DNA from: a virus | Lineage: Duplodnaviria; Heunggongvirae; Uroviricota; Caudoviricetes | IMG/VR virus record: IMGVR_UViG_3300013902_000006 | DNA: 64,000 bases | Reading direction: 5' to 3' (one strand) | In this document: positions 1-64,000 of the stretch, in pieces | How the letters are laid out: every line of letters starts with the position of its first letter | Position numbering within the stretch: position 1 is the first letter of the stretch | The notes under the pieces: generated by a model | Told to the model about the DNA's origin: nothing | The model's input: the letters and a program-made list of their open reading frames with translations, nothing else | The model's database searches: none | Translations under genes and position numbers: made by a program

Positions 1-53
1 AATATAAAGTTTTAAATGTATTTTTCGAGTTGACTTTTTGTTAGTCTCTTTAA

Positions 54-1475
54 ATGGCAGAAATTGTAAATACTACAACATTAGGTTATTTAGGAAACGA
101 GTTTCAAATGAAACTGGTAAAGTGTTTCATAGAAGACCAAAGCTTTTTCGCTTCAATAGCAGCGATTGTAGACCAAAATATGTTCTCTGATGAGTCTCTT
201 AGGAAAATTGTGAGGTTTATGAAGGAACGTTATGAGAAAGACGAGAAAGTTGCGACCTATTTCGAGTTGGAAACTATTATCAGGAGTAAAATATCCGATG
301 TCGTCACGGTTGAAATGACTTTGGCGACACTTAACAATATAAAGACCTCCGATTTGGATGGAATGGACTTGATTGAAAATACCTGTGAGAAATTCTTTAA
401 ACAACAGAATCTTACCAAGGCGATAAACCAATCAGTCGAAATAATCAAGAAAGGAAATGCCGACAATTATTACGAGATAGAAGACATTATCAGAAAGGCG
501 TTAGATGTCAATACAAATTTCGATAAGGGCTACAATCCTATGGATGGTATCGAGGATGCCTTAAGCGAGGATTATCGAAACGCAATACCGACAGGTTTTA
601 AACGTCTTGATGATGCTTTATATGGTGGACTTGCCAAAGGTGAATTGGGAGTTATCGTCGCTCCAAGTGGTACTGGAAAAACGAGTGCAACAACAGGTTT
701 TGCGGCATATGCGGCAACATATAAATGTGAGGCTAATAATTACAAGGGTTTCAAGGTACTACACATTCATTTCGAAGATGAGGATAAAAATATCAAGCGT
801 AAGTATTATGGCTTTATGACTGATATTGACGCTTGTATGCTTTCGTTGCCGGATGTTAGACCTAATGTCATTGAGATGCTTTCCACAACCAAGGCAGAAG
901 AAGCAAGAATGATAAAGGAGAATGTCACTTGCTACCATCCTCAAAGTGGAGAAATGTCGGCGAGCGAGATAAAAGCTAAGATTAAACGTATGATAGCGCA
1001 CGGATTTAAGCCCGACTTGGTCGTTATTGACTATTTCGAATGTCTTAAATTGGAAAAACCTGAAACCGCAGCCGATAAGGAATGGACACGTGAGGGTATA
1101 ACGATGAGAAAACTTGAATCGATTGCACACGAATTCGATGTGGCATTATGGGTACCAATTCAGGGTACAAAGGATTCCTTGGGTCAAGAGTACGTAGGGC
1201 TGCAACAAGCGGGAGGTTCAGTGAAAAAAGTACAGATCGGCCACGTCATTATTACTTTCGCAAGGACACCTGATATGACAGAGAAAGGCTTGATGAATAT
1301 ATACCTTCAAAAATTCAGAGGGGGTAGAATGAATGATACAAAGATGATGAATATCAGTTTCAACAATGGTACTTGTCATTTTACCGATAATAACAGTGAT
1401 GAACTTGACGGCATTGATTACCCGACACAACAGTCTGCGGTGGCTCAACAAGTAGCAAATCGATACCGACAATAG
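54..1475 (+). CDS. DnaB/gp41-like replicative helicase (RecA-fold P-loop ATPase)
   Basis: Walker A GELGVIVAPSGTGKTSATTGF aligns with the DnaB H1 motif. DLVVIDYFECL resembles the DnaB H2/Walker B LIVIDYLQL. FRGGRMND...FNNGT resembles the DnaB arginine-finger region. Confidence 0.55.
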   Translation: MAEIVNTTTLGYLGNEFQMKLVKCFIEDQSFFASIAAIVDQNMFSDESLRKIVRFMKERYEKDEKVATYFELETIIRSKISDVVTVEMTLATLNNIKTSDLDGMDLIENTCEKFFKQQNLTKAINQSVEIIKKGNADNYYEIEDIIRKALDVNTNFDKGYNPMDGIEDALSEDYRNAIPTGFKRLDDALYGGLAKGELGVIVAPSGTGKTSATTGFAAYAATYKCEANNYKGFKVLHIHFEDEDKNIKRKYYGFMTDIDACMLSLPDVRPNVIEMLSTTKAEEARMIKENVTCYHPQSGEMSASEIKAKIKRMIAHGFKPDLVVIDYFECLKLEKPETAADKEWTREGITMRKLESIAHEFDVALWVPIQGTKDSLGQEYVGLQQAGGSVKKVQIGHVIITFARTPDMTEKGLMNIYLQKFRGGRMNDTKMMNISFNNGTCHFTDNNSDELDGIDYPTQQSAVAQQVANRYRQ

Positions 1476-1638
1476 GTGACTAAATAGTAGTTTTGACTGA
1501 ATTTCAGTGTAATTTTTCTAATAAAATTTTTCTGTCTGAAACTCAATTATTTAGACACTTTTAGTTAATTTTATAATAATTTTTTATTGATGAAACATAT
1601 AGTTATTCTATACAATTATTTAAATAATCAGTAAAATT

Positions 1639-3966
1639 ATGAAGGTTCAAAAAAGGGACAAAACTTTAGAGTTGTTTAATTTTGATAAGATTTATAATGC
1701 TGTAGATAAGGCGTTTAAGTCTTGTGGAAAGGAAACACCAGAGGGGGTGCTTGAATGTATAAAATATAAATACGATGAAGCATTAGATGTTGTCGTAAAC
1801 ATCGAGGATATACAAGATGATGTCGAGGATTGCCTTATGGAAATCGATAAAGCCGTTGCAAAGGCGTATATCATCTATCGTTACGAACACAAGATGATTA
1901 GAGATAATGACAGCAAGTTATCAAAGGAAATCAAGAAGAAATTGATGGCGACCGACGTACAAAACCAAAACGCTAATTTGGATGAACATTCCTTCGGTGG
2001 TAAGAAAGGCGAGGTTACTGAATATGTGTTTAAGGATTATGCCCTAAGAAATTGTATGTCAAGGAAATCGAGAAACAATCACAATAATAACGAGATTTAT
2101 ATTCACGACCTAGGTTCATATGCCGATGGAGAACACAATTGTCTATCATACCCTATTGATTACTCATATCGAGATGGTACAAAGACAAGACAAGTGGATA
2201 TACGTCCAGCAAACAGTATAAATACAGCATTTCAGTTGCTTGCAGTATATTTCCAGATACAAAGTTTGCAACAATTTGGTGGTGTCTCAGTGACTCATCT
2301 GGATTGGTCGATGGTGCCATATGTGAGGAAATCGTTTTTTAAGCATTTTACGTTCGAATATATTCTTGATTGTGCGAAACACGAAGGTTATGATACGACT
2401 TCAATGAGCAAAGATGAGTGGGATAAATATAAGAAGGAAAAACGTGAGGAATTTAAAAATAAGTACGATATAAAAGATGAAAAATTCACAATAGGTGATT
2501 TCTCAATAAATATTGTCGATTTTCATATTGATGATACTAAGATAAGAGAGATAAACTATGATTGGTACGTAAGGGCATATGATGAGACTAAAAGTGAATT
2601 GGAACAAGCGGTCGAAGGAATGTATCATAATCTTAATTCACTCCAAAGCAGAAGTGGATGTCAACTTCCGTTCAGTTCTATTAACTACGGAACTTGTACA
2701 TTACCTGAGGGACGAATGGTCATAAGAGCATTATTGGAGGGGTCTCTTGACGGAGTCGGTAAATTCCATAAGACACCGATATTCCCTTGTGGAATTTTCC
2801 AATTGATGAATGGTGTTAATAAACACGAAGGTGAGCCTAATTATGATTTATTCAAATTGGCGTTGAAGTCAACAAGTCAAAGGCTGTATCCGAATTATGT
2901 GAATGTAGATTGGAGTAACAATGAGGGGTATGATAAAGATAACCCTATGACATATACCAGCACGATGGGCTGTAGAACTTACAATGGTTTCGACATTAAT
3001 GGCTTCGGTCAATTGAAGGACGGTCGGGGAAATATTTGTCCTGTGACTATCATTTTACCGACATTGGCAATGGAAGCAAAGGAAATGTACAATGAAAAAG
3101 CTAACAAGAATGAATTACAAGAAAATGAAACTGTCGTAACCATCTTTATGAAGTTACTCTCCAAAAAAATAGGAGAGGCAAAGGATATGCTCCTCGAAAG
3201 GTTTGAATGGATTTGCAGTCAGTCTCCTAAATCGGCGAAATTTATGTATGAGAATAATACGATGTTCGGATATAAACCAGAGGAAGGTATAAGGTCTGCA
3301 TTGAAACATGGTACATTAGCCGTGGGTCAACTCGGATTAGCTGAATGCTTGCAAGCGTTGATTGGGACAGATCATACGACAGAAGAAGGAATGAAATTAG
3401 CGATTGAGATTGAAAGTCTGTTTGCCAAGAAGTGCAAGGAATACAAAAAGAAATATAGTTTGAACTTCGGCGTATATCTGACCCCTGCTGAGAATCTTTG
3501 TTATACTGCGATGAAGAAGTTCAAAGCGAAATACGGTGTGATACCTAATGTTTCAGATAGAGAGTATTTTACGAACTCGATGCATGTTCCTGTGTGGAAG
3601 GAGATGACACCGTTCGAAAAAATTGATATTGAGTCTAAATTGACGGGTTTTTCAAATGCGGGCTGCATTACCTATGTGGAGTTACCTTCAACGACTAAGT
3701 ATAATCTCGATGCGCTTGAGACTATTGTACTTTATGCAATGGATAAGGATATTCCTTATTTTGCGGTTAATGTACCGAATGACACGTGTCGCCAATGCGG
3801 GTATAGAGATGAGATAAATGACAAATGCCCTATGTGTGGTTGTAGTGATATAGAAAGATTGAGACGGGTGACCGGATATCTTACTGGCGACTATATGACC
3901 TCATTTAACGTAGGTAAACGATATGAAACTGAAGATAGAGTCAAACACATTAAACGTTTCAGATGA
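1639..3966 (+). CDS. nrdD: Anaerobic ribonucleoside-triphosphate reductase, class III (NrdD)
   Basis: C-terminal Zn-ribbon CRQCGY...CPMCGC followed by the glycyl-radical motif RRVTGYL. Size 775 aa. Immediately followed by the activase with a 4-bp overlap. Confidence 0.85.
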   Translation: MKVQKRDKTLELFNFDKIYNAVDKAFKSCGKETPEGVLECIKYKYDEALDVVVNIEDIQDDVEDCLMEIDKAVAKAYIIYRYEHKMIRDNDSKLSKEIKKKLMATDVQNQNANLDEHSFGGKKGEVTEYVFKDYALRNCMSRKSRNNHNNNEIYIHDLGSYADGEHNCLSYPIDYSYRDGTKTRQVDIRPANSINTAFQLLAVYFQIQSLQQFGGVSVTHLDWSMVPYVRKSFFKHFTFEYILDCAKHEGYDTTSMSKDEWDKYKKEKREEFKNKYDIKDEKFTIGDFSINIVDFHIDDTKIREINYDWYVRAYDETKSELEQAVEGMYHNLNSLQSRSGCQLPFSSINYGTCTLPEGRMVIRALLEGSLDGVGKFHKTPIFPCGIFQLMNGVNKHEGEPNYDLFKLALKSTSQRLYPNYVNVDWSNNEGYDKDNPMTYTSTMGCRTYNGFDINGFGQLKDGRGNICPVTIILPTLAMEAKEMYNEKANKNELQENETVVTIFMKLLSKKIGEAKDMLLERFEWICSQSPKSAKFMYENNTMFGYKPEEGIRSALKHGTLAVGQLGLAECLQALIGTDHTTEEGMKLAIEIESLFAKKCKEYKKKYSLNFGVYLTPAENLCYTAMKKFKAKYGVIPNVSDREYFTNSMHVPVWKEMTPFEKIDIESKLTGFSNAGCITYVELPSTTKYNLDALETIVLYAMDKDIPYFAVNVPNDTCRQCGYRDEINDKCPMCGCSDIERLRRVTGYLTGDYMTSFNVGKRYETEDRVKHIKRFR

Positions 3967-4448
3967 ATTACGAAAGCATAACATATCCTGATGTAAACAA
4001 TGGAATTGGATGTAGGGTCACTTTATGGGTAAGTGGCTGTACCCACCATTGCAATGGATGCCAAAATAGACGGACTTGGGATTTCAATAGTGGTAAACTA
4101 TTTAATAAAGAAGCCAAGGATAAATTAATTGAAATATTAAAATTACCTTACATAAAAGGTTTAACTCTTAGTGGTGGAGACCCTTTATGTTCATATAATG
4201 ACATATTAGACTTGGCTAAGGATATAAAAGATGTATTTCCTGACAAGGATATATGGTTATATACAGGCTTTACTATTGATGTGATTAAGAAAACAATGCC
4301 AGATATATTAATTTTCGTTGATGTGATTGTTGATGGCGAGTTTATTGAGAGTAAAAGGGACATTACCTTGGCTTTCAGAGGGTCGTCTAATCAGAAGATT
4401 TGGATAAAGGATAGTGAAGGTAATTTTGTTCTTTCTAATTTAAATTAA
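3963..4448 (+). CDS. nrdG: Anaerobic RNR activating protein (radical SAM, NrdG)
   Basis: Cys cluster CRVTLWVSGCTHHCNGC at the N-terminus. Small size (161 aa). Translationally coupled to nrdD. Confidence 0.8.
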   Translation: MNYESITYPDVNNGIGCRVTLWVSGCTHHCNGCQNRRTWDFNSGKLFNKEAKDKLIEILKLPYIKGLTLSGGDPLCSYNDILDLAKDIKDVFPDKDIWLYTGFTIDVIKKTMPDILIFVDVIVDGEFIESKRDITLAFRGSSNQKIWIKDSEGNFVLSNLN

Positions 4449-4522
4449 TATGTATTTAATGTGTGGTGGCTTGATTGAAAAATATCAGGTCACTATATTT
4501 ATTTTATAATAGTACATCATAA

Positions 4523-4909
4523 ATGGCTAATTTAAAACGATATGGGATTAAGTTCCCTATTACGATACAATCTGCCGATAACACTTTGATAGATTTGAAT
4601 CAAACCAAGGATGATGAGGTGTATTCCGAGTTGGTGCATCTCATTTTTACACCGAAAGGTCAGAGACTTAGAGACCCTAATTTCGGTACAAGATTGATTC
4701 AATTTATATTTAATCCGAACGACAGTGAGACTTGGGGTGATATTTTAACCGAGATTAAGGAAACAGTCAGTAAATATATACCAAGTTGTTCCATAAAGGA
4801 CTTAACGGTTAACGAAAGTGATAACGGAATAGGATTGAACGTGGAAATGAAGTACACAGTAAAACAAAATGGTACAAATACTGAGTATACAAAATCAATA
4901 AGCATTTAA
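4523..4909 (+). CDS. Baseplate wedge protein, gp25/GPW-like
   Basis: KGQRLRDPNFGTRLIQFIFNPND matches the T4 gp25 core kGsRPFdPeFGcdLsdqlFEn. 128 aa is typical of gp25/GpW. Confidence 0.65.
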   Translation: MANLKRYGIKFPITIQSADNTLIDLNQTKDDEVYSELVHLIFTPKGQRLRDPNFGTRLIQFIFNPNDSETWGDILTEIKETVSKYIPSCSIKDLTVNESDNGIGLNVEMKYTVKQNGTNTEYTKSISI

Positions 4910-4917
4910 TTTGAACA

Positions 4918-6966
4918 ATGTCGGAAAACAAGATACAATATACGAACAGAAATTATGATGATTATCGTAAGAGTCTGATAGAATTAAGTCGAAAGTATTA
5001 TGGGGATGTTTTCGATAGTTTTGGTGATGCAAGCATAGGTCAATGGTTGATAGACGTTTTGTCGGATATTGGCGATAATTTGAATTACCATATTGATAGG
5101 TCATATCAAGAGACGAATATCAATAGTGCGCAGCAAGTAAGTTCGCTACAGGACATGGCGAGGACAAATGGTCTAAGATTACCAGGCAAAAAGAGTGCCT
5201 TGTGTGAGATAGAGATTTCGTGTGTTCTACCAGTATATCAGCAAGGAAACAATGGAAATGGTAATATCGCCCAAGCTGATGAGAATTATTGTCCTTATAT
5301 CAAGAGGGGAACATTGTTCTCGAATGGTTCGACCACCTTTGAATTGATGAATGACATTGATTTCGCCAACCAATTCAACAGTGATGGTTATTCAGACCGT
5401 GAGATTATCCCTAACAAGAATTCGAATGGAGTTATTGTTGGTTATACCTATAAAAAATTGGCTGTTGTAAGTGCAGGACAAAGTAAAATCTATAAAAAGG
5501 TCATAACATCATCAGATATCAAGCCTTTTATGGAGGTGCTGTTGCAAGACAATGATATACTTGGTGTGGAAAGTATCATATTCAAGGAGGGTAGCAATCT
5601 TAATTCTGATCCTACTATTGCTGAATTCTATGTGGATGAAGAGACTTATTACGATAAGTTGAACAAACCTGTACAACGTTATTTCGAGGTTGATAACTTA
5701 TTGGAACAAGAAAGATATGGTTATGAATTGCAAAAGACGGATATAAATGCACCTTTGACGGATGGCGAGAAAACAAACAGAACTTATTATAATCCGATAT
5801 GGGATAAAGAAGGCTTTATCATAGGTGATGAGAATATCGACGTAAGGGAAGTCGTAAGAGGCAAATGGAAACCATTGAAGAACAAATTCATTACCGAGTA
5901 TCAGGATAATTGGTATCTCAAGATAATATTCGGCTCTGGTGTAAGAAACAATTATGGAGAAATACCTTCAGATGCAAAGTCATTCACACAATATATGATG
6001 TCGAGGATGGAAGCGAATGATTGTATGGGGGTATTGCCCGAGACAAATACTACGATGTATGTATTATATAGAGTAGGCGGAGGAGAAATGTCGAATATTG
6101 CAGCAGGAACGTTAAATTCTATCATCTACCTCAATATGGATATTGTTGGGAATTGTGATGACAATAATAATGCAAGGAAAATCAAGAATGTCAGAAACTC
6201 ACTGTCAGTAACAAACACGACTCCTTCATATGGAGGAAAGGATGAACCGTCAACTGCTGAGATGCGTTATATGATAAAATACAATAGTGCGGAACAGAAT
6301 CGATGTGTCACATTGAACGATTATAAATCAAGGATACAGAAAATTCCTGCGATGTATGGTTTACCTTTCAGATTTAGTGTTAATGAGGAGAATAATAAGG
6401 TAGTTATTTATACCCTTGGTCTTGATTATAATGGTAAGTTGACAAGTTTATTGGCTGAAACTGTGGCAAACAATATCAAGACATATCTTACTCATTACAA
6501 GATGCTCAATGACTTTATTGAAATTAAGAGCGGAAAAATAATCAATGTGGCGTTTCGTCTGACAATGTATGTCGATAAGTCATACAGCAAATCAGAGGTG
6601 ACTAAGAGAGTTATCGATATGGTATATGATTATATGGATATTAGAAATCACCAAATGGGTGAGGATATTTTCTTGGGCGACTTGTCAAAGGAAATAGGAA
6701 AACTTGACGGCGTACAGAATCTCGTGTCTATTAAATGTTATAATAAAGTCGGTAACGGAGGCGATGGATATTCGACCGATACAATTAATCAACCTTTGGT
6801 AAGCGTATCGGACTGTTGTAATGATGAATATGCCGAGAGTGACATAAATACTGATAATCAGATTGACTTGGATTCAAGCGATTATACGCTAATAGGGGAT
6901 TCAATGTCAATGTTCGAGATAAGGGATAAGAATCATGATATCGAGGTCATCGTAAAGACAAGATAA
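4918..6966 (+). CDS. Putative baseplate wedge protein (gp6/Baseplate J-like)
   Basis: Large ORF directly after the gp25-like gene with a 9-bp gap, the conserved order in myovirus baseplate modules. No definitive motif, so the call is by synteny and size. Confidence 0.4.
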   Translation: MSENKIQYTNRNYDDYRKSLIELSRKYYGDVFDSFGDASIGQWLIDVLSDIGDNLNYHIDRSYQETNINSAQQVSSLQDMARTNGLRLPGKKSALCEIEISCVLPVYQQGNNGNGNIAQADENYCPYIKRGTLFSNGSTTFELMNDIDFANQFNSDGYSDREIIPNKNSNGVIVGYTYKKLAVVSAGQSKIYKKVITSSDIKPFMEVLLQDNDILGVESIIFKEGSNLNSDPTIAEFYVDEETYYDKLNKPVQRYFEVDNLLEQERYGYELQKTDINAPLTDGEKTNRTYYNPIWDKEGFIIGDENIDVREVVRGKWKPLKNKFITEYQDNWYLKIIFGSGVRNNYGEIPSDAKSFTQYMMSRMEANDCMGVLPETNTTMYVLYRVGGGEMSNIAAGTLNSIIYLNMDIVGNCDDNNNARKIKNVRNSLSVTNTTPSYGGKDEPSTAEMRYMIKYNSAEQNRCVTLNDYKSRIQKIPAMYGLPFRFSVNEENNKVVIYTLGLDYNGKLTSLLAETVANNIKTYLTHYKMLNDFIEIKSGKIINVAFRLTMYVDKSYSKSEVTKRVIDMVYDYMDIRNHQMGEDIFLGDLSKEIGKLDGVQNLVSIKCYNKVGNGGDGYSTDTINQPLVSVSDCCNDEYAESDINTDNQIDLDSSDYTLIGDSMSMFEIRDKNHDIEVIVKTR

Positions 6967-6999
6967 ATTTTCATCATTCACTGATATATGTTGAAAACA

Positions 7000-7036
7000 A
7001 GGTGCTAATGTTCTATTTTTATATAGATAGACATTA
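7000..7036 (+). terminator. Intergenic hairpin (TGCTAATG...CATTAGCA)
   Basis: 8-bp perfect inverted repeat with a ~21-nt AT-rich loop, immediately downstream of the 4918..6966 stop. Confidence 0.35.
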
Positions 7037-7057
7037 GCATTTTTATTTTATAGAATA

Positions 7058-7315
7058 ATGGGATGTAATTGTGGAAAGAAGAATTTAAGCAATATATCTA
7101 AATATACCGATGATGGTAAAGATTTTAACGAGGATAATGGCATTATAGTCAAGGCAACACAATTTTTAATACAGTTGATGTTCGGCATTTTGATAGCGAT
7201 AATATTTATCGTTATGGCAGTCCCTATGATACTATATGTGGTGTTTTGTCTTATTTTTAATCTCACACCATCTCTTAGGTTAAGGGATTTTAGAAAACTA
7301 TTCAATAAAGGATAA
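7058..7315 (+). CDS. Small membrane protein (about 35 contiguous hydrophobic residues, 1-2 TM)
   Basis: QFLIQLMFGILIAIIFIVMAVPMILYVVFCLIFNL hydrophobic core with a charged C-terminus. Confidence 0.4.
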   Translation: MGCNCGKKNLSNISKYTDDGKDFNEDNGIIVKATQFLIQLMFGILIAIIFIVMAVPMILYVVFCLIFNLTPSLRLRDFRKLFNKG

Positions 7316-7322
7316 TGATATA

Positions 7323-8234
7323 TTGTTGATGAGAAGACTGACAACTGAGGAATTTATAAATAAAGCCAAAGACATACATAATGATAAGTATAATTATACT
7401 AATACTGTGTATGTAAATGCTGTGACTAAAGTTTCTATTATATGCCCTACACACGGGGTTTTTTATCAGTTACCAAGCAGTCATTTACAAGGGCATGGAT
7501 GCCCATATTGCGGAGGTTCCAGTATTAAAACTACTGAACAATTTATACAAGAGGCAACGAATAAATGGGGTGACACTTACGATTATAGTAAAACAACATA
7601 TCGTAATGCTTTGACTAAAGTATGTATTATTTGTCCCGAGCATGGAGAATTTTGGCAACCTCCAAGCAGTCATTTACAAGGGCATGGATGCCCAAAGTGT
7701 CATTTTTTAAAGAACGGATTGAGACATCGTTCGAATACAGATGAATTTATTATAAAAGCCAAGAAGGTACACGGGAATAAGTATGATTATTCTAAAGTAA
7801 ACTATGTAAAGGTGAAGGAAAAAGTATGTATTATTTGTCCTGTACATGGGGAATTTTATCAGACACCTTGTCATCATCTTATTGGTAATGGTTGTCCAAA
7901 GTGTAATTATAGTAAAATGGAAAGTATAGTTGAAAATGCATTACTCTTTAATAATGTGCAGTTTGAATCTCAAAAGAAATTCAAATGGTTGGGAAAACAG
8001 AGTTTGGATTTTTATTTACCAAAATATAATATTGCAATAGAATGTCAAGGTGAACAACATTATAAACCTATAAAATATATCGGTGGCGATAATAAATTAA
8101 GTGTGATACAGGAAAGAGATAAAAGAAAATTAAAATTATGCAATCAAAACGATATTGATATCTTTTATATTAAATATACAGACGACTGTAATGAGGCAAT
8201 TAATAGAATATTAGAAAATATTGATACATTATAA
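7323..8234 (+). CDS. Homing-endonuclease-like protein: three tandem ~65-aa Cys/His repeats plus a C-terminal DUF559/Vsr-like PD-(D/E)xK domain
   Basis: The repeat KYDYSK..Y....KV.IICP.HG.F.Q.PSSHLQGHGCP.C occurs three times. A DNA-level repeat ccaagcagtcatttacaagggcatggatgccca occurs twice. The C-terminus LDFYLPKYNIAIECQGEQHY matches the DUF559/Vsr endonuclease motif (DF..., IEvDG..H). Confidence 0.5.
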   Translation: MLMRRLTTEEFINKAKDIHNDKYNYTNTVYVNAVTKVSIICPTHGVFYQLPSSHLQGHGCPYCGGSSIKTTEQFIQEATNKWGDTYDYSKTTYRNALTKVCIICPEHGEFWQPPSSHLQGHGCPKCHFLKNGLRHRSNTDEFIIKAKKVHGNKYDYSKVNYVKVKEKVCIICPVHGEFYQTPCHHLIGNGCPKCNYSKMESIVENALLFNNVQFESQKKFKWLGKQSLDFYLPKYNIAIECQGEQHYKPIKYIGGDNKLSVIQERDKRKLKLCNQNDIDIFYIKYTDDCNEAINRILENIDTL

Positions 8235-8236
8235 GT

Positions 8237-11200
8237 ATGAACAACGATTTGAGAACATACAGGATAAGAACAAAGGTCGGTGAGGATAAACCTACTGTGT
8301 TAAAAGTACCTTTAAAACAGACATATGATACTTTTGAGATACTTTCGTTAAAATTAGACCAAAGTAACTCTTATAAGTATTATACATCTGATTACGGTGT
8401 CATTGTCGGTCGTGTCCTTGCTAATGGAGGTGTAGGTATTCCGAACGCAAAGGTATCAATATTCATCGAGAGTGACGAGACAACCGCTGATATCAAAAAA
8501 TATATTTTATATCATTATTCATCAGTACAATCTACTGATAATGATGGTGTAAGATATAATTTATTGCCAGACGAAATAGATGAAGCCTGTCATCAGAATG
8601 TTGGTACATTCCCTAACAAGAGATTAGTCCTTGATAACAAGGATGTAATGGAAATCTTCGATAAATATTGGAAGTATACCACAGTTACAAATGAGGCTGG
8701 TGATTATATGTTGTTCGGCATTCCCACAGGCTCTCAACAATTGCATGTAGATATTGACTTGAGTGATATTGGTATATGGTCACAAAGACCAAGAGACCTT
8801 ATATATAAGGGATTTAATATCAACCAGTTTGATAGTCCGAACAAATTCAAGACAGACACCAATTTAAATTCGCTGTCTCAGATTTATTCACAGGATAGAG
8901 GGTTATATGTGTATCCTTATTGGGGAGAGACAACCGAGAACGGTGATACCATTGGTATTACCCGTTGTGATATACAAATTGATTATAAATTTGAACCTAC
9001 CTGTATCTTTATGGGTTCTATCGTAACTGATAAAGGTAATAACGCAATAGGTAAGAATTGTACTGGCACTGATTTAGTGGGAAAGATGTCTGACTTGTCA
9101 ACTGGTGAGGGTTCTATTGAAATGATAAGGAAGACCCTCGACAATAAAGTCGAGCAAGTGCAGATAAAAGGTAATCGTGTAATCGATGGTGATGGAGTAT
9201 GGTGTTACCAGATACCGATGAATCTCGATTATGTGATGACCGATGAGTTTGGTAATTTAGTACCAAGTGATAATCCTGATAGGGGTATACCTACTCGTAC
9301 AAGGGTGCGTTTCAGAATTTCATTGGATGAGCAACCTAACGATGGCTCTGCGAGAAAACGTTGCAAATATCTTGTTCCTAATAACCCTCATATCAACGAC
9401 GATGGGTTTAAAGAGAATCTTGACGCTGACTATGAATTTGGTTCGGCAACAAGAGAGGAGAGTTATTGTGATATGTTTTGGAATAAAGTATATACAGTTA
9501 AAAACTATATTCCAAGACTACAAAAAAATAGTAAGGTAACAAACCGTAAACATACAGGTATAAAGTTAATAAACCATTACGGCGATAATAACCCTATGCC
9601 TTATAATGGCTTGAGCATTAAATTAACCTTCACATTCAGATTGATTTGTGTGTTAACCAAGGCGTTTATTACCTTAATCGAATTTTTGAATATCGTTATC
9701 AGTTTATTGGGTACACTACCTTGTTGGATTGGTAGTTTGAAACTGCCTCTCATCGGTCGCCCTTTTAAATTCTTATTGAAATTAATACCGAGCTGTATTA
9801 AGCTATCGTCGGAATTTTGCGATGATGGAATAAATCCTAATGTCTATTATCCAGGATGCACAGGCTGTGTATGGAATAAAAAAACAAGAAAAGATTGCCA
9901 AGATTATCAATCAAAGCAGCCAAAGGAAGAACAATTGAGATGCCTTAATTCAACCGCACAGCTATATACTTGTGTCGAGAATGAGCTGGCACAAAGCAAT
10001 GATGCGACATCGTTCAATTTTTACAATGATTGGATTAATGGTTCGCTTTATGCACCTCTGTGGTATCGTAAGATTACACCTAAAAAGTCATTCTTATTCG
10101 GTTTGTTTAAACGTAAGGCAAAGGATGAGTGGTGTTCTGCCGATAGGGAGTTCGGAAGCTTCAGATTAATGCAAGCATGTGCTGTTGCACGTCCTGCGTC
10201 AAAAATGACATATGCCAATTTCGATGGTAAAGCAACGACTATGAGAATCGTCGATGGGAACCAATGTGGTAATAAGTGCCACGAGACAGTAAAGAATCAA
10301 GATGTTACCAATGGTGTAATATCCCCTAAGTTGACAATGTTAGGACAAACTGTTTATTATTATCGTGCCGTTGAATATGATCCAACAGCAACCCAAGAGA
10401 GCAACACTGATGTCAAAGGTGCCATTAAGACGTTATTTGCGACTGATATTGTATTATTGGGCAGTTTGAACAATTGTGATTCACAAGGAATACCACAATT
10501 CTTCAAAGAATTGGATTCAAGCACCTATAACTTACCAACTGATATTCTTTTTACTGATAATGAAATCGTTAACAGTTTCGATGACAATGGAAATCTTGTC
10601 GATGTAAAATATACTTCAAACACTGAAATGACAGGATGTGACTGGGGCAATAAGAATGAGTTCGGTAAAGATGACGGAGGCTTATTTTATGGAATCGGTT
10701 GCTCGACTATTGAGATGCAAACCAAGTCTTGCGTTAATTTAAGCCGTATCTGCGAGTTTGGTGTCTCTCTCGATGAAAGTAAATATGTACCTAACTTGAA
10801 GAATCTTAGTGGCGATGAAAACGCTTACGATTTGTTAATTGCCGATGGTTTTGTGTCTCACGATGAACTATATAATTTGGATGGCCGTTCTATGTTTGCA
10901 ACAATGAATGGCAACAGACTTAAGACTAAACTTAACACAACTAATGGTCTGAGAGAATATGATTTCAGATATTTGTATCCCGAGAGTTTCGATGGCTCAC
11001 TTGAAAAGATAATGCGTGACAAAACAGGACGGTATGGAAACGATGTAAATTACAAGAACAACTATAACCTTGAATCTGCCAGTCGTGATTATTATATATT
11101 CAGAATGGGTAACAATCCTTATTATTATGACAAGGAGTATCGTTTCCCTCGTTATGAAAATTCATTCTATTTTTATTTCGGACTAAAAAACGGAAAGACC

Positions 11201-14200
11201 GCAATTGAGAAATTCAACAGTCAGTTCTTTAGTGAGTGCGAGACTGTTAATGGGCAGGAAGCATCTATTGGCATAAAGGTAAACCCTAACTCCTGGTGCT
11301 CGAATGACGATGAGAAGAATAGGGATGGTTATGTCGCTTTGGATGTAAGTGGAATCGCCACGCCTTATGACATTATCATAAATTCAACAACGAATTTGTC
11401 TTATTCTGTCTCTGCTAATGACATAACATCAGATAAGATAATAATCAAGGGTGACAAGGCTTCTGCTGAAGAGATAAAGAAACTAACCGATAAAGGTTAT
11501 GTCGTGTTTGATGATATAAAGAATCTCGAAAACAGTGAATATCAATTGACAATTACTGACGCAGATGGTGAGATTACGACATCTACATTTAGGATGATTG
11601 CTTCTTATCTAACATATAAGACTTATGTTGATAAATTCAGACAGCCTAATAATGTCTTACAGTCGGAATACGCTAATATGGCGGCTATTGCTAACGACAA
11701 GAAAGGTTTGGCGAAAGATTTTGCCCAAGTTATCGAAGGCAGTGTGGATAGTCGTGAGATAGGCGGTGTAATAGTCGTATATGATGTATATTTCAATAAT
11801 GATATATTGAAGGATTACAAAGTAGAGATTAAACCTTTGGCTTCTGATTTTACGAATGATGGAAGTTACACGCCTGTCGTTTACAGTAGTAATGGTACTG
11901 TCTCTGGTAATGGTTTCTTGGGCAAAGTCGGTGATTATTTAGTATTTGGTCTCCCTAAGGGCGATGTCAGATATTCTGTAACCGTGACACAACTATGTAA
12001 TGGTATCGACAGCAAGAATAGTGTCGAGAAAACATTATTGGTTGAACAGCCGACCCCTTATAAATTGTATATAAATGATGTCGATTATGACGTAATAAAG
12101 GACGGTTTCGATTGTGGGTGGACTATTAGCGGTAAGACAGATAATATCAAGTTAAAACGAGGTAATTCTGTAAAGGGATGGTTGACTAACTTAGACAACG
12201 TTGATGATTTCATAGTGGACGACAATGGTCTCTTTAAATGGGAGAACAACGATACATATAAGTTGGAATACTATATCGATGATATGGACGATTATAGACT
12301 TAATCCCGACAAATATGCCGATAACATTGAAGAAATGAAGGAAGCACGTCGTCAATTTATCAAGTCGTTTAAAGAAACCTTTTATCTAAGTTGTCCTTCC
12401 GATTCATTGTCGTTAAACGTTTCAGTAAAGACTGATGACTATCCTTATTCGACGGCGATAATATATCGTCCAGAAATGGTATCAGAAGAAGAGGAATATA
12501 ATACGTTTGACGGTTGTGATAGTCGATTATTAACGACGGACAATCAGATTGATGATGTGAAAATACCAACGTTAACCAACTTTGATAACACACGATATGG
12601 AGGTGGTGATAAACTGACTGATGCGAAGATTAAGGACGCTGTATTCGCAAGGGATATAAACAGTAGTTGCAATAAGGAAGCAATTTATAAGCATCCTTAT
12701 TTTGTTGCGGCGGTCAATTCAAAAGGAAAAACCCTTCCGATGACGAATGTCGGTGTAAGTAAAGAGGACAATTCATATAAATTGAATGGAAATATTGCAG
12801 GATATTTTGGTTTCCATATAATTGATAAGATGTTGGTTAATAACATTATCAGTTGGGCATACATTACAGATATACCGTATTTTAAACCTTCATGGCAAGG
12901 TTTTAATGGCAAGAGTGTTGTTGCAAAAGAAGGTCTATTTGCAGGTATCTTGTATAACGGCTCACCTACGTCTGTGGATGTGAATGGCAATACGTTGTTC
13001 GAGTCACAGACATTGGCAGGTGTCACGTTTAATATAACGACAGTCTCTGATGGAACGTCAATGGCGACTAAACGTGTTATCACAGGACCAAATTTATTAA
13101 AGACTTATAAAGGCTATAAGGTCGATGATAAGACCGATGCCTATGTTACCTTACCTCCTGTATCGACAAGAATGAACATCGAGGACAGTAACGGTTGTCA
13201 AATTGATGAGACAATTTTCGGTGGAATGAGAATAACCGCAGGAGGAAGTTCGGTTAATAATCTTATCACTGGTGAAAGGATACTGAAGATAAATTTATCG
13301 AATGCTGACAGTTCGGGCGATACATATTACTATATATATTCAACCGAAGGAGGATTGAACTATCCTATAAACTCAATTGATGGAAATAACTTCATCACAA
13401 TGTATGATGACAGTGAATGGAAAGACGACAATAACGCATATCGTTTGTTTAACTATAAGACTACCAAGACAGTTTTACAGAATCTTGTCGACGAAGGTGT
13501 GAAATCGACGGTTCCGAATACCGAAGATGCATCGCAGACGACAGAATCGCATGGTTATGGGACAACGGGTAGTTTTACCAATATAGGAAAAGGTAAATCT
13601 TATTATGTCGTTGCTGTGACAGAAAATAACTGTAGGGCAATTTCACCAGTGTTTGACTTTGTAAACTTGGAAGGTGTCGTAGAAGTATCGAAGATATATT
13701 CAAAGATAGAGGATGGTACTGAGGAAATTGAGACTGAAGTTCCTGTGGTAGATGAAGAAGGTAAACCAGTACTTAACGAGGACGGCACACAGAAGACTGA
13801 AAAAGTAAAGTCTACTGTTACCAAATACAAAGATATTGAGGATAATATGATTGGCTTCTATATAGATGGACTCAATGTAGATTCAAATAACCCATATTAT
13901 TTCAATAAGTATCGTTATTCCTTGGAGGCAACTTGTGAAATAGATAGCCTTCATAAGGTTACGGCAAGTGGTGATTTGAGTGGAGGTACAAATAGTCCAA
14001 TATATGCGATTACTGACAGTAGTACTTTTGACTTGCTTAATGAGTATACATCTTTACCCCTTAAACTTGGTAATAAATTAATAAAAAAGAAAACAACCTT
14101 CACTGCGGTCGATTATACGAATTTGACTCACATATTCTCAGCAGGAAAAATAGTGAAGAAAGACCGATACCGTATATTATTGTCATTGAACGATCAAGAA

Positions 14201-14737
14201 GGTAAAGGTACATATCATTTTAATGAACAAAATCCCGACGATAGTGACTATACTGATAGGACATTGTATCTTGAGAAAGATGATAAGTATGAATTGCCTT
14301 ATGTATATGATGATGACGGTGCGAAGATAATGTTCTGGACAACTTTAAAAGAAACCAAATGGAACAGTAAGAAGCAAGAAGGTGAAATAAGAATTACACC
14401 TATAGGTAAGGCTACTGTAACTGAAAGTATGATATGGTATGCAGTATGGCGTACGACGGAGTATGTCACATTTACCTGTGATAGTACAAACGGAGGTAAA
14501 TGGAGCGATGATACCACCGATGATTCATTGTCAGAAATTACAGCTTTAGGCAAGGTTACTTGTGAGAAAGGAAATCCTGTTAATAACGACAAGAATGTTA
14601 AGTTCGGCGGTTGGCAGTGTGATGACACGACTGTCATTATCCAAGAAGATGGAACGGTTGTGACTGATCATGCCTGCACCGTTTATCCAAAATGGACAAA
14701 GTCATATACCGTCCGATGGATGGATAAAGACATATAA
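8237..14737 (+). CDS. Giant virion structural protein (2166 aa) with an N-terminal carboxypeptidase-regulatory-like beta-sandwich; putative baseplate hub or fibre protein
   Basis: Uninterrupted 6.5-kb ORF. N-terminus GVIVGRVLANGGVGIPNAKVSIFIE is CarbopepD_reg-like. Asn/Asp/Tyr/Thr-rich. Sits inside the baseplate/tail block. Confidence 0.55.
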   Translation: MNNDLRTYRIRTKVGEDKPTVLKVPLKQTYDTFEILSLKLDQSNSYKYYTSDYGVIVGRVLANGGVGIPNAKVSIFIESDETTADIKKYILYHYSSVQSTDNDGVRYNLLPDEIDEACHQNVGTFPNKRLVLDNKDVMEIFDKYWKYTTVTNEAGDYMLFGIPTGSQQLHVDIDLSDIGIWSQRPRDLIYKGFNINQFDSPNKFKTDTNLNSLSQIYSQDRGLYVYPYWGETTENGDTIGITRCDIQIDYKFEPTCIFMGSIVTDKGNNAIGKNCTGTDLVGKMSDLSTGEGSIEMIRKTLDNKVEQVQIKGNRVIDGDGVWCYQIPMNLDYVMTDEFGNLVPSDNPDRGIPTRTRVRFRISLDEQPNDGSARKRCKYLVPNNPHINDDGFKENLDADYEFGSATREESYCDMFWNKVYTVKNYIPRLQKNSKVTNRKHTGIKLINHYGDNNPMPYNGLSIKLTFTFRLICVLTKAFITLIEFLNIVISLLGTLPCWIGSLKLPLIGRPFKFLLKLIPSCIKLSSEFCDDGINPNVYYPGCTGCVWNKKTRKDCQDYQSKQPKEEQLRCLNSTAQLYTCVENELAQSNDATSFNFYNDWINGSLYAPLWYRKITPKKSFLFGLFKRKAKDEWCSADREFGSFRLMQACAVARPASKMTYANFDGKATTMRIVDGNQCGNKCHETVKNQDVTNGVISPKLTMLGQTVYYYRAVEYDPTATQESNTDVKGAIKTLFATDIVLLGSLNNCDSQGIPQFFKELDSSTYNLPTDILFTDNEIVNSFDDNGNLVDVKYTSNTEMTGCDWGNKNEFGKDDGGLFYGIGCSTIEMQTKSCVNLSRICEFGVSLDESKYVPNLKNLSGDENAYDLLIADGFVSHDELYNLDGRSMFATMNGNRLKTKLNTTNGLREYDFRYLYPESFDGSLEKIMRDKTGRYGNDVNYKNNYNLESASRDYYIFRMGNNPYYYDKEYRFPRYENSFYFYFGLKNGKTAIEKFNSQFFSECETVNGQEASIGIKVNPNSWCSNDDEKNRDGYVALDVSGIATPYDIIINSTTNLSYSVSANDITSDKIIIKGDKASAEEIKKLTDKGYVVFDDIKNLENSEYQLTITDADGEITTSTFRMIASYLTYKTYVDKFRQPNNVLQSEYANMAAIANDKKGLAKDFAQVIEGSVDSREIGGVIVVYDVYFNNDILKDYKVEIKPLASDFTNDGSYTPVVYSSNGTVSGNGFLGKVGDYLVFGLPKGDVRYSVTVTQLCNGIDSKNSVEKTLLVEQPTPYKLYINDVDYDVIKDGFDCGWTISGKTDNIKLKRGNSVKGWLTNLDNVDDFIVDDNGLFKWENNDTYKLEYYIDDMDDYRLNPDKYADNIEEMKEARRQFIKSFKETFYLSCPSDSLSLNVSVKTDDYPYSTAIIYRPEMVSEEEEYNTFDGCDSRLLTTDNQIDDVKIPTLTNFDNTRYGGGDKLTDAKIKDAVFARDINSSCNKEAIYKHPYFVAAVNSKGKTLPMTNVGVSKEDNSYKLNGNIAGYFGFHIIDKMLVNNIISWAYITDIPYFKPSWQGFNGKSVVAKEGLFAGILYNGSPTSVDVNGNTLFESQTLAGVTFNITTVSDGTSMATKRVITGPNLLKTYKGYKVDDKTDAYVTLPPVSTRMNIEDSNGCQIDETIFGGMRITAGGSSVNNLITGERILKINLSNADSSGDTYYYIYSTEGGLNYPINSIDGNNFITMYDDSEWKDDNNAYRLFNYKTTKTVLQNLVDEGVKSTVPNTEDASQTTESHGYGTTGSFTNIGKGKSYYVVAVTENNCRAISPVFDFVNLEGVVEVSKIYSKIEDGTEEIETEVPVVDEEGKPVLNEDGTQKTEKVKSTVTKYKDIEDNMIGFYIDGLNVDSNNPYYFNKYRYSLEATCEIDSLHKVTASGDLSGGTNSPIYAITDSSTFDLLNEYTSLPLKLGNKLIKKKTTFTAVDYTNLTHIFSAGKIVKKDRYRILLSLNDQEGKGTYHFNEQNPDDSDYTDRTLYLEKDDKYELPYVYDDDGAKIMFWTTLKETKWNSKKQEGEIRITPIGKATVTESMIWYAVWRTTEYVTFTCDSTNGGKWSDDTTDDSLSEITALGKVTCEKGNPVNNDKNVKFGGWQCDDTTVIIQEDGTVVTDHACTVYPKWTKSYTVRWMDKDI

Positions 14738-14766
14738 AATTTTAGTTCTTAGATTATTTATGTAAT

Positions 14767-16263
14767 ATGGCAGAGAAAATATATAAGACTGAGACTGTTG
14801 AACAAGGCAATAAGGCAAATTGGCCTAATCAATCCGATTATGTAGAACCTACGAGAAAGGGTTATCTTTTCAATGGATGGGATTATGATTGGAAGAACAA
14901 GGTAATAACCGAGGATACTGATATACATCCAGTATGGGATAAATATACGGTTGTTGCCGATGCGAATAGGACATTAATTAGTGGAGACGGTGATAGTAGT
15001 ACCGATCCCACTAAAATGTTTTATTATCTCAAGACTGATAGCGGACGGATATTATCTGATAATGTTTCTTTTGAAAAGGTCGCATTATCATCTGATGAGT
15101 TGGAGATACAATTCACTGATAATGGCACGACAAAAGAGAGTAATAAGAACGTCAAGAAAGTAACAGTCAAAGAAAATGATGTGAACAAAGATAGATATTA
15201 TCGTTTTAAAGCGAAATACACAAAGGATGATGGAGTCTATTCAGATGTCTGTGAGATAAGACAAGTTGGAAAAGAACAAATTATTTTACCACCTTTCGAT
15301 TATCTGACATTTACTTATAGTTGGACTTCCGATGATGGTCGAGATTTGGATAGTGCAACGGTTGTGAGAAATTCCGGGATATCTATTAATGACATCGAAA
15401 CATTGGATGACTATTATGTCGGCTACGGAGGTAATGGAAACAGCAATGCCACGGTTACTAAATATTTGAAATATGGAGGTGACAATCAAGCATCTGGTGA
15501 CGAGGGTGCGTTGGTTAATTGGAAAGATATTTTGGCAACCAAGGATTATATATCTGATGGTGTCACGACTTTGTATTTAGACATATATGCCAACTGGTTT
15601 AAAATAAGGAAGAACGGAAATTTGTCCATAACGTTTAATACCTATAAAGGAGATGATGGAATGGAACAGAAAGGCTATGTATTTAAACCTACCGGCAATA
15701 CAACCTTGGTGTCAACAAAATCTTTAAAGAATCTTAATGCCTATGCCGCATATGCATATAATGCATGGAAGCCATTAGACCTTATGAAGGAATTTTATAG
15801 TAAGATTGCGACAGTCGAATATGACATAAGGAACAAATCCGCCTTGTTGATTGGTAATTATACAAAGAGTGGCAGACAATTAGAATGTTATGGTTCCTTT
15901 GATGGCGAGGAGATAAATTCGACAAATTATAGTTTATCATATTTTGATAAAAATGCTCATACAGGTCAAGTTAAGATAGGTAAGATAAGGGAAATCTATA
16001 ATGGAATAACATCATATCTAAGTTGGGATGTTAACACCTTGGATTGCATTAAAAGTTACTATAATGGTGCTGATGATGACAGTCTTAAAGTTCAAATAAA
16101 GAGTGACGGAAGTGGTGGATTAATATTGGATTATAATATGCCAACTAATACGGGAACAACAGGTTTAGTCCGTAATGTCGATGTCCGTCTCTCTATGCCA
16201 TATAATGATGAAAAGTATTATACACCTAATGTAACAATAAATTTTTATCAAACTGAAAAATGA
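14767..16263 (+). CDS. Structural protein (tail fibre/baseplate module), unknown function
   Basis: 498-aa ORF in a co-directional structural block with Asn/Tyr/Asp-rich composition. Confidence 0.45.
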   Translation: MAEKIYKTETVEQGNKANWPNQSDYVEPTRKGYLFNGWDYDWKNKVITEDTDIHPVWDKYTVVADANRTLISGDGDSSTDPTKMFYYLKTDSGRILSDNVSFEKVALSSDELEIQFTDNGTTKESNKNVKKVTVKENDVNKDRYYRFKAKYTKDDGVYSDVCEIRQVGKEQIILPPFDYLTFTYSWTSDDGRDLDSATVVRNSGISINDIETLDDYYVGYGGNGNSNATVTKYLKYGGDNQASGDEGALVNWKDILATKDYISDGVTTLYLDIYANWFKIRKNGNLSITFNTYKGDDGMEQKGYVFKPTGNTTLVSTKSLKNLNAYAAYAYNAWKPLDLMKEFYSKIATVEYDIRNKSALLIGNYTKSGRQLECYGSFDGEEINSTNYSLSYFDKNAHTGQVKIGKIREIYNGITSYLSWDVNTLDCIKSYYNGADDDSLKVQIKSDGSGGLILDYNMPTNTGTTGLVRNVDVRLSMPYNDEKYYTPNVTINFYQTEK

Positions 16264-18893
16264 AAATAAAATTAAATAGCAGCGATAGTGTGAATTCTTT
16301 GAATAAAGATACATTCTCCGATTTGGAGTTCCAACAAACTACAAAACCTTTCCACGACTTGCGAATTAAAGAAACAGTCGACCAATATGAGGTATTTAAG
16401 GAAGAGAAAGAGAATTGTAGTAAATACAGGTTAATATTAACTATTAATCCGTATTGCACTAACGTGCTATTTAATACCCTTACTGAGATTGTAAAAGATG
16501 AAGGTTCTGATAAACTGGAAGTCGTAGGTAATGAGAACAATGCAAAATCTTGCAGTAAGGCATATGGAAATGCATCCCCAAATCGTTATCAAATGATAAG
16601 GAACACTGAATACTCAAGGGATGAAATAAATTATGAATATTTACCTGGTTATGATATTTTCAACAATCATATCCTCCGTAATACTTCATTTAAATTGGTT
16701 AACTACAACAACGGTAAAGACCGTGATGTATTTAATACAATAGAAGACTATATGAGATATTCTGACAGTAGTAATGTCAAGTATAAGAAAAGAAATAATA
16801 TATCATCAATAAGCAACGAATATAATCGTCATTTATACTTGGCAGATGATATATTAAATATCACGGATAGTATAAATGCCAATTTATCAGAACAAAACGG
16901 TTGGTGGGGTTTTGTGAATGCCTCGTCATTAAAGAATAAGTACAGGACGAATACCAACAGTGATAAATGGAATAGTCTAGGGATAGAGCATACGATTTGC
17001 AACAAGAAAAACTGCGAGTTCGTTGATATGTATCCTGACCGCACCCTTTATTCGTTCAATCCTAAGTATAATTCTTATAAAAATAGATTGGAATATAATT
17101 GGGATATCTGTATTACTTATCCATCTGAAAATTACTATGAGCATCCATTGGTCAAAAATGCCGAATATGGAATTAATGCATTGAAAATATGTTCTATTGA
17201 CAAAATGGTAGGCACCAATGGTAATGACGTCATTGTGATTAAAACATATGTTAAGCATGGACTGAAGCAAGGAGATAGCATCTGCATATATTTTGATGGC
17301 ATCAGGACAAATCGTCTATTTAAGGTGTATTCATTAGGTGACATAAATGCCAATAATCAAGATTATATTTTCATTATTAATGGTACAAATATGCTCGATG
17401 AAATCGGCGAAATTGACAATAAGAAAGCGGATTACCGTCTAAATAGGGTAGTAAACGGGGTCGAAAGTAAATATTATATAAGGAAATTTTCTAAACTGCC
17501 TAATTTCAAGGCAAGAAAGGAAATATTGACCGATAAAATTGCCTCGACAAATGAAGATTTCAATACTTACGTGAAAGAAAATGCGCTAAAGGATGGAAAA
17601 ATACGTGATTTCGATAAAGAACAGTACCAATTAGCATTCGCAAGCACTGTATATAATGATAACTCGACGCAAATAACATTTACTGATGGAATTGACATAT
17701 CATATATAAGGGATAATTTGGGAAGACCTCTGAGTGAGATGTATGCGACCATTGTCAAGAACAATAAGGGTTATAAAAAATGGTATAATAACGAGAACAA
17801 GCTGCCTACTGATTATAAAAATGAGGATTACGAATATTCTCATTGTTTCGGTCGATTATGCAGTGGTTTTGAAATGATGTACGGTGGTTATCTTGATAGT
17901 GAGAAATATTCTGACGTAAGAAAGTTGAATAATATAACGTCTTATGATAAATGTCTTGAAGGTGACGGTGAGATAAACAAGGATGATGACTTTTTTTATG
18001 GTGATATTGTAGCCTTTAATCCTAATGAGTGTATCGAGACGGTATTGTCAGATGTTTGTTTCCGTTTTAATACTGCACAAAGGGAATGGAATTGTGACAA
18101 AAATAATTGGATAGGTCAATTTCAATATGACGAGATTGCATCGGACGATTATGACTACTCGAATAGTGATGTGAGTTTCAAAGTGGATAAGAAGGAATTA
18201 AACACCGAAGAAAGTTGTGATACCATTAGACCTGAGGGCTATTATTACAAGGCGCATTATAAAATCCCCTTGAAAGGTATGGGTAGTCTCAAACAATCGG
18301 CACATCATACCATTGCTGTTAACAGTTCAAATTGTATTGTCGTCAATAATAAGGTGTTGGTACAAGTAAACACTAAATTACGACATAAGTTATCATCTAA
18401 TGATACCTTGTTGTTCTTCGATTCATTGGAAGATAAGTGGTATTCTACCAAGGTGGTTTATATAGATGGTGAAACCAAGTTTTTTATTGATCCGAATGGC
18501 ATACTTGATGTCGACGGAAATTCGCCGTTAGGCAAACAGGTACCTCAGCTCGAACTTATGAGTTTGCTCAACAATATGGAGAATAACCATATGTCTTTAT
18601 TTAAGAAGAATGAGGAAATACCGTCGTATGCAACACAGATAAAGGGGGAGAATACCTTTTTATGGAGGGACGTTGTTCCTTTGGAAGATTCTGAGAATGA
18701 TGACGGTAATGAATACGTTTTTGCGAACGGATATTATTATATTACGAAGGAAATAAATTTTTATCTCAGAAGACAGGATCCAGAAGGTAAGTTAGGCTTG
18801 TATACAAAAGAAGGCTTCCCTAATGATGTTTATGGAAACATAAAGAAAGAAAGTAATTATGAATATAAGGACGAAACTCACGTGAAATGTTAA
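16260..18893 (+). CDS. Structural protein (tail fibre/baseplate module), unknown function
   Basis: 877-aa ORF with a 4-bp start/stop overlap with its neighbour. Confidence 0.45.
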   Translation: MKIKLNSSDSVNSLNKDTFSDLEFQQTTKPFHDLRIKETVDQYEVFKEEKENCSKYRLILTINPYCTNVLFNTLTEIVKDEGSDKLEVVGNENNAKSCSKAYGNASPNRYQMIRNTEYSRDEINYEYLPGYDIFNNHILRNTSFKLVNYNNGKDRDVFNTIEDYMRYSDSSNVKYKKRNNISSISNEYNRHLYLADDILNITDSINANLSEQNGWWGFVNASSLKNKYRTNTNSDKWNSLGIEHTICNKKNCEFVDMYPDRTLYSFNPKYNSYKNRLEYNWDICITYPSENYYEHPLVKNAEYGINALKICSIDKMVGTNGNDVIVIKTYVKHGLKQGDSICIYFDGIRTNRLFKVYSLGDINANNQDYIFIINGTNMLDEIGEIDNKKADYRLNRVVNGVESKYYIRKFSKLPNFKARKEILTDKIASTNEDFNTYVKENALKDGKIRDFDKEQYQLAFASTVYNDNSTQITFTDGIDISYIRDNLGRPLSEMYATIVKNNKGYKKWYNNENKLPTDYKNEDYEYSHCFGRLCSGFEMMYGGYLDSEKYSDVRKLNNITSYDKCLEGDGEINKDDDFFYGDIVAFNPNECIETVLSDVCFRFNTAQREWNCDKNNWIGQFQYDEIASDDYDYSNSDVSFKVDKKELNTEESCDTIRPEGYYYKAHYKIPLKGMGSLKQSAHHTIAVNSSNCIVVNNKVLVQVNTKLRHKLSSNDTLLFFDSLEDKWYSTKVVYIDGETKFFIDPNGILDVDGNSPLGKQVPQLELMSLLNNMENNHMSLFKKNEEIPSYATQIKGENTFLWRDVVPLEDSENDDGNEYVFANGYYYITKEINFYLRRQDPEGKLGLYTKEGFPNDVYGNIKKESNYEYKDETHVKC

Positions 18894-20785
18894 GATATAA
18901 GTTAAAACTTGATAATAAAGCTGTTGAAAAGGACATTATACCAGTTGATAAAGTTAGTGTCCTTGACCCTCATTCATATGAGGGAAGAGATACTTTATTG
19001 GTTAACTGTCATTATTCGGGTGCTAAGATAAAAAAGGATTCTAAAATATATATCAAGAATACTGTAACCTTACTTGATAATGAAGATGCGCATAATACCA
19101 ATTATGATTATATATTCGATGACGTAATAAAGGCTGCTTCATTGAATGATACAAATCAAACGTTTTCTTTCTTTATCGGACGTTATTACAAATTAGACAC
19201 CGTCACGGTATCCTTGGTACATATTGATGGTGTTGCATATGTATATTTTTATTTTAATGATAGTCATTATTTTACTAAAAATGATATGAATGGCAATATA
19301 ATGGACGAAACAAAACATCCTTACATTATATATGCATCTATTACAGACAACAATGGTGCAAGGTTAATAGTCCCATTTAGTTGTCATTATGTGACGAAAA
19401 CTGTTTTAAGGTGTCAATATGATACTGATAGTACATCATTAAACACCTTGGTTACAACGATACAAGAAAATAATGCCTTTTTTAAGAATGTTACCGTTGA
19501 TGACGTAAATCTATTTTATAGCACGTTGTTCAGTCAAACCATTAATGATGAGGTCGGCGATATAAGCAATGTGGAATTTTATAGGGATAATTTTCTTTAT
19601 CGTTCATATGGTCTTACGTCGGATGAAAGGTTTTACAATGTAACGACGGATTTTTATTATGAAAAACCATTGTTCAATATAGCATTACCTTTCTCTTCAA
19701 TGTTTCAGACTGATTTGGAAAAAGATGGAAATTTAAACGAATATTTTACCGAGACTGAAAAAAAGAAGGCAATAAATTCAATCGTTGATATGGAAAAGGA
19801 TGTATACCACCCTTGTTACATTAAAGATAAAAAATTAATTTATTTAAAATCGTTGAAATTTAATTTACATTTCCGTAATCATACAACCGACGGTAATTGG
19901 ACAACAGACAATGAAAGTTATTGGAACGGGACATACATCTCTAATGGAAAAGTCACTTTGATGGATAATGTGGGTGATAGTGTTATGAAAAATGGCTTCT
20001 TCTCATACGACGATAAATCAGAACAATCTGATCTATTGTCATATTTGGACTTTACTAACAATGATGTGAAATATCGAAAGAATAAACTAAAAAAATCGTT
20101 TCTCCGTCTGTCATTCTATGATTCGATGAATGCATCGGATCAAAACTTATTGGCATATTATACCATATTTTATAATACTGGCAATGCATTCACAAAGTTG
20201 ATGAGACATTTCGAGGAAGAAGATTATAGTTATTCGATGATCAATACGATTAATAGCGAGAACACGAATAAACTTAACGGCATTAGGGTAAATCGTGAAC
20301 CTTATTCAACAAAAGGGATACCTAATGATGAAGATTTAAGAATCAGTTCGCAATTCACGGTAAGTGATAAATATCAATCGAATAATTCAAGCGAGGGTTT
20401 TTATTTATATCTATGGAAGGATAACGACAGTGGTATCATCCCGTCTGATATTTATCTCAAGGTTGAGTTCAATCATGCAGGATATGGTCGTTCCATACCG
20501 ATGATGATGCCCTTTGTTGACCCTAAGAAACATAATGGGACTAACGGGATAAAGTCATTTCAGAATATATTGGATGATTTCAACGGAAACGGTGTCGATA
20601 AGCCTTATGGTATACGACAATATATAAAATATTCCTATATTCATCTAAAATATAAATATGATAAAGAAAATCAATGCCACGCATACTATCTTGATGATAA
20701 TGTTTATGGTAATTATGACAGTTCGGTTAAGGATAATTGCCTTGCGTTAAATCTGTATGAGGCAAAAATAAGTGATAAAGCATAA
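18887..20785 (+). CDS. Structural protein (tail fibre/baseplate module), unknown function
   Basis: 632-aa ORF overlapping both neighbours. Confidence 0.45.
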   Translation: MLRYKLKLDNKAVEKDIIPVDKVSVLDPHSYEGRDTLLVNCHYSGAKIKKDSKIYIKNTVTLLDNEDAHNTNYDYIFDDVIKAASLNDTNQTFSFFIGRYYKLDTVTVSLVHIDGVAYVYFYFNDSHYFTKNDMNGNIMDETKHPYIIYASITDNNGARLIVPFSCHYVTKTVLRCQYDTDSTSLNTLVTTIQENNAFFKNVTVDDVNLFYSTLFSQTINDEVGDISNVEFYRDNFLYRSYGLTSDERFYNVTTDFYYEKPLFNIALPFSSMFQTDLEKDGNLNEYFTETEKKKAINSIVDMEKDVYHPCYIKDKKLIYLKSLKFNLHFRNHTTDGNWTTDNESYWNGTYISNGKVTLMDNVGDSVMKNGFFSYDDKSEQSDLLSYLDFTNNDVKYRKNKLKKSFLRLSFYDSMNASDQNLLAYYTIFYNTGNAFTKLMRHFEEEDYSYSMINTINSENTNKLNGIRVNREPYSTKGIPNDEDLRISSQFTVSDKYQSNNSSEGFYLYLWKDNDSGIIPSDIYLKVEFNHAGYGRSIPMMMPFVDPKKHNGTNGIKSFQNILDDFNGNGVDKPYGIRQYIKYSYIHLKYKYDKENQCHAYYLDDNVYGNYDSSVKDNCLALNLYEAKISDKA

Positions 20786-22409
20786 TACTGGTATGAAAAA
20801 CTATAAATATTCATTGTCACAGGAAGACATATTATCATTTATACCTTCATTATTTCCATATGTCGATTGGAACGATAACAATGTGTGTGAGCTACATTAC
20901 GCAACGGATAACCACAATGGTTCATATGCTCATATCGTGCCTAATATGAAATTGGGTGATGGACGTATATTGTCGTACCGTGAGTTAATGTCAAAGTATA
21001 AAGAAGGCAGTGATGATATCGTAAATTCTTACGTGGAGAAAGCGATTGGAAAGATAACAATTGAAAAAGATGATTTCGGTAATGATTTAACTCTTTTACC
21101 TGAATATGTATATCTTTCAAATGTGGAGTTTCTGTATAATGAGTATCTAAATGTCAAATCATTGTGCGAGAACGGTCACATTGATGACAAACAACAACTT
21201 TGTTGTCTTCGTGAAAAATACCGTAATATGGGTGGCAATACCTTTTTAAACTATCTGAAGACTTTATTACCCAAAGCCAAGGAGATTGCAAATGAATATT
21301 ACACTTATGCGGTAATAGATGCAACTGACTCATTGAAATTGAGATTTAAACTACCATTATTTCAGTCAATAGATGATATCGGTTACATAGATAGTCCAAT
21401 TGAGGAATGGATAGCAGGAAAGATGTATTATAGCGGTGATTGCGTAATTTATGGTAACGACGTATATCGTTGTAAGTCGAAGACAGGGAACAAGGGAAAA
21501 TATAATGATGATACTGAGAGAATTGAATTCAACGAAACTTCTTGGGAATTGGCATCCAAGGATAATTCATCAATGAGAAATGTAACGGGTACAACAGATA
21601 GTAAACTTAAATCATTACGACGTTATACTGAATATATTAATGCTAATGATGAAACCGAAACGCCATCATTCAGTGAAGATTGGTTATTTTTCTATCGCAA
21701 AGGGTATGTGACTAATTACAGAACATTAAACGATGAATATGGAAATATTACGCACACAGGAACTGATTATAAAAATGGCAACGACCTAATGGCATATGGT
21801 GATGTATTGATAGATATTACGTATGATGATAGTAATAAATTAATCTATTTCAAATATGTCTTAGATGCCCATTTGAAAGCGACGTATCAAAAGAGTGAGA
21901 CAGATGATGACGGCAACGTGAAATATATGTTCAGTGATTTCAGTTATGATGAAAATGATAAAACACATGGTGTAGTTTATACGGACGTATATTCTTATAC
22001 TGAAGGAAGTGATATCGATAAATTAATAAAAGGCGGAGGATTTGAGAATTATATTTACGATGGTTCATTGACTGACAGTGATTTTGATATGTTCACTAAA
22101 TTTGAATTTAATACACTATATTCCTCAATGTCATATGAGGTTACCTGTGGCGATATAAAGATACCAATTACATCGACTCTGAGTACTTTTGAAAGCACTT
22201 ATTTAGGCGATACAATTTCCGTCCCTACAATTAGAAGAGATTATTTCAACGGTATTAGTTATGTCCCGTCAAAGGATATCGATGTGGGTATTAATAGGGG
22301 CAATACATCGGCAATGGAGAAACATCTAAAATTCAGTGAGGTTAAAACCCTTGAGGATATGGAATTATTTACAAACGGAGGCTTTTTCATAATGAAGGAA
22401 GATTCTTGA
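20772..22409 (+). CDS. Structural protein (tail fibre/baseplate module), unknown function
   Basis: 545-aa ORF. Confidence 0.45.
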   Translation: MIKHNTGMKNYKYSLSQEDILSFIPSLFPYVDWNDNNVCELHYATDNHNGSYAHIVPNMKLGDGRILSYRELMSKYKEGSDDIVNSYVEKAIGKITIEKDDFGNDLTLLPEYVYLSNVEFLYNEYLNVKSLCENGHIDDKQQLCCLREKYRNMGGNTFLNYLKTLLPKAKEIANEYYTYAVIDATDSLKLRFKLPLFQSIDDIGYIDSPIEEWIAGKMYYSGDCVIYGNDVYRCKSKTGNKGKYNDDTERIEFNETSWELASKDNSSMRNVTGTTDSKLKSLRRYTEYINANDETETPSFSEDWLFFYRKGYVTNYRTLNDEYGNITHTGTDYKNGNDLMAYGDVLIDITYDDSNKLIYFKYVLDAHLKATYQKSETDDDGNVKYMFSDFSYDENDKTHGVVYTDVYSYTEGSDIDKLIKGGGFENYIYDGSLTDSDFDMFTKFEFNTLYSSMSYEVTCGDIKIPITSTLSTFESTYLGDTISVPTIRRDYFNGISYVPSKDIDVGINRGNTSAMEKHLKFSEVKTLEDMELFTNGGFFIMKEDS

Positions 22410-22457
22410 AAAAGAATATATTGATTATTTATATTAAAGTAGAAACATTGGAATATA

Positions 22458-23366
22458 ATGAATAATACATACGGTATTGTCAGACCTTCGACCCTTGATG
22501 TCGATAAGGATGTAGAGATATGGTACAATTATCGTTCAGATAGAACAACAAATGATGCAGCGAATGCCACTTTCAACAAAGTGGATGATGTGGTATCGAT
22601 GCTCTCGTGCGCCGAAGCAACTATCAATGGTACAAATCAAACACTAAATGGGATGTTTAATCTTTCATTACCAGTATCTATTTTCGGTAAGGTTGGAATT
22701 TATACCATATATATAAGACCAAAGGAAATAAATGCCACGATATATGATGTCGGTGCCTTGGCTGCGAGTCCTGACATACGTGGAATAGTTCTTAATATGA
22801 ATAGTATAACAGAAGACCGTGCGTTATTCGGTAATGATAATCTGACGGGTTATAGAATCGAGTATCTGAGTACTGATGGTAACAATGAACGACAAGATTA
22901 TTATCGTCTGGTTACAAGTAGTAATCTATGCGAGCCAATCTCTCAAAACTTGACATCGGCGAACACGAACGCTAATGGTTATCGGTATAACGAAAGTGGC
23001 TCATTGTCATTTATCACCTTGACTCCTAGTACATCTCCTAGTTTTAAACCTAATGCAACGCCTTTTATAGGAAGTCCTGGACAGGATATTATTATAACCA
23101 ATACTAAATTTGATCCTGTTTGCATCGAAGTCGAGATGACTAAACATGATGTTGAAAGCTTATGGACTTCCATTAATGGAAATACAATTCGTAGTTTGGA
23201 TAACGGCTTGGTTACAGTCTACAACGATAATGGTGAGATATTCACACAACACGAGTATTATACGTTGAAAGATAACTATACACAGAATGACAAATATGAA
23301 GTGAAGAAATCTCGTGAAGGAAACATTGATTACATCGACAGCAGTGATGAAATATTAAACAATTAG
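22458..23366 (+). CDS. Structural protein, unknown function
   Basis: 302-aa ORF. Confidence 0.4.
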   Translation: MNNTYGIVRPSTLDVDKDVEIWYNYRSDRTTNDAANATFNKVDDVVSMLSCAEATINGTNQTLNGMFNLSLPVSIFGKVGIYTIYIRPKEINATIYDVGALAASPDIRGIVLNMNSITEDRALFGNDNLTGYRIEYLSTDGNNERQDYYRLVTSSNLCEPISQNLTSANTNANGYRYNESGSLSFITLTPSTSPSFKPNATPFIGSPGQDIIITNTKFDPVCIEVEMTKHDVESLWTSINGNTIRSLDNGLVTVYNDNGEIFTQHEYYTLKDNYTQNDKYEVKKSREGNIDYIDSSDEILNN

Positions 23367-23378
23367 AATTTTTGTACA

Positions 23379-25904
23379 ATGTCAAGATACACAAAATATC
23401 ATAGTAATTACATACTTAGAAAAAAACATCAGAATACCTCCAAGGGTACGATTTATGAAAGAGATTGGGTGACTACTGGTAGTCAGTATAATTTCGGCAG
23501 TGGTAAAACGCCGTATTATACTGACGGTAATTTTGTGTTTACAACAAGCAATGTAATCAGTAACCCAAAACATCATAAGATTTCGTCATCGTCGACAACA
23601 TACCATTATGATGATGTCAAGGACGCTAAGAATGATACAAGTAAGATAAAGATAGTCGAAAAGACGAATGATATACGTGATTACGTCTACTATGGTTCTT
23701 GTGTTGATTTGATAGTCACTTCCATTGAAAATATAGTTAATGAATTTCCAGGAGCAATAATTGTAACCAACGAAAAACTTACAGTACCTCCTTTATCTGA
23801 AAGCGGAAAATTCATTGAATTGAATGAATATATAATTAATAATCAATTCGATATTAACTTGTATGAAGAAGAAGTCACATTAAATGACGGTGATAATCCA
23901 TTAAGGTGGATTACGTATTCAATCAATGATTATGTCGTAAACGACGAAAAAATTACATCGTATGTAATAAATACTTACTTCGATGAAAAATGTTCCGCCC
24001 ATAATCAATGGGATTACCGTTATGCAAATAAATATGACAAAGTTAATGTTATTGAAATTATTATAAATGGTAAGTATACCATTAAGGGATATAAGGTCGA
24101 AGACGATTTGGTTTTTACTTACCCAAAATCATCTGGATTGGTAATAAAGCCATCGGAAGATAAAATTAATGAATACTTTGACAATTTGGAGGGTTTCGAA
24201 AGATTGTTGCTTAACAGGACTACAAATCCTCTGTATTCAAATGATTTAATTACTCCGATAGAAGGTAAATTGGCTTATTATTATATTAATAAGACATATA
24301 CGTGGCCTTCGACCGATTATTGTATCGATGTCAGTTCATCTCATTATGAAGAGTTCGTTGACAATATGTATGCTATGGCACAATCCTTCGATGAGTTATG
24401 GACTGATAATCTTTATCGAAAAATGACACATGAGGCAATAAGCAATTTCGATTGGACATATACGAGAGAATTTAATGAAGGAGACGATGATGCCAATATT
24501 CAAGGTGGTGAAAGAATGAAGAAAATACTTCATTTTTGCGGTCGTGTATTCGATGACATTAAGAAATATGCTGATGGTATTAAAATTTGTAATAGTGTAT
24601 CGTACAATGGTAATTCGAATATGCCGAACTCCGAGATAACCGAAAAATTGTCGGTCGGAGGATGGGAAACTTTATCTGTTATTCCTTCATTTGAAGGTGT
24701 TGATACAATTACTGTGACTAAAGACTTCCTGACGAATGGTAAATATAAATGGTTCAATCATTCAAATAGTCAAGTTTTAACGATGACGGATGTTGACACT
24801 AATTTTATGAAGAGATTGTTGCTTTCATCCAAAGCGTTATTCAAGTGTAAGGGAACTATTGAATCCTTGCGTATGATGATGGGAATGTTTGGTTTTAGTG
24901 AAAACAAAGGTGATTTTACAATAAAGGAAATGTATTATAAAGTAACTCCATTGTTAAAAACATCATCAAAAATAGCCGAGTATAATAACAAGAGAGATGT
25001 TACAGGTAATTATGAAGAGGATGATGAATATTGGGGTATAGCAGTCAAAGACTATGTGTTTTCTGATGGTAAAACTTATGTTATCCCATATGTAGATAAA
25101 GATAAGAACTTGGATAAGAAAAATTTTTATTTTCAATCAAACGGTGGATGGGGAAAATATCTTAACAATAATACAGTGATTAATACTGTATATACTGATG
25201 ATGGTATTAATTATTGTGAGACGACATCGTATCTCAGAATGTGTCAAAATGTAGGTGAATTGAAATATATTAGTCAAAACGATATTAAAGAAGGTGATGT
25301 ATGCTATGTGTTTAGCCTCGATGATTATACCGAAATTACTGGTGAAACTCCGACGGTTAACATTACACACTATTTCATTGCAAGGAAAACGGATTTCATG
25401 TATGTGTGGGACAATGTGAATCAAGATAGTAGTGAACAAATTCGTAACAAGGTTGAATATATCAAAAGCATAGTGACTAATCTTATTGGTAATAATCCCC
25501 ATTGTGGTTTCGGTAAATATGATTTAGGTAAATCTTTCATCGAAGATATTACCCATCCTTTTGCCAATATAGTACAAAATCCTTTGACTGGATTAACTGA
25601 AGATGAAGTTAAAGACAATAATGCAAATTTTAAATACACATTCATTGAAGATAGCGATAAGACCAAGGTTTTTGCAAATACTTATACATATAAGGAAAAC
25701 GAAGACGGAAGTGCCACTGTAACAAAGAATATAAACAGAGAGACAAATGATAATTACTATATAAATTCTAAGCTCGTTATTTTGACGAATACCGTTAAAG
25801 GTGATGAAAAAGGATTGTTCAAATCTTATTTCAGAGAAAAGATATTACCTTACCTAATGCAAATGACACCGTCGACTACAATATTGATACTACGTAATTT
25901 TTAA
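23379..25904 (+). CDS. Structural protein (putative tail fibre), unknown function
   Basis: 841-aa ORF. Confidence 0.45.
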   Translation: MSRYTKYHSNYILRKKHQNTSKGTIYERDWVTTGSQYNFGSGKTPYYTDGNFVFTTSNVISNPKHHKISSSSTTYHYDDVKDAKNDTSKIKIVEKTNDIRDYVYYGSCVDLIVTSIENIVNEFPGAIIVTNEKLTVPPLSESGKFIELNEYIINNQFDINLYEEEVTLNDGDNPLRWITYSINDYVVNDEKITSYVINTYFDEKCSAHNQWDYRYANKYDKVNVIEIIINGKYTIKGYKVEDDLVFTYPKSSGLVIKPSEDKINEYFDNLEGFERLLLNRTTNPLYSNDLITPIEGKLAYYYINKTYTWPSTDYCIDVSSSHYEEFVDNMYAMAQSFDELWTDNLYRKMTHEAISNFDWTYTREFNEGDDDANIQGGERMKKILHFCGRVFDDIKKYADGIKICNSVSYNGNSNMPNSEITEKLSVGGWETLSVIPSFEGVDTITVTKDFLTNGKYKWFNHSNSQVLTMTDVDTNFMKRLLLSSKALFKCKGTIESLRMMMGMFGFSENKGDFTIKEMYYKVTPLLKTSSKIAEYNNKRDVTGNYEEDDEYWGIAVKDYVFSDGKTYVIPYVDKDKNLDKKNFYFQSNGGWGKYLNNNTVINTVYTDDGINYCETTSYLRMCQNVGELKYISQNDIKEGDVCYVFSLDDYTEITGETPTVNITHYFIARKTDFMYVWDNVNQDSSEQIRNKVEYIKSIVTNLIGNNPHCGFGKYDLGKSFIEDITHPFANIVQNPLTGLTEDEVKDNNANFKYTFIEDSDKTKVFANTYTYKENEDGSATVTKNINRETNDNYYINSKLVILTNTVKGDEKGLFKSYFREKILPYLMQMTPSTTILILRNF

Positions 25905-25905
25905 T

Positions 25906-27156
25906 ATGGAAGACAATAATATAAAATTAAATGGAGAAGAATACAGTTTTAACATTGATTCTAAGACTAATAGTTTAGTAATCAATGTTACGGACTGTTC
26001 TGCTTTGGATTTAAAAGGATATGATGGTTGGTATAAATACAAAGTCATTGGTAACAAAATTTCATTCATTATCAATAATAATTTATCTGAAATTGAACGA
26101 GATGCATCATTGATGGTATCTAATTCGATGTATCCCGACAAATATGCGTACATTGCAATTAGTCAAAAAGGTGAGGTATACACATTAAGCAGTGACATTG
26201 TAGCTAAAAATAATATGTCTCCATTAATAGATGGTGAGGATTTCACGTTCAATATAAAGGTAGATGGTGGTGATAAAAAATGTATAATAAAAGAGATAAA
26301 GGAATATGTGTTATCTGATGACGAATATATTCGTATTCCTTTTGACAAATCATTGATAACGGAGTTACTTCAAATAGACGACGGCGTATATAAATTAAAT
26401 GTACATAATATGGGGCGTGTAACGGAAGACGCTTACTATTTTGAAATCGTATTAGTACACAATAACAACTCGTCGAAAATCTTGAATCTACATTTGCGGT
26501 ATCAAGATTTATCAAAGAATATTGTCGTGTCACCAAAGGCATTGGAATTTAAAAGCAATGGCTTTTCAACGAATAGAATACTTAAATTGAACGGAAATCT
26601 TATTGACAACGGCATTGAGGAAAATATTGTTAACCCGTTGGATTGGTTACATCTTATGTGTGGATATGACTGTATCTATGCATATGTTGACACTAATGAC
26701 AGCGAAAGTGTCAGAAACGGAAATATTACGATATACGGAAACAGCGTTAGCATTAAACAAGATGGAAAGATTAAAATCGAAACTCTTGAATCCTGTAATC
26801 ACGATAGTATCGCTGTAGTTTATAATGAAGTTGAGTATATTGATGGCGTTGAATTAATAAGTATTAAAGATAATGTCGTTAAACTTAGAACAAATACTTA
26901 CGAGAATGATAAATATGTACATGATTCAATGATAACGGTTAATTTATCCTGTAAATGGGCAGATTTTTCATTAGATTATGATAGCGAAAATGAAATCCAC
27001 ATAATTACCGTTATTGCTGATGATAACTGTTTCGATAACGAAAGAAAGTGTATTATGACAGTAAAAAACGCCGAAGACACAGAAGCATCTCGACGTTTTC
27101 TTTTGACACAAAAATCTTTATCAAAGAATTTAATGTTAGAAGAGATTAATGATTAA
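25906..27156 (+). CDS. Structural protein with BACON-like repeats
   Basis: Two segments, DGWYKYKVIGNKISFIINNNLSEIERDASLMV and DWLHLMCGYDCIYAYVDTNDSESVRNGNITIYG, fit the BACON pattern W...G..i.v.v..N....R.a.i.v. Confidence 0.4.
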   Translation: MEDNNIKLNGEEYSFNIDSKTNSLVINVTDCSALDLKGYDGWYKYKVIGNKISFIINNNLSEIERDASLMVSNSMYPDKYAYIAISQKGEVYTLSSDIVAKNNMSPLIDGEDFTFNIKVDGGDKKCIIKEIKEYVLSDDEYIRIPFDKSLITELLQIDDGVYKLNVHNMGRVTEDAYYFEIVLVHNNNSSKILNLHLRYQDLSKNIVVSPKALEFKSNGFSTNRILKLNGNLIDNGIEENIVNPLDWLHLMCGYDCIYAYVDTNDSESVRNGNITIYGNSVSIKQDGKIKIETLESCNHDSIAVVYNEVEYIDGVELISIKDNVVKLRTNTYENDKYVHDSMITVNLSCKWADFSLDYDSENEIHIITVIADDNCFDNERKCIMTVKNAEDTEASRRFLLTQKSLSKNLMLEEIND

Positions 27157-27976
27157 TCAGTCTTTCCACATCATTATTTACATCATCATAGGAATTTATC
27201 TTAAAATGATATATTTTATAATTGTTGGTAACATCGTGTTGTTCATAACTTAAGTTATCGACATTTAATTCGATGTAGCCGTGACCTTCGATATTCTCTC
27301 CACTGTTTTGTTGCAGCAACGAGCCACAATAGACTATCGGTATGTCATTCTTATTAAGTTCTTGATGTTTATGAATATGTCCTGCAATTACACAATTACA
27401 GCCCTCAAATTCTGTTATTGGTAAACCATTTTCTGAAACTCGCCCAAGGTCAGTCACACTTCCATTTATATCTCCGTGATAAAGTCCTATCACTCTATTC
27501 GAAGGATTATCCTTAATAATCTCATCTAAGTCTAAAGGACGTTTAAAACCATCAAATATGGAGTATAAGGCAAAGATAACGTTATCATCGACATAGCATC
27601 CACTCTTATATTCTGTCTCACGGTCTAAATAGACTACGTTAGGATATACATCCTTGATACCGAATGTCGGACTGATGGAATCCAAGCGGTCTAAGTTATT
27701 CTCAAGCATATCGTGATTACCTGCGATGATATATGTTTTTCCTATCGCATTGAGATAATTAAGCATCATATGGAATGTATCACTTGCTTCATTACTTATT
27801 CGTATTTTGTTATGGAAAATATCACCTGCAATAATAATACGAAACTCATCGTTCGGTATATCTTTGGTCGCTTTGTATAACTCAGCAATGGCTTGTTTTA
27901 ACATTTCGTGATAAGGTACTTTTTCCTCACTGTTGGGTATGTGTATATCGGCAATTGCAAAAATTTTTTTTATCAT
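27146..27976 (-). CDS. Mre11/SbcD-family metallophosphoesterase nuclease
   Basis: Calcineurin-like motifs IADIHIP (I), IIAGDIFHN (II), IIAGNHD (III) and VIAGHIHKH (V). Confidence 0.6.
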   Translation of the reverse strand: MIKKIFAIADIHIPNSEEKVPYHEMLKQAIAELYKATKDIPNDEFRIIIAGDIFHNKIRISNEASDTFHMMLNYLNAIGKTYIIAGNHDMLENNLDRLDSISPTFGIKDVYPNVVYLDRETEYKSGCYVDDNVIFALYSIFDGFKRPLDLDEIIKDNPSNRVIGLYHGDINGSVTDLGRVSENGLPITEFEGCNCVIAGHIHKHQELNKNDIPIVYCGSLLQQNSGENIEGHGYIELNVDNLSYEQHDVTNNYKIYHFKINSYDDVNNDVERLINH

Positions 27977-28008
27977 AATCCTAAATTTTAATACTTGAAA
28001 TTCGTGTG

Positions 28009-28016
28009 CAAAGATA
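28009..28016 (-). promoter_or_regulatory. Bacteroidetes-type -7 box (TATCTTTG on the minus strand) for the SbcD-like gene
   Basis: The reverse complement of caaagata gives TAnnTTTG about 33 nt upstream of the minus-strand start. Confidence 0.35.
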
Positions 28017-28046
28017 CTACTTTAATATGTAAAGTAAGAAAATATT

Positions 28047-28832
28047 ATGGAAAAAAATCTTAAAAGAGTTATTTTAGGCATTGATATTTCCACGACTTGT
28101 CTCGGTATTTCGTTGGTCGGTTATGATGGAGATAATGTTAAATTGCTATATATAAGTCACATAAAGCCAAAGGTAAATACGAGAAAAATCAAAGGCACCG
28201 AAGCTCTATTTGCAAAGAGCAGAATATTTAAAGAGAAGTTTACGGCATTATGTGATGAACTTAATATAAGGGATTCAATTACTGATATTGTGATTGAAGA
28301 ACCATTACCTAGTTCGCAGAATGTAAGCACAGTTAATACCTTGTTGAAGTTCAATGGAATGATTTCGGAATCCATGTATGAACTTACGGGCGTTGTTCCT
28401 AAATATATCTCATCTTATGATGCAAGAAAATTTGCTTTTCCTGACTTGATGGCAGTACGGAAATACAACAAGAAAGGTGAGGAATATTCATATAAGAAGA
28501 TTAAAAAGGCAATAAGCAACAATGAACTAGTATTATTTGGTAGTTATCCTTTCGACTGTGCGAAGAAAATGATATTATGGAATAAGATTTCCGAAATGTA
28601 CGACGGAATTCAATGGTTATATGATAAAAAAGGTGAGTTAAAAACTGAGAATTTTGATGCTTCGGATAGTCTAGTTTGTATATTGGGACAGATTTCGAAA
28701 GAAAAATATAAGGACGATGTCCCTGTTATAATTTTAACTGATGAAAGTAGAAATAAAGATAATATAGTTATAAACTATGATTTTAAATTTTGCGATCAAA
28801 TAATAAATAAATCTATTGAAATTACTGAATAA
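28047..28832 (+). CDS. RuvC-like Holliday junction resolvase
   Basis: N-terminus VILGIDISTTCLGISLV resembles RuvC IILGIDPGSRVTGYGV, with a later acidic motif DIVIEEP. Confidence 0.5.
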   Translation: MEKNLKRVILGIDISTTCLGISLVGYDGDNVKLLYISHIKPKVNTRKIKGTEALFAKSRIFKEKFTALCDELNIRDSITDIVIEEPLPSSQNVSTVNTLLKFNGMISESMYELTGVVPKYISSYDARKFAFPDLMAVRKYNKKGEEYSYKKIKKAISNNELVLFGSYPFDCAKKMILWNKISEMYDGIQWLYDKKGELKTENFDASDSLVCILGQISKEKYKDDVPVIILTDESRNKDNIVINYDFKFCDQIINKSIEITE

Positions 28833-28954
28833 TAATTTATTTTTTAATTTTTAATTGTTTTTTATTAATTAAATAATATATAATGGTCCGTATACATGTA
28901 TACGGATTTTTTATTTTTTAACTTTTAATATTTTGTTATTTAAGAAATAAATTG

Positions 28955-28962
28955 TATTTTTG
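28955..28962 (+). promoter_or_regulatory. Bacteroidetes-type -7 box TATTTTTG(CA) upstream of the primase gene
   Basis: Matches TAnnTTTG and lies 44 nt before the ATG. Confidence 0.4.
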
Positions 28963-29005
28963 CAATCAAAAATATTTTAAGTGAACATAATAATGATGAT
29001 TAGAT

Positions 29006-30016
29006 ATGATAGACAGTAGTATTAATGAAATAATTAATATCGTTAATGATATTTTTGGTACGCCTAGACGAGAAGCATCCATTGACGGGTGGACTGAATA
29101 TAATTGTCCCTGTTGTGCTGAAGAAAACGGAAATACTGTCGATGGTAAATATAATTTTTGTATAAACTATTCAAAAGGTGTATGCCATTGTTGGAAATGC
29201 GGTACGAGTGGCAGAATATCGAAGTATGTTCGTCGTTATGGAGGTAATGATAAATTAACTGAATATCGAAATATCGTAAATGAAATCCGTAGGAGTCAAC
29301 AATACAGTTTGGAAAAATATGGAATCGTCAATGATGCTGAAATACTTAAGATTGAAAATACAGTAACGTTACCGAAGGATTATTCCAATGATTTCACAAA
29401 GGATGATAGACAGACGATATATGCCTTGTCATACCTAAGAAAACGTGGAATCAATGACAATATCATCAAAAAATTTAATATAGGCTATGTGGGATGGACA
29501 AAAGAACCTAATATGAGTTTCCGTATCGTTATCCCTTCATATGATGAATTTGGTGATTTAAATTATTATATTGCCAGAGATTATTCAGGGAAAAACAATA
29601 AACGAAAATATAATAACCCTGAAGTCCCTAAGACATCATATATTTTTAATGAAGGCTTAGTAAATTGGTATGAGGATATTACATTGGTCGAAGGAGTTTT
29701 TGATCATATAGTAGTCCCTAATTCGATACCTCTATTGGGTAAGGTGTTGGATGAAAATAATGCATTATATTCAGCTTTGGTGAATAGGGCAATGGCAAAT
29801 GTAAACGTGATGTTGGATGGCGATGCTGTAAAGGATGCGAAGAAATTGTATTACAAACTTGAAGACAGTGCATTAAAGGATCGGGTTAGAATAATAATTT
29901 GCGATGATGGTTACGATGCCTCAACAATATATGAGAAATATGGTATCGATGGCATTAAGACGATAATGAAATCTAAGAGACGATTGGATGATTTCGACCG
30001 TATTTTCAATGTATAG
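29006..30016 (+). CDS. DnaG-type DNA primase (CHC2 zinc finger + TOPRIM)
   Basis: CPCC...H...CWKCG zinc finger, then LVEGVFD and MLDGDAVKDAKK TOPRIM acidic motifs. Confidence 0.7.
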   Translation: MIDSSINEIINIVNDIFGTPRREASIDGWTEYNCPCCAEENGNTVDGKYNFCINYSKGVCHCWKCGTSGRISKYVRRYGGNDKLTEYRNIVNEIRRSQQYSLEKYGIVNDAEILKIENTVTLPKDYSNDFTKDDRQTIYALSYLRKRGINDNIIKKFNIGYVGWTKEPNMSFRIVIPSYDEFGDLNYYIARDYSGKNNKRKYNNPEVPKTSYIFNEGLVNWYEDITLVEGVFDHIVVPNSIPLLGKVLDENNALYSALVNRAMANVNVMLDGDAVKDAKKLYYKLEDSALKDRVRIIICDDGYDASTIYEKYGIDGIKTIMKSKRRLDDFDRIFNV

Positions 30017-30034
30017 GATAAAGGCTTAGGATTT

Positions 30035-30715
30035 CTAAGCCTTTTTGTTGAATAATTGTATTAAGTCATAAATAAATGCAAGTATTTTAGAAAGGAAGTT
30101 TCCATTTGAAAGTGATGTGAATAGTACATTGATAGAAGAACTACGGCATACCTTTGTTGTATTTTTAACCCTGTTATACCATCCATTCAAGAATTTCTTT
30201 TGACTTGGTTTTTTAATAGTTACATTCTTGTAATATTGGTTGCGCTGTCTGATAAATTCAGTTTCGACAGCTTTCATCTTACTCCCATTCGCATATTTTA
30301 ATGTAGTTGTGCCGATGACACCATCAACACTTATATTTGTCTTATATACATTATTGATTGCCTTTTGTAGAAGTTTGGCAGAGGTCTTGATACCAGCATT
30401 AACACCGTGGCAAAAGAGATGCCCTGCAATTAATAAGCTCGTGAACTGTTCGCACTTTAATGGATAATAATATGTCGTGTAATAGTATTGTTTAACCGAA
30501 GCGTCCAAGGATGCATCCTTAATCTTTGCATTATATTTAATTGGCTTATGCTTGTCGATGATTTTCCATCCACTCCAATTAGGGTTGTATGCCCTTGATA
30601 TACCGCAATAGGTTTCCTTTCCTTTGTCTCCTTTGGTTTGTTTTTCGTTGCCTGAACTGTAACCACCTTCGTGAGACAATACCATATTTATTAGTTTTAT
30701 CGACCTGTCAGTCAT
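30035..30715 (-). CDS. GH108-family peptidoglycan hydrolase (endolysin candidate) with a C-terminal PG-binding region
   Basis: N-terminus LSHEGGYSSGNEKQTKGDKGKETYCGI matches the GH108 EGGYVNDP..GG.T..GI signature. Encoded on the opposite strand. Confidence 0.65.
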   Translation of the reverse strand: MTDRSIKLINMVLSHEGGYSSGNEKQTKGDKGKETYCGISRAYNPNWSGWKIIDKHKPIKYNAKIKDASLDASVKQYYYTTYYYPLKCEQFTSLLIAGHLFCHGVNAGIKTSAKLLQKAINNVYKTNISVDGVIGTTTLKYANGSKMKAVETEFIRQRNQYYKNVTIKKPSQKKFLNGWYNRVKNTTKVCRSSSINVLFTSLSNGNFLSKILAFIYDLIQLFNKKA

Positions 30716-30779
30716 ATCATTTAAGTTTATTTAATATATAAATATCAGTTGGAATATTAAATATTTTAATAAAAAACGT

Positions 30780-30787
30780 ATATTTGT
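30780..30787 (+). promoter_or_regulatory. -7 box TATATTTG upstream of the 30810 gene
   Basis: TAnnTTTG match 23 nt before the ATG. Confidence 0.3.
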
Positions 30788-30809
30788 AATCGATAAAATA
30801 TTGTTTTAA

Positions 30810-31175
30810 ATGGAGATAACATTAGTTTTGAACGATAGGTTATATGACGATATTGATAGAATGTCGAAATCGTTAAATATTTCGGTCAATGACTATTTGA
30901 TTGAAATTATAGAGGATGGTTTCTATACCGATAAATACGGTGATTTGAATAAGATATTGAATAATAAAAAAGAAGCCGCTTTCAAAGAAAAGCTTATTGA
31001 GAATACCGCAAAAGTAGATGATAAAAAACCAAAAGAGAAAAAAGAGGATAGAAGGACTAAAGAAGCCGAAGTCGTTAAGTGCGAAAAGACCAATATAGCC
31101 GATTCCACTGAAGATGAGGCAACTGAGAAGATAAAGAAACGTGTTAGTAGAACAAGAACCATAAAGAGTAAATAA
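30810..31175 (+). CDS. Putative ribbon-helix-helix DNA-binding protein with a Lys/Glu-rich tail
   Basis: ITLVLNDRLYDDIDRMSKSLNISVNDYLIEIIE fits an RHH beta-strand plus helix pattern. Confidence 0.35.
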   Translation: MEITLVLNDRLYDDIDRMSKSLNISVNDYLIEIIEDGFYTDKYGDLNKILNNKKEAAFKEKLIENTAKVDDKKPKEKKEDRRTKEAEVVKCEKTNIADSTEDEATEKIKKRVSRTRTIKSK

Positions 31176-31176
31176 A

Positions 31177-33549
31177 ATGATAGAGAATATAAATCCGACA
31201 GATAGATTGGTATTCGATTTGAACATGTATCAAATTGATTACAACGAGCAAAAGATAAAGAGTTTACGTAAGGAAATATCCGAGAAATACGGTGTCCCTA
31301 TGAAGAATGTCGAAGTGAACTTTAATCCTATAACAGTCAAAGATGATGGCACAAAGATTTCATTGGCATCGGATATTGTAAACAATATACAAGACCCAAA
31401 GTTCCAACAGAAGCTGTTCGGTGAGTATATTGAGATGAAGGATATAAAAGATGTAAATCTCGACGATATCGTTAAAATCGATAATGTAATTAATGCCCAC
31501 GTCGATTTTGATGCATATGCAAGGTATAAATCATATAAAATAAAGTATGCGAAATGGGATAATTATTTATCATATGGTAAAGGAAATTACTTTGATTTTA
31601 CGAAATTAAAGGGTTTGGTTTTACTGAACGGCGAGCCTGAGAATCAGTGTGGAAAAACTACTTTTGCAATTGATTTGTTACGCTTCGCTCTTTTTGGAAA
31701 GTCACCTAAGTGTCCCACCCTCGACAGTGTGTTCAATATTTACCTTGATAACGAGACTGAAGCTATGGTCGAGGTAGGTCTTGAAATAGAAGGTATCGAT
31801 TATGTTATTAGAAGAACAATTACAAGACCTCCTTTGAAGAAGCGAACTGCCAAGAGTAAATGTAAACAAAAGGTAGAGTATTTCAAGAAGGTGAATGGCA
31901 GTAATGAATTGATTGAAAATTGCGAGGCCGAGAGTGGAACACAGACTAATAATTTGATTCGTGAGACTATCGGTAATGTCGACGATTTCAATCTCGTAAT
32001 ATCTGCCACCCGTAAGACGTTGGACAATCTGCTTGATATGGGTCAGACCGACAAGGGCAAACTTTTCTCAAGATGGTTGGGACTATTAACCATCGAGGAA
32101 AAGGAAAAGATAGCCAAAGATGAATACAAGAAACTAAGCAAGGATTTGTTGTCTAATCGTTATAATAAGGGAGTATTGGACAATGAAATTAATGATATGA
32201 AATCCGTCATCAATAACAATAACGGAAGAATAGTAGAACTTGAGGATAAACTTAACAAATCCAATGAAAAGATAAATGAACTGAATGAGGAGAAAACCAA
32301 GATACAGTCCAATCGTAAAGAAATAAAGGAAGAATTAATTAGAATTGACATAATGACAATAGAGAACAAACTATTAAGTCTGTCCAACGAGAAACTGATA
32401 AAGAATAACGAATATTCTATTGCAAAGGACGAATATGATAAGATAAAAGATTCTATATTTGATGAGACTACTTATAAGAAGGCACTTACTGATAAGCAGC
32501 AATACGAAAATTCAAATGCCGAGATAAAGGGTCAGATCAAGATAATAAGAGCAAATAATGCCAATATTGAGGCATTGATAGCACAGAAAATTTGTCCTAC
32601 TTGTCATCAAGAGATAGATGTAACGGCTCAAACATCAGTAATTGATAACAATAAACAAGAAGAGAAAAAGTTGATAGCCCAAGGCGTTTCCAACAAAAAG
32701 ATGATAGATGAATTGTCGGTTTCGATAAATAATATGGAAATACAGAGAGCCAATGTACAAAGGAAATCAAACCTTGAGTTTAAGATGTCAGCAATAGAAG
32801 TGCAGATAAAAAATCTTGATATGAATATTTCTGAGTATAATAGGCAGAAGAATGAGATAGAGACTAACAAGGATAACATTCGTTATAACAACGAGATTGA
32901 CAATAAGATACGTATTTGTGATGATAGCATCCGTGTTGAAAATGGAGTAAAGGAGCAACTTATTAGGGAAATACAACAATACAAGACAGAAAATAATAAT
33001 TATGAGGCTGAAATTAAGAATCATCAGATAGTTATTGATAAACTCGTCGAGGAAGAAAAGGTAATCCGTAATTGGACTTTGTATCAAGAGTTGCTTGGCA
33101 AGAATGGAATCGTCAAAATAGTATTGAAGAATGCATTACCGATAATTAATAATGAGGTCAAAAGGCTTCTTGAAGGTTTGTGCGATTTCGATGTTGTTTT
33201 GTCAGTATCGGATAATAACCAGATATGTCTTGACTTACTGCGTGATGGCAAAGCAATAGACCTTGGCACAGGTGCAAGTGGTTTCGAGGGAACAATTTCT
33301 TCATTGGCGTTACGTGCTGCACTGGGAAACATCTCGATAATTTCAAAACCGAATGGATTAGTATTGGACGAGGTACTAAGCGGAATTAGTGCTGAAAACG
33401 TCGCTAATATTATGACTTTGTATCATAGGATGCTTAACAATTATGATTTCATTTTGCATATATGCCATGATACTACTTTGGTCGACTACCACGAAAGTAT
33501 CGTAACCGTGACTAAAAAAGATAATGTTTCTGTCATAGAGATGAAATAA
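31177..33549 (+). CDS. Rad50/SbcC-like ATPase (T4 gp46-like)
   Basis: N-terminal Walker A GEPENQCGKTT. Long central coiled coil with a CPTCHQ zinc hook. C-terminal LVLDEVLSG Walker B/D-loop. Confidence 0.7.
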   Translation: MIENINPTDRLVFDLNMYQIDYNEQKIKSLRKEISEKYGVPMKNVEVNFNPITVKDDGTKISLASDIVNNIQDPKFQQKLFGEYIEMKDIKDVNLDDIVKIDNVINAHVDFDAYARYKSYKIKYAKWDNYLSYGKGNYFDFTKLKGLVLLNGEPENQCGKTTFAIDLLRFALFGKSPKCPTLDSVFNIYLDNETEAMVEVGLEIEGIDYVIRRTITRPPLKKRTAKSKCKQKVEYFKKVNGSNELIENCEAESGTQTNNLIRETIGNVDDFNLVISATRKTLDNLLDMGQTDKGKLFSRWLGLLTIEEKEKIAKDEYKKLSKDLLSNRYNKGVLDNEINDMKSVINNNNGRIVELEDKLNKSNEKINELNEEKTKIQSNRKEIKEELIRIDIMTIENKLLSLSNEKLIKNNEYSIAKDEYDKIKDSIFDETTYKKALTDKQQYENSNAEIKGQIKIIRANNANIEALIAQKICPTCHQEIDVTAQTSVIDNNKQEEKKLIAQGVSNKKMIDELSVSINNMEIQRANVQRKSNLEFKMSAIEVQIKNLDMNISEYNRQKNEIETNKDNIRYNNEIDNKIRICDDSIRVENGVKEQLIREIQQYKTENNNYEAEIKNHQIVIDKLVEEEKVIRNWTLYQELLGKNGIVKIVLKNALPIINNEVKRLLEGLCDFDVVLSVSDNNQICLDLLRDGKAIDLGTGASGFEGTISSLALRAALGNISIISKPNGLVLDEVLSGISAENVANIMTLYHRMLNNYDFILHICHDTTLVDYHESIVTVTKKDNVSVIEMK

Positions 33550-33608
33550 ACCATATTATATTTCGTATACTATAACATGTTTATTTATTAAATATGATAC
33601 TATAGTAT

Positions 33609-33941
33609 ATGGAATATAATAAAATAAGATTCTTTGCGTTACAATGTAAAAATTTAGATGAATTTGAACAAAGTGTAGAATGTCAAGAAAGTCGTAAAAT
33701 GAATGTGTATGAAGAATTAACCAAACATTTTCACAGCAAAAAGAAATACTATACCAATGACGATTTATTTTTCGTTGCTTCTTTTTATAAGACAAGAAAA
33801 AAATTTATGAAAAATAGTTATAGTGCTTATGATGTTGCCCGTAGACGAAAGTTGTTAAATGATATTTGTTGCCATATGAAAAATTATTTTCATAAGGATG
33901 TAACAAAAGAGGATGCAATAGAGGTCGCAAAAAAGTATTAA
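33609..33941 (+). CDS. Hypothetical protein
   Basis: 110-aa ORF with no recognisable motif. Confidence 0.35.
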   Translation: MEYNKIRFFALQCKNLDEFEQSVECQESRKMNVYEELTKHFHSKKKYYTNDDLFFVASFYKTRKKFMKNSYSAYDVARRRKLLNDICCHMKNYFHKDVTKEDAIEVAKKY

Positions 33942-34009
33942 AGGAATAATATGCATCTGTATCAGAGGCAAGTGAGAAAACTGTCATCAGTAGATCTTCG
34001 ATATATAAT

Positions 34010-34291
34010 ATGTGCAGGCATAAGGTAAAATACAAATTTTTTAACGAGCAAGTTTTCTTATTTGAAAACGATGAATTCGATTATAATATAAAAGAGAAAA
34101 TTAAAGAGAATAAAGAAAAATGTTATGATAGAGTAGTTCGTAAATTTGCTAAAATATTAGATGGGAATATAATAGAAATATTTAAAGATGCCCATTTAGC
34201 CGCAATGGATGTCGGAAGAAGTGAAAGAAGTATTTTAACTGCTTGCCAAAAAGGGTGGAGATGTGGTGGATTTTATTGGAAAAGATTATAA
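34010..34291 (+). CDS. Stand-alone homing-endonuclease-type DNA-binding domain (NUMOD1-like HTH); probable homing-endonuclease remnant
   Basis: C-terminus AAMDVGRSERSILTACQKGWRCGGFYWKRL matches the IS.s.I..c..G.rktaGGf.WkY tail of phage HNH/GIY-YIG homing endonucleases. No nuclease domain is present. Confidence 0.4.
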   Translation: MCRHKVKYKFFNEQVFLFENDEFDYNIKEKIKENKEKCYDRVVRKFAKILDGNIIEIFKDAHLAAMDVGRSERSILTACQKGWRCGGFYWKRL

Positions 34292-34307
34292 AATATAATA
34301 TACAATA

Positions 34308-35015
34308 TTGCATATGTCAAAAACAATTAAATGGGAATATATAAAGGGACTAGATCAGTATTTTGCTGATATAAAACACTTTAAGTCTCTCTCTCGTAAA
34401 GAAGAGAGAGAACTTGGTGTGCGTATAAAACAAGGTGACAAAGATGCCTTGAATAAATTGGTTCAACATAATCTTAAGTTCGTTGTTTCAATGGCGAAAA
34501 AATATCGTGATAAGGGTGTTCCATTTGAAGACTTAATATCCGAGGGCAACTTAGGACTTTATCACGCAGCCGAGAAATATGATGGTAGTCGTGAGACACG
34601 TTTTATTACTTATGCCGTATGGTGGATTAAAAATTCATTCAATGAGTGTATCAAGAGGAATGATAGAATCAATGAGATGGATATTGATGATTTCTTATGG
34701 GGTAAAAATAAAAGTGATACTTTTAGAACTGAAATAATAAATGAAAGATTCGAGGAACAGTTAAATGACATACAGAGTCGAAATGCAAGCATCAATGAAT
34801 TGATGGAATGTCTACAAGAACGTGAACGAAAAGTAGTTGCAATGTTCTTCGGTCTCGATGGAAAAAAGGAAATGAATCTTGATGAAATTGGACAAGATAT
34901 GAATTTATCAATGGAAAGGATAAGACAAATAAAAGATGTCGCCCTTATAAAATTAAAGACCAATGTATTGTTGATGAACAGTGATGAAATCCAAGAACTG
35001 AGAGAATTGCGTTAA
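34308..35015 (+). CDS. Sigma-70 family RNA polymerase sigma factor (regions 2 and 4)
   Basis: DLISEGNLGLYHAAEKYDGSRETRFITYAVWWIKNSF is a region 2.2-2.4 match. LDEIGQDMNLSMERIRQIKDVALIKLK is a region 4.2 HTH match. Confidence 0.75.
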   Translation: MHMSKTIKWEYIKGLDQYFADIKHFKSLSRKEERELGVRIKQGDKDALNKLVQHNLKFVVSMAKKYRDKGVPFEDLISEGNLGLYHAAEKYDGSRETRFITYAVWWIKNSFNECIKRNDRINEMDIDDFLWGKNKSDTFRTEIINERFEEQLNDIQSRNASINELMECLQERERKVVAMFFGLDGKKEMNLDEIGQDMNLSMERIRQIKDVALIKLKTNVLLMNSDEIQELRELR

Positions 35016-35070
35016 TAAACCAAAATGCATTGATACTTATTATAGAATAAACAGATATAGGATATAATTT

Positions 35071-35451
35071 ATGGCAAGAACAAGCAAGAATACTTCTAAG
35101 GAAAATGAAACAAAAGAAGTCAAGCAAGAGGTAAAGAATGAAATTGTTGACAATGTTGAAATAAAGGACGATGAGAAAATCGATACTACTGAAGAGACAA
35201 TTTCGAAAGAAGAAGTTATTGCAGAAAAGGACTCTCCAAAGGAAACTCTTGACAATAAAGAAGAGGAAAACAAGGATGAAATTATTCCATCGGAAGACAG
35301 CGACGTTGAAGGTTCAGAAGAAGATGAGATGGTGGAACCCAATGATTATAATGATGAAATCATTGATAAACAAGTCAAGGAAACTGTAGCTCCTCGATGG
35401 GCAAAGGATGTATATGGTTATAATTGGATGGGACAATGCTATGATGAATAA
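35071..35451 (+). CDS. Highly acidic Glu/Asp/Lys-rich protein (possible DNA mimic)
   Basis: 126 aa with an acidic low-complexity composition. Confidence 0.4.
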   Translation: MARTSKNTSKENETKEVKQEVKNEIVDNVEIKDDEKIDTTEETISKEEVIAEKDSPKETLDNKEEENKDEIIPSEDSDVEGSEEDEMVEPNDYNDEIIDKQVKETVAPRWAKDVYGYNWMGQCYDE

Positions 35452-35471
35452 ATCTTAAATTTCTAAAGTCA

Positions 35472-35918
35472 ATGGAAAAAGATTACAATGAAATTAAAAT
35501 GATATTCAACACCTTGGATAATCTTGACAAGAAGAAAATCCAAGAAGCAATCGGTAAAGATTCACAAGCAACCGATGGCGTGTCATATACTCAGAATGAC
35601 GAGATAATGACAAACTCATTGGAAACCTGTAAGACACAGTTCGGTGCTGATTTCACCAATCATAATGACCCAAGTCCTATGATATACTACCCTTCTGACG
35701 GTGATGTCGTATTAAGCGGAACAGTACCAGGACTAAACAACGCTAAATTTCAGTTCAGATACAAAGATTCATCGTTTGGTTGCTATTTTTGGTCTGATTC
35801 TCTGGTACTTAATGATGACAATATACAGAAGTTATCAAGAATAAACGGTGTCTATAAGAATTGGGTGCAGGAATTGCAGACATCTGCCGATATTAAGCCT
35901 ATCGGTTATAAAGGCTGA
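35472..35918 (+). CDS. Hypothetical protein
   Basis: 148-aa ORF. Confidence 0.4.
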   Translation: MEKDYNEIKMIFNTLDNLDKKKIQEAIGKDSQATDGVSYTQNDEIMTNSLETCKTQFGADFTNHNDPSPMIYYPSDGDVVLSGTVPGLNNAKFQFRYKDSSFGCYFWSDSLVLNDDNIQKLSRINGVYKNWVQELQTSADIKPIGYKG

Positions 35919-35990
35919 AATAATTTTTATCTTTATTATCGAAATCCAAACCATATTCTATTTATTTAGGATATGGTTTTTCTTATGTGA

Positions 35991-36236
35991 ATGATACTTA
36001 TTATTAAAGGTATTTGCACGATGAAAAGGATAGATTCTAACGTACTTAGACAAATGGTGTCAGAAGAACTAAACCGTTCTGACATAAGATCGATGATCAA
36101 TGACCGTATACACGAACTCTTGCGAGAAAGGGAATTTGAAGATAAGATAAAGGACATAACTTCTGAGGTATTCGAGAAATTCTTTAAAATGATGTATACT
36201 AAGAGAGGTTTTTGGAAAAATGATATTAAAAGGTAG
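35991..36236 (+). CDS. Hypothetical small protein
   Basis: 81-aa ORF. Confidence 0.3.
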   Translation: MILIIKGICTMKRIDSNVLRQMVSEELNRSDIRSMINDRIHELLREREFEDKIKDITSEVFEKFFKMMYTKRGFWKNDIKR

Positions 36237-36242
36237 AACGAA

Positions 36243-37430
36243 ATGGATAATGTAATGGATAAGATAAAAGCCTACCTTTCGCAAAATAAGAAAATGGGTT
36301 TCGCCTTAAGGGATTGGCTTATAAGGAATGGATATAACTACACATTGAAGGAGGCGTTGATATGTATTTATAATGCAGCAGACGGAAAATCAAGTGTAAT
36401 GAATGACATTATAGAGCATTTGACAGAAAAAAGGAAAATTTATGGTAGGACACAGGTATATGCCGATAATAACACCCCTTTGATCGGTTTACGTAGAAAC
36501 GAGCAAGGTGAAGTTGAGTTATATGGTTATAGACCCAATATGCCCTTAAATCCTAAGGGACAACATATGTCAAGGAACAATAAGATATTCCGTAAATCAG
36601 ATGATCAAGTCAGCAAGACATATCAGAATTCAGAAGAAAAAATGTATGAGTTGGGACGACAAGTAAGAGATATGTTTCCTGATTGTAGTAATCACGACAT
36701 CACTTTCATAATGCAAGCGATAAAGAAATATGCTGAAAGTCATAAGATTCATACTGATAAGGTATTGAATATGATGAGAAAGGGAAGATTGGAATACAAT
36801 GAACCTTTAAATAGATTAGTTCCTCACGTGAGAGAAGGTAGACAAGGAAGAACCATTATGATAGACGAGGCCGTCATGATGGAAATCGCAGACGATGCGA
36901 ATATGACGGAATACAAGTTTAACTCAAACATTAAGCATTTCTTGCACGACTTATTGGTAAATCCATCTGGTGCGAAAATGCCTTTTATTTTTAAGATAAA
37001 TGGCGTCAATCGTAATAGGATGATATATTTCTTAAAGAAATTTGGCTTACTTAAGAAAATCGAAAGGATTTCTGACAAGGATAACGAAGGGAAACCTAAG
37101 AAAGCCACGATGATGGTAAAATATCAAGTTCCAAAAAAAGATTTCGATAGGAAATTAAAGAAATTATTTATACGTCTATTCGAGGACAACTGTAGTGAGG
37201 TTAATAATATCACAGAGGATGGAGAAGGTGCAACCACTTGTGATGCTTCATCGGGACAATTTTCGCAGCCATTGTTCCCATTACAGAGAGGTAAAATGTA
37301 TCATATGGACGAAGATACCACTTGTGACAGCGTAGGTGATTATCAATACGATGTACCATTTGCGGGCGATGATGAGACTTTGAAACGAAATAATGGCGTT
37401 GGAGGTTCAAATTCAATAAATTTCGCATAA
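36243..37430 (+). CDS. Hypothetical protein
   Basis: 395-aa ORF whose stop lies inside a 62-bp tandem duplication. Confidence 0.45.
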   Translation: MDNVMDKIKAYLSQNKKMGFALRDWLIRNGYNYTLKEALICIYNAADGKSSVMNDIIEHLTEKRKIYGRTQVYADNNTPLIGLRRNEQGEVELYGYRPNMPLNPKGQHMSRNNKIFRKSDDQVSKTYQNSEEKMYELGRQVRDMFPDCSNHDITFIMQAIKKYAESHKIHTDKVLNMMRKGRLEYNEPLNRLVPHVREGRQGRTIMIDEAVMMEIADDANMTEYKFNSNIKHFLHDLLVNPSGAKMPFIFKINGVNRNRMIYFLKKFGLLKKIERISDKDNEGKPKKATMMVKYQVPKKDFDRKLKKLFIRLFEDNCSEVNNITEDGEGATTCDASSGQFSQPLFPLQRGKMYHMDEDTTCDSVGDYQYDVPFAGDDETLKRNNGVGGSNSINFA

Positions 37431-37544
37431 TAAAGTAACAATTAGGACTATTTATGTATATAGAAAATGATGATAGCCGTGATTTCGCATAATAAAGTAA
37501 CAATTAGGACTATTTATGTATATAGAAAATGATGATAGCCGTGA
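37421..37544 (+). repeat. Perfect tandem duplication, 2 x 62 bp
   Basis: tttcgcataataaagtaacaattaggactatttatgtatatagaaaatgatgatagccgtga repeated head-to-tail. Copy 1 carries the stop of the upstream gene. Copy 2 carries the ATG of a 55-aa ORF (37516..37683). Confidence 0.85.
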
Positions 37545-37749
37545 TAAAGTAATCGAAAGAATGTTGCAAATCTCAGAGGAAAGGGAAGACCTATCTGAAC
37601 AAGGAAAACTTGACAAGGAGAAAGAGAGAGAACTAATCCTAAGACAATTTTATCAAGGACTAAAGTTATGTACAAGAGGGTAAATAACTGTTAAATAAAA
37701 TTTTAAGAAAATCTACGAAAAATTATTCGTTTTTATGACGAATTTTTTG

Positions 37750-37757
37750 TATTTTTG
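37750..37757 (+). promoter_or_regulatory. -7 box TATTTTTG(CA); candidate promoter of the tRNA island transcript
   Basis: TAnnTTTG match followed by a GGCAGCCGTACTGCC hairpin, with no ORF downstream before the tRNAs. Confidence 0.35.
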
Positions 37758-37880
37758 CAAAGATAAATAAGTTAAAGAAATCGTTTAATAGGCAGCCGTA
37801 CTGCCGAATTTACGCTTGTGGACTGCCAACTATGGATGACCGTTGCTAAAGCAGCCTAAAAAGTAGTGATAGGATGAAAC

Positions 37881-37934
37881 AAGAAATAAAAACTAAGTAA
37901 AATCATAATTTTTCTTAGAATTTTATATACGGTA
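37881..37934 (+). repeat. 54-bp exact direct repeat, copy 1 (copy 2 at 40458..40511)
   Basis: aagaaataaaaactaagtaaaatcataatttttcttagaattttatatacggta is identical at both positions. The repeat pair brackets the tRNA island and two ORFs. Confidence 0.9.
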
Positions 37935-38016
37935 CTCAAGTGGTTTAAGAGGACGGTCTTGAAAATCGTTAGCACTGTGATGAATGGTGGCGTGAGTCCG
38001 AATCTCACCCCCTCCG
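37935..38016 (+). pseudogene. 5'-truncated tRNA-Ser(TGA)-like pseudo-tRNA
   Basis: D-arm CTC/AAGTGGTTTAA/GAG, anticodon arm ACGGT-CTTGAAA-ATCGT, a long variable arm and T-arm GTGAG-TCCGAAT-CTCAC parallel E. coli tRNA-Ser. The 3' acceptor strand CCCCTCC has no complementary 5' strand. The body starts exactly at the end of repeat copy 1. Confidence 0.4.
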
Positions 38017-38025
38017 CAACCGAAT

Positions 38026-38113
38026 GGAAGACTAACCCTGATGGTGATGGGGGCATCCTGCTAAGATGTTTCGTTCGAGAAATTCGAATGTGGTTCGATT
38101 CCACAGTCTTCCT
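38026..38113 (+). tRNA. tRNA-Ser (anticodon GCT), type II
   Basis: Manual cloverleaf: acceptor GGAAGAC/GTCTTCC, D-stem CCC/GGG, anticodon stem GCATC/GATGT, loop CTGCTAA, variable arm TTCGA-GAAAT-TCGAA, T-arm TGTGG-TTCGATT-CCACA. No encoded CCA. Confidence 0.7.
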
Positions 38114-38398
38114 CAATTCAAAAGGTAGTATAGTTCAGTGGCAAAACACCCAAATCACAGGGATAAGAGATATGTCCAAATTGCGATTCACAATTAGATA
38201 CATATAAGTCTAAAAATAAAAATAGCAACAGAAATTATTATCGATTTCATAAATGATAATTTTTGACCTACGTCAAATAATCTATATAAAATGTGTGCGA
38301 ACACAATATTTTTAATATAATGTTTATATTTATTATTGAATAGAGAAAACCATATGATATGACTAAGCGAGATAATAAATAATATACCTATTAATTAA

Positions 38399-38548
38399 AT
38401 GAAAAAGATTATGAAAAAGACGTTATCATTAGTAAAACGAGCTGTGAAGTGGTATTTCAAAAAGACTATGCCATATAATCAATATGTATGGTGTCCAAGT
38501 GGAATGATACCTTATAATTACAACAGAAACGTAAGTAAGGAGAAATAA
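38399..38548 (+). CDS. Possible small basic protein (49 aa)
   Basis: ORF encoding MKKIMKKTLSLVKRAVKWYFKK... inside the tRNA island. Below the ORF-track length cutoff. Confidence 0.2.
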   Translation: MKKIMKKTLSLVKRAVKWYFKKTMPYNQYVWCPSGMIPYNYNRNVSKEK

Positions 38549-38781
38549 CTATGGTGAGTTTTATTAATTGTTTGAAAACCATCTTAAAAGATGGTCTTGA
38601 GATGATGGGACAAAGTGTCCTGAGTGGTAATTGGCAATAATAAAATTGTTTCAATTCCACTTTTTATAAAAAAAAAAAAATGTAATTTTTATCATTTGTT
38701 GAAAAATAAGTAGTATATTTGTAATGTCGAAAGATAGAGATGTCTAATCGTATGTTCTTTGAAATGATACAGATATAATTT

Positions 38782-38851
38782 GCGGATTTGGTGTAAAGGT
38801 TGCACATCGTCTGTCCAAGACGAGGGAGCTGTTCGATTCAGCATTCCTGCT
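38782..38851 (+). tRNA. Degenerate tRNA-Gly(TCC)-like sequence
   Basis: D-stem GTGT/GCAC, anticodon stem TCGTC/GACGA and loop TGTCCAA parallel T4 tRNA-Gly. It has G33, a 4-bp T-stem around TTCGATT, and an acceptor that pairs at only 4 of 7 positions. Confidence 0.25.
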
Positions 38852-38881
38852 CAATGCAATAGTGTAAGAAAGAGTTACTTC

Positions 38882-38954
38882 GTTTGATTCGCCCAGTTGG
38901 TAGGGCATTATTTTATGGTAATAACTGTCATCGGTTCGAGTCCGATATTAAACT
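38882..38954 (+). tRNA. tRNA with anticodon loop TTATGGT (apparent anticodon ATG, formally His)
   Basis: Acceptor GTTTGAT/ATTAAAC (one G-U), D-arm GCCC-AGTTGGTA-GGGC, anticodon stem TTATT/AATAA, T-arm ATCGG-TTCGAGT-CCGAT, 73 nt. A34 in the anticodon is unusual. Confidence 0.5.
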
Positions 38955-39088
38955 AATTTTTTTTTACTCTTTCTGATTTTCTTTGCAAACCTATAGTGTG
39001 ATAGTGGAAGTTCGGTTACTTCGAAAATGGAAATGAATGATTTATAATTGAAAAACACCGAACTTATTAAATCTTCACAATTTTATAT

Positions 39089-39161
39089 CGTGGCGTGGAG
39101 CAGTTGGTAGCTCAACAGACTCATAATCTGTAGGTCACTGGTTCGAGTCCAGTCGCCACCA
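39089..39161 (+). tRNA. tRNA-Met/Ile2 (anticodon CAT) with an unpaired C1-C72 and A11:U24
   Basis: Positions 2-7 GTGGCG pair with CGCCAC. D-arm GAGC-AGTTGGTA-GCTC, anticodon arm ACAGA-CTCATAA-TCTGT, T-arm ACTGG-TTCGAGT-CCAGT. No encoded CCA. Confidence 0.7.
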
Positions 39162-39278
39162 CATAGTCGTTGTTTCTCAATGTGTTATACAGAAAAACGC
39201 ACAGTCTTATAATGTCACAGGTTAGTTTTAATCGACTGTCTGTGACATTTTTATTATTATTTTATTTTTAAAATTAAA

Positions 39279-39608
39279 ATGGACAAATATGAAGACTTAA
39301 TTACACAAGTTAAAGTAAGAATGTTTAAAAGAGTTCCTTTCACCTTATATAATTATGTAAGCGAGGAAAGTGGTTATCTGAACTTTTTGAATAAAAAAGG
39401 TATTAGTAACGACATTGATGATTTGGAATGCCTACAGATTGAATTAACTGATGACGAGAAGAAAAACATAAAAAAAGGCGTTAATGGACGTTTTGACGAT
39501 TTCTCACGGTATATCGAAAAACATACTGATAATACAATAAATGTTTCCATTATGAAACAATATGGCTGTGTTTTCGTAGTAAAACCAAAGGGAACAATTT
39601 TAAATTAA
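39279..39608 (+). CDS. Hypothetical protein
   Basis: 109-aa ORF after the tRNAs. Confidence 0.4.
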   Translation: MDKYEDLITQVKVRMFKRVPFTLYNYVSEESGYLNFLNKKGISNDIDDLECLQIELTDDEKKNIKKGVNGRFDDFSRYIEKHTDNTINVSIMKQYGCVFVVKPKGTILN

Positions 39609-39656
39609 TAATTTTTAACTATTGTTTTTATCATAATATCATATAAAGTAGTAATT

Positions 39657-40421
39657 TTGCATTATAAAATACATATTATGAAAGAAAAAGTAGACATATC
39701 ACAGCAAGTAGGTATTACAGAGAGTGGGGAAATTGCTTTCAATCTTGAAGCTTTCGATAATTTGCGTAATGCCAATATTATTATAACGAAGAGACTAACT
39801 GACAAACTGATTGAAAAGTTAGTAGAGAATAAAGACAAGATAATTCTTCATCTTACGTGTACGGGAATGGGTGGAACGAAAATTGAACCATTCGTTCCGA
39901 CTGCGGATGCCACATATACAAAATTCAAGAAATTAATTAATGATGGATTTCCAATAAGTCACGTTGTATTACGTATAGATCCGATTGTTCCAACTGAGAA
40001 AGGTGTTAATACAGCAATTAAGGTATTGGAAACTTTTGCCCCAATGAAAATCGAACGTGTGAGGATATCAATACTCGATATGTATAAGCATGTTAAAGAA
40101 AGATTTAATGAAAAAGGAATTCCATTGCCTTTTGAGGATTTCCATTCGCCATTATCACTGAGGAAATCAATCTACGATATTTTTTATGATTATTCAGATA
40201 AATATGAGTTTTATTTGGAAGTATGTGGTGAACCTGGAATTGAGAGCGTCCCTTGTCTTTCGCAAAGGGATATAGATATTCTTGGACTAAGTGATAAAAT
40301 AAAATTAGTAGGTAGCGCAAAACAAAGGAAATCATGCGGATGCCCGGCAAATAAACATGAGATATTGAAAGATAAACCTCATCAGTGTAATAATGGTTGC
40401 CTTTATTGTTTTTGGAAATAA
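39657..40421 (+). CDS. Hypothetical protein with a C-terminal Cys cluster (CGCP...C..GC.YC)
   Basis: 254-aa ORF preceded by a TAATTTTG -7 box at 39645..39652. The conserved-looking Cys cluster suggests metal or Fe-S binding. Confidence 0.45.
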   Translation: MHYKIHIMKEKVDISQQVGITESGEIAFNLEAFDNLRNANIIITKRLTDKLIEKLVENKDKIILHLTCTGMGGTKIEPFVPTADATYTKFKKLINDGFPISHVVLRIDPIVPTEKGVNTAIKVLETFAPMKIERVRISILDMYKHVKERFNEKGIPLPFEDFHSPLSLRKSIYDIFYDYSDKYEFYLEVCGEPGIESVPCLSQRDIDILGLSDKIKLVGSAKQRKSCGCPANKHEILKDKPHQCNNGCLYCFWK

Positions 40422-40457
40422 TTTCTATGCTTCATTGTTTCTCCATGAAAATGTATT

Positions 40458-40511
40458 CCAGACGGAGAAGAAATAAAAACTAAGTAAAATCATAATTTTT
40501 CTTAGAATTTT
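40458..40511 (+). repeat. 54-bp exact direct repeat, copy 2
   Basis: Identical to 37881..37934 and lies 78 nt upstream of the FtsH-like gene. Confidence 0.9.
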
Positions 40512-40588
40512 ATATACGGTAAGAAGTACAAATAGTAAAGTATTAAAGAAGTAGAATAAAGTATAACAATTTTAATATTTTTAATAAC

Positions 40589-42697
40589 GTGGTGAATATT
40601 GATATTGATGATATACGTAAGAAGAATAAAATAATAGATAATGCGATTATCGCATTAAAAAAGAAATATATCGGTGTTGATGAACAAATCGACGAGATTA
40701 TGAATAATGTAAGGACGTGGTACTGTTATCCACAATTACAGTCTCGCCCTTGTGTCGTGAATTTATGGGGAATGAGTGGATGTTCTAAGACAGATTCTGT
40801 TCGTACAATTGCTAAGTTACTTAATCTTGAGGAAGATTTGATTTATTTTAATTTCGCAGACATTAATGAAAAAAATGCGTGGGAAATTGAGACCGACATT
40901 GAAGAAAACATAGGTAACAACAAGAGCAATCGCATTATTGTGTATGACGAATTTCAATATGCTGCAACTCTTGACAAGAAAAAGGAGGAGAAGGACAACA
41001 AGGGTGCTTTGAAACCATTTTGGGAATTGTTGGATACTGGTATTCTTCATAAGAAGACTGAGGTAAGCACTTTATTCGATGTTTATAAGATATATCTTGT
41101 ATTGAAGCGAATAATGGACAGTAATTATCCTATTAAGTTAGTCGACGGAAAGTGGCTTAACAGTAAGGGTTATATTGATAACACCAATGCCTATGAGAAA
41201 CGTGCAATAATGGATGTATTTGCACAGAATGATCAGCCTTGTTTTAAAAAGTATGATATGAATGGAGGAGATAGCATATCTTCAGAAGAAATATATTATA
41301 GTAATGACAAAACTGATTATGTTGAATTTAACCCTTGGTTGATAGATCGGGTAATTAGCATATACAATAATATTAATGGAAGTAAATATAAGTCTGACAA
41401 CGTTGAGATAAAGGAGAAGTTATATTCAATGTCCATTGATGAAATGATAAAGTTCTTTTTTGACCTTTATCATTCCGCATGTAAAGGTTATGACCTTAAT
41501 TTCAAGAATAGTCTTGTTTTTGTTATAGGTAATCTTGATGAGGCTTATGACGTAAGTTTCAATGTTAATCCCGATATGTCGCCTGATCAATTCCATAAGA
41601 TGACGAAGAAAATCAGTGTCGTTGATATTAAGGAAGCATTGAAGGAGAGATTCCGTAATGAACAAATCGCAAGGCTTGGCAACATTCATGTAATTTATCC
41701 GTCGTTCTCAAGCAAGACATTCAAGGGAATAATTCAAATGCAATTGGATAATTATTCCAAGGAGGTCAAAGAGAAAATCGGATGTGATATACGGTATGAT
41801 TCCTCAATTAACAAGATTATATATAAGGAAGGTGTATTCCCGACACATGGTACAAGACCTGTATTCTCAAGCATTCAAGAAATCGTCAAGTCAAGACTGC
41901 CTGAAGTAATAAAGCATCTTACCGAGATGAAACTGATACAAAGTTTAGACAGTTTGGAGTATTCGTATTCAAATGGCTATGTTAAGATGAAAGCGTATAA
42001 TATTGATGGTAATCTATTGTCTTCAATTAAGACAAAACTCAAATTGAGAATTGATAATCTTAGGAAATCAAGTCTAGATGATAAACAGGCATTATGTGCC
42101 GTACATGAAAGCGGGCATTTTGTCGTGTATACAAAAGTATACGGGAATGTACCTGCCAAGTTAATCTCAATGGCAACTGAGAGTGGAACAGGTGGTTTCT
42201 TGCAGCAAGACGATGATGAAGACGATAAGGCGATGAAGACATATGATTATTATTTTAATAACATCAAGATAGCTCTTGGAGGGTACGTCGCTGAGGAGGT
42301 AGTCTTTGGAAACAGTAAACGTACAAGTGGTGCGATATCAGATTTGAGGAAAGCGACTGCTATTGCGAGTAGAATGATGTTGGAAATGGGAATGGACAAG
42401 CCTATTGTTAAGAGTAACATGTTAGACCTTGAATCGCAGTATTTAATTGTCGACGATAAAAGGAAAGATATAAACGACAAGGTATCAGCAATAATTGGCA
42501 AGGCGTTGGATGAAGTTAAGGAATTGCTTAATGATGCTGATTATAGGGTAATGTTAAAAAAATCATCTGATTACTTGGCTACTCATTCTGAAATGCCGAG
42601 AAACAAGATGAAAGAATTTTTTTCGGTAATACCAAATTGTAAGAGAACTGTCATTAATGACAGATTTTACAGGAATGCCTTGAAAAATTTTAAATAA
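40589..42697 (+). CDS. P-loop ATPase fused to an FtsH-type (M41) zinc metallopeptidase domain; soluble, with no TM segments
   Basis: N-terminal deviant Walker A GMSGCSKT and Walker B IIVYDEF. The C-terminus aligns with the E. coli FtsH protease domain: HESGHF versus HEAGHA; KLISMATESGTGGFL versus KVTIIPRGRALGVTFF; LGGYVAEEVVFG..TSGAISDLRKATAIASRMMLEMGM versus [37 protein letters not shown]. Confidence 0.65.
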   Translation: MVNIDIDDIRKKNKIIDNAIIALKKKYIGVDEQIDEIMNNVRTWYCYPQLQSRPCVVNLWGMSGCSKTDSVRTIAKLLNLEEDLIYFNFADINEKNAWEIETDIEENIGNNKSNRIIVYDEFQYAATLDKKKEEKDNKGALKPFWELLDTGILHKKTEVSTLFDVYKIYLVLKRIMDSNYPIKLVDGKWLNSKGYIDNTNAYEKRAIMDVFAQNDQPCFKKYDMNGGDSISSEEIYYSNDKTDYVEFNPWLIDRVISIYNNINGSKYKSDNVEIKEKLYSMSIDEMIKFFFDLYHSACKGYDLNFKNSLVFVIGNLDEAYDVSFNVNPDMSPDQFHKMTKKISVVDIKEALKERFRNEQIARLGNIHVIYPSFSSKTFKGIIQMQLDNYSKEVKEKIGCDIRYDSSINKIIYKEGVFPTHGTRPVFSSIQEIVKSRLPEVIKHLTEMKLIQSLDSLEYSYSNGYVKMKAYNIDGNLLSSIKTKLKLRIDNLRKSSLDDKQALCAVHESGHFVVYTKVYGNVPAKLISMATESGTGGFLQQDDDEDDKAMKTYDYYFNNIKIALGGYVAEEVVFGNSKRTSGAISDLRKATAIASRMMLEMGMDKPIVKSNMLDLESQYLIVDDKRKDINDKVSAIIGKALDEVKELLNDADYRVMLKKSSDYLATHSEMPRNKMKEFFSVIPNCKRTVINDRFYRNALKNFK

Positions 42698-42701
42698 TGA
42701 C

Positions 42702-42716
42702 TGACAATTAGTCAGA
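42702..42716 (+). terminator. Short hairpin CTGAC-AATTA-GTCAG after the FtsH-like gene
   Basis: 5-bp inverted repeat immediately after the stop. Confidence 0.25.
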
Positions 42717-42773
42717 TAATGTTTATAGGCATAAAAATTGTGTTAAGAATAAATTAGATAAAAAGTTTTAATT

Positions 42774-43247
42774 ATGGCAATTGATTTTATTGACAAAATG
42801 GTTAGTGACAGTGTCCTTGGAGATGAATTTTTCAAGGCTTTGGACGAAGTGACAAAAAACATCCAGACAAACGTTCATACCGTTTGTGAGAAATGGAAGA
42901 ATGGCGAGTTGATATCCAAGGATGAGGAGAAGTATGAGAATGGTAAGAAAACATTGGATGTTCATCAGTCAAAGAACATCGAGGTAGAAGATAAAGATGA
43001 AGATAAAGGTTGCGTTTCTTCTAATTCTTGTAACTGTAACGGTACTTGCAATAAATGTAAGTGTGCTAATGCAGATGAAGAAATCAATTCTTTGATAGAG
43101 AAAAACAAGTCATTGACAAACGCATATGAAGAAATGCAGCGAGCAAATAGCGACTTGTATCATCAAAAGGCAGCACTTGAAAATGAAAATGCGGCATTAA
43201 AAGAAAAGTTGAATAGATTTAAGAAATTATTTGAAAACGAATTCTAA
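42774..43247 (+). CDS. Cys-rich/coiled-coil protein
   Basis: CVSSNSCNCNGTCNKCKC cluster followed by a heptad-like C-terminus (LENENAALKEKLNRFKKL). Confidence 0.4.
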   Translation: MAIDFIDKMVSDSVLGDEFFKALDEVTKNIQTNVHTVCEKWKNGELISKDEEKYENGKKTLDVHQSKNIEVEDKDEDKGCVSSNSCNCNGTCNKCKCANADEEINSLIEKNKSLTNAYEEMQRANSDLYHQKAALENENAALKEKLNRFKKLFENEF

Positions 43248-43373
43248 TTTATTTAACGTATAAATTTTATTTCCTGTTATAGGTAAAGACAAATATAAAT
43301 CAATAATTAAGTCTTTACCTATTTTTTTTATTATTTTTAACAATTAAAATTTGCTTCTGACGATTTAATTTTG

Positions 43374-43381
43374 TACCTTTG
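43374..43381 (+). promoter_or_regulatory. -7 box TACCTTTG(CA) upstream of dnaJ
   Basis: TAnnTTTG match 21 nt before the ATG. The same TACCTTTGCA decamer recurs at 49156, 56101 and 62524. Confidence 0.45.
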
Positions 43382-43401
43382 CAACAATAAATGGTAGAAC
43401 G

Positions 43402-44529
43402 ATGAAGAAAGATTATTATAAAATATTAGGATTGTCAGATTCTGATAAAAAACTTGATAATGACAGTTTTTCTAAGGCATTGAAAAAGGCATACCGTAAA
43501 TTATGTCTTAAATATCATCCTGATAAGTTTGCTTCCAAGTCTGACGAGGAAAAGAAACAAGCTGAGGATAAATTCAAGGAAATTACTGAAGCATATTCGG
43601 TGTTGAATGATACTGAGAAACGTAAAAGATATGATATGTATGGCTCTGTCGATGGTAACGGTTATGACAGTTATGAGGGAGACAGTGACATTGATGAGAT
43701 ATTACGTCGTTACGCAAACGCAGCGAATCCTTTCAATGATCCTTTTGGCGAAAGCGGAGGTTTTCGACAAGGTAGCACGAAACAACGAGGAAGCGATAAA
43801 AGGCTTAAAATAAACATCACTTTAAAGGAACTTTATGAGGGAGGAACTAAGAAGATTAATTTTAAATTGAAACAAGCTTGTCCTCAATGTGGTGGAAGTG
43901 GTCTTGGAAAGTATGGCAAATACAATGATTGCCCCTTCTGTAATGGAACAGGTGTCGAAGTTGAGAGACGTGTGATGCCAGGTGGATACTTTGAAACTCG
44001 TCACGAATGTTCTCATTGTGGAGGAACAGGTAAGACTGTCGTAAACGGCTGTTCTCATTGTGGAGGAACAGGTGTCGTAGAAAATACCATTACAATGAAC
44101 ATTGACATACCGTTTGTTACTGATTGCAACAAGGAATACGTAAAACGAGGCAGTGGTAATATGGGGCAGCATAACGGTATCAGTGGTGATCTATATCTTA
44201 CTTATAATATTACGAATGATGTCGATAATTTCTATCTTAGTAGTGATTCTCCTTTCGACATTATTAAACACGAAGATGTTAAATTAATCGATTGTTTGTT
44301 AGGATGTGACATCGACATCGTTCACATCAATGGTAAGAAGGTCAAATGCCACGTGAACAAATGTACGCCTAATAACAACTTTATCACTATAAAAGGCGAA
44401 GGTTTGCCTAAGCCTAACGGTAACAGGGGCGACCTTAAGGTTGTCATAAGACAGCAATTTCCATCAGAATTAAATAATGATGAGATAAAACTATTGACCA
44501 AATTAAAGAAATCAAATAATTTTAAGTAA
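43402..44529 (+). CDS. dnaJ: DnaJ-like co-chaperone (J domain + four CxxCxGxG zinc-finger repeats)
   Basis: DYYKILGL...YRKLCLKYHPDK J-domain with HPD. CPQCGGSG, CPFCNGTG, CSHCGGTG and CSHCGGTG repeats. Confidence 0.8.
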   Translation: MKKDYYKILGLSDSDKKLDNDSFSKALKKAYRKLCLKYHPDKFASKSDEEKKQAEDKFKEITEAYSVLNDTEKRKRYDMYGSVDGNGYDSYEGDSDIDEILRRYANAANPFNDPFGESGGFRQGSTKQRGSDKRLKINITLKELYEGGTKKINFKLKQACPQCGGSGLGKYGKYNDCPFCNGTGVEVERRVMPGGYFETRHECSHCGGTGKTVVNGCSHCGGTGVVENTITMNIDIPFVTDCNKEYVKRGSGNMGQHNGISGDLYLTYNITNDVDNFYLSSDSPFDIIKHEDVKLIDCLLGCDIDIVHINGKKVKCHVNKCTPNNNFITIKGEGLPKPNGNRGDLKVVIRQQFPSELNNDEIKLLTKLKKSNNFK

Positions 44530-44978
44530 TGAATTATAGTGCAGGAATTATACCATATCGAGTAAATGATGATGGTGAAATGGAATTTTTCGTAGGACAT
44601 CCTGGTGGTAATCATTGGAATAGTCGCTATTTGTGGATGTTCTTGAAGGGTGGTGTCGAAGGCAATGAGAATTGGTCTCAAACTGCGGTGCGAGAATTTG
44701 AGGAAGAGACAGGTTTGACCCTTACCGATGAAATGGTCAAGAGTTTGATACCATTGGGTAGCGTATTACAAAATAGTCATAAGACTACGATTGCATTCGG
44801 ATTACATTATCCTGATATTGATCCGAATACTTGCCATTCGAATTTGACAGACGACGGCAGTTGTTATGAGATTGATAGTTATCGTTGGATGACGTATGAT
44901 AAACTTAAGGAAGTCACACACAAGACACATCTCGGCTTCTATGACCAATTAATTACTTTGAATAATGCAACTTATTAA
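44529..44978 (+). CDS. Nudix hydrolase
   Basis: Nudix box GGVEGNENWSQTAVREFEEETGL (GX5EX7REUXEEXGU). Confidence 0.7.
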   Translation: MNYSAGIIPYRVNDDGEMEFFVGHPGGNHWNSRYLWMFLKGGVEGNENWSQTAVREFEEETGLTLTDEMVKSLIPLGSVLQNSHKTTIAFGLHYPDIDPNTCHSNLTDDGSCYEIDSYRWMTYDKLKEVTHKTHLGFYDQLITLNNATY

Positions 44979-45573
44979 GGATAAAGACCCTATTTTCTTT
45001 ACGGATGAATATGATGTTGTCTTGTTGGGAACATCTACAGCTTGTTCGCTCGCAAGTGGTTTTCAAGGAAAAATGGCAAGAAAATACCCATATGTCGATG
45101 AAGCGAATGACAAACAACCGTATCGTGATAATCGAAGACTTGGTAAACGTTTGACGTTGAAACAAGAAGGCAAGCCGACAATATCATTGATGTATATTAG
45201 TAAGTATAATGATAGTCGTAACGTGACTATCGACTATGAGGCGTTGACAAATTGTTTGACTACAGCAAATGCCGAATTCAAGGGAAAGAAAGTTATTACA
45301 ACAATTGTTGGGGCTACAAAAGTTGACGGCAATGGCGAACGTGACAAATGTCTTAAAATCTTGGAGGAATGTACGAAAGATCTTGATATTGACGTTTACG
45401 ATTATGAGCAACTTACATATTCGGAAGAATGTGCAAAAGTACTTAGACCGTTGACTGACAAATGGATAAAGGAGAACGTGAAAACGACAAAACAGCAAAG
45501 AATCGAGGAGAGAAAAAAAATATTGGAAAAGAATTATCTTAATAAAGTTTATTATGGCGGTGAAACCTACTAA
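44965..45573 (+). CDS. Hypothetical protein
   Basis: 202-aa ORF. Confidence 0.4.
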   Translation: MQLIKDKDPIFFTDEYDVVLLGTSTACSLASGFQGKMARKYPYVDEANDKQPYRDNRRLGKRLTLKQEGKPTISLMYISKYNDSRNVTIDYEALTNCLTTANAEFKGKKVITTIVGATKVDGNGERDKCLKILEECTKDLDIDVYDYEQLTYSEECAKVLRPLTDKWIKENVKTTKQQRIEERKKILEKNYLNKVYYGGETY

Positions 45574-46111
45574 TACAAGAAGCAATAAAAAATTAGACTA
45601 TAAGATTAACGAGGACATTCGTAATTATGATACTGTACGTGTAATCTATAAAGAACACAGTTCAGAGACGAGCGAGAATGATTTTAACCAAGTAATGTCC
45701 TTGTCCGAGGCAAAAAAGATATCAAGAGAAATGTCCCTTGACCTTATTGAAATCAATTCATCTGCGAATCCTCCTATTCTCAGATTGTGCGATTATTCCA
45801 AGTTCATATGGGAGCAGAAGAAAAGAGAGAAATCTCGTAACAAAAACACCACGACATTGAAGGAAATTCAATTGAAGGCAAATATCGCTGATAATGATTT
45901 GGAGACCAAGGCTCGGGCTGCATTGAAGTTTCTTGAAAATGGTTTTAAAGTAAAGGTCGTATTGACATTGCGAGGCCGTGAGAATGCAAGAAAAGAGTAT
46001 TCAAAGGGGGTATTTTATCGTTTTCTTGAACTTGTCGGTGATAATGCCGTATTTGAATTGAAACCTAAGGATGAAGGCAATAAGACCATTACGATAATTA
46101 GGAAAAAATAA
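45554..46111 (+). CDS. infC: Translation initiation factor IF-3 homolog
   Basis: N-domain VRVIYKEH...MSLSEAKKISREMSLDLIEINSSANPPILRLCDYSKFIWEQKK aligns with bacterial IF3 (VRLI...EAL.LA...[26 protein letters not shown]). C-domain KVKVVLTLRGRENARKEYS aligns with KAKITLRFRGREMAHQQ. Confidence 0.8.
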   Translation: MAVKPTNTRSNKKLDYKINEDIRNYDTVRVIYKEHSSETSENDFNQVMSLSEAKKISREMSLDLIEINSSANPPILRLCDYSKFIWEQKKREKSRNKNTTTLKEIQLKANIADNDLETKARAALKFLENGFKVKVVLTLRGRENARKEYSKGVFYRFLELVGDNAVFELKPKDEGNKTITIIRKK

Positions 46112-46128
46112 TTAAACACTTATGATAC

Positions 46129-46992
46129 ATGATTGTTGACTGTAAAACTCATAGTGGAAGATACATTAACTATACGGGGATAACTGAGGCATACATCAGA
46201 GATATAAGAAACTATGATGTAATAAGTCCTCAGGAACAGAAGAAACTTTTAAGATTAGCCCATAGTACCGACAATCAGGTTAAGCAGGAGGCAATAAATA
46301 AATTAATTCAATGTAATCAACGTTTTATTATATCATTTGCGAAGAAGTGGTCTCAAGGGAGTAATTTACTCGATATAGTAAACGAGGCAAATTTAGGCTT
46401 GTTGGAAGCAATCGAGAAATTTGATATTAATAGTAATAACAATTTTCTTACATATGCAGTATGGTGGATAAGGAAATACGTCAAGGATTATCATAATAGC
46501 TATGATAATATCGTAAAACGTCCCAATGCCAATAAACATAATTTGTATGTACCTAAAGCTAGGAGGTGGTTTGAAAACAAATATGATAGAGAACCCACCA
46601 ATGATGAATTGTTAGAAATCTTACGTAAGAAGTATAATTACCAAATTAGTGACCCAAGCGACCTTGATGAATTAAGACCTTATTCAATAGAAAATGATAA
46701 TGATGACAATGAATTAAATCTCTGTGAGACCGATAGACTTTTTAATGAAAAGACGGCTACTGATAATGTTAGTGATGGTATAAACAATGAATACACCAAA
46801 AGTTTTGTCGATTTTCTTTTAAGTAAGTTAGACGAAACAGAAAGAAATGTCATTACCAAGAATTATGGGATAGGTTGTCTCCCAAAGACAGTTGAGTCCA
46901 TTGCAGATGAAATGAACGTACCATCGTATAAGGTGAGAAGTATCTTAAAAAAAACACATAATAAATTAAAAAATTATGAAAATTTCAATTAA
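46129..46992 (+). CDS. Second sigma-70 family sigma factor (regions 2 and 4)
   Basis: DIVNEANLGLLEAIEKFDINSNNNFLTYAVWWIRKYV is a region 2 match. TVESIADEMNVPSYKVRSILKKTHNKLK is a region 4.2 match. Confidence 0.7.
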   Translation: MIVDCKTHSGRYINYTGITEAYIRDIRNYDVISPQEQKKLLRLAHSTDNQVKQEAINKLIQCNQRFIISFAKKWSQGSNLLDIVNEANLGLLEAIEKFDINSNNNFLTYAVWWIRKYVKDYHNSYDNIVKRPNANKHNLYVPKARRWFENKYDREPTNDELLEILRKKYNYQISDPSDLDELRPYSIENDNDDNELNLCETDRLFNEKTATDNVSDGINNEYTKSFVDFLLSKLDETERNVITKNYGIGCLPKTVESIADEMNVPSYKVRSILKKTHNKLKNYENFN

Positions 46993-47350
46993 ATTAACAG
47001 ACGAACACATCAAGCTTCTAAAGACATTGAGGTTTGAGAAAATAGATGAAAGACACTACGGTGTCGACAATTACGTATTGTGGGCTTGCGGACTGTCTTC
47101 CATATGGGAAGATATGGCAGCAATATTGGGTTATCAGGATAAAGTAATCGCTGAGACAAGGGAAGACCCTATGGGTGCAATCTGCGAAAAGGAAATACAG
47201 GAACACTTGGAAGAACTTGATGCCTTCTTTGTTGAACATATAACCGATATGGAGGAAATTTTACATCAGTTTTGTATGGTAGGAATTAAACCAGGGAAAT
47301 ATACTTGTCTTGACAACGTACATATATGGAAGTACGAGGGAGATAAGTAG
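46976..47350 (+). CDS. Hypothetical protein immediately downstream of sigma factor 2
   Basis: 124-aa ORF overlapping the sigma gene stop. Confidence 0.4.
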   Translation: MKISIKLTDEHIKLLKTLRFEKIDERHYGVDNYVLWACGLSSIWEDMAAILGYQDKVIAETREDPMGAICEKEIQEHLEELDAFFVEHITDMEEILHQFCMVGIKPGKYTCLDNVHIWKYEGDK

Positions 47351-47390
47351 ACGAAATAAGGTGTAGCATTTAAAATACTACACCTTAAAA

Positions 47391-47762
47391 TTATTTTTCA
47401 CGTAATAATTCATACAGTTTTGTTATTTCTTGGTCTGTGAAATGACGAACAACGCCGTCGGCATCTGGTTTACCTGTTGCCTTCTTTGAGAACAACGAAC
47501 GATAGGTGTCCTCTTCGCCCTTGTCACGTGGATGGTAAATATGCCTCATTAATTCGGCGTGGTTGAACTTGTCATCTTTAAGCATATTCATTACGGCTTT
47601 GCGTTTCATATCCACGTCATCATTCGCCTCAGAGATTATTTTATTCGTGTATTTATATACTTCTTCTTTCACGACATTTCGTACCTTGTTACGAATTATA
47701 GCTTCATTCATTTGTGAACGTAGCATATCATCTATTTGTCTTTTGATTGTCTCGTTTAACAT
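47391..47762 (-). CDS. Hypothetical protein (lone opposite-strand gene)
   Basis: 123-aa ORF with convergent/divergent neighbours and clean intergenic gaps. Confidence 0.4.
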   Translation of the reverse strand: MLNETIKRQIDDMLRSQMNEAIIRNKVRNVVKEEVYKYTNKIISEANDDVDMKRKAVMNMLKDDKFNHAELMRHIYHPRDKGEEDTYRSLFSKKATGKPDADGVVRHFTDQEITKLYELLREK

Positions 47763-47815
47763 GTGAAAATATCTTTTTTAATAAATAGTGATAAGTTCAA
47801 TTAAAATTTAAAAAT

Positions 47816-48289
47816 ATGACAGAAAAGGAACAACATTCTTATAGAATGTACTGCTTTGTGGAAAGACATCTATCACCTTTGGATAAAGGTATACAATCTG
47901 CTCATTCTATCGTGGAATATGGGAATTCTTATAGCGATACTGAAGAGTATTCCATATGGGCGAATAGGGATAAAACCATAATACTACTTAATGGCGGAAC
48001 TGTCAACGAATTAAAAGCTCTCGAATCTGATCTGGCAAGAAATGGCATTCATCGTTCTCTTTTTCTTGAAGAGGATTTGAATAACGCAATGACTTGCATC
48101 TCCGTATTGGTAGATGATAGAGTATTCGATAAAGTCAAATATCCTGATTTTCTCAGCGGGCATAGTGACGTAATGGCATTTATGTTCACGATGTCTAATG
48201 AAAAGTATGACGAGTGGTTGGAGAAAATAGGAGGTGAGAAAAATCGTTATCTCCGTGAATTATTAGGTAAATATCATTTGGCAAGATAA
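47816..48289 (+). CDS. Hypothetical protein
   Basis: 157-aa ORF. Confidence 0.4.
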   Translation: MTEKEQHSYRMYCFVERHLSPLDKGIQSAHSIVEYGNSYSDTEEYSIWANRDKTIILLNGGTVNELKALESDLARNGIHRSLFLEEDLNNAMTCISVLVDDRVFDKVKYPDFLSGHSDVMAFMFTMSNEKYDEWLEKIGGEKNRYLRELLGKYHLAR

Positions 48290-48295
48290 ATAAAT

Positions 48296-49111
48296 ATGGC
48301 AAATAACAGAGTATTTAAGCCAATTCGTTATTTTGGCTCGAAAGGCACATTTTATAATAAACTTCTCGAATATTTTCCACCGAAGGATAGCTATAATATG
48401 TATATTGAACCCTTCGGTGGCTCATACACAATGGGTTTGTCTGCGGATTTACCTGATAAGGTATGCGAGATTTATAATGATAAAGAACATAATGTGTATT
48501 CTTTGTATAAAGTATTATCAGATAAGGTACTTTTTAACGAATTCGAACGATTATGTAATTTAGCGACATATAACGAATATATGCGACAGAAATGCCGAGA
48601 GGAATTAAAGAAAGATGAACTTGACATTGTTTTAAGAGCATTTTATTTCTTCTATGTAAACCACACAAGCCATAACGGTGTGGGAGGATTTAGTATTAAT
48701 CCCATTATAAGAAGAGGAATGGCAAAGAGCGTGTCTGATATGCTGTCTTGTATTGATAGGTTACCCGAGTTACATCAAAGGCTAAGTCGAGTAATAGTTA
48801 CCAATAAGGACGGTATCGAATTAGTTAAGAAATATAATACGGAGAACGTTTTTCTGTATTTAGATCCTCCATATGTCCAATCTACGAGAACATCGGCAAG
48901 ATATGCTGAGGATATGGACGATGAGACTCACAAAAAACTTATTGATGCTTGTATTGCCTCTAAAGCAAAGATATTAATTAGTGGCTATGACAATCCATTG
49001 TATGATAAGTTACTTTCCAATGGATTTACAAAAAGTCAATTCGAGGTAAATACTATCAGTGGAGACAAAAGGCCAAAAGTAAAGGTCGAGACAATATGGA
49101 AAAATTATTAA
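48296..49111 (+). CDS. DNA N6-adenine methyltransferase, Dam/D12 class
   Basis: RYFGSKGTFYNKLLEYFP (motif X/I region), IEPFGGS (FxGxG) and LYLDPPY (motif IV DPPY). Confidence 0.75.
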   Translation: MANNRVFKPIRYFGSKGTFYNKLLEYFPPKDSYNMYIEPFGGSYTMGLSADLPDKVCEIYNDKEHNVYSLYKVLSDKVLFNEFERLCNLATYNEYMRQKCREELKKDELDIVLRAFYFFYVNHTSHNGVGGFSINPIIRRGMAKSVSDMLSCIDRLPELHQRLSRVIVTNKDGIELVKKYNTENVFLYLDPPYVQSTRTSARYAEDMDDETHKKLIDACIASKAKILISGYDNPLYDKLLSNGFTKSQFEVNTISGDKRPKVKVETIWKNY

Positions 49112-49155
49112 CATCTTTTAAGGAAAAATAATTTTGTTTATTGGAAATAATGTAG

Positions 49156-49163
49156 TACCTTTG
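49156..49163 (+). promoter_or_regulatory. -7 box TACCTTTG(CA) upstream of the lipoprotein gene
   Basis: TAnnTTTG match 30 nt before the ATG. Confidence 0.45.
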
Positions 49164-49192
49164 CACTCGTTAAACAAATAATAAATATTTCT

Positions 49193-50017
49193 ATGAGAAA
49201 AATTCTAATGTTTATGACACTATTGTTGGTGTCAATTTTAGGTTTCACCTCTTGTCATAGTGTATCACCAGATGCTGATGAGGAAGCCGTAATGGTGAAG
49301 AAACCTTGGTTCTTCGGTCACGGTGGTGTAGAGAAGGATGCTGTTCAGACAGGACTTACTTGGTGTTGGTGGTCAACAAGTGGCTATTATTTCAAAATTG
49401 TCCCAGTTCGTCATGAAATTGCCTTGGATGATTTGTTCAGTGACGATAATACACCTCTTGATTTCCACACGGTAATTATTACACAGATTGAGCAAGGTAA
49501 GTCACCAATTCTTTTGCAAAACTATGGCGAGAATTGGTTCGATACGAATCTCAACAATTATTTCTGTAACCTTGTTCGAGACCATATTTCACAACATAGT
49601 CCATTCGATTTGATGTCAAATCGTGCAGTACTTAATGATATTGACAATAAGATACGTCAGCAGATGCAGAATTATGTCGCAGCCTTGTCTAAAAAGAAGG
49701 AAATGCCTGTTATTATCAAGGAGGTTATCATTGGTAAGGCAACACCGAATAAAGAGCAGCTTAACGAAATGAATCGCACCGCAAAGGTGGTACAAGCAAA
49801 ACAGACACAAGAGCGTGAATATGAGGTACAGATCGCTCGTGAGAAAGCTGAGAGACAGAAGGCGAAGGCTGATAAGGCGTATATGGAGGAAATGAATCTT
49901 TCTGCTGGACAATTCATTAATTTGAAATGGATTGAGACCGTTGCCAATAAGCAAGGCGCAAACATCGATGTTCTTGTAGGAGGAGGAAGTGACCCGATTT
50001 GGAATATTAAACGATAA
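49193..50017 (+). CDS. Lipoprotein (lipobox LGFTSC) with an SPFH/band-7-like C-terminal region
   Basis: Signal peptide MRKILMFMTLLLVSILGFTSC. Charged helical C-terminus QAKQTQEREYEVQIAREKAERQKAKADKA resembles HflK/C-type SPFH proteins. Local GC content is noticeably higher than in flanking phage genes. Confidence 0.5.
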   Translation: MRKILMFMTLLLVSILGFTSCHSVSPDADEEAVMVKKPWFFGHGGVEKDAVQTGLTWCWWSTSGYYFKIVPVRHEIALDDLFSDDNTPLDFHTVIITQIEQGKSPILLQNYGENWFDTNLNNYFCNLVRDHISQHSPFDLMSNRAVLNDIDNKIRQQMQNYVAALSKKKEMPVIIKEVIIGKATPNKEQLNEMNRTAKVVQAKQTQEREYEVQIAREKAERQKAKADKAYMEEMNLSAGQFINLKWIETVANKQGANIDVLVGGGSDPIWNIKR

Positions 50018-50052
50018 ATTATTTTAAACTTAAATAAATTAAATTTTAAAAA

Positions 50053-51153
50053 ATGAAAAAGTTTATTTTTATGATTATGGCTGCCTTGTGCAGCATCGTG
50101 ACGGCCTCAGCACAGTCACAGAGTAATTACAGTGGAAGTTCAAAGTTTTTTGATAACACATCAGTAGGTGTTGTCGGTGGCGTAGAAACCAACCTTCACG
50201 ATTGGAATGCCCCACAGGGTGCTGTCGCAGGAATCCTTTTGAATAAGGAGATTACCCCTATTTTTGGTGTAACACTTGAGGGTAATACAAACATCAACGG
50301 TCTCCGAAATTGGGAGAGTAAGGCATCCCATTCTTGTGGCGCAAAGGTATTTGATGCCTTTAGTGTTTATCTTACACCACGAGTAAATTTGTCGAATGCA
50401 TTGTTCGGTTATAAGGTCAATTCTCGAAAGTTTGAAGTTGAAGCTCTCGCAGGTCTTGGTTACGGAGCTTTCCTATACGACAATACTCATAATGCATTGC
50501 TTGCCAAAGCGGGACTCAATTTCAATTATAATCTGAGTAAGGCATTTACTGTAATGCTTCGTCCTGCGGTTATTTATGATTTGTCGGCAACTAATGTGAA
50601 GTTTGACTCACGTAGTGCTGTCGCACAACTGACAGTAGGTGTCACATATCATTTTAAGACCTCAAATGGCACACGTTCATTTAATAAGGCAAAGCTTTAT
50701 AATCAGTCTGAAATTGACGCTCTTAATGCAAAGATTGCTGACTTGCAGTCAAGCCTCGAAGCAGCAAATAAGGTGGCTAAGACAAATGCAATCAATACAG
50801 TAGATACTGTCTATGTAGAGAGTTCATCTTCATTGGGCAATGTTGTATCATTCAAACTTAATAGTTCAAAGGTCGATGAAACACAGATGGCAAATCTTGA
50901 CAATGCAGTACGTATGTTGAAGGAGAATACTGACTTGAAAGTTACTTTGAAGGGCTATGCTGATAAGAATACTGGTAGCGCATCCTATAACAAGAGATTG
51001 TCAGTTCGCCGTGCTGAGGCTGTGAAGAAGGTTATTGTTAATAAGTATGGCATCGATCCTGACCGTATCGATGTGCTTGGTGTTGGTGATACTGAGCAGC
51101 TTTATTCAGATAACAATTGGAATCGTGTTGTAATTTTTGTTGAGAACAAGTAA
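50053..51153 (+). CDS. OmpA-family outer-membrane protein (signal peptide + C-terminal OmpA peptidoglycan-binding domain)
   Basis: Signal MKKFIFMIMAALCSIVTASAQ. C-terminus VTLKGYADKNTGSASYNKRLSVRRAEAVKKVIV...DRIDVLGVGDTEQ matches the OmpA_C motif. Higher GC than the surroundings. Confidence 0.75.
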   Translation: MKKFIFMIMAALCSIVTASAQSQSNYSGSSKFFDNTSVGVVGGVETNLHDWNAPQGAVAGILLNKEITPIFGVTLEGNTNINGLRNWESKASHSCGAKVFDAFSVYLTPRVNLSNALFGYKVNSRKFEVEALAGLGYGAFLYDNTHNALLAKAGLNFNYNLSKAFTVMLRPAVIYDLSATNVKFDSRSAVAQLTVGVTYHFKTSNGTRSFNKAKLYNQSEIDALNAKIADLQSSLEAANKVAKTNAINTVDTVYVESSSSLGNVVSFKLNSSKVDETQMANLDNAVRMLKENTDLKVTLKGYADKNTGSASYNKRLSVRRAEAVKKVIVNKYGIDPDRIDVLGVGDTEQLYSDNNWNRVVIFVENK

Positions 51154-51179
51154 ATGAACGTATCTAATTAAATTTAATT

Positions 51180-51225
51180 CTTACCATAATGTTGTTACAT
51201 TACAATATTTTGGTAAGAATTTTCT
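51180..51225 (+). terminator. Compound hairpin TTCTTACCA...TGGTAAGAA after the ompA-like gene
   Basis: 9-bp inverted repeat enclosing a second small palindrome. T-rich downstream. Confidence 0.4.
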
Positions 51226-51242
51226 TTTTAAAATAATGTATA

Positions 51243-51626
51243 ATGGCTGAAATAATAAGATATTGTTTAACAAGTGAGGAGCATGATGGTGAAAATGTTT
51301 TTAAAGTTTGCCGTCCTAATATAATGGGGAATCCATTCACATTTCTTCCTAAAAGTAAATCTAAGTTTAAAAATTTAATAAAGGTAAAAACAAGGGATGA
51401 AGCAATTGATCTGTATGAACCTTATTTCGATGTGATGATAAAGAAAGACAAGAGATTTAAGGAAGAATGGGATAAAATGTTCAATGCGTATCTTAAATAT
51501 GACACCGTATATATTGGATGTTTTTGCGGGAAGGGAGAAAGATGCCACGGTGACATAATAGCCAAGAAGTTAAAACAAAGGGCAATCAAGCAAATGCTCA
51601 AGAATTTGGATATCATGAAAGATTAA
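51243..51626 (+). CDS. DUF4326-like protein (CxC...CHGD motif)
   Basis: CFCGKGERCHGDIIAKKL resembles the conserved C..C..CHgDvL core of DUF4326 phage proteins. Confidence 0.35.
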   Translation: MAEIIRYCLTSEEHDGENVFKVCRPNIMGNPFTFLPKSKSKFKNLIKVKTRDEAIDLYEPYFDVMIKKDKRFKEEWDKMFNAYLKYDTVYIGCFCGKGERCHGDIIAKKLKQRAIKQMLKNLDIMKD

Positions 51627-51946
51627 CGTAAATTTTTACAAAAGAAAGGATTATCTTTTAAAGAATATATCATATTTTCGTAATATTTGCAGGTAGTCGA
51701 AAAGTTATCGACATCAGTTTGCGACAATTCAAACCATTCGTTCATTATTCTGCAATGTCTGAAATGATTATGAATCAATGTTTCCATTCGATACATATAA
51801 TCTGTTGTGTATGTTCCTTTGACAGTCAAAATAGAGGAATTACCTGTCTGTAAATTTTTCAGCCTTTTATCGACGCTATTCTTAGTAATCCCGATTTTAT
51901 ACCTTTCGTTTTCCTCGTCAAATATCAAGTAAATATTCCCTCTCAT
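51623..51946 (-). CDS. GIY-YIG superfamily (T5orf172/MUG113-type) small nuclease-like protein
   Basis: NIYLIFDEENERYKIGITKNSVDKRLKNLQTGN matches the T5orf172 pattern (IY.I.....YKIG.T....RL..L.TGN). Lone minus-strand gene. Confidence 0.5.
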   Translation of the reverse strand: MRGNIYLIFDEENERYKIGITKNSVDKRLKNLQTGNSSILTVKGTYTTDYMYRMETLIHNHFRHCRIMNEWFELSQTDVDNFSTTCKYYENMIYSLKDNPFFCKNLR

Positions 51947-52045
51947 AAGTTAAATTATCTTCTTACCTTAATATAGGTCTTAATATTATACATTTCAATT
52001 AAGAACCTTTAACTATTAATATTTGGTAATAATAAAATATATTAG

Positions 52046-52053
52046 TATCTTTG
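52046..52053 (+). promoter_or_regulatory. -7 box TATCTTTG(CA)
   Basis: TAnnTTTG match 31 nt upstream of a 57-aa ORF. Confidence 0.4.
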
Positions 52054-52084
52054 CATACATAAAGGAATAATTTATTAAATATTA

Positions 52085-52258
52085 ATTAAAACTATGGATA
52101 GTAAAGATTTACAAAAACTAACCGATGCCATCAAGGGGAATACCAAGGCATTGGAGAAATACACTTCGTTAGTCGATAAGCAGAATCAAAAGATAGATGC
52201 TTTGACTATTGCCATCAGTGAGTTGAAGACAACAATTAAAGGTAATCCAAACGATTAA
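52085..52258 (+). CDS. Small coiled-coil protein (57 aa, below the ORF-track cutoff)
   Basis: ORF encoding MDSKDLQKLTDAIKGNTKALEKYTSLVDKQNQKIDALTIAISELKTTIKGNPND with a canonical promoter upstream. Confidence 0.3.
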   Translation: MKTMDSKDLQKLTDAIKGNTKALEKYTSLVDKQNQKIDALTIAISELKTTIKGNPND

Positions 52259-52270
52259 TAAAATAAAATA

Positions 52271-52477
52271 ATGGACAAGAAATTTTGTGCTATACACCGT
52301 CTTTATTATCAAGGTCATGAGTGTCCTTTGTGTCTTAGTGAACGAGTAAGTTATTATGACCGTAAGTATAACGGTAAAACCGAGGATGTCAAAGAGAAGA
52401 AGTCATCCAAGAAAGTAGACAGAGAGATTAATAAAGACGATATTTCTAAATTAATGGAAAAATTCAATAAAAAGTAA
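52271..52477 (+). CDS. Small zinc-ribbon protein (C..H....C..C)
   Basis: CAIHRLYYQGHECPLC motif. 68 aa, translationally coupled to the next gene. Confidence 0.35.
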   Translation: MDKKFCAIHRLYYQGHECPLCLSERVSYYDRKYNGKTEDVKEKKSSKKVDREINKDDISKLMEKFNKK

Positions 52478-53796
52478 TGAAAAAATATACATTTGAAGAT
52501 ATCAGAAAGAAGGGACTCCTTCTTTATGAGTTCGTGAGGGGTTCTGTTAGTCAGGGAATAAACACCCTTTCCTCAGATGAAGATCACGGTGGCGTATATA
52601 TGGCACCAGCGGAACAATTGTTAGGTCTTGGGTTTGACTATCAAGATGAAATAAAGGATGCCAAGGGTGATGACGACTGGATGGAACTCAATAAGTTTAT
52701 GCGACTATTGTTGAAGTCAAATCCGACTGTCTTGGAAAGTTTGTTTGTTGATGACAAGTATGTCCTATATGAGCATCCTATTATGACAGAAATTAAGAAA
52801 CATCGTAATGAATTTGTTACAAAGGAATGTTTTGATGCTTTTTTCGGCTACGCAAAATCACAGGTACACAAGGCACGAGGACTTAATAAAAAGATTGTTC
52901 AACCTATTGTAGAACGTAAGACAGTTCTTGATTTCTGTTATACATTTTATAAGCAAGGTAGCACAAAGATTGAAAATTGGCTTGACTATCGTGGTTTGAA
53001 ACAGAAATATTGTGGTCTTGTAAATATTCCTAATATGATAGAGACAATAGGAGTATATTATGATTGGGGTAATCATTTTCTTAATGAGAACATTCATATC
53101 GAGGAATTATACCGGGCATACGACAATATTGGTATATATTCAACGACCGATATCATAACAAAGATGAAAAAGACTACTGATGATGGTGAAAAATTAAAGT
53201 TAGAAGAAGACTTGAAAAAATGCCATATGTGTAATATGGTTGAATTCATAATGGATTTTTATCATCTTGACGATATGTTTGCTTTACGTGATTGGTATCA
53301 TGAACAAAGACCGATCGGTTATAAGGGTATTGTGAACGAAAAAGGTACATCTAATGAATTACGTCTATCATCGGTGGCAAAGGATGAGAAACCAGTGTGT
53401 TATATGACGTACAATAAGAATGCTTTTAGTAGCCATTGTAAAGATTACAAGGAATATAAAGATTGGGAGAAGAATCGTAATCCCGTCCGTTATGAAAGTA
53501 ATTTAAATAAGAACTATGACGCAAAGAATATGGCCCATAGTTTTCGTTTAGTTAATATGGGTATCGAAATTGCAAAGGGTGAAGGTGTTAAAGTCGATAG
53601 GATGAATATTGACCGTGATTTTCTTTTGGCAATCCGTAAACATCAATATGAATATGATGAATTAATTAACAAATTAGAGGAAAAGGTAAAGGAAATGGAT
53701 GAAGCTGTTAAGCGAACATCTCTTCCTGATAAAATTGATATAAATAGAGTCAATGACTTACTTCTTCAGATACGTAAAAAGCAATTACATTTATGA
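52477..53796 (+). CDS. Pol-beta superfamily nucleotidyltransferase of unknown specificity
   Basis: RGSVSQGINTLSSDEDHGGVY fits the minimal NTase motif GS-x(9-13)-DhDh. Translationally coupled to the CCA-adding enzyme. Confidence 0.45.
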   Translation: MKKYTFEDIRKKGLLLYEFVRGSVSQGINTLSSDEDHGGVYMAPAEQLLGLGFDYQDEIKDAKGDDDWMELNKFMRLLLKSNPTVLESLFVDDKYVLYEHPIMTEIKKHRNEFVTKECFDAFFGYAKSQVHKARGLNKKIVQPIVERKTVLDFCYTFYKQGSTKIENWLDYRGLKQKYCGLVNIPNMIETIGVYYDWGNHFLNENIHIEELYRAYDNIGIYSTTDIITKMKKTTDDGEKLKLEEDLKKCHMCNMVEFIMDFYHLDDMFALRDWYHEQRPIGYKGIVNEKGTSNELRLSSVAKDEKPVCYMTYNKNAFSSHCKDYKEYKDWEKNRNPVRYESNLNKNYDAKNMAHSFRLVNMGIEIAKGEGVKVDRMNIDRDFLLAIRKHQYEYDELINKLEEKVKEMDEAVKRTSLPDKIDINRVNDLLLQIRKKQLHL

Positions 53797-55181
53797 CAAA
53801 AGATAAATTTTTAGAAATCTGCTATTACCTAAAACATATCCTCAATGGTAGTGACTTCGTTAGTCACACGTATGTTGTCGGTGGTGCCGTCCGTGATTTC
53901 GTAATGGGTAATGAGATAAAGGATATTGACCTTGTAGTTTCATTACCTTCCGGAGGTATTAATTTGGCAAATTGGTTATATAATAATGATTTCCTGATTT
54001 ATAAACCGGTACTGTATCCTACATATGGCACTTCAATGTTTCAATTGAAGGAATTTCCTAATATTGAATTGGAAGCTGTTCAGACAAGAAAAGAACAGTA
54101 TAAGGATAAGAATAGCCGTAATCCTGAAACAGCTTATGGTACTATACAAGAGGACGCAATGCGTCGTGATTTAACGATTAATGCCCTCTATTATAGTCTG
54201 AACAATGGAAAAATAGTGGATGTTACCGGCAAAGGTCTTAATGACATCGAGAAACATATCATTAGAGTCACATCTGATCCTGATACGGTCTATCAAGATG
54301 ATGCTCTTCGAATCCTTCGTTGTATACGCTTCAGTTCAAGGTTTGGATGGAAAATCAGTGAAAGTACTTTTACGGGAATGGTTAAAAATGTCGATAGATT
54401 GGAGATTATAACAAAGGAACGTGTGCAGGATGAATTGAATAAAATGCTTTTGACAAAACAGCCATCGATGGCATTAAATTTAATTAAATCTATTGGTGCA
54501 ATGAAATATGTTATACCAGAATTGGAAATGACATATAATATTCGTCAAAATAAATACCACGATTATAATACGGTATGGGAACATACGATGATGGTATTGG
54601 ACAATTCGAGACCTAAACTTGAGCTTAGGGTCGCAGCATTGCTACATGACATTGGTAAATGTAAGACAGAAACCCATGATGAAGATGATACAGTGCATTT
54701 TTATCGTCACGAATTAGTTTCATCTGATATGTGCGATACCGTTTTAAGGAGACTGAAGTATTCAAATGATTTCATCCGTAAGGTTCAATTTATGATTAAG
54801 AATCATATGAGGACAAAGCAATTCGGTGACGATTTGGGGTTGATGAAGACAAAATCTTTACTTAAGCTTGAATATGAACTTGGTGATAATTTTGATGACT
54901 GTCTCGATTTGATAGATGCGGATAATCTATCACATGGTAAGGAGTATTGTATGCCTAATCAGGTTAAAAACATTCGTCAAAAAGTAAAGGAGCTTGAAAT
55001 ACAAGGCATTTCAATGTTCGGTTATCGTCTGCCTATTGATGGCAATGATGTAATGGAGACTTTGGATATTCCCCCATCATCAAAAGTAAAGGACTGTCTT
55101 AAATGGGCAATGAAATTCGTTTACAACAAGCCAAAAATTACAAGGGACGAACTTTTAAAACAGATTAAACAATTTCGATAA
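53793..55181 (+). CDS. cca: tRNA nucleotidyltransferase (CCA-adding enzyme) with an HD domain
   Basis: VVGGAVRDFVMGNEIKDIDLVV head motif, LRILRCIRFSSRFG neck and LLHDIGK HD motif. Confidence 0.8.
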   Translation: MTKDKFLEICYYLKHILNGSDFVSHTYVVGGAVRDFVMGNEIKDIDLVVSLPSGGINLANWLYNNDFLIYKPVLYPTYGTSMFQLKEFPNIELEAVQTRKEQYKDKNSRNPETAYGTIQEDAMRRDLTINALYYSLNNGKIVDVTGKGLNDIEKHIIRVTSDPDTVYQDDALRILRCIRFSSRFGWKISESTFTGMVKNVDRLEIITKERVQDELNKMLLTKQPSMALNLIKSIGAMKYVIPELEMTYNIRQNKYHDYNTVWEHTMMVLDNSRPKLELRVAALLHDIGKCKTETHDEDDTVHFYRHELVSSDMCDTVLRRLKYSNDFIRKVQFMIKNHMRTKQFGDDLGLMKTKSLLKLEYELGDNFDDCLDLIDADNLSHGKEYCMPNQVKNIRQKVKELEIQGISMFGYRLPIDGNDVMETLDIPPSSKVKDCLKWAMKFVYNKPKITRDELLKQIKQFR

Positions 55182-55378
55182 TTGGAAAAGAAAAAATAAA
55201 AGGATTACATTATATATTGGAAAAATTTCGGCTGATGAAATGTAAGGGGATTCGCCCTTTGAGTACAGCTCTTCATGAAGATGTAAGTTATGGCAATAAG
55301 GAAGAAGATTGAAAAGCCGACAGGAAATGACAAAGAAATGCAATATTCAAATAATCGATAATTTTTAATAAAACGGAT

Positions 55379-55840
55379 ATGATAAATAACAAGATTGATG
55401 AAATGATTGCGTCAGCACTCAAAAATAGAGAGACTGACTTGTTAAATGTCTTGAAATTAATCAAGACCGAATTCGTTAATGCAATACATAATAAAGTCGA
55501 ATTGGATGAAGCAAATGAAGTAAAGATACTTCTTAAGATGGCTTCACAGAGAGAAGATTCCATTCAACAGTACATTAAGGGAGGAAGAAACGACTTGGCA
55601 GAGTTGGAGAAGAAAGAACTTGAGATAATAAAATCATATACCCCTAAGCAAGCATCCGATGAGGAGATAGCTGAGTATACAAGTGGCGTTATAACTGCGT
55701 ACATTGTTTCAAAAGGAGAAGGTTATATTCTTTCAATGAAAGATATGAAACCTATTATGGCATCCGTTAAGGAAAAGTACCCTAATGCGAACGGAAAGGT
55801 TGTTTCTATGACTTTGAATAAAGTAATCAATAATAAGTAA
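55379..55840 (+). CDS. YqeY/GatB-domain protein
   Basis: Aligns along its length with E. coli YqeY (ALKNRETDLLNVLKLIKTEFVN..QREDSIQQYIKGGRNDLAELEKKELEIIKSYTP versus [55 protein letters not shown]). Confidence 0.6.
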   Translation: MINNKIDEMIASALKNRETDLLNVLKLIKTEFVNAIHNKVELDEANEVKILLKMASQREDSIQQYIKGGRNDLAELEKKELEIIKSYTPKQASDEEIAEYTSGVITAYIVSKGEGYILSMKDMKPIMASVKEKYPNANGKVVSMTLNKVINNK

Positions 55841-55847
55841 GAGTAAT

Positions 55848-56057
55848 ATGGAAGACAGAGTATATCCTTATTTAGGAAGGAACAAGATAGATGGTAAAGA
55901 CATCGTTGTATTGTTCACTGATGAAGACTGCGGTGTCGTCGTAATGAGTGAGTTCGACAAGGGAAGTAAGTTCGCCTTTGGAAAGTATCTTGAAAATTTT
56001 GCTGAGGAGCAGTTTGAGGTTTTACCTCCTGATTTGCAAGTAAGCCTCAGCAATTAA
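55848..56057 (+). CDS. Hypothetical small protein
   Basis: 69-aa ORF. Confidence 0.3.
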   Translation: MEDRVYPYLGRNKIDGKDIVVLFTDEDCGVVVMSEFDKGSKFAFGKYLENFAEEQFEVLPPDLQVSLSN

Positions 56058-56065
56058 TGATTTTT

Positions 56066-56095
56066 AACGGAGGATTTTATAATTCTCCGTTTTTT
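56066..56095 (+). terminator. Rho-independent terminator (ACGGAGGA..TTCTCCGT + T6)
   Basis: Hairpin followed by TTTTTT and immediately followed by a -7 box. Confidence 0.55.
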
Positions 56096-56100
56096 ATTCG

Positions 56101-56108
56101 TACCTTTG
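56101..56108 (+). promoter_or_regulatory. -7 box TACCTTTG(CA)
   Basis: TAnnTTTG match. The ORF-track start at 56106 lies inside this box, so the real start is probably ATG 56136 (MKEWKYKP). Confidence 0.45.
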
Positions 56109-56135
56109 CATAGAAATAAAATAAATAAAAACCTT

Positions 56136-57107
56136 ATGAAAGAATGGAAATATAAGCCTTTGGCACAACGTTTCGTCAGCGACTATAAGTTACCGATACC
56201 GATAATTACTGAGAAGATATTTAATTTTCATCTAAAAAAATATGAAGAGAAGTATAAGTCGTTGACTAAATGGAACGAACTCTTGAAATTGATAACAGAC
56301 AAATTTGACAGCAACTTTAATAAGTTCCTTGATGATTATTATCAAATTAGGGATAATATTATAATGACTGTCTTGAACAGCGAGGCGTTTAAGAAGTTTA
56401 ACACAATGCCAATAGATTGTTACAATTTCAAGAATGAGGAATCGATAACTTCGAATAATATTTACAACCAATCAAACGTAAGCAAGAAGTTTGTATCAAT
56501 TGATTTGAAAAAAGCGAATTTCCAAATATTGCGCAAAGTAGATAAGGATATTGTATTAGGTGCTGATACTTATGAGGATTTCATAGGTAATTTCACTAAT
56601 CTTGACTATATTAAGGAAAGTAAGTATACAAGACAAGTACTCTTTGGTAAAATGAATCCAAAGCGTCACATTAAAGTCGAAAAGTATTATACTTATCTGA
56701 TGTATAAGTTGCTTGAAATATATGCCAAATCACACGATTGGAAGATAGTTTCATTAAATAGTGATGAAATTGTTTATGAGACACCTAATTCCTATTGCGA
56801 GATTGATTACATCGCTGAAACAATAAAGGAAAAACTGGATTTGATAGTACACGTAGAACTGTTTATACTCAACGGATATACGTTTTCGACAAAAGATAGT
56901 GAACATCACAAGGTGGATTTTTATGTGAAGAAGAATTTAATAAACGGTGAAGAGAAAATGGTATCGGTTCCATTGCCTTATCATTCGTTGATATATTCTT
57001 TGTATAATAAAGAAAAACCTTCCGAAATGGATTACCACTTTAATTATGAGGGTTATGACTGTATTTTTAATGAAGAATTTGAAATAAAGGGGATTGAAAA
57101 TGGATAA
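56136..57107 (+). CDS. Hypothetical protein (start re-assigned from 56106)
   Basis: 323-aa ORF with its start moved downstream of the promoter box. Confidence 0.45.
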   Translation: MKEWKYKPLAQRFVSDYKLPIPIITEKIFNFHLKKYEEKYKSLTKWNELLKLITDKFDSNFNKFLDDYYQIRDNIIMTVLNSEAFKKFNTMPIDCYNFKNEESITSNNIYNQSNVSKKFVSIDLKKANFQILRKVDKDIVLGADTYEDFIGNFTNLDYIKESKYTRQVLFGKMNPKRHIKVEKYYTYLMYKLLEIYAKSHDWKIVSLNSDEIVYETPNSYCEIDYIAETIKEKLDLIVHVELFILNGYTFSTKDSEHHKVDFYVKKNLINGEEKMVSVPLPYHSLIYSLYNKEKPSEMDYHFNYEGYDCIFNEEFEIKGIENG

Positions 57108-58176
57108 TTTTGATAACGAGATGTTTGGCTTTGATGATATAACTAATGTCGTGTTCTTTTCGTCGGGTGATTTCGGAATACCTACCCTTAAAGCGTTAAT
57201 CGAGAACGAAAAGTACAATGTGAAAGGTGTTGTTACTTCGAATGATAAGGCGGTTTACAATGACAAGAGAATTGCTGATATAGCAGATGCAAATGGTATC
57301 CCTTGTTGCATTCCTTCCAACGATGACGAATTGTATTATTTTTTGGAAAATATAAAAGATGATAAGTCTGATTTCGGTAATAACTTGTATTATTGTGTTA
57401 TTTCATATAAGAAATTAAGCGATAGGATACTGTCATTAGTTGACGGTAGGGCAATGAATGTACATGCTTCGATTTTGCCTTTCCTTCGTGGTGCGGCACC
57501 TATCAATTGGGCAATTAGATTAGGTTTTAAAGAGACAGGTTTAACAGCGTTTAAATTATCCGATAAAATTGATCGTGGAGATATAATTAACAGTATGTTT
57601 GTTAATATAAACGATGATGAAACTTATGACAGTCTCTTCAAGAAGTTGTCTGATAAATGCGTAGATTTTACGATGGGTTCACTTAATATATTCCGTCTTG
57701 TGTCCATAACAAGTCAACGTATAGGCCGACAACCGAATATAGGTGTTAAACGTGATATATTGGTTGCCCCTAAAATCACAAAGAAATATTGGGATGGGTG
57801 GCTTAGGCTGTCGATGGAAGAGATAGATAGATTGTTCAAATCGACTTCTAATGGATTGCCTTGCAAAATATATGTGATTGATGACAGCAAGAATACCCAA
57901 TGTGATGTACTTAATGCAAAGATATGGGATTATGAATTTATCTCTAATTTTGAAGATGGAAGTGAAGGGGTAAATTGGTATCCAACTGAATGCGATGGAA
58001 AAACCTACATAAGGGTTGCCTTTGGAGACCAAGTAGAAAAAGTATTGTTAATCAAGGAAATCCAATTGGAAGGCAGGAAACGAATGTATATTGAGGATTT
58101 TTTGCGTGGTTTTAAGTATACTCGTAATAATAAGGACAATTACCGATTGGTAATTTCATCTGATATAAGTGAATAA
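57094..58176 (+). CDS. Formyltransferase, closest to methionyl-tRNA formyltransferase (Fmt)
   Basis: N-terminus VVFFSSGDFGIPTLKALIENEKYNVKGVVTSNDK resembles Fmt [32 protein letters not shown]. Catalytic HASILPFLRGAAPINWAIRLGFKETGLTAFKLSDKIDRGDII versus Fmt [42 protein letters not shown]. Confidence 0.55.
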   Translation: MKMDNFDNEMFGFDDITNVVFFSSGDFGIPTLKALIENEKYNVKGVVTSNDKAVYNDKRIADIADANGIPCCIPSNDDELYYFLENIKDDKSDFGNNLYYCVISYKKLSDRILSLVDGRAMNVHASILPFLRGAAPINWAIRLGFKETGLTAFKLSDKIDRGDIINSMFVNINDDETYDSLFKKLSDKCVDFTMGSLNIFRLVSITSQRIGRQPNIGVKRDILVAPKITKKYWDGWLRLSMEEIDRLFKSTSNGLPCKIYVIDDSKNTQCDVLNAKIWDYEFISNFEDGSEGVNWYPTECDGKTYIRVAFGDQVEKVLLIKEIQLEGRKRMYIEDFLRGFKYTRNNKDNYRLVISSDISE

Positions 58177-58208
58177 TTAACTTTGTAAATATAATATATC
58201 TTAATAAA

Positions 58209-58988
58209 ATGGCAACAAGCAAAGGAGTAATTAAAAATATTAATACTGATCAGCATAGAATTTTAGCTGATATAATGAAATTATATAATGATAATAAAGG
58301 ATTTGAATTAGATCCTACATATTCAAAAGGTAATTTCTACGGTGACTTTAAATGGATTAACGATTATGGGGAGAGAGAAACATATACGATACCACAGCCT
58401 AAATATAAAATGGATGTATTCCCGATAAGGGATGATGTTCAGAAACTTGAATTAATGGGGGATTTTCCTTTTGATGATAAGTCTATCAACAGTTGTAACG
58501 TAGATTTACCATTTGTTATCAGCATAGGTCCTTCTATGGGTAATGGTAATAAAAATTCAAATATTACATCAAATCGATTTTCATCTTTTTATCCTTTGAG
58601 TAATCTTATAGAAACTTATTATCATTTTTTAAAGGAAACTTATCGGGTACTAAAGGATAATGGAATCCTTGTATGGAAATGTCAACGAACAATTACCGGA
58701 GGTAAGACTTTAAATTCACCGGAAATATCTTGGTTGTTTGCTGAAAGTATAGGCTTTGACTGTGTTGATGCATTTTATCTTGAAGGAAAATCGAGACTCA
58801 TCAGCGGTAAAATAAAGAAACAAGAACACAGTCGTTCATATGTTTCAATATTTTATGTGTTTAAAAAGTCCACGAGAAAAAAAATTGATTATTTAACAAC
58901 CTTTAGTGAGACAGTAAGGGATGACATTTTAAGAGGTATAAGGGAAAATAATATAAAAAAAGGTAGAAAATTTTTAAGCGAATTTTAA
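58209..58988 (+). CDS. Hypothetical protein
   Basis: 259-aa ORF. A weak DLPF motif near residue 100 is not a convincing MTase motif IV. Confidence 0.4.
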   Translation: MATSKGVIKNINTDQHRILADIMKLYNDNKGFELDPTYSKGNFYGDFKWINDYGERETYTIPQPKYKMDVFPIRDDVQKLELMGDFPFDDKSINSCNVDLPFVISIGPSMGNGNKNSNITSNRFSSFYPLSNLIETYYHFLKETYRVLKDNGILVWKCQRTITGGKTLNSPEISWLFAESIGFDCVDAFYLEGKSRLISGKIKKQEHSRSYVSIFYVFKKSTRKKIDYLTTFSETVRDDILRGIRENNIKKGRKFLSEF

Positions 58989-59012
58989 TTTGTTAAAAAT
59001 AATTAGAGAATA

Positions 59013-59523
59013 TTGTTTTACAATGTGACGAAAGAAAAATTTATTGAAAAAAGCAACAAGATACATAATAATAAATATGACTATTCAAAAGTAGACTATA
59101 TAAATGCCAATACAAAAGTCTGTATTATTTGTCCGGAGCATGGTGAATTTTGGATGACTCCTACCGCACATATGTATCAAAGACAAAATTGTCCTGATTG
59201 TGCTAAAAAAGAAACCGCCATAAAACGCACTAAGAATACTGATTGGTTTATACGAACAAGCATTTAAAGTACATGGTAATAAGTACGATTACTCGAAAGC
59301 TGTATATCAGAATACAGAAGCCAAGGTTTGCATCATTTGTCCTGAGCACGGCGAATTTTGGCAAACCCCTCATAATCATCTATGTACTACGAAACCACAA
59401 GGTTGTCCTAAATGTGGAAAGGAACAGTATATTATTAAAAATACTAAAATTGAAAATGATTTTATAAATGAATGCATTAAAAGGATAAACATCATGTTAA
59501 TTTTAATTAAACCATTACATTAG
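59013..59523 (+). pseudogene. Frameshifted, truncated paralog of the 7323..8234 repeat endonuclease-like gene
   Basis: Repeat 1 (KYDYSKVDYINANTKVCIICPEHGEFWMTP..CPDC) is in frame 2 and ends at 59267. Repeat 2 (KVHGNKYDYSKAVYQNTEAKVCIICPEHGEFWQTP..GCPKCG) continues in frame 0 up to the TAG at 59521. A single extra C in tttata-c-gaacaagca near 59256 restores FIEQAFKVHGNKYDY. No C-terminal nuclease domain. Confidence 0.6.
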
Positions 59524-59591
59524 TACTGGTTTTTTACTTTTATATTAGAAAAAAGTAGTACATTTGTAACAAGAATACAAATGGACACAAC

Positions 59592-60353
59592 GTGAGTTTA
59601 TTCATTACAAATGAAGAGTTTGTCAAAAGTAAGATAAAACTTAAAAAATACAATCAAGAATGGAAAAAATATTCGGCAAGGAAATATGTCGGTGATTGTT
59701 CTTATTTATTCGAGAAACTGAAACCATCATCATATAAGGATTTCTACGAAAAATACATTAATGATGGAAAGAAAACAAGTGGAAGTATCAATATTGATGA
59801 TTACCATCGTGGACGAACGGAATGGGAAATAATAGATAATGCGAAATATTTGTATGATACTATCTGTAAGAGATATCCCGACGATAATGTAAATTTCGTT
59901 GACTGTCTGAATGTCACAGTAGGTCATACAATACACGAAACATATGATGGACACATTGTCGAAAACATCGTGGATGAAATGTTTAATAAAAAAGGTCTTA
60001 AAACAATTAAACCTTGTGGCGATGCTGATACGTTGTATGGTATTGACCGTTTTTGTTACATAGACGGCAAGTTGCAATTTACATTACAGATAAAACCCAT
60101 ATCATTTTTCTTGGGAAATTCAAATAGAAGTCTGATAGAAGATAGAATATCAGCTTTCAACAAAGGTAGGAAGGCTCAAGAGGTTTTTAATGTTAAGATG
60201 TATTACATAATATACGACGGTTCTGTAAGTAGCGAGAACAATGTTGGTTTTGTTTGCAAGCCTAATAACAAGATGGCATTTGAGCTATCTGAGTTATGCA
60301 ATTGTGATGGAACTGTTAAGATATTACCGAAAAATCGTTGTTTTAACAATTAA
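59592..60353 (+). CDS. Hypothetical protein
   Basis: 253-aa ORF. Confidence 0.45.
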   Translation: MSLFITNEEFVKSKIKLKKYNQEWKKYSARKYVGDCSYLFEKLKPSSYKDFYEKYINDGKKTSGSINIDDYHRGRTEWEIIDNAKYLYDTICKRYPDDNVNFVDCLNVTVGHTIHETYDGHIVENIVDEMFNKKGLKTIKPCGDADTLYGIDRFCYIDGKLQFTLQIKPISFFLGNSNRSLIEDRISAFNKGRKAQEVFNVKMYYIIYDGSVSSENNVGFVCKPNNKMAFELSELCNCDGTVKILPKNRCFNN

Positions 60354-60389
60354 TAACTTATTTTTCTTTGTTGTTACGTATATTTTCAG

Positions 60390-60397
60390 TATCTTTG
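60390..60397 (+). promoter_or_regulatory. -7 box TATCTTTG(CA)
   Basis: TAnnTTTG match 30 nt before ATG 60428. Confidence 0.4.
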
Positions 60398-60427
60398 CAC
60401 TCGTAATCGAAATTAATTAATAAACAT

Positions 60428-60652
60428 ATGCAAGAAATCTATATTCTTATAAAAAGTGAAGGAATCTATGATTCACAGACGAGTTTTCCTGTTGCTGCAT
60501 TTATGAACCGAGAAGCTGCCGAGAAGGAGTGCAAACGTTTGAATGACGAAATGGATGATTTGCAAAGTCTATTTCCGATGCAAGCTGGGGCGCGTTCGTC
60601 ACAATGTTGGAATACAAAGCTAAGTGGTATGGAAAGACCCTATCCAAGATAG
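60428..60652 (+). CDS. Small hypothetical ORF whose 3' end runs into the TnpB remnant
   Basis: 74-aa ORF with a canonical promoter. Possibly a chimeric reading frame created by the IS insertion or deletion. Confidence 0.3.
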   Translation: MQEIYILIKSEGIYDSQTSFPVAAFMNREAAEKECKRLNDEMDDLQSLFPMQAGARSSQCWNTKLSGMERPYPR

Positions 60653-60915
60653 GAAGGTTCTATCCATCCTCAAAAACTTGCCATTATTGCGGCTATGTCA
60701 AGGAAGACTTGACTTTGTCTGACCGTTACTACACTTGCCCTAATTGTGGCAAGCTGATAGACAGAGACTTGAATGCAGCAAAGAACATCCTTGAGGAAGG
60801 AATAAGAAACATATCGGCAGGAACTGTCGATTACACCGATGGAGGGGGCGTAAGACTTGCTCGCAAGCATTCCCCGATGAAGTCGGAATCCCACAAGTCT
60901 TTAGCTTGTGGGTAG
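60559..60915 (+). mobile_element. tnpB: IS200/IS605-family TnpB (OrfB) C-terminal fragment with the element right-end hairpin; decayed IS
   Basis: In-frame translation ISDASWGAFVTMLEYKAKWYGKTLSKIGRFYPSSKTCHYCG...YTCPNCGKLIDRDLNAAKNILEEG matches the TnpB RuvC-II/Zn-finger/RuvC-III end (DASWGEF..LEYKA.W.G, SSKTCS.CG, DRDVNAAINI). The hairpin CCCACAAG-TCTTTAG-CTTGTGGG at 60890..60912 overlaps the stop, as expected for IS605 right-end/omega-RNA scaffolds. About 280 N-terminal aa are missing. Confidence 0.6.
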
Positions 60916-60985
60916 TTCAAGAAGGCTTGCCATCATACTATGTAACGAATGAGAGCATTCCTTTGTATAATTAAAGATTAATTTT

Positions 60986-61756
60986 ATGAGATACTGTGGT
61001 AGTAAAAGAAAATTCATGAAGGAACTTCTTCCTATTCTAATGGAAGGGACGAATGAAAATACTTTGTTTGTGGACGTTTTCGGTGGAGGAATGAACGTAG
61101 TGTCCGAAATTCCTCTTGAGAAGAAAATTGCGAATGATAACAATCTGTATGTAGTAAGTCTTTGGAAATCTTTACAAAGTCATAAATTAAAAGGGACATT
61201 GCTTCCTCGACTGATAAATGACCATGTTACAGAAGAGGAGTATAGTGATGTAAAACGTAGTTTTCTCGATAAATCGGCCAAGTATTCATATGCCGAGATT
61301 GGTTATGTCGGTGCTGCTTTGTCATACGGAGGTGCATTTTTCAATGGTTATGCAAAGTTCAATCCAAAGAAAAATGAAGACCACGTAAAAGAGGCGTACA
61401 ACGGACTGATGAAACAATTGGAAGGGTTCAAAAACCTTGACACGACTGAATTTGTCTGCGAAGACTATCGTAATTTGAAGTTTAATAATGAGGGCGACGC
61501 ATTTAATGTAGTTCTATTTTGTGATCCTCCGTATTTTGCCACCCGTAAGTATTTGAGTGACTTTGATACTGAATTATTTTGGGGTTGGGTGAGAGAACAA
61601 TCGATTAGAGGCTATAAGGTATATGTCTGTGAATATGATGCACCATCCGATTTCAAATGCGTATGGAGCAAAAAGAAGAAAGATGGAATGGGCACGACAA
61701 AAACCGGACGTAAGCAGAGTACTAAAGTCGAGAAAATGTTTGTATACAATGGTTAA
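60986..61756 (+). CDS. Second Dam/D12-class DNA N6-adenine methyltransferase
   Basis: MRYCGSKRKFMKELLPIL, FVDVFGGGMNV (FxGxG) and LFCDPPYFATRKY (DPPY). Confidence 0.75.
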   Translation: MRYCGSKRKFMKELLPILMEGTNENTLFVDVFGGGMNVVSEIPLEKKIANDNNLYVVSLWKSLQSHKLKGTLLPRLINDHVTEEEYSDVKRSFLDKSAKYSYAEIGYVGAALSYGGAFFNGYAKFNPKKNEDHVKEAYNGLMKQLEGFKNLDTTEFVCEDYRNLKFNNEGDAFNVVLFCDPPYFATRKYLSDFDTELFWGWVREQSIRGYKVYVCEYDAPSDFKCVWSKKKKDGMGTTKTGRKQSTKVEKMFVYNG

Positions 61757-61783
61757 TTGAAAGAGTAATAAGATAAATAAATA

Positions 61784-62239
61784 ATGACAAATAAAATAGG
61801 AGATGCAAGGCATCTTAAAGATGAAATAAAAGATTTAGTTGGCAAGAAACTGCCTATTTGTATTGATGTTGATGGTACAGTGGTGTTCCATCATTATCCA
61901 AAGTTGGGCAAGGATGCACCGCACTGTGTCGAGACGCTTAAGAAATGGACTGACAATGGAGTAGGCTTGATTATTGATACAATGCGCAGTGGCAAGGAAC
62001 TTGATGCTGCAATCAAGTGGTTCAAAGACAGAGATATTCCAATTTACGGTGTAGGTAAGGAACCAGGACAAAGTAAATGGACAGACAGCCCAAAGGCATA
62101 CGGTGTGTTATCCATTGACGATAGGAATGTTGGTGTGCCTCTTATATATGAGGACGGTGAGCGACCTTGTGTCGATTGGAAGAAAATAGACAAAGAATAT
62201 TCTGAAAGTATTCTTAAACTTGCAGAGAATTATAAATAA
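61784..62239 (+). CDS. HAD-superfamily hydrolase-like protein (DxDGT motif)
   Basis: LPICIDVDGTVV motif I. Small size (151 aa), comparable to phage deoxynucleotidases/3'-phosphatases. Confidence 0.4.
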   Translation: MTNKIGDARHLKDEIKDLVGKKLPICIDVDGTVVFHHYPKLGKDAPHCVETLKKWTDNGVGLIIDTMRSGKELDAAIKWFKDRDIPIYGVGKEPGQSKWTDSPKAYGVLSIDDRNVGVPLIYEDGERPCVDWKKIDKEYSESILKLAENYK

Positions 62240-62253
62240 ATTAATTTTTTAAT

Positions 62254-62475
62254 ATGTACAAACGTTTTATAGTCGTAAAGGATGTCGGTGTCGAAGGTTT
62301 TGACAAACAGATTAAGAAGGGTTCTGAAATAACCATAATGAACGACACAATATATTTCAACGGAGGTATGGTAGACAGTATGTTTTATGATATTTTCAGA
62401 GATTTGATAGACCAAGAGACGAAAAATGGTTTTCATTTCTTAAAAGAAGTCACTATTCCTTATAATAAGATATAA
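62254..62475 (+). CDS. Hypothetical small protein
   Basis: 73-aa ORF. Confidence 0.3.
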   Translation: MYKRFIVVKDVGVEGFDKQIKKGSEITIMNDTIYFNGGMVDSMFYDIFRDLIDQETKNGFHFLKEVTIPYNKI

Positions 62476-62523
62476 CTTAATATTTTTTAACTAAAAATAT
62501 TTGGTCTTAATATAAAATTGTTG

Positions 62524-62531
62524 TACCTTTG
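62524..62531 (+). promoter_or_regulatory. -7 box TACCTTTG(CA)
   Basis: TAnnTTTG match 28 nt before ATG 62559. Confidence 0.45.
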
Positions 62532-62558
62532 CACCATCAAAATTAAACAATAGTAAGA

Positions 62559-63209
62559 ATGAATAATATATGGTTTACGTCTGATACACATTTTTCACAC
62601 AAGAATATATTGAAACATTGTGGTGGAAGATTAAAGGCCTTTGGTATAGATGAAAATCTTGATGATGAGGAAAAGGTCATTCTCAATGACGAAGCAATTA
62701 TTAAGAGGTGGAATGACAAGGTTAAGAAAAAAGACACTGTCTATATTATAGGTGATTTTTCTTTCGCCAATCCTGAACAAACAAAAAAGATAATAGGAAA
62801 ACTAAATGGTACTAAATTCTTGATTTTAGGAAATCATGATAAAAGTTCAGAACGTTTATTAGGATACTTTACACAGATAACGCAGATAAAGGAAGTTACG
62901 TTCAAACAAAAAATGTTTGATTTCCTTGATGAGGATTTTTCAATCGTTTGTTGTCATTATCCTATGGTGACTTGGAATCGGAAACATTATGGTAGTGTAA
63001 ATGCCCACGGTCATTGTCACGGGAATATAGACAATTTTAATGATGAATCAGATGATCTAAGAGTCGATGTTGGTCTTGACGGAAAGTTGGCAAACTATGA
63101 TTTAATCAATTTGAAGACCCTATATCAGTATTTTAAGGAGAAGACTAAAGGAAAACTTTTTAGTGAATACGTCTTTGAAAAAAGACAAGAGAAAACAATA
63201 GTAATTTAA
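62559..63209 (+). CDS. Calcineurin-like metallophosphoesterase (Ser/Thr phosphatase / YfcE-like)
   Basis: WFTSDTHFSH (motif I), YIIGDFSF (II), ILGNHD (III) and HGHCHGN (V). Confidence 0.6.
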   Translation: MNNIWFTSDTHFSHKNILKHCGGRLKAFGIDENLDDEEKVILNDEAIIKRWNDKVKKKDTVYIIGDFSFANPEQTKKIIGKLNGTKFLILGNHDKSSERLLGYFTQITQIKEVTFKQKMFDFLDEDFSIVCCHYPMVTWNRKHYGSVNAHGHCHGNIDNFNDESDDLRVDVGLDGKLANYDLINLKTLYQYFKEKTKGKLFSEYVFEKRQEKTIVI

Positions 63210-63235
63210 AGTTTAACAATTAAAATATTTTAATT

Positions 63236-63784
63236 ATGTCAAAATTTAAGGTAAATGAGGAAGTCATCATCAAAGCGACTGGTGAGACTGGTGTAGTTAA
63301 GGCTCGTGAGGTACTTGGTACTGATGTAGAGACTAAGCATACGACAATTCAGTATGTAGTAAAGGTCGGTGACGGCTTCGACAATTGGAAGGCTTTTAGC
63401 AAGAAGGAACTTCTAAAGACACCGAAGGATGTGGCCGATCCTGATGCCAAGTATATCAAGAAGGTATATGATTTGCCTGAAGGATATAAGTTGACTCTTG
63501 TAGGTCTTGCTGAGGCAGTTAAAGAATATTCCTTTAACGAAAATGACGAATTGATTCCTACAAAGGCGAAGATTTGCAATATTGGTCACGCAATCTATAA
63601 TCCTGCTGATAAGTATGATGAGAAGTTTGGTTTCCGTATCGCTAAGAATAGGGTTAAAACACGTCCATTCGCACATCTTTACAGTGAGTTCAGTGGCGAG
63701 TTTAATTACGATACTGTAGTTGCGATTATGGATGCGAAGGCAAAGTATATCACTGAGAATTACGAGCGTTTTATTACAAAGTAA
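63236..63784 (+). CDS. Hypothetical protein with host-like, higher-GC codon usage
   Basis: 182-aa ORF. Confidence 0.4.
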   Translation: MSKFKVNEEVIIKATGETGVVKAREVLGTDVETKHTTIQYVVKVGDGFDNWKAFSKKELLKTPKDVADPDAKYIKKVYDLPEGYKLTLVGLAEAVKEYSFNENDELIPTKAKICNIGHAIYNPADKYDEKFGFRIAKNRVKTRPFAHLYSEFSGEFNYDTVVAIMDAKAKYITENYERFITK

Positions 63785-64000
63785 TTTTATCAGCACAGAA
63801 AAAAATAATAATACAACCTATATACCACAAGTAACAATGGCTTGGTAATCCATTGGCTCGTAAGTAGTAATATCGAATAGTCTCGGTAATAGTTGAAAAA
63901 CCTTCATCGGTTATGTATTTGTGAATGCTCACCGATTATTTTGAAATAAAATGCAAATGTTAATGGCAGCTATAACATATTGAGGAAATGTAAGCCAAAT

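What the first reader, a model, noticed from the sequence alone, without database searches (positions are those of the whole stretch)
49156..51225. Host-like outer-membrane moron pair (SPFH-type lipoprotein + OmpA-family protein) with its own promoters, terminator and elevated GC
Both genes carry Bacteroidetes-style secretion signals: a lipobox LGFTSC, and a signal peptide ending ASAQ. They have visibly higher GC than the surrounding phage DNA. The block is preceded by TACCTTTGCA -7 boxes and followed by a strong compound hairpin.

This resembles horizontally acquired host envelope genes. Their function is unknown. Candidates are superinfection exclusion, receptor masking or envelope remodelling during infection.
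Basis: partly seen in the sequence, partly recalled or inferred. Interest (0 to 1): 0.55.

Follow-up and report, generated by a model that had tools for sequence, protein, structure and literature searches.

The report
Phage-encoded envelope gene pair (SPFH, OmpA)
A large phage of gut Bacteroidales bacteria carries a two-gene operon for a lipid-anchored SPFH scaffold protein and an OmpA-type outer-membrane protein; the genes are real and secreted as described, but both are long-standing, separately inherited phage accessory genes, not a freshly captured host pair.

Summary
Genes at 49193-50017 (274 aa, SPFH/Band_7 lipoprotein) and 50053-51153 (366 aa, OmpA family) exist and carry conserved secretion signals.

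- **Transcription:** there is one Bacteroidetes-type promoter (TTTG-N19-TACCTTTGCA, 49133-49165), not several. A strong hairpin terminator sits at 51176-51221. The 35-nt gap between the genes has no promoter, so this is one operon.
- **Promoter origin:** the promoter belongs to a class used by at least six other units in the window.
- **GC content:** it is raised only modestly (0.40 against a mean of 0.348). The excess is mostly in first codon positions (Ala/Val-rich proteins), not third positions.
- **The pair is not a module:** 79 of 80 viral contigs with the SPFH gene lack OmpA nearby. 14 of 15 with OmpA lack SPFH. A sister jumbo phage has the same promoter-OmpA-terminator unit without SPFH.
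- **SPFH:** its relatives are phage or prophage genes (PHROG 200).
- **OmpA:** it is a full-length homolog (35% identity) of the Bacteroidales major OmpA-like protein (PG32 type). It occurs in jumbo and megaphages, including Lak.
- **Selection:** both genes are under strong purifying selection, with saturated synonymous sites.

The likely role is envelope maintenance or protection of the infected cell. This is a new member of a known kind (phage envelope accessory genes). Interest is modest.

The parts
49116..49165 (+). Bacteroidetes sigma-A-type promoter. It has an upstream TTTTAAG element (49116-49122), a -33 TTTG (49133-49136), a 19-nt spacer and an extended -7 box TACCTTTGCA (49156-49165), which ends 27 nt upstream of the SPFH start codon (box start 49156 is 37 nt upstream of 49193).
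   Evidence: Read directly from the sequence. The 10-mer is enriched, and its four exact copies are intergenic (the one at 56101 abuts the listed TTG start at 56106). The architecture is shared with sites at 43374, 52046, 56101, 60390, 62524 and 28016(-). It is conserved upstream of Band_7 in L001/L002 and sits directly upstream of OmpA in L009.
49193..50017 (+). SPFH/Band_7 lipoprotein, 274 aa. It has a signal peptide (1-20), the lipobox LGFTS-C21, an SPFH alpha/beta domain (about 22-180), a 47-residue helix (187-233), a second helix (238-252) and a conserved C-terminal tail (253-274).
   Evidence: Pfam Band_7 3.5e-14. PHROG 200 'lipoprotein' 7.4e-25. AF2 model pLDDT 76.8. Foldseek matches full-length prohibitin, erlin, HflK/C, stomatin and flotillin subunits at E 1e-11 to 1e-7. 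C21 is nearly invariant (at least 90%) across 30 homologs, and it is retained in Proteobacterial homologs at 33% identity. dN/dS is 0.036.
50018..50052 (+). A 35-nt AT-rich gap between the genes, with no promoter box and no terminator. The two genes are therefore co-transcribed.
   Evidence: The proximal part resembles the OmpA leader in L009.
50053..51153 (+). OmpA-family outer-membrane protein, 366 aa. It has a signal peptide (1-20, cleaved ASA|Q), eight beta strands (36-200), a linker helix (218-244) and an OmpA_C peptidoglycan-binding domain (259-364) with the motif GYADKNTGSASYNKRLSVRRAEAV.
   Evidence: Pfam OmpA 5e-17. PDB sequence hits to OmpA_C domains, best 9uu2 at 1.7e-20. AF2 model with 8 strands, a helix and an alpha/beta domain, pLDDT 68.5. 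Foldseek matches a full-length E. coli OmpA model (E 2e-9) and the 1bxw barrel. Full-length BLASTP to the Paraprevotella clara PG32-type OmpA gives 35% identity, E 2e-61. dN/dS is 0.124.
51176..51230 (+). Intrinsic terminator. A nested hairpin (11-bp outer stem and 8-bp inner stem, 51176-51221) is followed by a U-rich run.
   Evidence: dG -21.9 kcal/mol, z -5.33, 0 of 200 shuffles as stable. A hairpin at the same position follows OmpA in L001. A hairpin of different sequence follows OmpA in L009.

Best explanation
**What it is (well supported)**

This is a single accessory operon: promoter, SPFH lipoprotein gene, OmpA-like gene, terminator. It sits in a jumbo phage of Bacteroidales, probably infecting Prevotellaceae.

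- The operon lies inside a block of host-maintenance genes: FtsH-like protease, DnaJ, NUDIX, IF3, sigma factor, Dam methylase, RNA repair and CCA-adding enzyme.
- It is read from a host sigma-A-type promoter, so host RNA polymerase can transcribe it without phage factors. Early expression is inferred from this.
- The two genes are evolutionarily independent phage residents that happen to be adjacent in this lineage.
- The OmpA unit is the older occupant of the locus. The SPFH ORF lies between its promoter and its leader.

**How it most likely works (inferred)**

*OmpA-like protein.* It is exported by Sec and cleaved by signal peptidase I before Gln21. It is then inserted by the host BAM machinery as an 8-stranded barrel in the outer membrane. 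Its C-terminal domain binds peptidoglycan through the retained Asp/Arg motif, adding outer membrane-to-wall tethers of the same kind as the host's major OmpA-like protein.

*SPFH protein.* It is exported, and lipid-modified at Cys21. Its SPFH domain starts only about 8 residues after the lipid, so it lies flat on the periplasmic face of a membrane. Like other SPFH proteins, it is expected to assemble through its long helix and conserved tail into a ring or cage that encloses a membrane patch.

*Combined role.* Together they would keep the envelope of the infected cell intact and organised during a long jumbo-phage cycle, while host gene expression is taken over. This is an 'auxiliary envelope-maintenance' role. 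A side effect or alternative is reduced access for other phages.

**Confidence**
- Identity and architecture: about 0.85.
- The envelope-maintenance function specifically: about 0.4.
For: **Domains and folds:**

**Secretion signals:** conserved across families.

**Operon structure**
- One promoter, no internal promoter, strong terminator.
- The same promoter and terminator frame is conserved in relatives, with or without SPFH.

**Neighbourhood of host-maintenance genes:**

**Independence of the two genes**
- Within 8 kb, 79 of 80 viral SPFH loci lack OmpA and 14 of 15 viral OmpA loci lack SPFH.
- L009/L010 lack SPFH and Dam.

**Long residence and constraint**
- dN/dS is 0.036 and 0.124, with pS 0.5-0.8, like the sigma and IF3 genes.
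- SPFH gene GC tracks each carrier genome.

**OmpA distribution**
- OmpA is found only on 150-550 kb viral contigs plus one 34 kb fragment, including the Lak megaphages.
- This fits a need specific to very large phages.

**SPFH context in cultured lytic phages**
- In Siara and Tunturi_3 the gene sits among replication genes (helicase, polymerase, sliding clamp).
- In DLP_3 it sits next to a tRNA cluster among hypothetical genes.
- In none of the three is it with annotated lysis or virion genes.

**OmpA homology to the host protein:** OmpA is a full-length homolog of the Bacteroidales PG32/Pgm6/7-type major OMP.
Against: - No expression, localisation or phenotype data exist.
- Promoter timing is inferred from a motif only.
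- The membrane that the SPFH lipoprotein ends up in (inner or outer) cannot be told from sequence in Bacteroidetes.
- Cage assembly was not modelled; only a monomer was predicted.
- The OmpA model is of moderate confidence (pLDDT 68.5).
- The SPFH gene also occurs in temperate prophages next to integrases. There a lysogenic-conversion or exclusion role is at least as natural as 'maintenance'.
- New outer-membrane proteins made during one lytic cycle may be too few to matter mechanically.
Confidence: 0.5

Rival explanations
1. **Superinfection exclusion or receptor masking.** One or both proteins alter the cell surface or periplasm so that other phages, or progeny of the same phage, cannot adsorb or inject. 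The OmpA homolog would displace or heteromerise with the host OmpA-like receptor. The SPFH lipoprotein would trap or shield an envelope component needed for DNA entry.
For: - SPFH homologs lie in prophages close to an integrase or methylase, or to a portal gene, in Palleniella muris and Prevotella oral taxon 376. That is a typical position for lysogenic-conversion genes.
- A host-type promoter and stand-alone terminator fit constitutive or early expression.
- There is a precedent for prophage SPFH proteins that reach outer-membrane vesicles (PM0222; PMC9872710).
- From general knowledge: T5 Llp, phi80 Cor and the Lc porin of phage PA-2 act this way.
Against: - There are no matches to any PADLOC defence or exclusion model, apart from a trivial MotB-domain hit.
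- The SPFH protein is extremely conserved (at least 68% identity across the 120 best cluster representatives, of 1160 matched) in phages of different types. An arms-race exclusion factor would be expected to diversify.
- OmpA is restricted to very large lytic-type genomes.
- There are no acidic residues at +2 to +5 after Cys21, so surface exposure by the Bacteroidetes export signal is not expected (inference from general knowledge).
Confidence: 0.27
2. **HflK/C-like control of a membrane protease.** The SPFH lipoprotein forms a periplasmic cage around host FtsH (or the phage FtsH-like protease). It thereby tunes degradation of phage or host membrane proteins. OmpA would be unrelated cargo of the same operon.
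For: - Foldseek matches full-length HflK/C-FtsH complex subunits (7vhq, 9cz2, 7wi3).
- A lipid anchor about 8 residues before the SPFH domain reproduces the HflK/C geometry on the periplasmic face.
- A phage FtsH-like gene lies 6.5 kb upstream.
- Pseudomonas phage PaBG annotates its homolog as 'putative FtsH protease regulator'.
Against: - The phage FtsH-like protein has no transmembrane segment or periplasmic domain, so it cannot sit in a periplasmic cage.
- About 180 mid-size phage contigs carry the SPFH gene, and no FtsH-like match was found within 8 kb in the 80 loci examined.
- There is a single SPFH gene, not an HflK/HflC pair.
- There is no sequence-level match to any solved SPFH protein or any NCBIfam model.
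- Bacteroidetes lipoproteins mostly go to the outer membrane (general knowledge).
Confidence: 0.13
3. **Lysis or virion components.** The lipoprotein and the outer-membrane protein would act as spanin-like lysis factors or as structural proteins of the particle.
For: - An outer-membrane lipoprotein is one half of a two-component spanin (general knowledge).
- SPFH proteins were picked up at low counts in virion mass spectrometry of some Enterobacterial jumbo and Vi01-like phages (PMC7760394, PMC10892097).
Against: - There is no endolysin, holin or i-spanin nearby.
- At 274 aa with a full SPFH fold, it is unlike o-spanins of about 60 aa.
- Sec and lipoprotein signals, and a BAM-dependent barrel, target the host envelope, not the cytoplasmic assembly line.
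- The gene neighbourhood in this phage and in three cultured phages is replication or host takeover.
Confidence: 0.05
4. **Assembly artefact or host contamination.** The block would be host DNA wrongly joined to a phage contig.
For: GC is slightly higher than in the flanks.
Against: - The same gene order is recovered in at least five independent assemblies from different samples (L001-L004, L068).
- The phage promoter class and phage-level GC3 are present.
- The block has diverged in step with its flanking genes.
Confidence: 0.01

Closest known systems
Lambda lom and bor 'morons' (general knowledge, not tested here)
   Same: A phage carries an 8-stranded outer-membrane beta-barrel and a lipoprotein as non-essential extra genes. 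They have their own promoter and terminator and are targeted to the host envelope.
   Different: - Lom is of the Ail/OmpX type and has no peptidoglycan-binding domain. Bor is a small lipoprotein, not an SPFH protein.
- The lambda genes are expressed from a repressed prophage. Here the carrier looks like a lytic jumbo phage.
- OmpA here is conserved at its locus rather than sporadic.
Lc porin of lambdoid phage PA-2 (general knowledge, not tested here)
   Same: A phage-encoded full-length homolog of a major host outer-membrane protein.
   Different: Lc is a 16-strand OmpC-type porin of a temperate coliphage with a known exclusion effect. The protein here is an OmpA/PG32-type tether in Bacteroidales phages, with no functional data.
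Bacteroidales major OmpA-like proteins (P. gingivalis Pgm6/Pgm7 = PG32/PG33; Paraprevotella clara WP_278455238.1)
   Same: - Same three-part architecture: signal peptide with Gln at +1, barrel, coiled linker and OmpA_C domain.
- 35% identity over the full length, E 2e-61.
- One D-T-V O-glycosylation-type motif lies in the linker. Pgm6/7 are O-glycoproteins (PMC6112661).
   Different: - About 25 residues shorter.
- Encoded by phages and forms its own clade: 52-96% identity within the phage set, against at most 49% to any representative outside the query's own 50%-identity cluster.
- C-terminal domains are shuffled between two types.
HflK/C, prohibitin, erlin, stomatin and flotillin cage-forming SPFH proteins
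   Same: An SPFH domain followed by a long helix and a short C-terminal segment, with a membrane anchor immediately N-terminal. Foldseek probability is 1.0 over 240-300 columns.
   Different: - A lipid anchor replaces the transmembrane helix or hairpin.
- 12-18% identity only, with no profile match to any solved chain.
- No NfeD or HflC partner gene.
- Oligomeric state unknown.
[quoted passage not shown]
   Same: The same family: 7.4e-25 to the PHROG, and 28-37% identity to cultured phage proteins. Function is unknown in all of them (PMC7760394).
   Different: This is the Bacteroidales branch. It is much more conserved internally, and here it is fused into an OmpA transcription unit.
Pasteurella multocida prophage protein PM0222 (HflK/C-like)
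   Same: A prophage-borne SPFH protein that reaches outer-membrane vesicles (PMC9872710).
   Different: It was studied as a virulence factor in an animal pathogen. Its sequence relationship to this family was not tested here.

Membership tests
SPFH / Band 7 superfamily | Pfam PF01145 above the gathering score | tested here: met
   53.7 bits against 23.6, residues 41-220.
SPFH / Band 7 superfamily | SPFH alpha/beta fold followed by a long coiled-coil helix, as in cage-forming members | tested here: met
   The AF2 model has strands 22-99, helices, and a 47-residue helix at 187-233. Foldseek matches prohibitin, erlin, HflK/C, stomatin and flotillin at E 1e-11 to 1e-7.
SPFH / Band 7 superfamily | Membrane anchor directly N-terminal of the SPFH domain | tested here: met
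   The lipobox Cys21 is about 8 residues before the domain. It is nearly invariant (at least 90%) in the 30-sequence family alignment and invariant in a 7-sequence cross-phylum alignment. The anchor is a lipid, not a helix.
SPFH / Band 7 superfamily | Assembly into a large homo- or hetero-oligomeric ring or cage | not testable with these tools
   Only a monomer could be predicted. The conserved but disordered tail (253-274) is compatible with an inter-subunit cap.
HflK/HflC (FtsH modulators) | Paired HflK and HflC genes, an N-terminal transmembrane helix, and a match to the equivalog models | tested here: not met
   There is a single gene with a lipobox instead of a transmembrane helix. No NCBIfam hit at E 0.01 or below and no PDB sequence hit.
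HflK/HflC (FtsH modulators) | A membrane-anchored FtsH partner with a periplasmic domain | tested here: inconclusive
   The phage FtsH-like protein has no transmembrane segment, so it is excluded. Host FtsH was not examined.
OmpA family (OmpA-OmpF/OOP) | C-terminal OmpA_C peptidoglycan-binding domain above the Pfam cut-off, with the D...R motif | tested here: met
   PF00691 at 62.5 bits against 27.2. 49 PDB OmpA_C chains match at E 1e-4 or below. GYAD...LSVRRAEAV is read in the sequence, and R320 is invariant. The motif assignment comes from general knowledge.
OmpA family (OmpA-OmpF/OOP) | N-terminal 8-stranded outer-membrane beta-barrel preceded by a Sec signal peptide | tested here: met
   The AF2 model has eight strands at 36-200 (pLDDT 68.5 overall). 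Foldseek matches a full-length OmpA model and 1bxw. No Pfam barrel family matched.
Bacteroidales PG32/PG33 (Pgm6/7)-type major OMP | Full-length collinear homology to a named bacterial member | tested here: met
   35% identity, residues 1-361 against 1-387, E 2e-61 to Paraprevotella clara. It is a homolog, not an ortholog: the phage proteins form their own group.
Moron (extra phage gene with its own promoter and terminator) | Flanked by its own promoter and factor-independent terminator | tested here: met
   Met by sequence motifs and folding only. Transcription was not measured.
Moron (extra phage gene with its own promoter and terminator) | Present in some and absent in other otherwise collinear phages | tested here: inconclusive
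   Met for SPFH, which is absent from L009/L010. Not met for OmpA, which is present at this locus in every relative seen.
Moron (extra phage gene with its own promoter and terminator) | Nucleotide composition clearly different from the surrounding genome | tested here: inconclusive
   GC is +1.6 sd, but GC3 is only +0.6 to +1.1 sd. The codon-usage rank is 2nd of 54 for OmpA and 10th for SPFH.
Two-component spanin (o-spanin lipoprotein) | A small outer-membrane lipoprotein next to or inside an i-spanin gene in a lysis cassette | tested here: not met
   It is a 274-aa SPFH protein with no lysis genes among its neighbours.
Known anti-phage defence or exclusion systems (PADLOC) | Match to a defence-system protein model | tested here: not met
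   None for SPFH. OmpA gives only a weak ZorB/MotB-domain hit (E 0.0016).

The most novel reading that the evidence does not exclude
The lipid-anchored SPFH protein may be a phage-specific invention used across at least three bacterial phyla. It occurs in Bacteroidota, Pseudomonadota and Acidobacteriota phages, both lytic and temperate. It would be made early and would build periplasmic cages on a host membrane that capture a conserved envelope machine. Candidates are the wall-synthesis, secretion or DNA-entry apparatus. This would be a general, so far undescribed way for phages to take control of the cell envelope. In jumbo and megaphages of Prevotella it would work alongside a phage-made copy of the host's main outer membrane-to-wall tether.
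Probability: 0.2. Interest if true: 0.65.

Novelty: new member of a known kind. Interest (0 to 1): 0.33.

Why it matters
- Phages that rebuild the envelope of the cell they infect are known from a handful of coliphage genes. Almost nothing is known for the abundant gut Bacteroidales phages.
- This locus gives two concrete, strongly conserved candidates.
  - The SPFH lipoprotein family has more than a thousand metagenomic cluster representatives and no assigned function.
  - The other is a phage copy of the major OmpA-like protein, shared by jumbo phages and Lak megaphages.
- If they stabilise or shield infected cells, they would affect burst size, vesicle release and phage-phage competition in the gut.
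- As it stands the finding is an annotation-level result. It also corrects the 'recent host capture' reading.

Tried and rejected
1. **Fused SPFH+OmpA alignment for the genome-contig scan.** The tool chose both patterns from the SPFH half, so no bacterial OmpA loci were obtained that way. Bacterial OmpA relatives were recovered instead through the representative search and cluster look-ups.
2. **Foldseek against afdb50.** The library was not available.
3. **Third homology search with a cross-phylum SPFH alignment.** It returned almost the same close Bacteroidales-phage set and added little diversity.
4. **Phage FtsH-like protease as SPFH partner.** Rejected because the protease has no membrane segment.
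5. **Recent phage-to-phage transfer of SPFH.** I first read the 86-87% protein identity to mid-size phages that way. It was rejected because synonymous sites are saturated (pS 0.79); the identity reflects constraint.
6. **PADLOC.** It gave nothing useful.
7. **Literature searches.** Searches for phage SPFH lipoproteins and phage OmpA in Prevotella megaphages found only annotations, with no functional work.
8. **Rfam.** It found only tRNAs in the window.
9. **Sigma-70 consensus scan.** It is uninformative for this organism (16 found against 14.9 expected).
Full report
**The sequence features**

The region holds two + strand ORFs, 49193-50017 (274 aa) and 50053-51153 (366 aa).
- The first matches Pfam Band_7/SPFH (3.5e-14) and, more strongly, PHROG 200 'lipoprotein' (7.4e-25). 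No NCBIfam bacterial family matches it.
- The second matches Pfam OmpA in its last 100 residues (5e-17) and many OmpA_C-type NCBIfam models, all far below their equivalog cut-offs.
Cys21 is nearly invariant in the SPFH family and Ala20-Gln21 is invariant in the OmpA family. Cys21 persists even in Proteobacterial homologs at 33% identity.
- Gln at +1 fits the Bacteroidetes habit of pyroglutamate N-termini (general knowledge).

**Regulatory signals**

TACCTTTGCA is at 49156-49165, with TTTG 19 nt upstream. That is the Bacteroidetes -33/-7 arrangement (general knowledge; sequence).
- The 10-mer with at most 1 mismatch occurs 13 times against 3.9 expected. All four exact copies are intergenic on the + strand. 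Three lie 28-37 nt upstream of a listed start codon; the fourth (56101) abuts the listed TTG start at 56106, so the true start is probably further downstream.
- Aligned, seven such sites share TTTTAAC - TTTG - N19 - TAyCTTTGCA. The block therefore uses the phage's standard host-type promoter, not an imported one, and there is only one of them.
- The gap between the genes is 35 nt of AT with no box and no hairpin, so the pair is an operon.
- The nested hairpin at 51176-51221 plus U-run is a convincing terminator (dG -21.9 kcal/mol, z -5.3).

**Composition**

- The genes have GC 0.401 and 0.403, ranks 2 and 3 of 54 (mean 0.348, sd 0.033). GC3 is 0.389 and 0.360 against a mean of 0.332 (sd 0.050), while GC1 is 0.48-0.50.
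- Ala and Val are 2-3 times the window average in OmpA, and Ala and Gln are enriched in SPFH.
- Synonymous codon usage is the second most atypical for OmpA and unremarkable for SPFH.
- For scale, a TnpB fragment at 60604-60915 has GC 0.452 and GC3 0.51.
- SPFH homologs in other phages always sit a little above their own genome's GC, whatever that is: 0.415 in a 0.40 locus, 0.508 in a 0.488 locus and 0.418 in a 0.356 locus.
- The GC bump is real but mostly a protein-composition effect.

**What carries the genes**

- The window has tRNAs, an IF3, a sigma factor, DnaJ, an FtsH-like protease, a CCA-adding enzyme and RNA-repair genes.
- Syntenic relatives lie on contigs of 180-340 kb. This is a jumbo phage.
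- The promoter type, the Bacteroidales relatives of both proteins and the weak DNA hit to Prevotella Lak phages point to a Bacteroidales host, probably Prevotellaceae.

**Are the genes a pair?**

No.
- In close relatives (L001-L004, L068) the order Dam - SPFH - OmpA - DUF4326 is kept.
- In a more distant sister (L009/L010: OmpA 67%, IF3 69%, sigma 45%) the flanks are collinear, but Dam and SPFH are missing.
  - There TACCTTTGCA sits directly before OmpA, and a hairpin of different sequence follows it.
  - The promoter-OmpA-terminator unit is therefore the conserved element, and SPFH lies inside its leader.
- In IMG/VR, 184 contigs encode the SPFH protein. Of the best 80, 79 have no OmpA within 8 kb. 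Most are 50-130 kb contigs of unrelated phages with SPP1-type portal and terminase genes.
- OmpA homologs were found on 15 viral contigs: fourteen of 150-550 kb plus one 34 kb fragment, including Lak-like ones at 35-37%. Fourteen have no SPFH nearby.

**Origin of each gene**

*SPFH*
- All close relatives are in phage contexts.
- In bacterial genomes the Bacteroidales copies (39-84% identity) lie beside an integrase and a methyltransferase (Palleniella muris), a portal gene (Prevotella oral taxon 376), or phage-type primase, exonuclease, SbcC-like and ATPase genes.
- Copies with ordinary chromosomal neighbours were seen only in Proteobacteria at 33% identity, in the two such loci inspected (Solimonas, Chitinimonas).
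- Cultured lytic phages of Stenotrophomonas, Xanthomonas, Pseudomonas and Tunturiibacter carry homologs (28-37%).
  - In Siara and Tunturi_3 the gene sits among helicase, polymerase and clamp genes.
  - In DLP_3 it sits by a tRNA cluster among hypothetical genes.
  - In Siara it is followed by its own annotated terminator.

*OmpA*
- The representative search finds many full-length relatives at 35-49%.
- Those with names are OmpA family proteins of Paraprevotella clara ('immunoreactive antigen PG32') and Muribaculaceae.
- BLASTP to the former is collinear over the whole length (35%, E 2e-61).
- The phage protein therefore descends from the Bacteroidales major OmpA-like protein, but at a distance that excludes recent capture.

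**Selection**

- Against L001, dN/dS is 0.036 (SPFH) and 0.124 (OmpA), with pS 0.68 and 0.51. Sigma and IF3 give 0.038 and 0.064, with pS 0.73 and 0.62.
- SPFH against a mid-size phage copy (87% protein identity) has pS 0.79, which is saturated.
- Both genes are old residents under strong constraint.

**Structures**

- The SPFH model (pLDDT 76.8) has the alpha/beta SPFH domain, a 47-residue helix, a second helix and a conserved but unmodelled tail.
- Foldseek aligns 240-300 columns to subunits of the prohibitin, erlin, HflK/C, stomatin, flotillin and QmcA cages. No solved chain matches by sequence.
- The OmpA model (pLDDT 68.5) has eight strands, a 27-residue helix and an OmpA_C domain. It matches a full-length E. 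coli OmpA model, the 1bxw barrel and many OmpA_C domains. The best sequence match is 9uu2.

**Function**

Nothing here measures function. The positive clues are:
- export signals;
- a host-type promoter;
- position in a block of genes that keep the host cell running;
- restriction of OmpA almost entirely to very large phages;
- extreme conservation of SPFH in many phage types;
- absence of lysis, virion or defence signatures.

I favour envelope maintenance. The phage supplies extra outer membrane-to-wall tethers and a periplasmic membrane scaffold while it takes over host expression.

Exclusion of other phages is the main rival and fits the prophage copies better.

An HflK/C-like role on host FtsH remains possible. 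The phage's own FtsH-like protein is soluble and is excluded as a partner.

**Literature**

- Phage 'SPFH domain band 7 family lipoproteins' are annotated in Vi01-like and RaK2-like phages, with function stated as unknown (PMC10892097, PMC7760394).
- A prophage HflK/C-like protein of Pasteurella reaches vesicles (PMC9872710).
- I found no description of OmpA-type proteins in Prevotella jumbo or Lak phages.
- Conceptually the closest precedents are lambda lom/bor and the PA-2 Lc porin (general knowledge).

**Verdict**

- The feature is real and correctly located, and the domain calls are right.
- 'Moron pair recently taken from the host' should be replaced by 'two independent, long-resident phage accessory envelope genes sharing one standard phage promoter'.
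- It is a new member of a known kind, with modest interest.

Noticed in passing
window 60604-60915 (with 59592-60353 and 60986-61756): A 103-aa ORF is a lone Cas12f1-like/TnpB TNB-domain fragment (Pfam 8.8e-23). It has the highest GC (0.452, GC3 0.51) and the most atypical codon usage of 54 genes. It lies between an MjaI-like restriction endonuclease homolog and a second Dam-like methyltransferase. A full OrfB_IS605/TnpB gene is present near the equivalent locus in L009.
   Followed up: partly
window 40589-42697: An FtsH-like protein (ClpB_D2-small region plus M41 peptidase, HESGH motif) has no N-terminal transmembrane segment. It is a soluble phage version of a normally membrane-bound protease, and it lies next to DnaJ.
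   Followed up: partly
alignment A4 (homologs of window 50053-51153), columns about 270-400: The phage OmpA family has two distinct C-terminal peptidoglycan-binding domain types (GYADKNTGS... and GYASTEGS...). They are combined with the same barrel variants, which indicates domain shuffling. The second type lacks the Asp of the usual binding motif.
   Followed up: no
window 43374, 49156, 52046, 56101, 60390, 62524 (+) and 28016 (-): A shared promoter architecture, TTTTAAC - about 10 nt - TTTG - 19 nt - TAyCTTTGCA, marks at least seven transcription units. The upstream TTTTAAC element is not part of the textbook Bacteroides consensus.
   Followed up: partly
window 38882-38954 and 37931-38010: ARAGORN calls a tRNA-His with the anticodon ATG (A at position 34), which is unusual. 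Rfam also reports a weak extra tRNA-like hit (31.7 bits) at 37931-38010 that ARAGORN does not call, just before the tRNA-Ser at 38026-38114.
   Followed up: no
window 51623-51946 (- strand): A T5orf172/MUG113-domain gene lies on the opposite strand immediately after DUF4326. It is conserved in position in all relatives, including L009.
   Followed up: no
window 48296-49111; L009 5897-6000: The Dam (D12-class) methyltransferase upstream of SPFH is missing, together with SPFH, in the sister phage L009/L010. The indel therefore spans two genes belonging to two different transcription units.
   Followed up: partly
window 50803-50811 (OmpA residues 251-253): A single D-T-V motif, matching the Bacteroidetes O-glycosylation sequon D(S/T)(A/I/L/V/M/T), lies in the linker between the helix and the OmpA_C domain. 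It is conserved as DTV(Y/F) in the type-A subfamily.
   Followed up: no
L033 (Solimonas terrae) 5950-6759; L061 (Chitinimonas taiwanensis) 5944-6762: Proteobacterial chromosomal homologs of the SPFH lipoprotein keep the lipobox Cys and the KPWFFGHGGV motif at 33% identity. They lie among ordinary-looking genes; in L061 these may be efflux/ABC-type genes, judged only from ORF sizes and N-terminal sequences, with no family search run. A bacterial branch of the family therefore exists, also uncharacterised.
   Followed up: partly

Follow-up and report, generated by a model that had tools for sequence, protein, structure and literature searches.

Genes and features at the locus

The window, meaning the whole 64-kb stretch of DNA that was analysed, carries genes of phage type (baseplate wedge, DnaB-like helicase, NrdD, SbcC-like), and contigs of the same phage extend up to 201 kb; a megablast search with positions 59500-62000 gave no match among 50,697 phage records. 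On the plus strand, codons 1-45 of a phage gene (60428..60562) run into the last 118 codons and the stop of a tnpB gene (60559..60915), beyond which five further nucleotides of element DNA lead into the last 17 codons and the stop of the same phage gene (60921..60974). In-frame translation of 60559-60915 gives FAKSISDASWGAFVTMLEYKAKWYGKTLSKIGRFYPSSKTCHYCGYVKEDLTLSDRYYTCPNCGKLIDRDLNAAKNILEEGIRNISAGTVDYTDGGGVRLARKHSPMKSESHKSLACG*. An earlier, sequence-only reading of this DNA had recognised the conserved C-terminal end of TnpB here; all the motifs that it quoted are present in the translation, and the comparison with TnpB/Cas12 families that it recommended returned PF07282 (Cas12f1-like TNB domain, E=1.1e-25, 90 bits, Pfam cut-off 26.3). 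The fragment contains the third RuvC motif (DRDLNAA) and a CxxC...CxxC zinc ribbon, while the first two RuvC acidic residues are missing. It is thus neither without a TnpB match nor a complete but unrelated zinc-ribbon protein, and as RuvC-III and the zinc ribbon are all that is left, the nuclease is dead.

The fragment shares 92% amino-acid identity with the TnpB of locus L004 and 85-88% with other Segatella/Prevotella TnpBs (397 aa). No full-length TnpB more than 92% identical to it was found, the best being 91% among 5.8 billion proteins and the 92% in L004. At the DNA level (blastn), 60560-60920 is 90.0% identical to L004 and 83-84% identical to full-length Segatella copri/sinensis elements; full-length elements, with a 397-aa tnpB and in some cases tnpA, were found in Segatella copri, S. 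sinensis and Prevotella sp. at 83-90% nucleotide identity. The fragment has a GC content of 45.9% (window, 34.2%), occurs as a single copy within the window, and its retained tnpB part is free of frameshifts and stops. Homology identifies 60563-60920 as the 3' end of an IS200/IS605 element of ISDra2-like type, a solo right-end remnant of 358 nt, plus 3 nt shared with the phage gene, as delimited by blastn and by the divergence of the flanks.

The rest of the element was sought throughout the 64-kb window. Searches with tblastn found no other TnpB-like sequence and no TnpA (best E=1.1); the query, an IS608 TnpA sequence, does find tnpA in 30 other loci, including L004 beside its tnpB. A full-length TnpB with the three RuvC acidic residues is absent from the window. 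The earlier statement that the N-terminal two-thirds of tnpB and any tnpA are missing was therefore borne out, and because only the last 118 tnpB codons remain and the 64 kb hold no other TnpB similarity, what is left is a remnant of an IS200/IS605 member and not a functional one. The right-end feature of the family, a subterminal hairpin with a terminal cleavage motif, is present (hairpin 60890-60912, followed by TTCAA). The left end with its subterminal hairpin (ATAATGTTGCCAAGAAAACCCAAAGGTCTTTAGCC... in full copies) is absent, phage sequence joining tnpB directly at 60560-60562, and for lack of this end the element can be neither excised nor moved.

Several related classes were considered and ruled out. 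A PATE or other miniature non-autonomous element requires both ends, and the left one is missing; a TldR or domesticated nuclease-dead TnpB does not fit a locus where just 118 C-terminal codons are left, their frame closed off by a junction stop; and an IStron is contradicted by the lack of any Rfam match at an E of 10 or better within 60455-61323, the interval that holds the element, and by the deletion of 342 bp of the gene.

The right end and its omega-RNA scaffold

A perfect 8-bp hairpin (CCCACAAG/CTTGTGGG) is formed by 60890-60897 and 60905-60912. The sequence-only reading had identified this hairpin correctly but had placed it over the stop codon, whereas it abuts the TAG at 60913-60915. 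It had also recognised the right end of the element but closed it at 60915; DNA homology continues for 5 nt, to the right-end cleavage motif TTCAA (60916..60920), which is conserved as TTCA[A/C/T] and contains the last position common to all copies. The flanks of all copies diverge immediately past it. Host genomes, where the sequence-only reading proposed to look for a full-length IS with the same right end, do contain one, as Segatella/Prevotella copies share this terminus.

The right-end hairpin corresponds to a covarying terminal helix, with compensatory changes among relatives in 6 of its 9 pairs. It forms part of a predicted omega-RNA scaffold (60811..60920), delineated by RNAalifold and pair counts, that comprises four helices, H1 (60813-60820/60824-60831), H2 (60836-60840/60882-60886), H3 (60854,60856-60859/60864-60868) and H4 (60890-60898/60904-60912), together with a candidate pseudoknot between GAA at 60821-60823 and UUC at 60916-60918. 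When 28 relatives were aligned to this structure (RNAalifold and pair counts), 98.5% of cells were paired, compared with only 25-45% in slid controls, and compensatory changes occurred in 12 pairs, a level attained in none of 500 shuffles. In the window all 27 helix pairs and the 3 candidate pseudoknot pairs are formed, and 58 of the 59 positions that are invariant in the 120-nt 3' alignment are kept; the sole changed one, 60802, lies 5' of the scaffold. The covariance model scored the window scaffold at 138.6 bits, with the window itself in the training set, and detected no second omega-RNA scaffold in the window. Scaffolds of host TnpB elements are 92-96% identical to that of the window. An Rfam scan of 59500-62000 at E values up to 10 gave chance-level matches only, and neither a group I intron nor an IS605-related family was among them.

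On the strength of these comparisons, the omega-RNA scaffold (~110 nt) and the right end are complete in the remnant, and a role as a trans-acting guide RNA is possible. The earlier suggestion that the locus may be a source of an omega-RNA-like structured RNA accordingly gains a predicted four-helix scaffold, complete and with covariation. The description of the locus as a decayed IS605-family element holds as to family, but "decayed" overstates the damage, as every helix pair is kept, the tnpB part has no frameshift or stop and the loss comes down to a single deletion.

Insertion, deletion and spread of the remnant allele

Near-identical phages carry the disrupted gene intact, encoding a 176-aa protein (P0121). 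Intact alleles were retrieved by exact-protein look-ups; in five such contigs (L181-L185) the flanks are 98.5-100% identical to the window, and the 5' remnant up to 60562 is 100% identical to L181 and L185 and 99% identical to L182-184. The 3' remnant, which matches the end of P0121 (EGLPSYYVTNESIPLYN*), is now untranslated. The intact allele reads ...GTGATTTTTAT|GAAGGCTTGCC..., and the window reads ...GGGTAGTTCAA|GAAGGCTTGCC... at the same place. Comparison with the empty sites in L181-L186 (TTTAT|GAAGGC) places the insertion point exactly 3' of TTTAT in the phage gene, in sense orientation; further empty sites, in L266-L269, read TTTAT|GAAAAC, and target duplication is seen at neither. The past invasion of the phage by an IS, proposed from the window alone, thereby acquires a precise position. 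In 8 of 12 full copies of the element the same pentanucleotide stands before the left end; it makes up 0.3% of positions in the window and 0.1% in L002.

When the window was compared at the left junction with both the intact allele (GATGATTTG|GATCAAAG) and IS copies (CATCTTG|CCAAGTC), a TTG microhomology (60560..60562) common to the phage gene and tnpB emerged. The deletion removed 342 bp of the phage gene, including TTTAT, and at least 1 kb of the left part of the element. As reconstructed from these junctions, one deletion, not erosion, made the remnant: TnpA inserted the element canonically 3' of TTTAT inside the 176-aa gene, and a single deletion from the phage-gene TTG to the tnpB TTG then took out the 342 bp with TTTAT together with the left end, roughly two-thirds of tnpB and, if there was one, tnpA. 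Plain insertion is thus replaced, on the same comparisons, by a replacement event in which part of the phage gene was lost with the left part of the element.

Upstream of the gene lies a Bacteroidetes-type promoter motif, TTTG(60367-60370)-N19-TAtcTTTG(60390-60397), spanning 60367..60397. The window contains 8 copies of this motif where 2.4 are expected, a count that none of 100 shuffles reached, and most of them stand just 5' of ORF starts. An identical motif precedes the intact gene, both in a 78%-identical phage (L084) and in the intact allele. The sequence-only reading was thus right that a host-type promoter and a 74-aa chimeric ORF exist, but its wording that the promoter "now drives" the ORF implied a new arrangement, and the promoter is the disrupted gene's own. 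We infer that it would transcribe both the ORF and the IS remnant. In the ORF (60428..60652) the 45 phage codons continue out of frame into tnpB, and a Pfam scan of its product gave only a sub-threshold DUF5832. No Pfam domain is recorded for intact P0121, and no PHROG match was obtained for its intact L084 homologue. A scan for sigma-70 promoters and terminators gave chance-level results, which have no bearing on a Bacteroidota host. Evidently the phage gene has been inactivated at no cost to the phage.

The exact 74-aa product is called on 41 contigs (JGI, Logan, ENA), which come from three independent sources with coverage up to 609x, so the chimeric ORF is not an artefact; the intact allele is found on 8 contigs. 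The remnant allele occurs on at least two flank haplotypes that share a tract of at most ~1.4 kb. In one contig (L176) it sits in a window-like tract, 60315-61747, within flanks of the intact-allele haplotype, and all four combinations of allele and flank were found. Two intact-allele contigs, L181 and L185, both stop exactly 55 nt past the divergence point; such ends resemble assembly bubbles, which suggests that both alleles were present in one sample. Contig L274, in which the left flank and fragment known from the window are followed by another right flank and which has one SNP typical of host copies, was set aside as probably an assembly switch inside the repeat.

A second phage harbours an independent remnant of the same kind, with TTTAT at its empty site and a 5-nt microhomology (GACTT) at its deletion junction. 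Only the last 158 nt are common to the two phage remnants, and their reading contexts differ, that of the second phage being a 90-aa in-frame fusion with 49 TnpB residues and no zinc ribbon. Both have lost TTTAT and retained the whole scaffold. In viral contigs this right end, with 100% identity over 55-78 nt, also adjoins four or five other flanks, which indicates that the IS lineage is active around these phages, and internally deleted derivatives of the family exist (P0015, P0023 and L010 type). Of the 79 new loci that a TnpB N-terminal profile search of viral contigs yielded, 3 had disrupted ORFs, 3 ran off a contig end and the others were full-length; the search retains best full-coverage matches only, so that comparison of these figures with 3'-only pieces is biased. 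Exact-pattern scans with the right flank (metagenome and viral contigs) and with the flank of the second phage found nothing.

If the remnant is read by analogy with ISDra2, whose guide is 16 nt long (PMC10097598), the first 16 nt past its right end (60921..60936, GAAGGCTTGCCATCAT) would be the guide. In the intact alleles L181-L186, TTTAT stands directly 5' of an identical 16-mer (16/16), and in L181-L185 the match extends to 20/20. The window holds no second close match to this sequence.

Interpretation and comparison with known systems

Taken together, the results suggest that the remnant is probably an immobile solo right-end fossil of an IS from Segatella/Prevotella hosts, a passenger and not an adaptation. 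It would persist mainly because excision is impossible and the phage pays nothing for it. The scaffold would be transcribed from the promoter of the disrupted gene, in an mRNA running towards the downstream methyltransferase gene, and the resulting RNA would be a by-product that might yet be bound by a compatible TnpB. The different reading contexts of the two phage remnants (74-aa out-of-frame ORF versus 90-aa fusion) argue against constraint at the protein level.

Several observations fit a passenger and a selected RNA alike: the intactness of the scaffold, its sense orientation behind a promoter, the ratio of 41 to 8 contigs, the occurrence on at least two flank haplotypes, and the loss of TTTAT with retention of the scaffold in both phages. 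If the event is recent, an intact scaffold is expected anyway, as the flanks differ by just 0-1.5%.

The main alternative, which we consider unlikely, is that the remnant is a selfish allele consisting of a guide RNA only. Its omega-RNA, with GAAGGCTTGCCATCAT as guide, would be loaded in trans onto TnpB supplied by host copies of the IS family, or by a full copy elsewhere in a phage genome, and would cut the intact allele, resulting in exclusion of co-infecting or competing phages or in recombinational conversion (non-restorative homing). The remnant itself would be immune to cutting because its own TTTAT is deleted. Such a role is consistent with the complete, covariation-supported scaffold behind a promoter, with a co-circulating intact allele that offers TTTAT and the 16/16 match (20/20 in L181-L185), and with the 55-nt contig ends of L181 and L185 that suggest both alleles in one sample. 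The excess of remnant contigs, the L176 mosaic tract, the four allele/flank combinations and the same right end at the other viral flanks point the same way, as do host TnpBs that are full-length, display the three RuvC motif contexts in the alignment and have scaffolds 92-96% identical to that of the window. Both trans use of omega-RNAs from protein-less elements (PMC10055086) and homing into co-infecting phages (PMC13565253) have been proposed. However, a perfect relation between guide and target arises by construction in every recent IS605 remnant, and mosaicism and skewed counts are ordinary in phage populations and under biased sampling. Moreover, no full-length TnpB found exceeded 92% identity to the fragment, which implies that the best-matched nuclease is unsampled. 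TnpB also normally takes its RNA from the transcript that encodes it, and during infection by a large virulent phage there may be little time or host expression left for loading in trans.

Also unlikely is the full scenario, in which the remnant acts in a large Segatella phage as a "cheater" drive allele without a nuclease of its own, borrowing TnpB from copies in the host or in other phages to cut the intact allele (TTTAT and a perfect match of 16-20 nt) in co-infecting relatives. If true, it would explain the contig excess, the short shared tract on mosaic backgrounds and the second, independent remnant that lost TTTAT but kept exactly the scaffold.

We regard it as very improbable that the locus is kept for a protein product, be it the chimeric peptide of 74 aa or one of 103 aa with zinc ribbon and RuvC-III that begins at 60604, acting for example as a decoy to interfere with host TnpB. 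Both ORFs are open, the zinc-ribbon domain is complete and the 74-aa ORF is called in 41 contigs, but a stop at the junction closes the TnpB frame, the first ATG of that frame lacks a separate promoter, no exact copy of the 103-aa product exists in a collection of 15 billion proteins and 29 of the 74 residues are out-of-frame tnpB. An isolated RuvC-III motif and zinc ribbon would also lack two of the three catalytic residues, and since the second phage's remnant has just 49 TnpB residues without a zinc ribbon, the two share no protein segment beyond the part that encodes the omega-RNA. A still mobile or self-removing unit, moved by TnpA in trans as a miniature element or restoring the gene as an IStron-like intron, is the least credible reading and is refuted as far as sequence can tell: internally deleted family derivatives and IStrons (IS605 ends combined with group I introns; PMC10690162) give it precedents, but the left end and left hairpin needed for excision by TnpA are absent, no Rfam family, group I introns included, was matched at an E of 10 or better within 60455-61323, and splicing could not restore a gene from which 342 coding bp have been lost.

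Finding a truncated IS in a phage is in itself nothing out of the ordinary; what is unusual is the completeness of the reconstruction, in which the target motif, insertion point, deletion junction, ancestral allele and a second independent event were all recovered from public data. It thereby defines a natural two-allele system, with TTTAT and the target in the intact allele and only the guide RNA in the remnant, which makes the trans use of omega-RNAs by TnpB, as well as non-restorative homing of IS605 elements between co-infecting phages, testable in an abundant human-gut phage-host pair. Both ideas have so far been argued mostly from plasmid experiments and theory. For a Segatella/Prevotella TnpB clade near ISDra2, the analysis further provides TTTAT as TAM and an omega-RNA model backed by covariation.

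Among known systems, ISDra2 of Deinococcus radiodurans is close: full-length host TnpBs align over nearly their whole length with the ISDra2 TnpB structures 8H1J and 8EXA (E=1e-85). In both elements the omega-RNA shares sequence with the tnpB 3' end and with the right end, four stems and a pseudoknot (a candidate one in the remnant) make up the layout of a scaffold of ~110-116 nt (PMC10097598), and insertion occurs 3' of a pentanucleotide. The ISDra2 pseudoknot pairs positions -5..-3 with -103..-105 (PMC10097598), and the 3'-terminal UUC of the remnant can likewise pair with its 5' GAA loop. The motif differs, being TTTAT in the clade of the remnant and TTGAT in ISDra2, and the remnant consists of the last 358 nt only, without nuclease, left end or tnpA, within a phage gene. 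Protein-less IS200/IS605 derivatives that still encode omega-RNAs, PATEs among them, similarly present a guide-RNA module that would depend on TnpB in trans (Meers et al., PMC10055086), but PATEs have retained the two ends, which lets TnpA mobilise them, whereas the remnant has no left end and is fixed. The free-standing SegF/SegB homing endonucleases of T4-like phages (localized marker exclusion) and the "non-restorative homing" of TnpB resemble the locus in that the element of one allele at a polymorphic phage locus has a specificity matching the other allele, and in the short shared tracts around the element on mosaic backgrounds (PMC13565253). The remnant, however, encodes no nuclease, and TnpB would have to be borrowed for any drive. 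Solitary CRISPR repeats and mini-arrays borne by phages use host Cas proteins and target host defences or rival elements, in some cases with experimental support. There, as here, the virus carries only the RNA part of an RNA-guided system; the RNA family and its origin differ, the remnant being a by-product of a deletion in a transposon.

A truncated TnpB element in a phage gene

The in-frame translation of window positions 60559-60915 (+ strand) runs for 118 codons to a TAG stop and contains every TnpB motif named in a sequence-only reading (DASWG, LEYKAKWYG, SSKTCHYCG...CPNCG and DRDLNAAKNIL). Its assignment to the TnpB/Cas12 families, which that reading had left to be checked, was confirmed by a match to the Cas12f1-like/TnpB TNB domain PF07282 in Pfam (E=1.1e-25, 90 bits; Pfam cut-off 26.3 bits). 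GC content is 45.9% in this stretch versus 34.2% in the window, and no second TnpB-like sequence was found elsewhere in the 64 kb. The right-end hairpin is present as a perfect 8-bp inverted repeat, CCCACAAG/CTTGTGGG, at 60890-60897 and 60905-60912, but the 3' arm stops just ahead of the TAG rather than overlapping it. The reported absence of tnpA and of the N-terminal two-thirds of tnpB is borne out: the best tnpA match in the window reached only E=1.1, with a query that recovers tnpA at 30 other loci. A stop closes the tnpB frame at the left junction, the fragment retains just one of the three catalytic residues, and no left end of the element was found in the window. The surrounding DNA is that of a phage, with genes for a baseplate wedge, a DnaB-like helicase, NrdD, an SbcC-like protein and a DNA methyltransferase, and contigs of the same phage reach up to 201 kb.

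A related phage (L084, ~78% identical) has an intact gene at the position of the fragment. Moreover, exact-protein look-ups identified near-identical phages with an undisrupted 176-aa gene, namely P0121 in contigs L181-L185, whose flanks match the window at 98.5-100% identity, and P0122 in L186. At the right junction the intact allele reads ...GTGATTTTTAT|GAAGGCTTGCCATCATACTATG... and the window ...GGGTAGTTCAA|GAAGGCTTGCCATCATACTATG..., which places the insertion exactly 3' of TTTAT, the position expected of TnpA-mediated insertion in the IS200/IS605 family. At the left junction the phage gene reads ...GATGATTTG|GATCAAAG..., element copies ...CATCTTG|CCAAGTC... and the window ...GATGATTTG|CAAAGTC.... 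We infer that the source copy carried GCA instead of GCC here, and the junction is a deletion through a 3-nt microhomology (60560-60562). The phage gene lost 342 bp (codons 46-159, TTTAT included), keeping codons 1-45 (60428-60562) and its last 17 codons (60921-60974), while the element lost its left end, any tnpA and roughly the first two-thirds of tnpB (~1.0 to 1.4 kb, depending on the source form). The junctions and the intact/empty-site comparison substantiate the proposed past IS invasion of the phage.

The 74-aa chimeric ORF described earlier also exists, and consists of 45 phage-gene codons and 29 out-of-frame tnpB codons. A predicted host-type promoter would indeed read into the fragment (TTTG-N19-TAtcTTTG, 60367-60397), but it was not newly acquired, being the disrupted gene's own. 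The motif TTTG-N18-21-TAnnTTTG was found eight times in the window against 2.4 expected (0 of 100 shuffles reached eight), an enrichment that supports a Bacteroidota host. These sites span 4399-62531 (e.g. 28932-28962, 43350-43381, 49133-49163 and 62500-62531), seven of the eight on the coding strand and mostly 40-70 nt 5' of ORF starts, and they suggest a set of phage promoters recognised by a host sigma factor.

The disrupted gene sits among DNA-modification-like genes (58209-61756) that encode a 259-aa protein with a faint N6_N4_Mtase match, a 253-aa protein with a weak RE_MjaI match (59592-60353) and a D12-class N6-adenine methyltransferase (60986-61756); the searches assigned no function to the 176-aa gene itself. 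A second indel-variable spot lies 1 kb upstream of the remnant at 58177-59495, a segment of ~1.3 kb that measures ~0.8 kb in the intact-allele phage L182; in the window it includes internal repeats and small ORFs, with DUF723 (PF05265) among their domains.

The source element and further right ends

In a scan of one genome per species, the nearest relatives were found in Segatella copri, S. sinensis and a Prevotella MAG, together with a Waltera-binned contig that is probably mis-binned. Their loci encode a full-length TnpB of 397 aa, which aligned end to end with ISDra2 TnpB structures (E=1e-85); the alignment shows the surroundings of all three RuvC acidic residues. The DNA match to full elements spans 60560-60920, with 90.0% identity to the closest (contig L004) and 83-84% to the others. 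A full-length IS with the same right end was to be sought in host genomes, and these Segatella/Prevotella copies share that terminus. Because the sequence common to every copy stops at ...GTGGGTAG TTCAA (TTCAC or TTCAT in the wider clade) and flanks diverge from the next base, the right end of the element is at 60920. At the left end, full copies have a similar hairpin, ATAATGTTGCCAAGAAAACCCAAAGG-TCTTTAG-CCTCTGGG, directly preceded by TTTAT in 8 of 12 and by ATTAT, CTTAT, CCTAT or CTCAT in the remainder. Some copies are autonomous, such as that of L004 (~1.75 kb in total), whose tnpA follows the left end and precedes tnpB but is encoded on the other strand; others are tnpB-only (~1.39 kb).

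Shortened forms also occur outside the window. Segatella copri carries ~400-nt mini-derivatives (L010 2960-3362; proteins P0005-P0008, P0011 and P0012) in which the left hairpin has been lost and the initial 17 nt of the left end (ATAATGTCGCCAAGAAA) run, through a microhomology, straight into internal tnpB (AAGAAACC...); their occurrence in at least three sequence contexts suggests recurrent deletion or spread. The viral contig L138 (3720-3892) holds a solo 3' piece that starts 30 nt 5' of the omega-RNA scaffold with TTTAT immediately 5' (TTTAT|ATCCTAAAATTAGG...), and its deletion seems to begin at the exact first base of the element.

A separate family of phage-like contigs (L001-L003), with RecT, YqaJ, KilA-N and resolvase genes, contains 158 nt that are 100% identical to window 60766-60923 between different flanks. 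This second, independent remnant (L002 6001-6278; also L001 and L003) has its intact allele in L266-L269 at 1501-1740, where the excisionase-like gene encodes P0247, a 79-aa HTH_17 protein. The intact site reads ...AACACCGACTTTAT|GAAAACGCTCC... and the remnant ...AACACCGACTT|GAATGCAGC...TTCAA|GAAAACGCTCC..., indicating that this element, too, inserted 3' of TTTAT. With TTTAT at just 0.3% of the positions in the window and 0.1% of those in L002, it is very unlikely that both insertions lie exactly at this motif by chance. The left deletion, at a 5-nt microhomology (GACTT), removed the last 3 bases of TTTAT and the left part of the element, and left an in-frame fusion that encodes a protein of 90 aa, P0118.

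Right ends of the window type (55-78 nt, 100% identical) are joined to different flanks in L171 (6343-6397), L172 (7854-7931) and L173 (1-77). Of these, L172 represents a phage with 96% identity to the window near 37.7 kb, and L173 is a distant relative. The same right end with several different flanks points to repeated hits of this IS lineage on these phages. A fourth flank is seen in L274 (1081-1093), where the window's left flank and fragment are joined to another right flank, and this contig may be an assembly chimera. All four are viral or metagenome contigs, and the pieces lie mostly at contig ends.

A predicted omega-RNA scaffold and its guide

An alignment was built from the terminal 260 nt of 28 members of the clade. 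In this alignment the block ATATCGGCAGGAACTGTCGATTACACCGATGGAG is invariant, synonymous sites included, and RNAalifold returned four helices. Within them 98.5% of cells are paired, a value as high in none of 500 shuffles, while shifting the partners by 1-3 columns gave 25-45%. Compensatory changes occur in 12 pairs; one long-range pair is CG in 13, UA in 10, GC in 3 and AU in 1 of 27 distinct sequences. A candidate pseudoknot, its supporting changes all one-sided, could pair a GAA/GGA loop with the terminal UUC. It would mirror the pseudoknot of the ISDra2 scaffold, which has 116 nt, four stems and pairing of -5..-3 with -103..-105 (PMC10097598).

Each of the 27 helix pairs and of the three pseudoknot pairs forms in the window sequence. 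The other 25 sequences all agree at 59 positions, and the window matches them at 58; the one that differs (60802) lies 11 nt 5' of the first helix. Identity to the Segatella copies is 92-96% in the scaffold versus 80-87% in the upstream coding part. This complete predicted scaffold upholds the earlier suggestion that the locus is a possible source of an omega-RNA-like structured RNA. A second perfect 8-bp inverted repeat, AAGACTTG/CAAGTCTT (60852-60859 and 60894-60901), would compete with the third and fourth scaffold helices (H3 and H4); it is probably incidental, as only its AAGA/TCTT core is kept in relatives.

The 16 nt that follow the terminus (60921-60936) would be the guide of any omega-RNA from the remnant locus. 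They are identical in all intact alleles, there directly 3' of TTTAT, and nothing else in the window resembles them closely. Any IS605 insertion produces such agreement between guide and intact allele automatically, and the agreement alone is no evidence of function.

Alleles, persistence and comparison with known systems

The exact 74-aa chimeric product was found in 41 contigs (JGI, Logan and ENA) and 59 index blocks, with coverage up to 609x; the intact-allele cluster comprises 8 contigs. Both L181 and L185 (intact allele) end exactly 55 nt past the point of allele divergence, a de Bruijn-graph bubble pattern which suggests that both alleles were present in those samples. The remnant carrier L176 differs from the window by a single mismatch across 60315-61747 but is ~5% divergent in 59861-60314 and 61748-62005, where its haplotype is that of the intact-allele phages, and L185 has the window's haplotype in its left flank. 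All four allele/flank combinations therefore occur within ~250 bp of the site, a distribution that, on these haplotypes, shows recombination around the locus. It is expected under homing with co-conversion, and also under ordinary phage mosaicism.

Taken together, the remnant (60563-60920) is almost certainly what is left of an ISDra2-like IS200/IS605 element from the phage's Segatella/Prevotella host: a solo right end, truncated on its left side and immobile, in a non-essential phage gene. We favour the view that it is a passenger, which would be kept because it is non-excisable and costs the phage nothing. Loss of the left end would also shield the phage, since TnpA excision of a complete element would restore TTTAT and the target, exposing the genome to TnpB (Meers et al., PMC10055086).

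In the main alternative, a promoter-driven, intact omega-RNA would load onto TnpB supplied in trans, which would cut the intact allele in competing phages. Earlier work has proposed that protein-less elements have their omega-RNAs used in trans (PMC10055086) and, with plasmid data, that homing into co-infecting phages occurs (PMC13565253). The best-matched nuclease is unsampled, the closest full-length TnpB being at most 92% identical to the fragment. We regard this activity as less likely than the passenger view, and similarly so the more novel reading that the remnant is a guide-only drive allele without its own nuclease. A protein function is rejected given the lost catalytic residues, the closed TnpB frame and the fact that the two phage remnants have in common only the scaffold-encoding 158 nt, and mobility or splicing given the absent left end, the lack of any group I intron match in Rfam (E up to 10) across 60455-61323 and the 342 bp lost from the gene.

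The locus of this probable passenger constitutes a fully resolved natural two-allele system, and for a TnpB clade of gut Bacteroidota it supplies both a TAM (TTTAT) and a model of the omega-RNA. The remnant does not qualify as a PATE, IStron or TldR. Because full TnpB, left end and tnpA are all missing, it is the remnant of a member of the IS200/IS605 family rather than a functional element; it derives from the ISDra2-type TnpB/omega-RNA elements, and would work like them.
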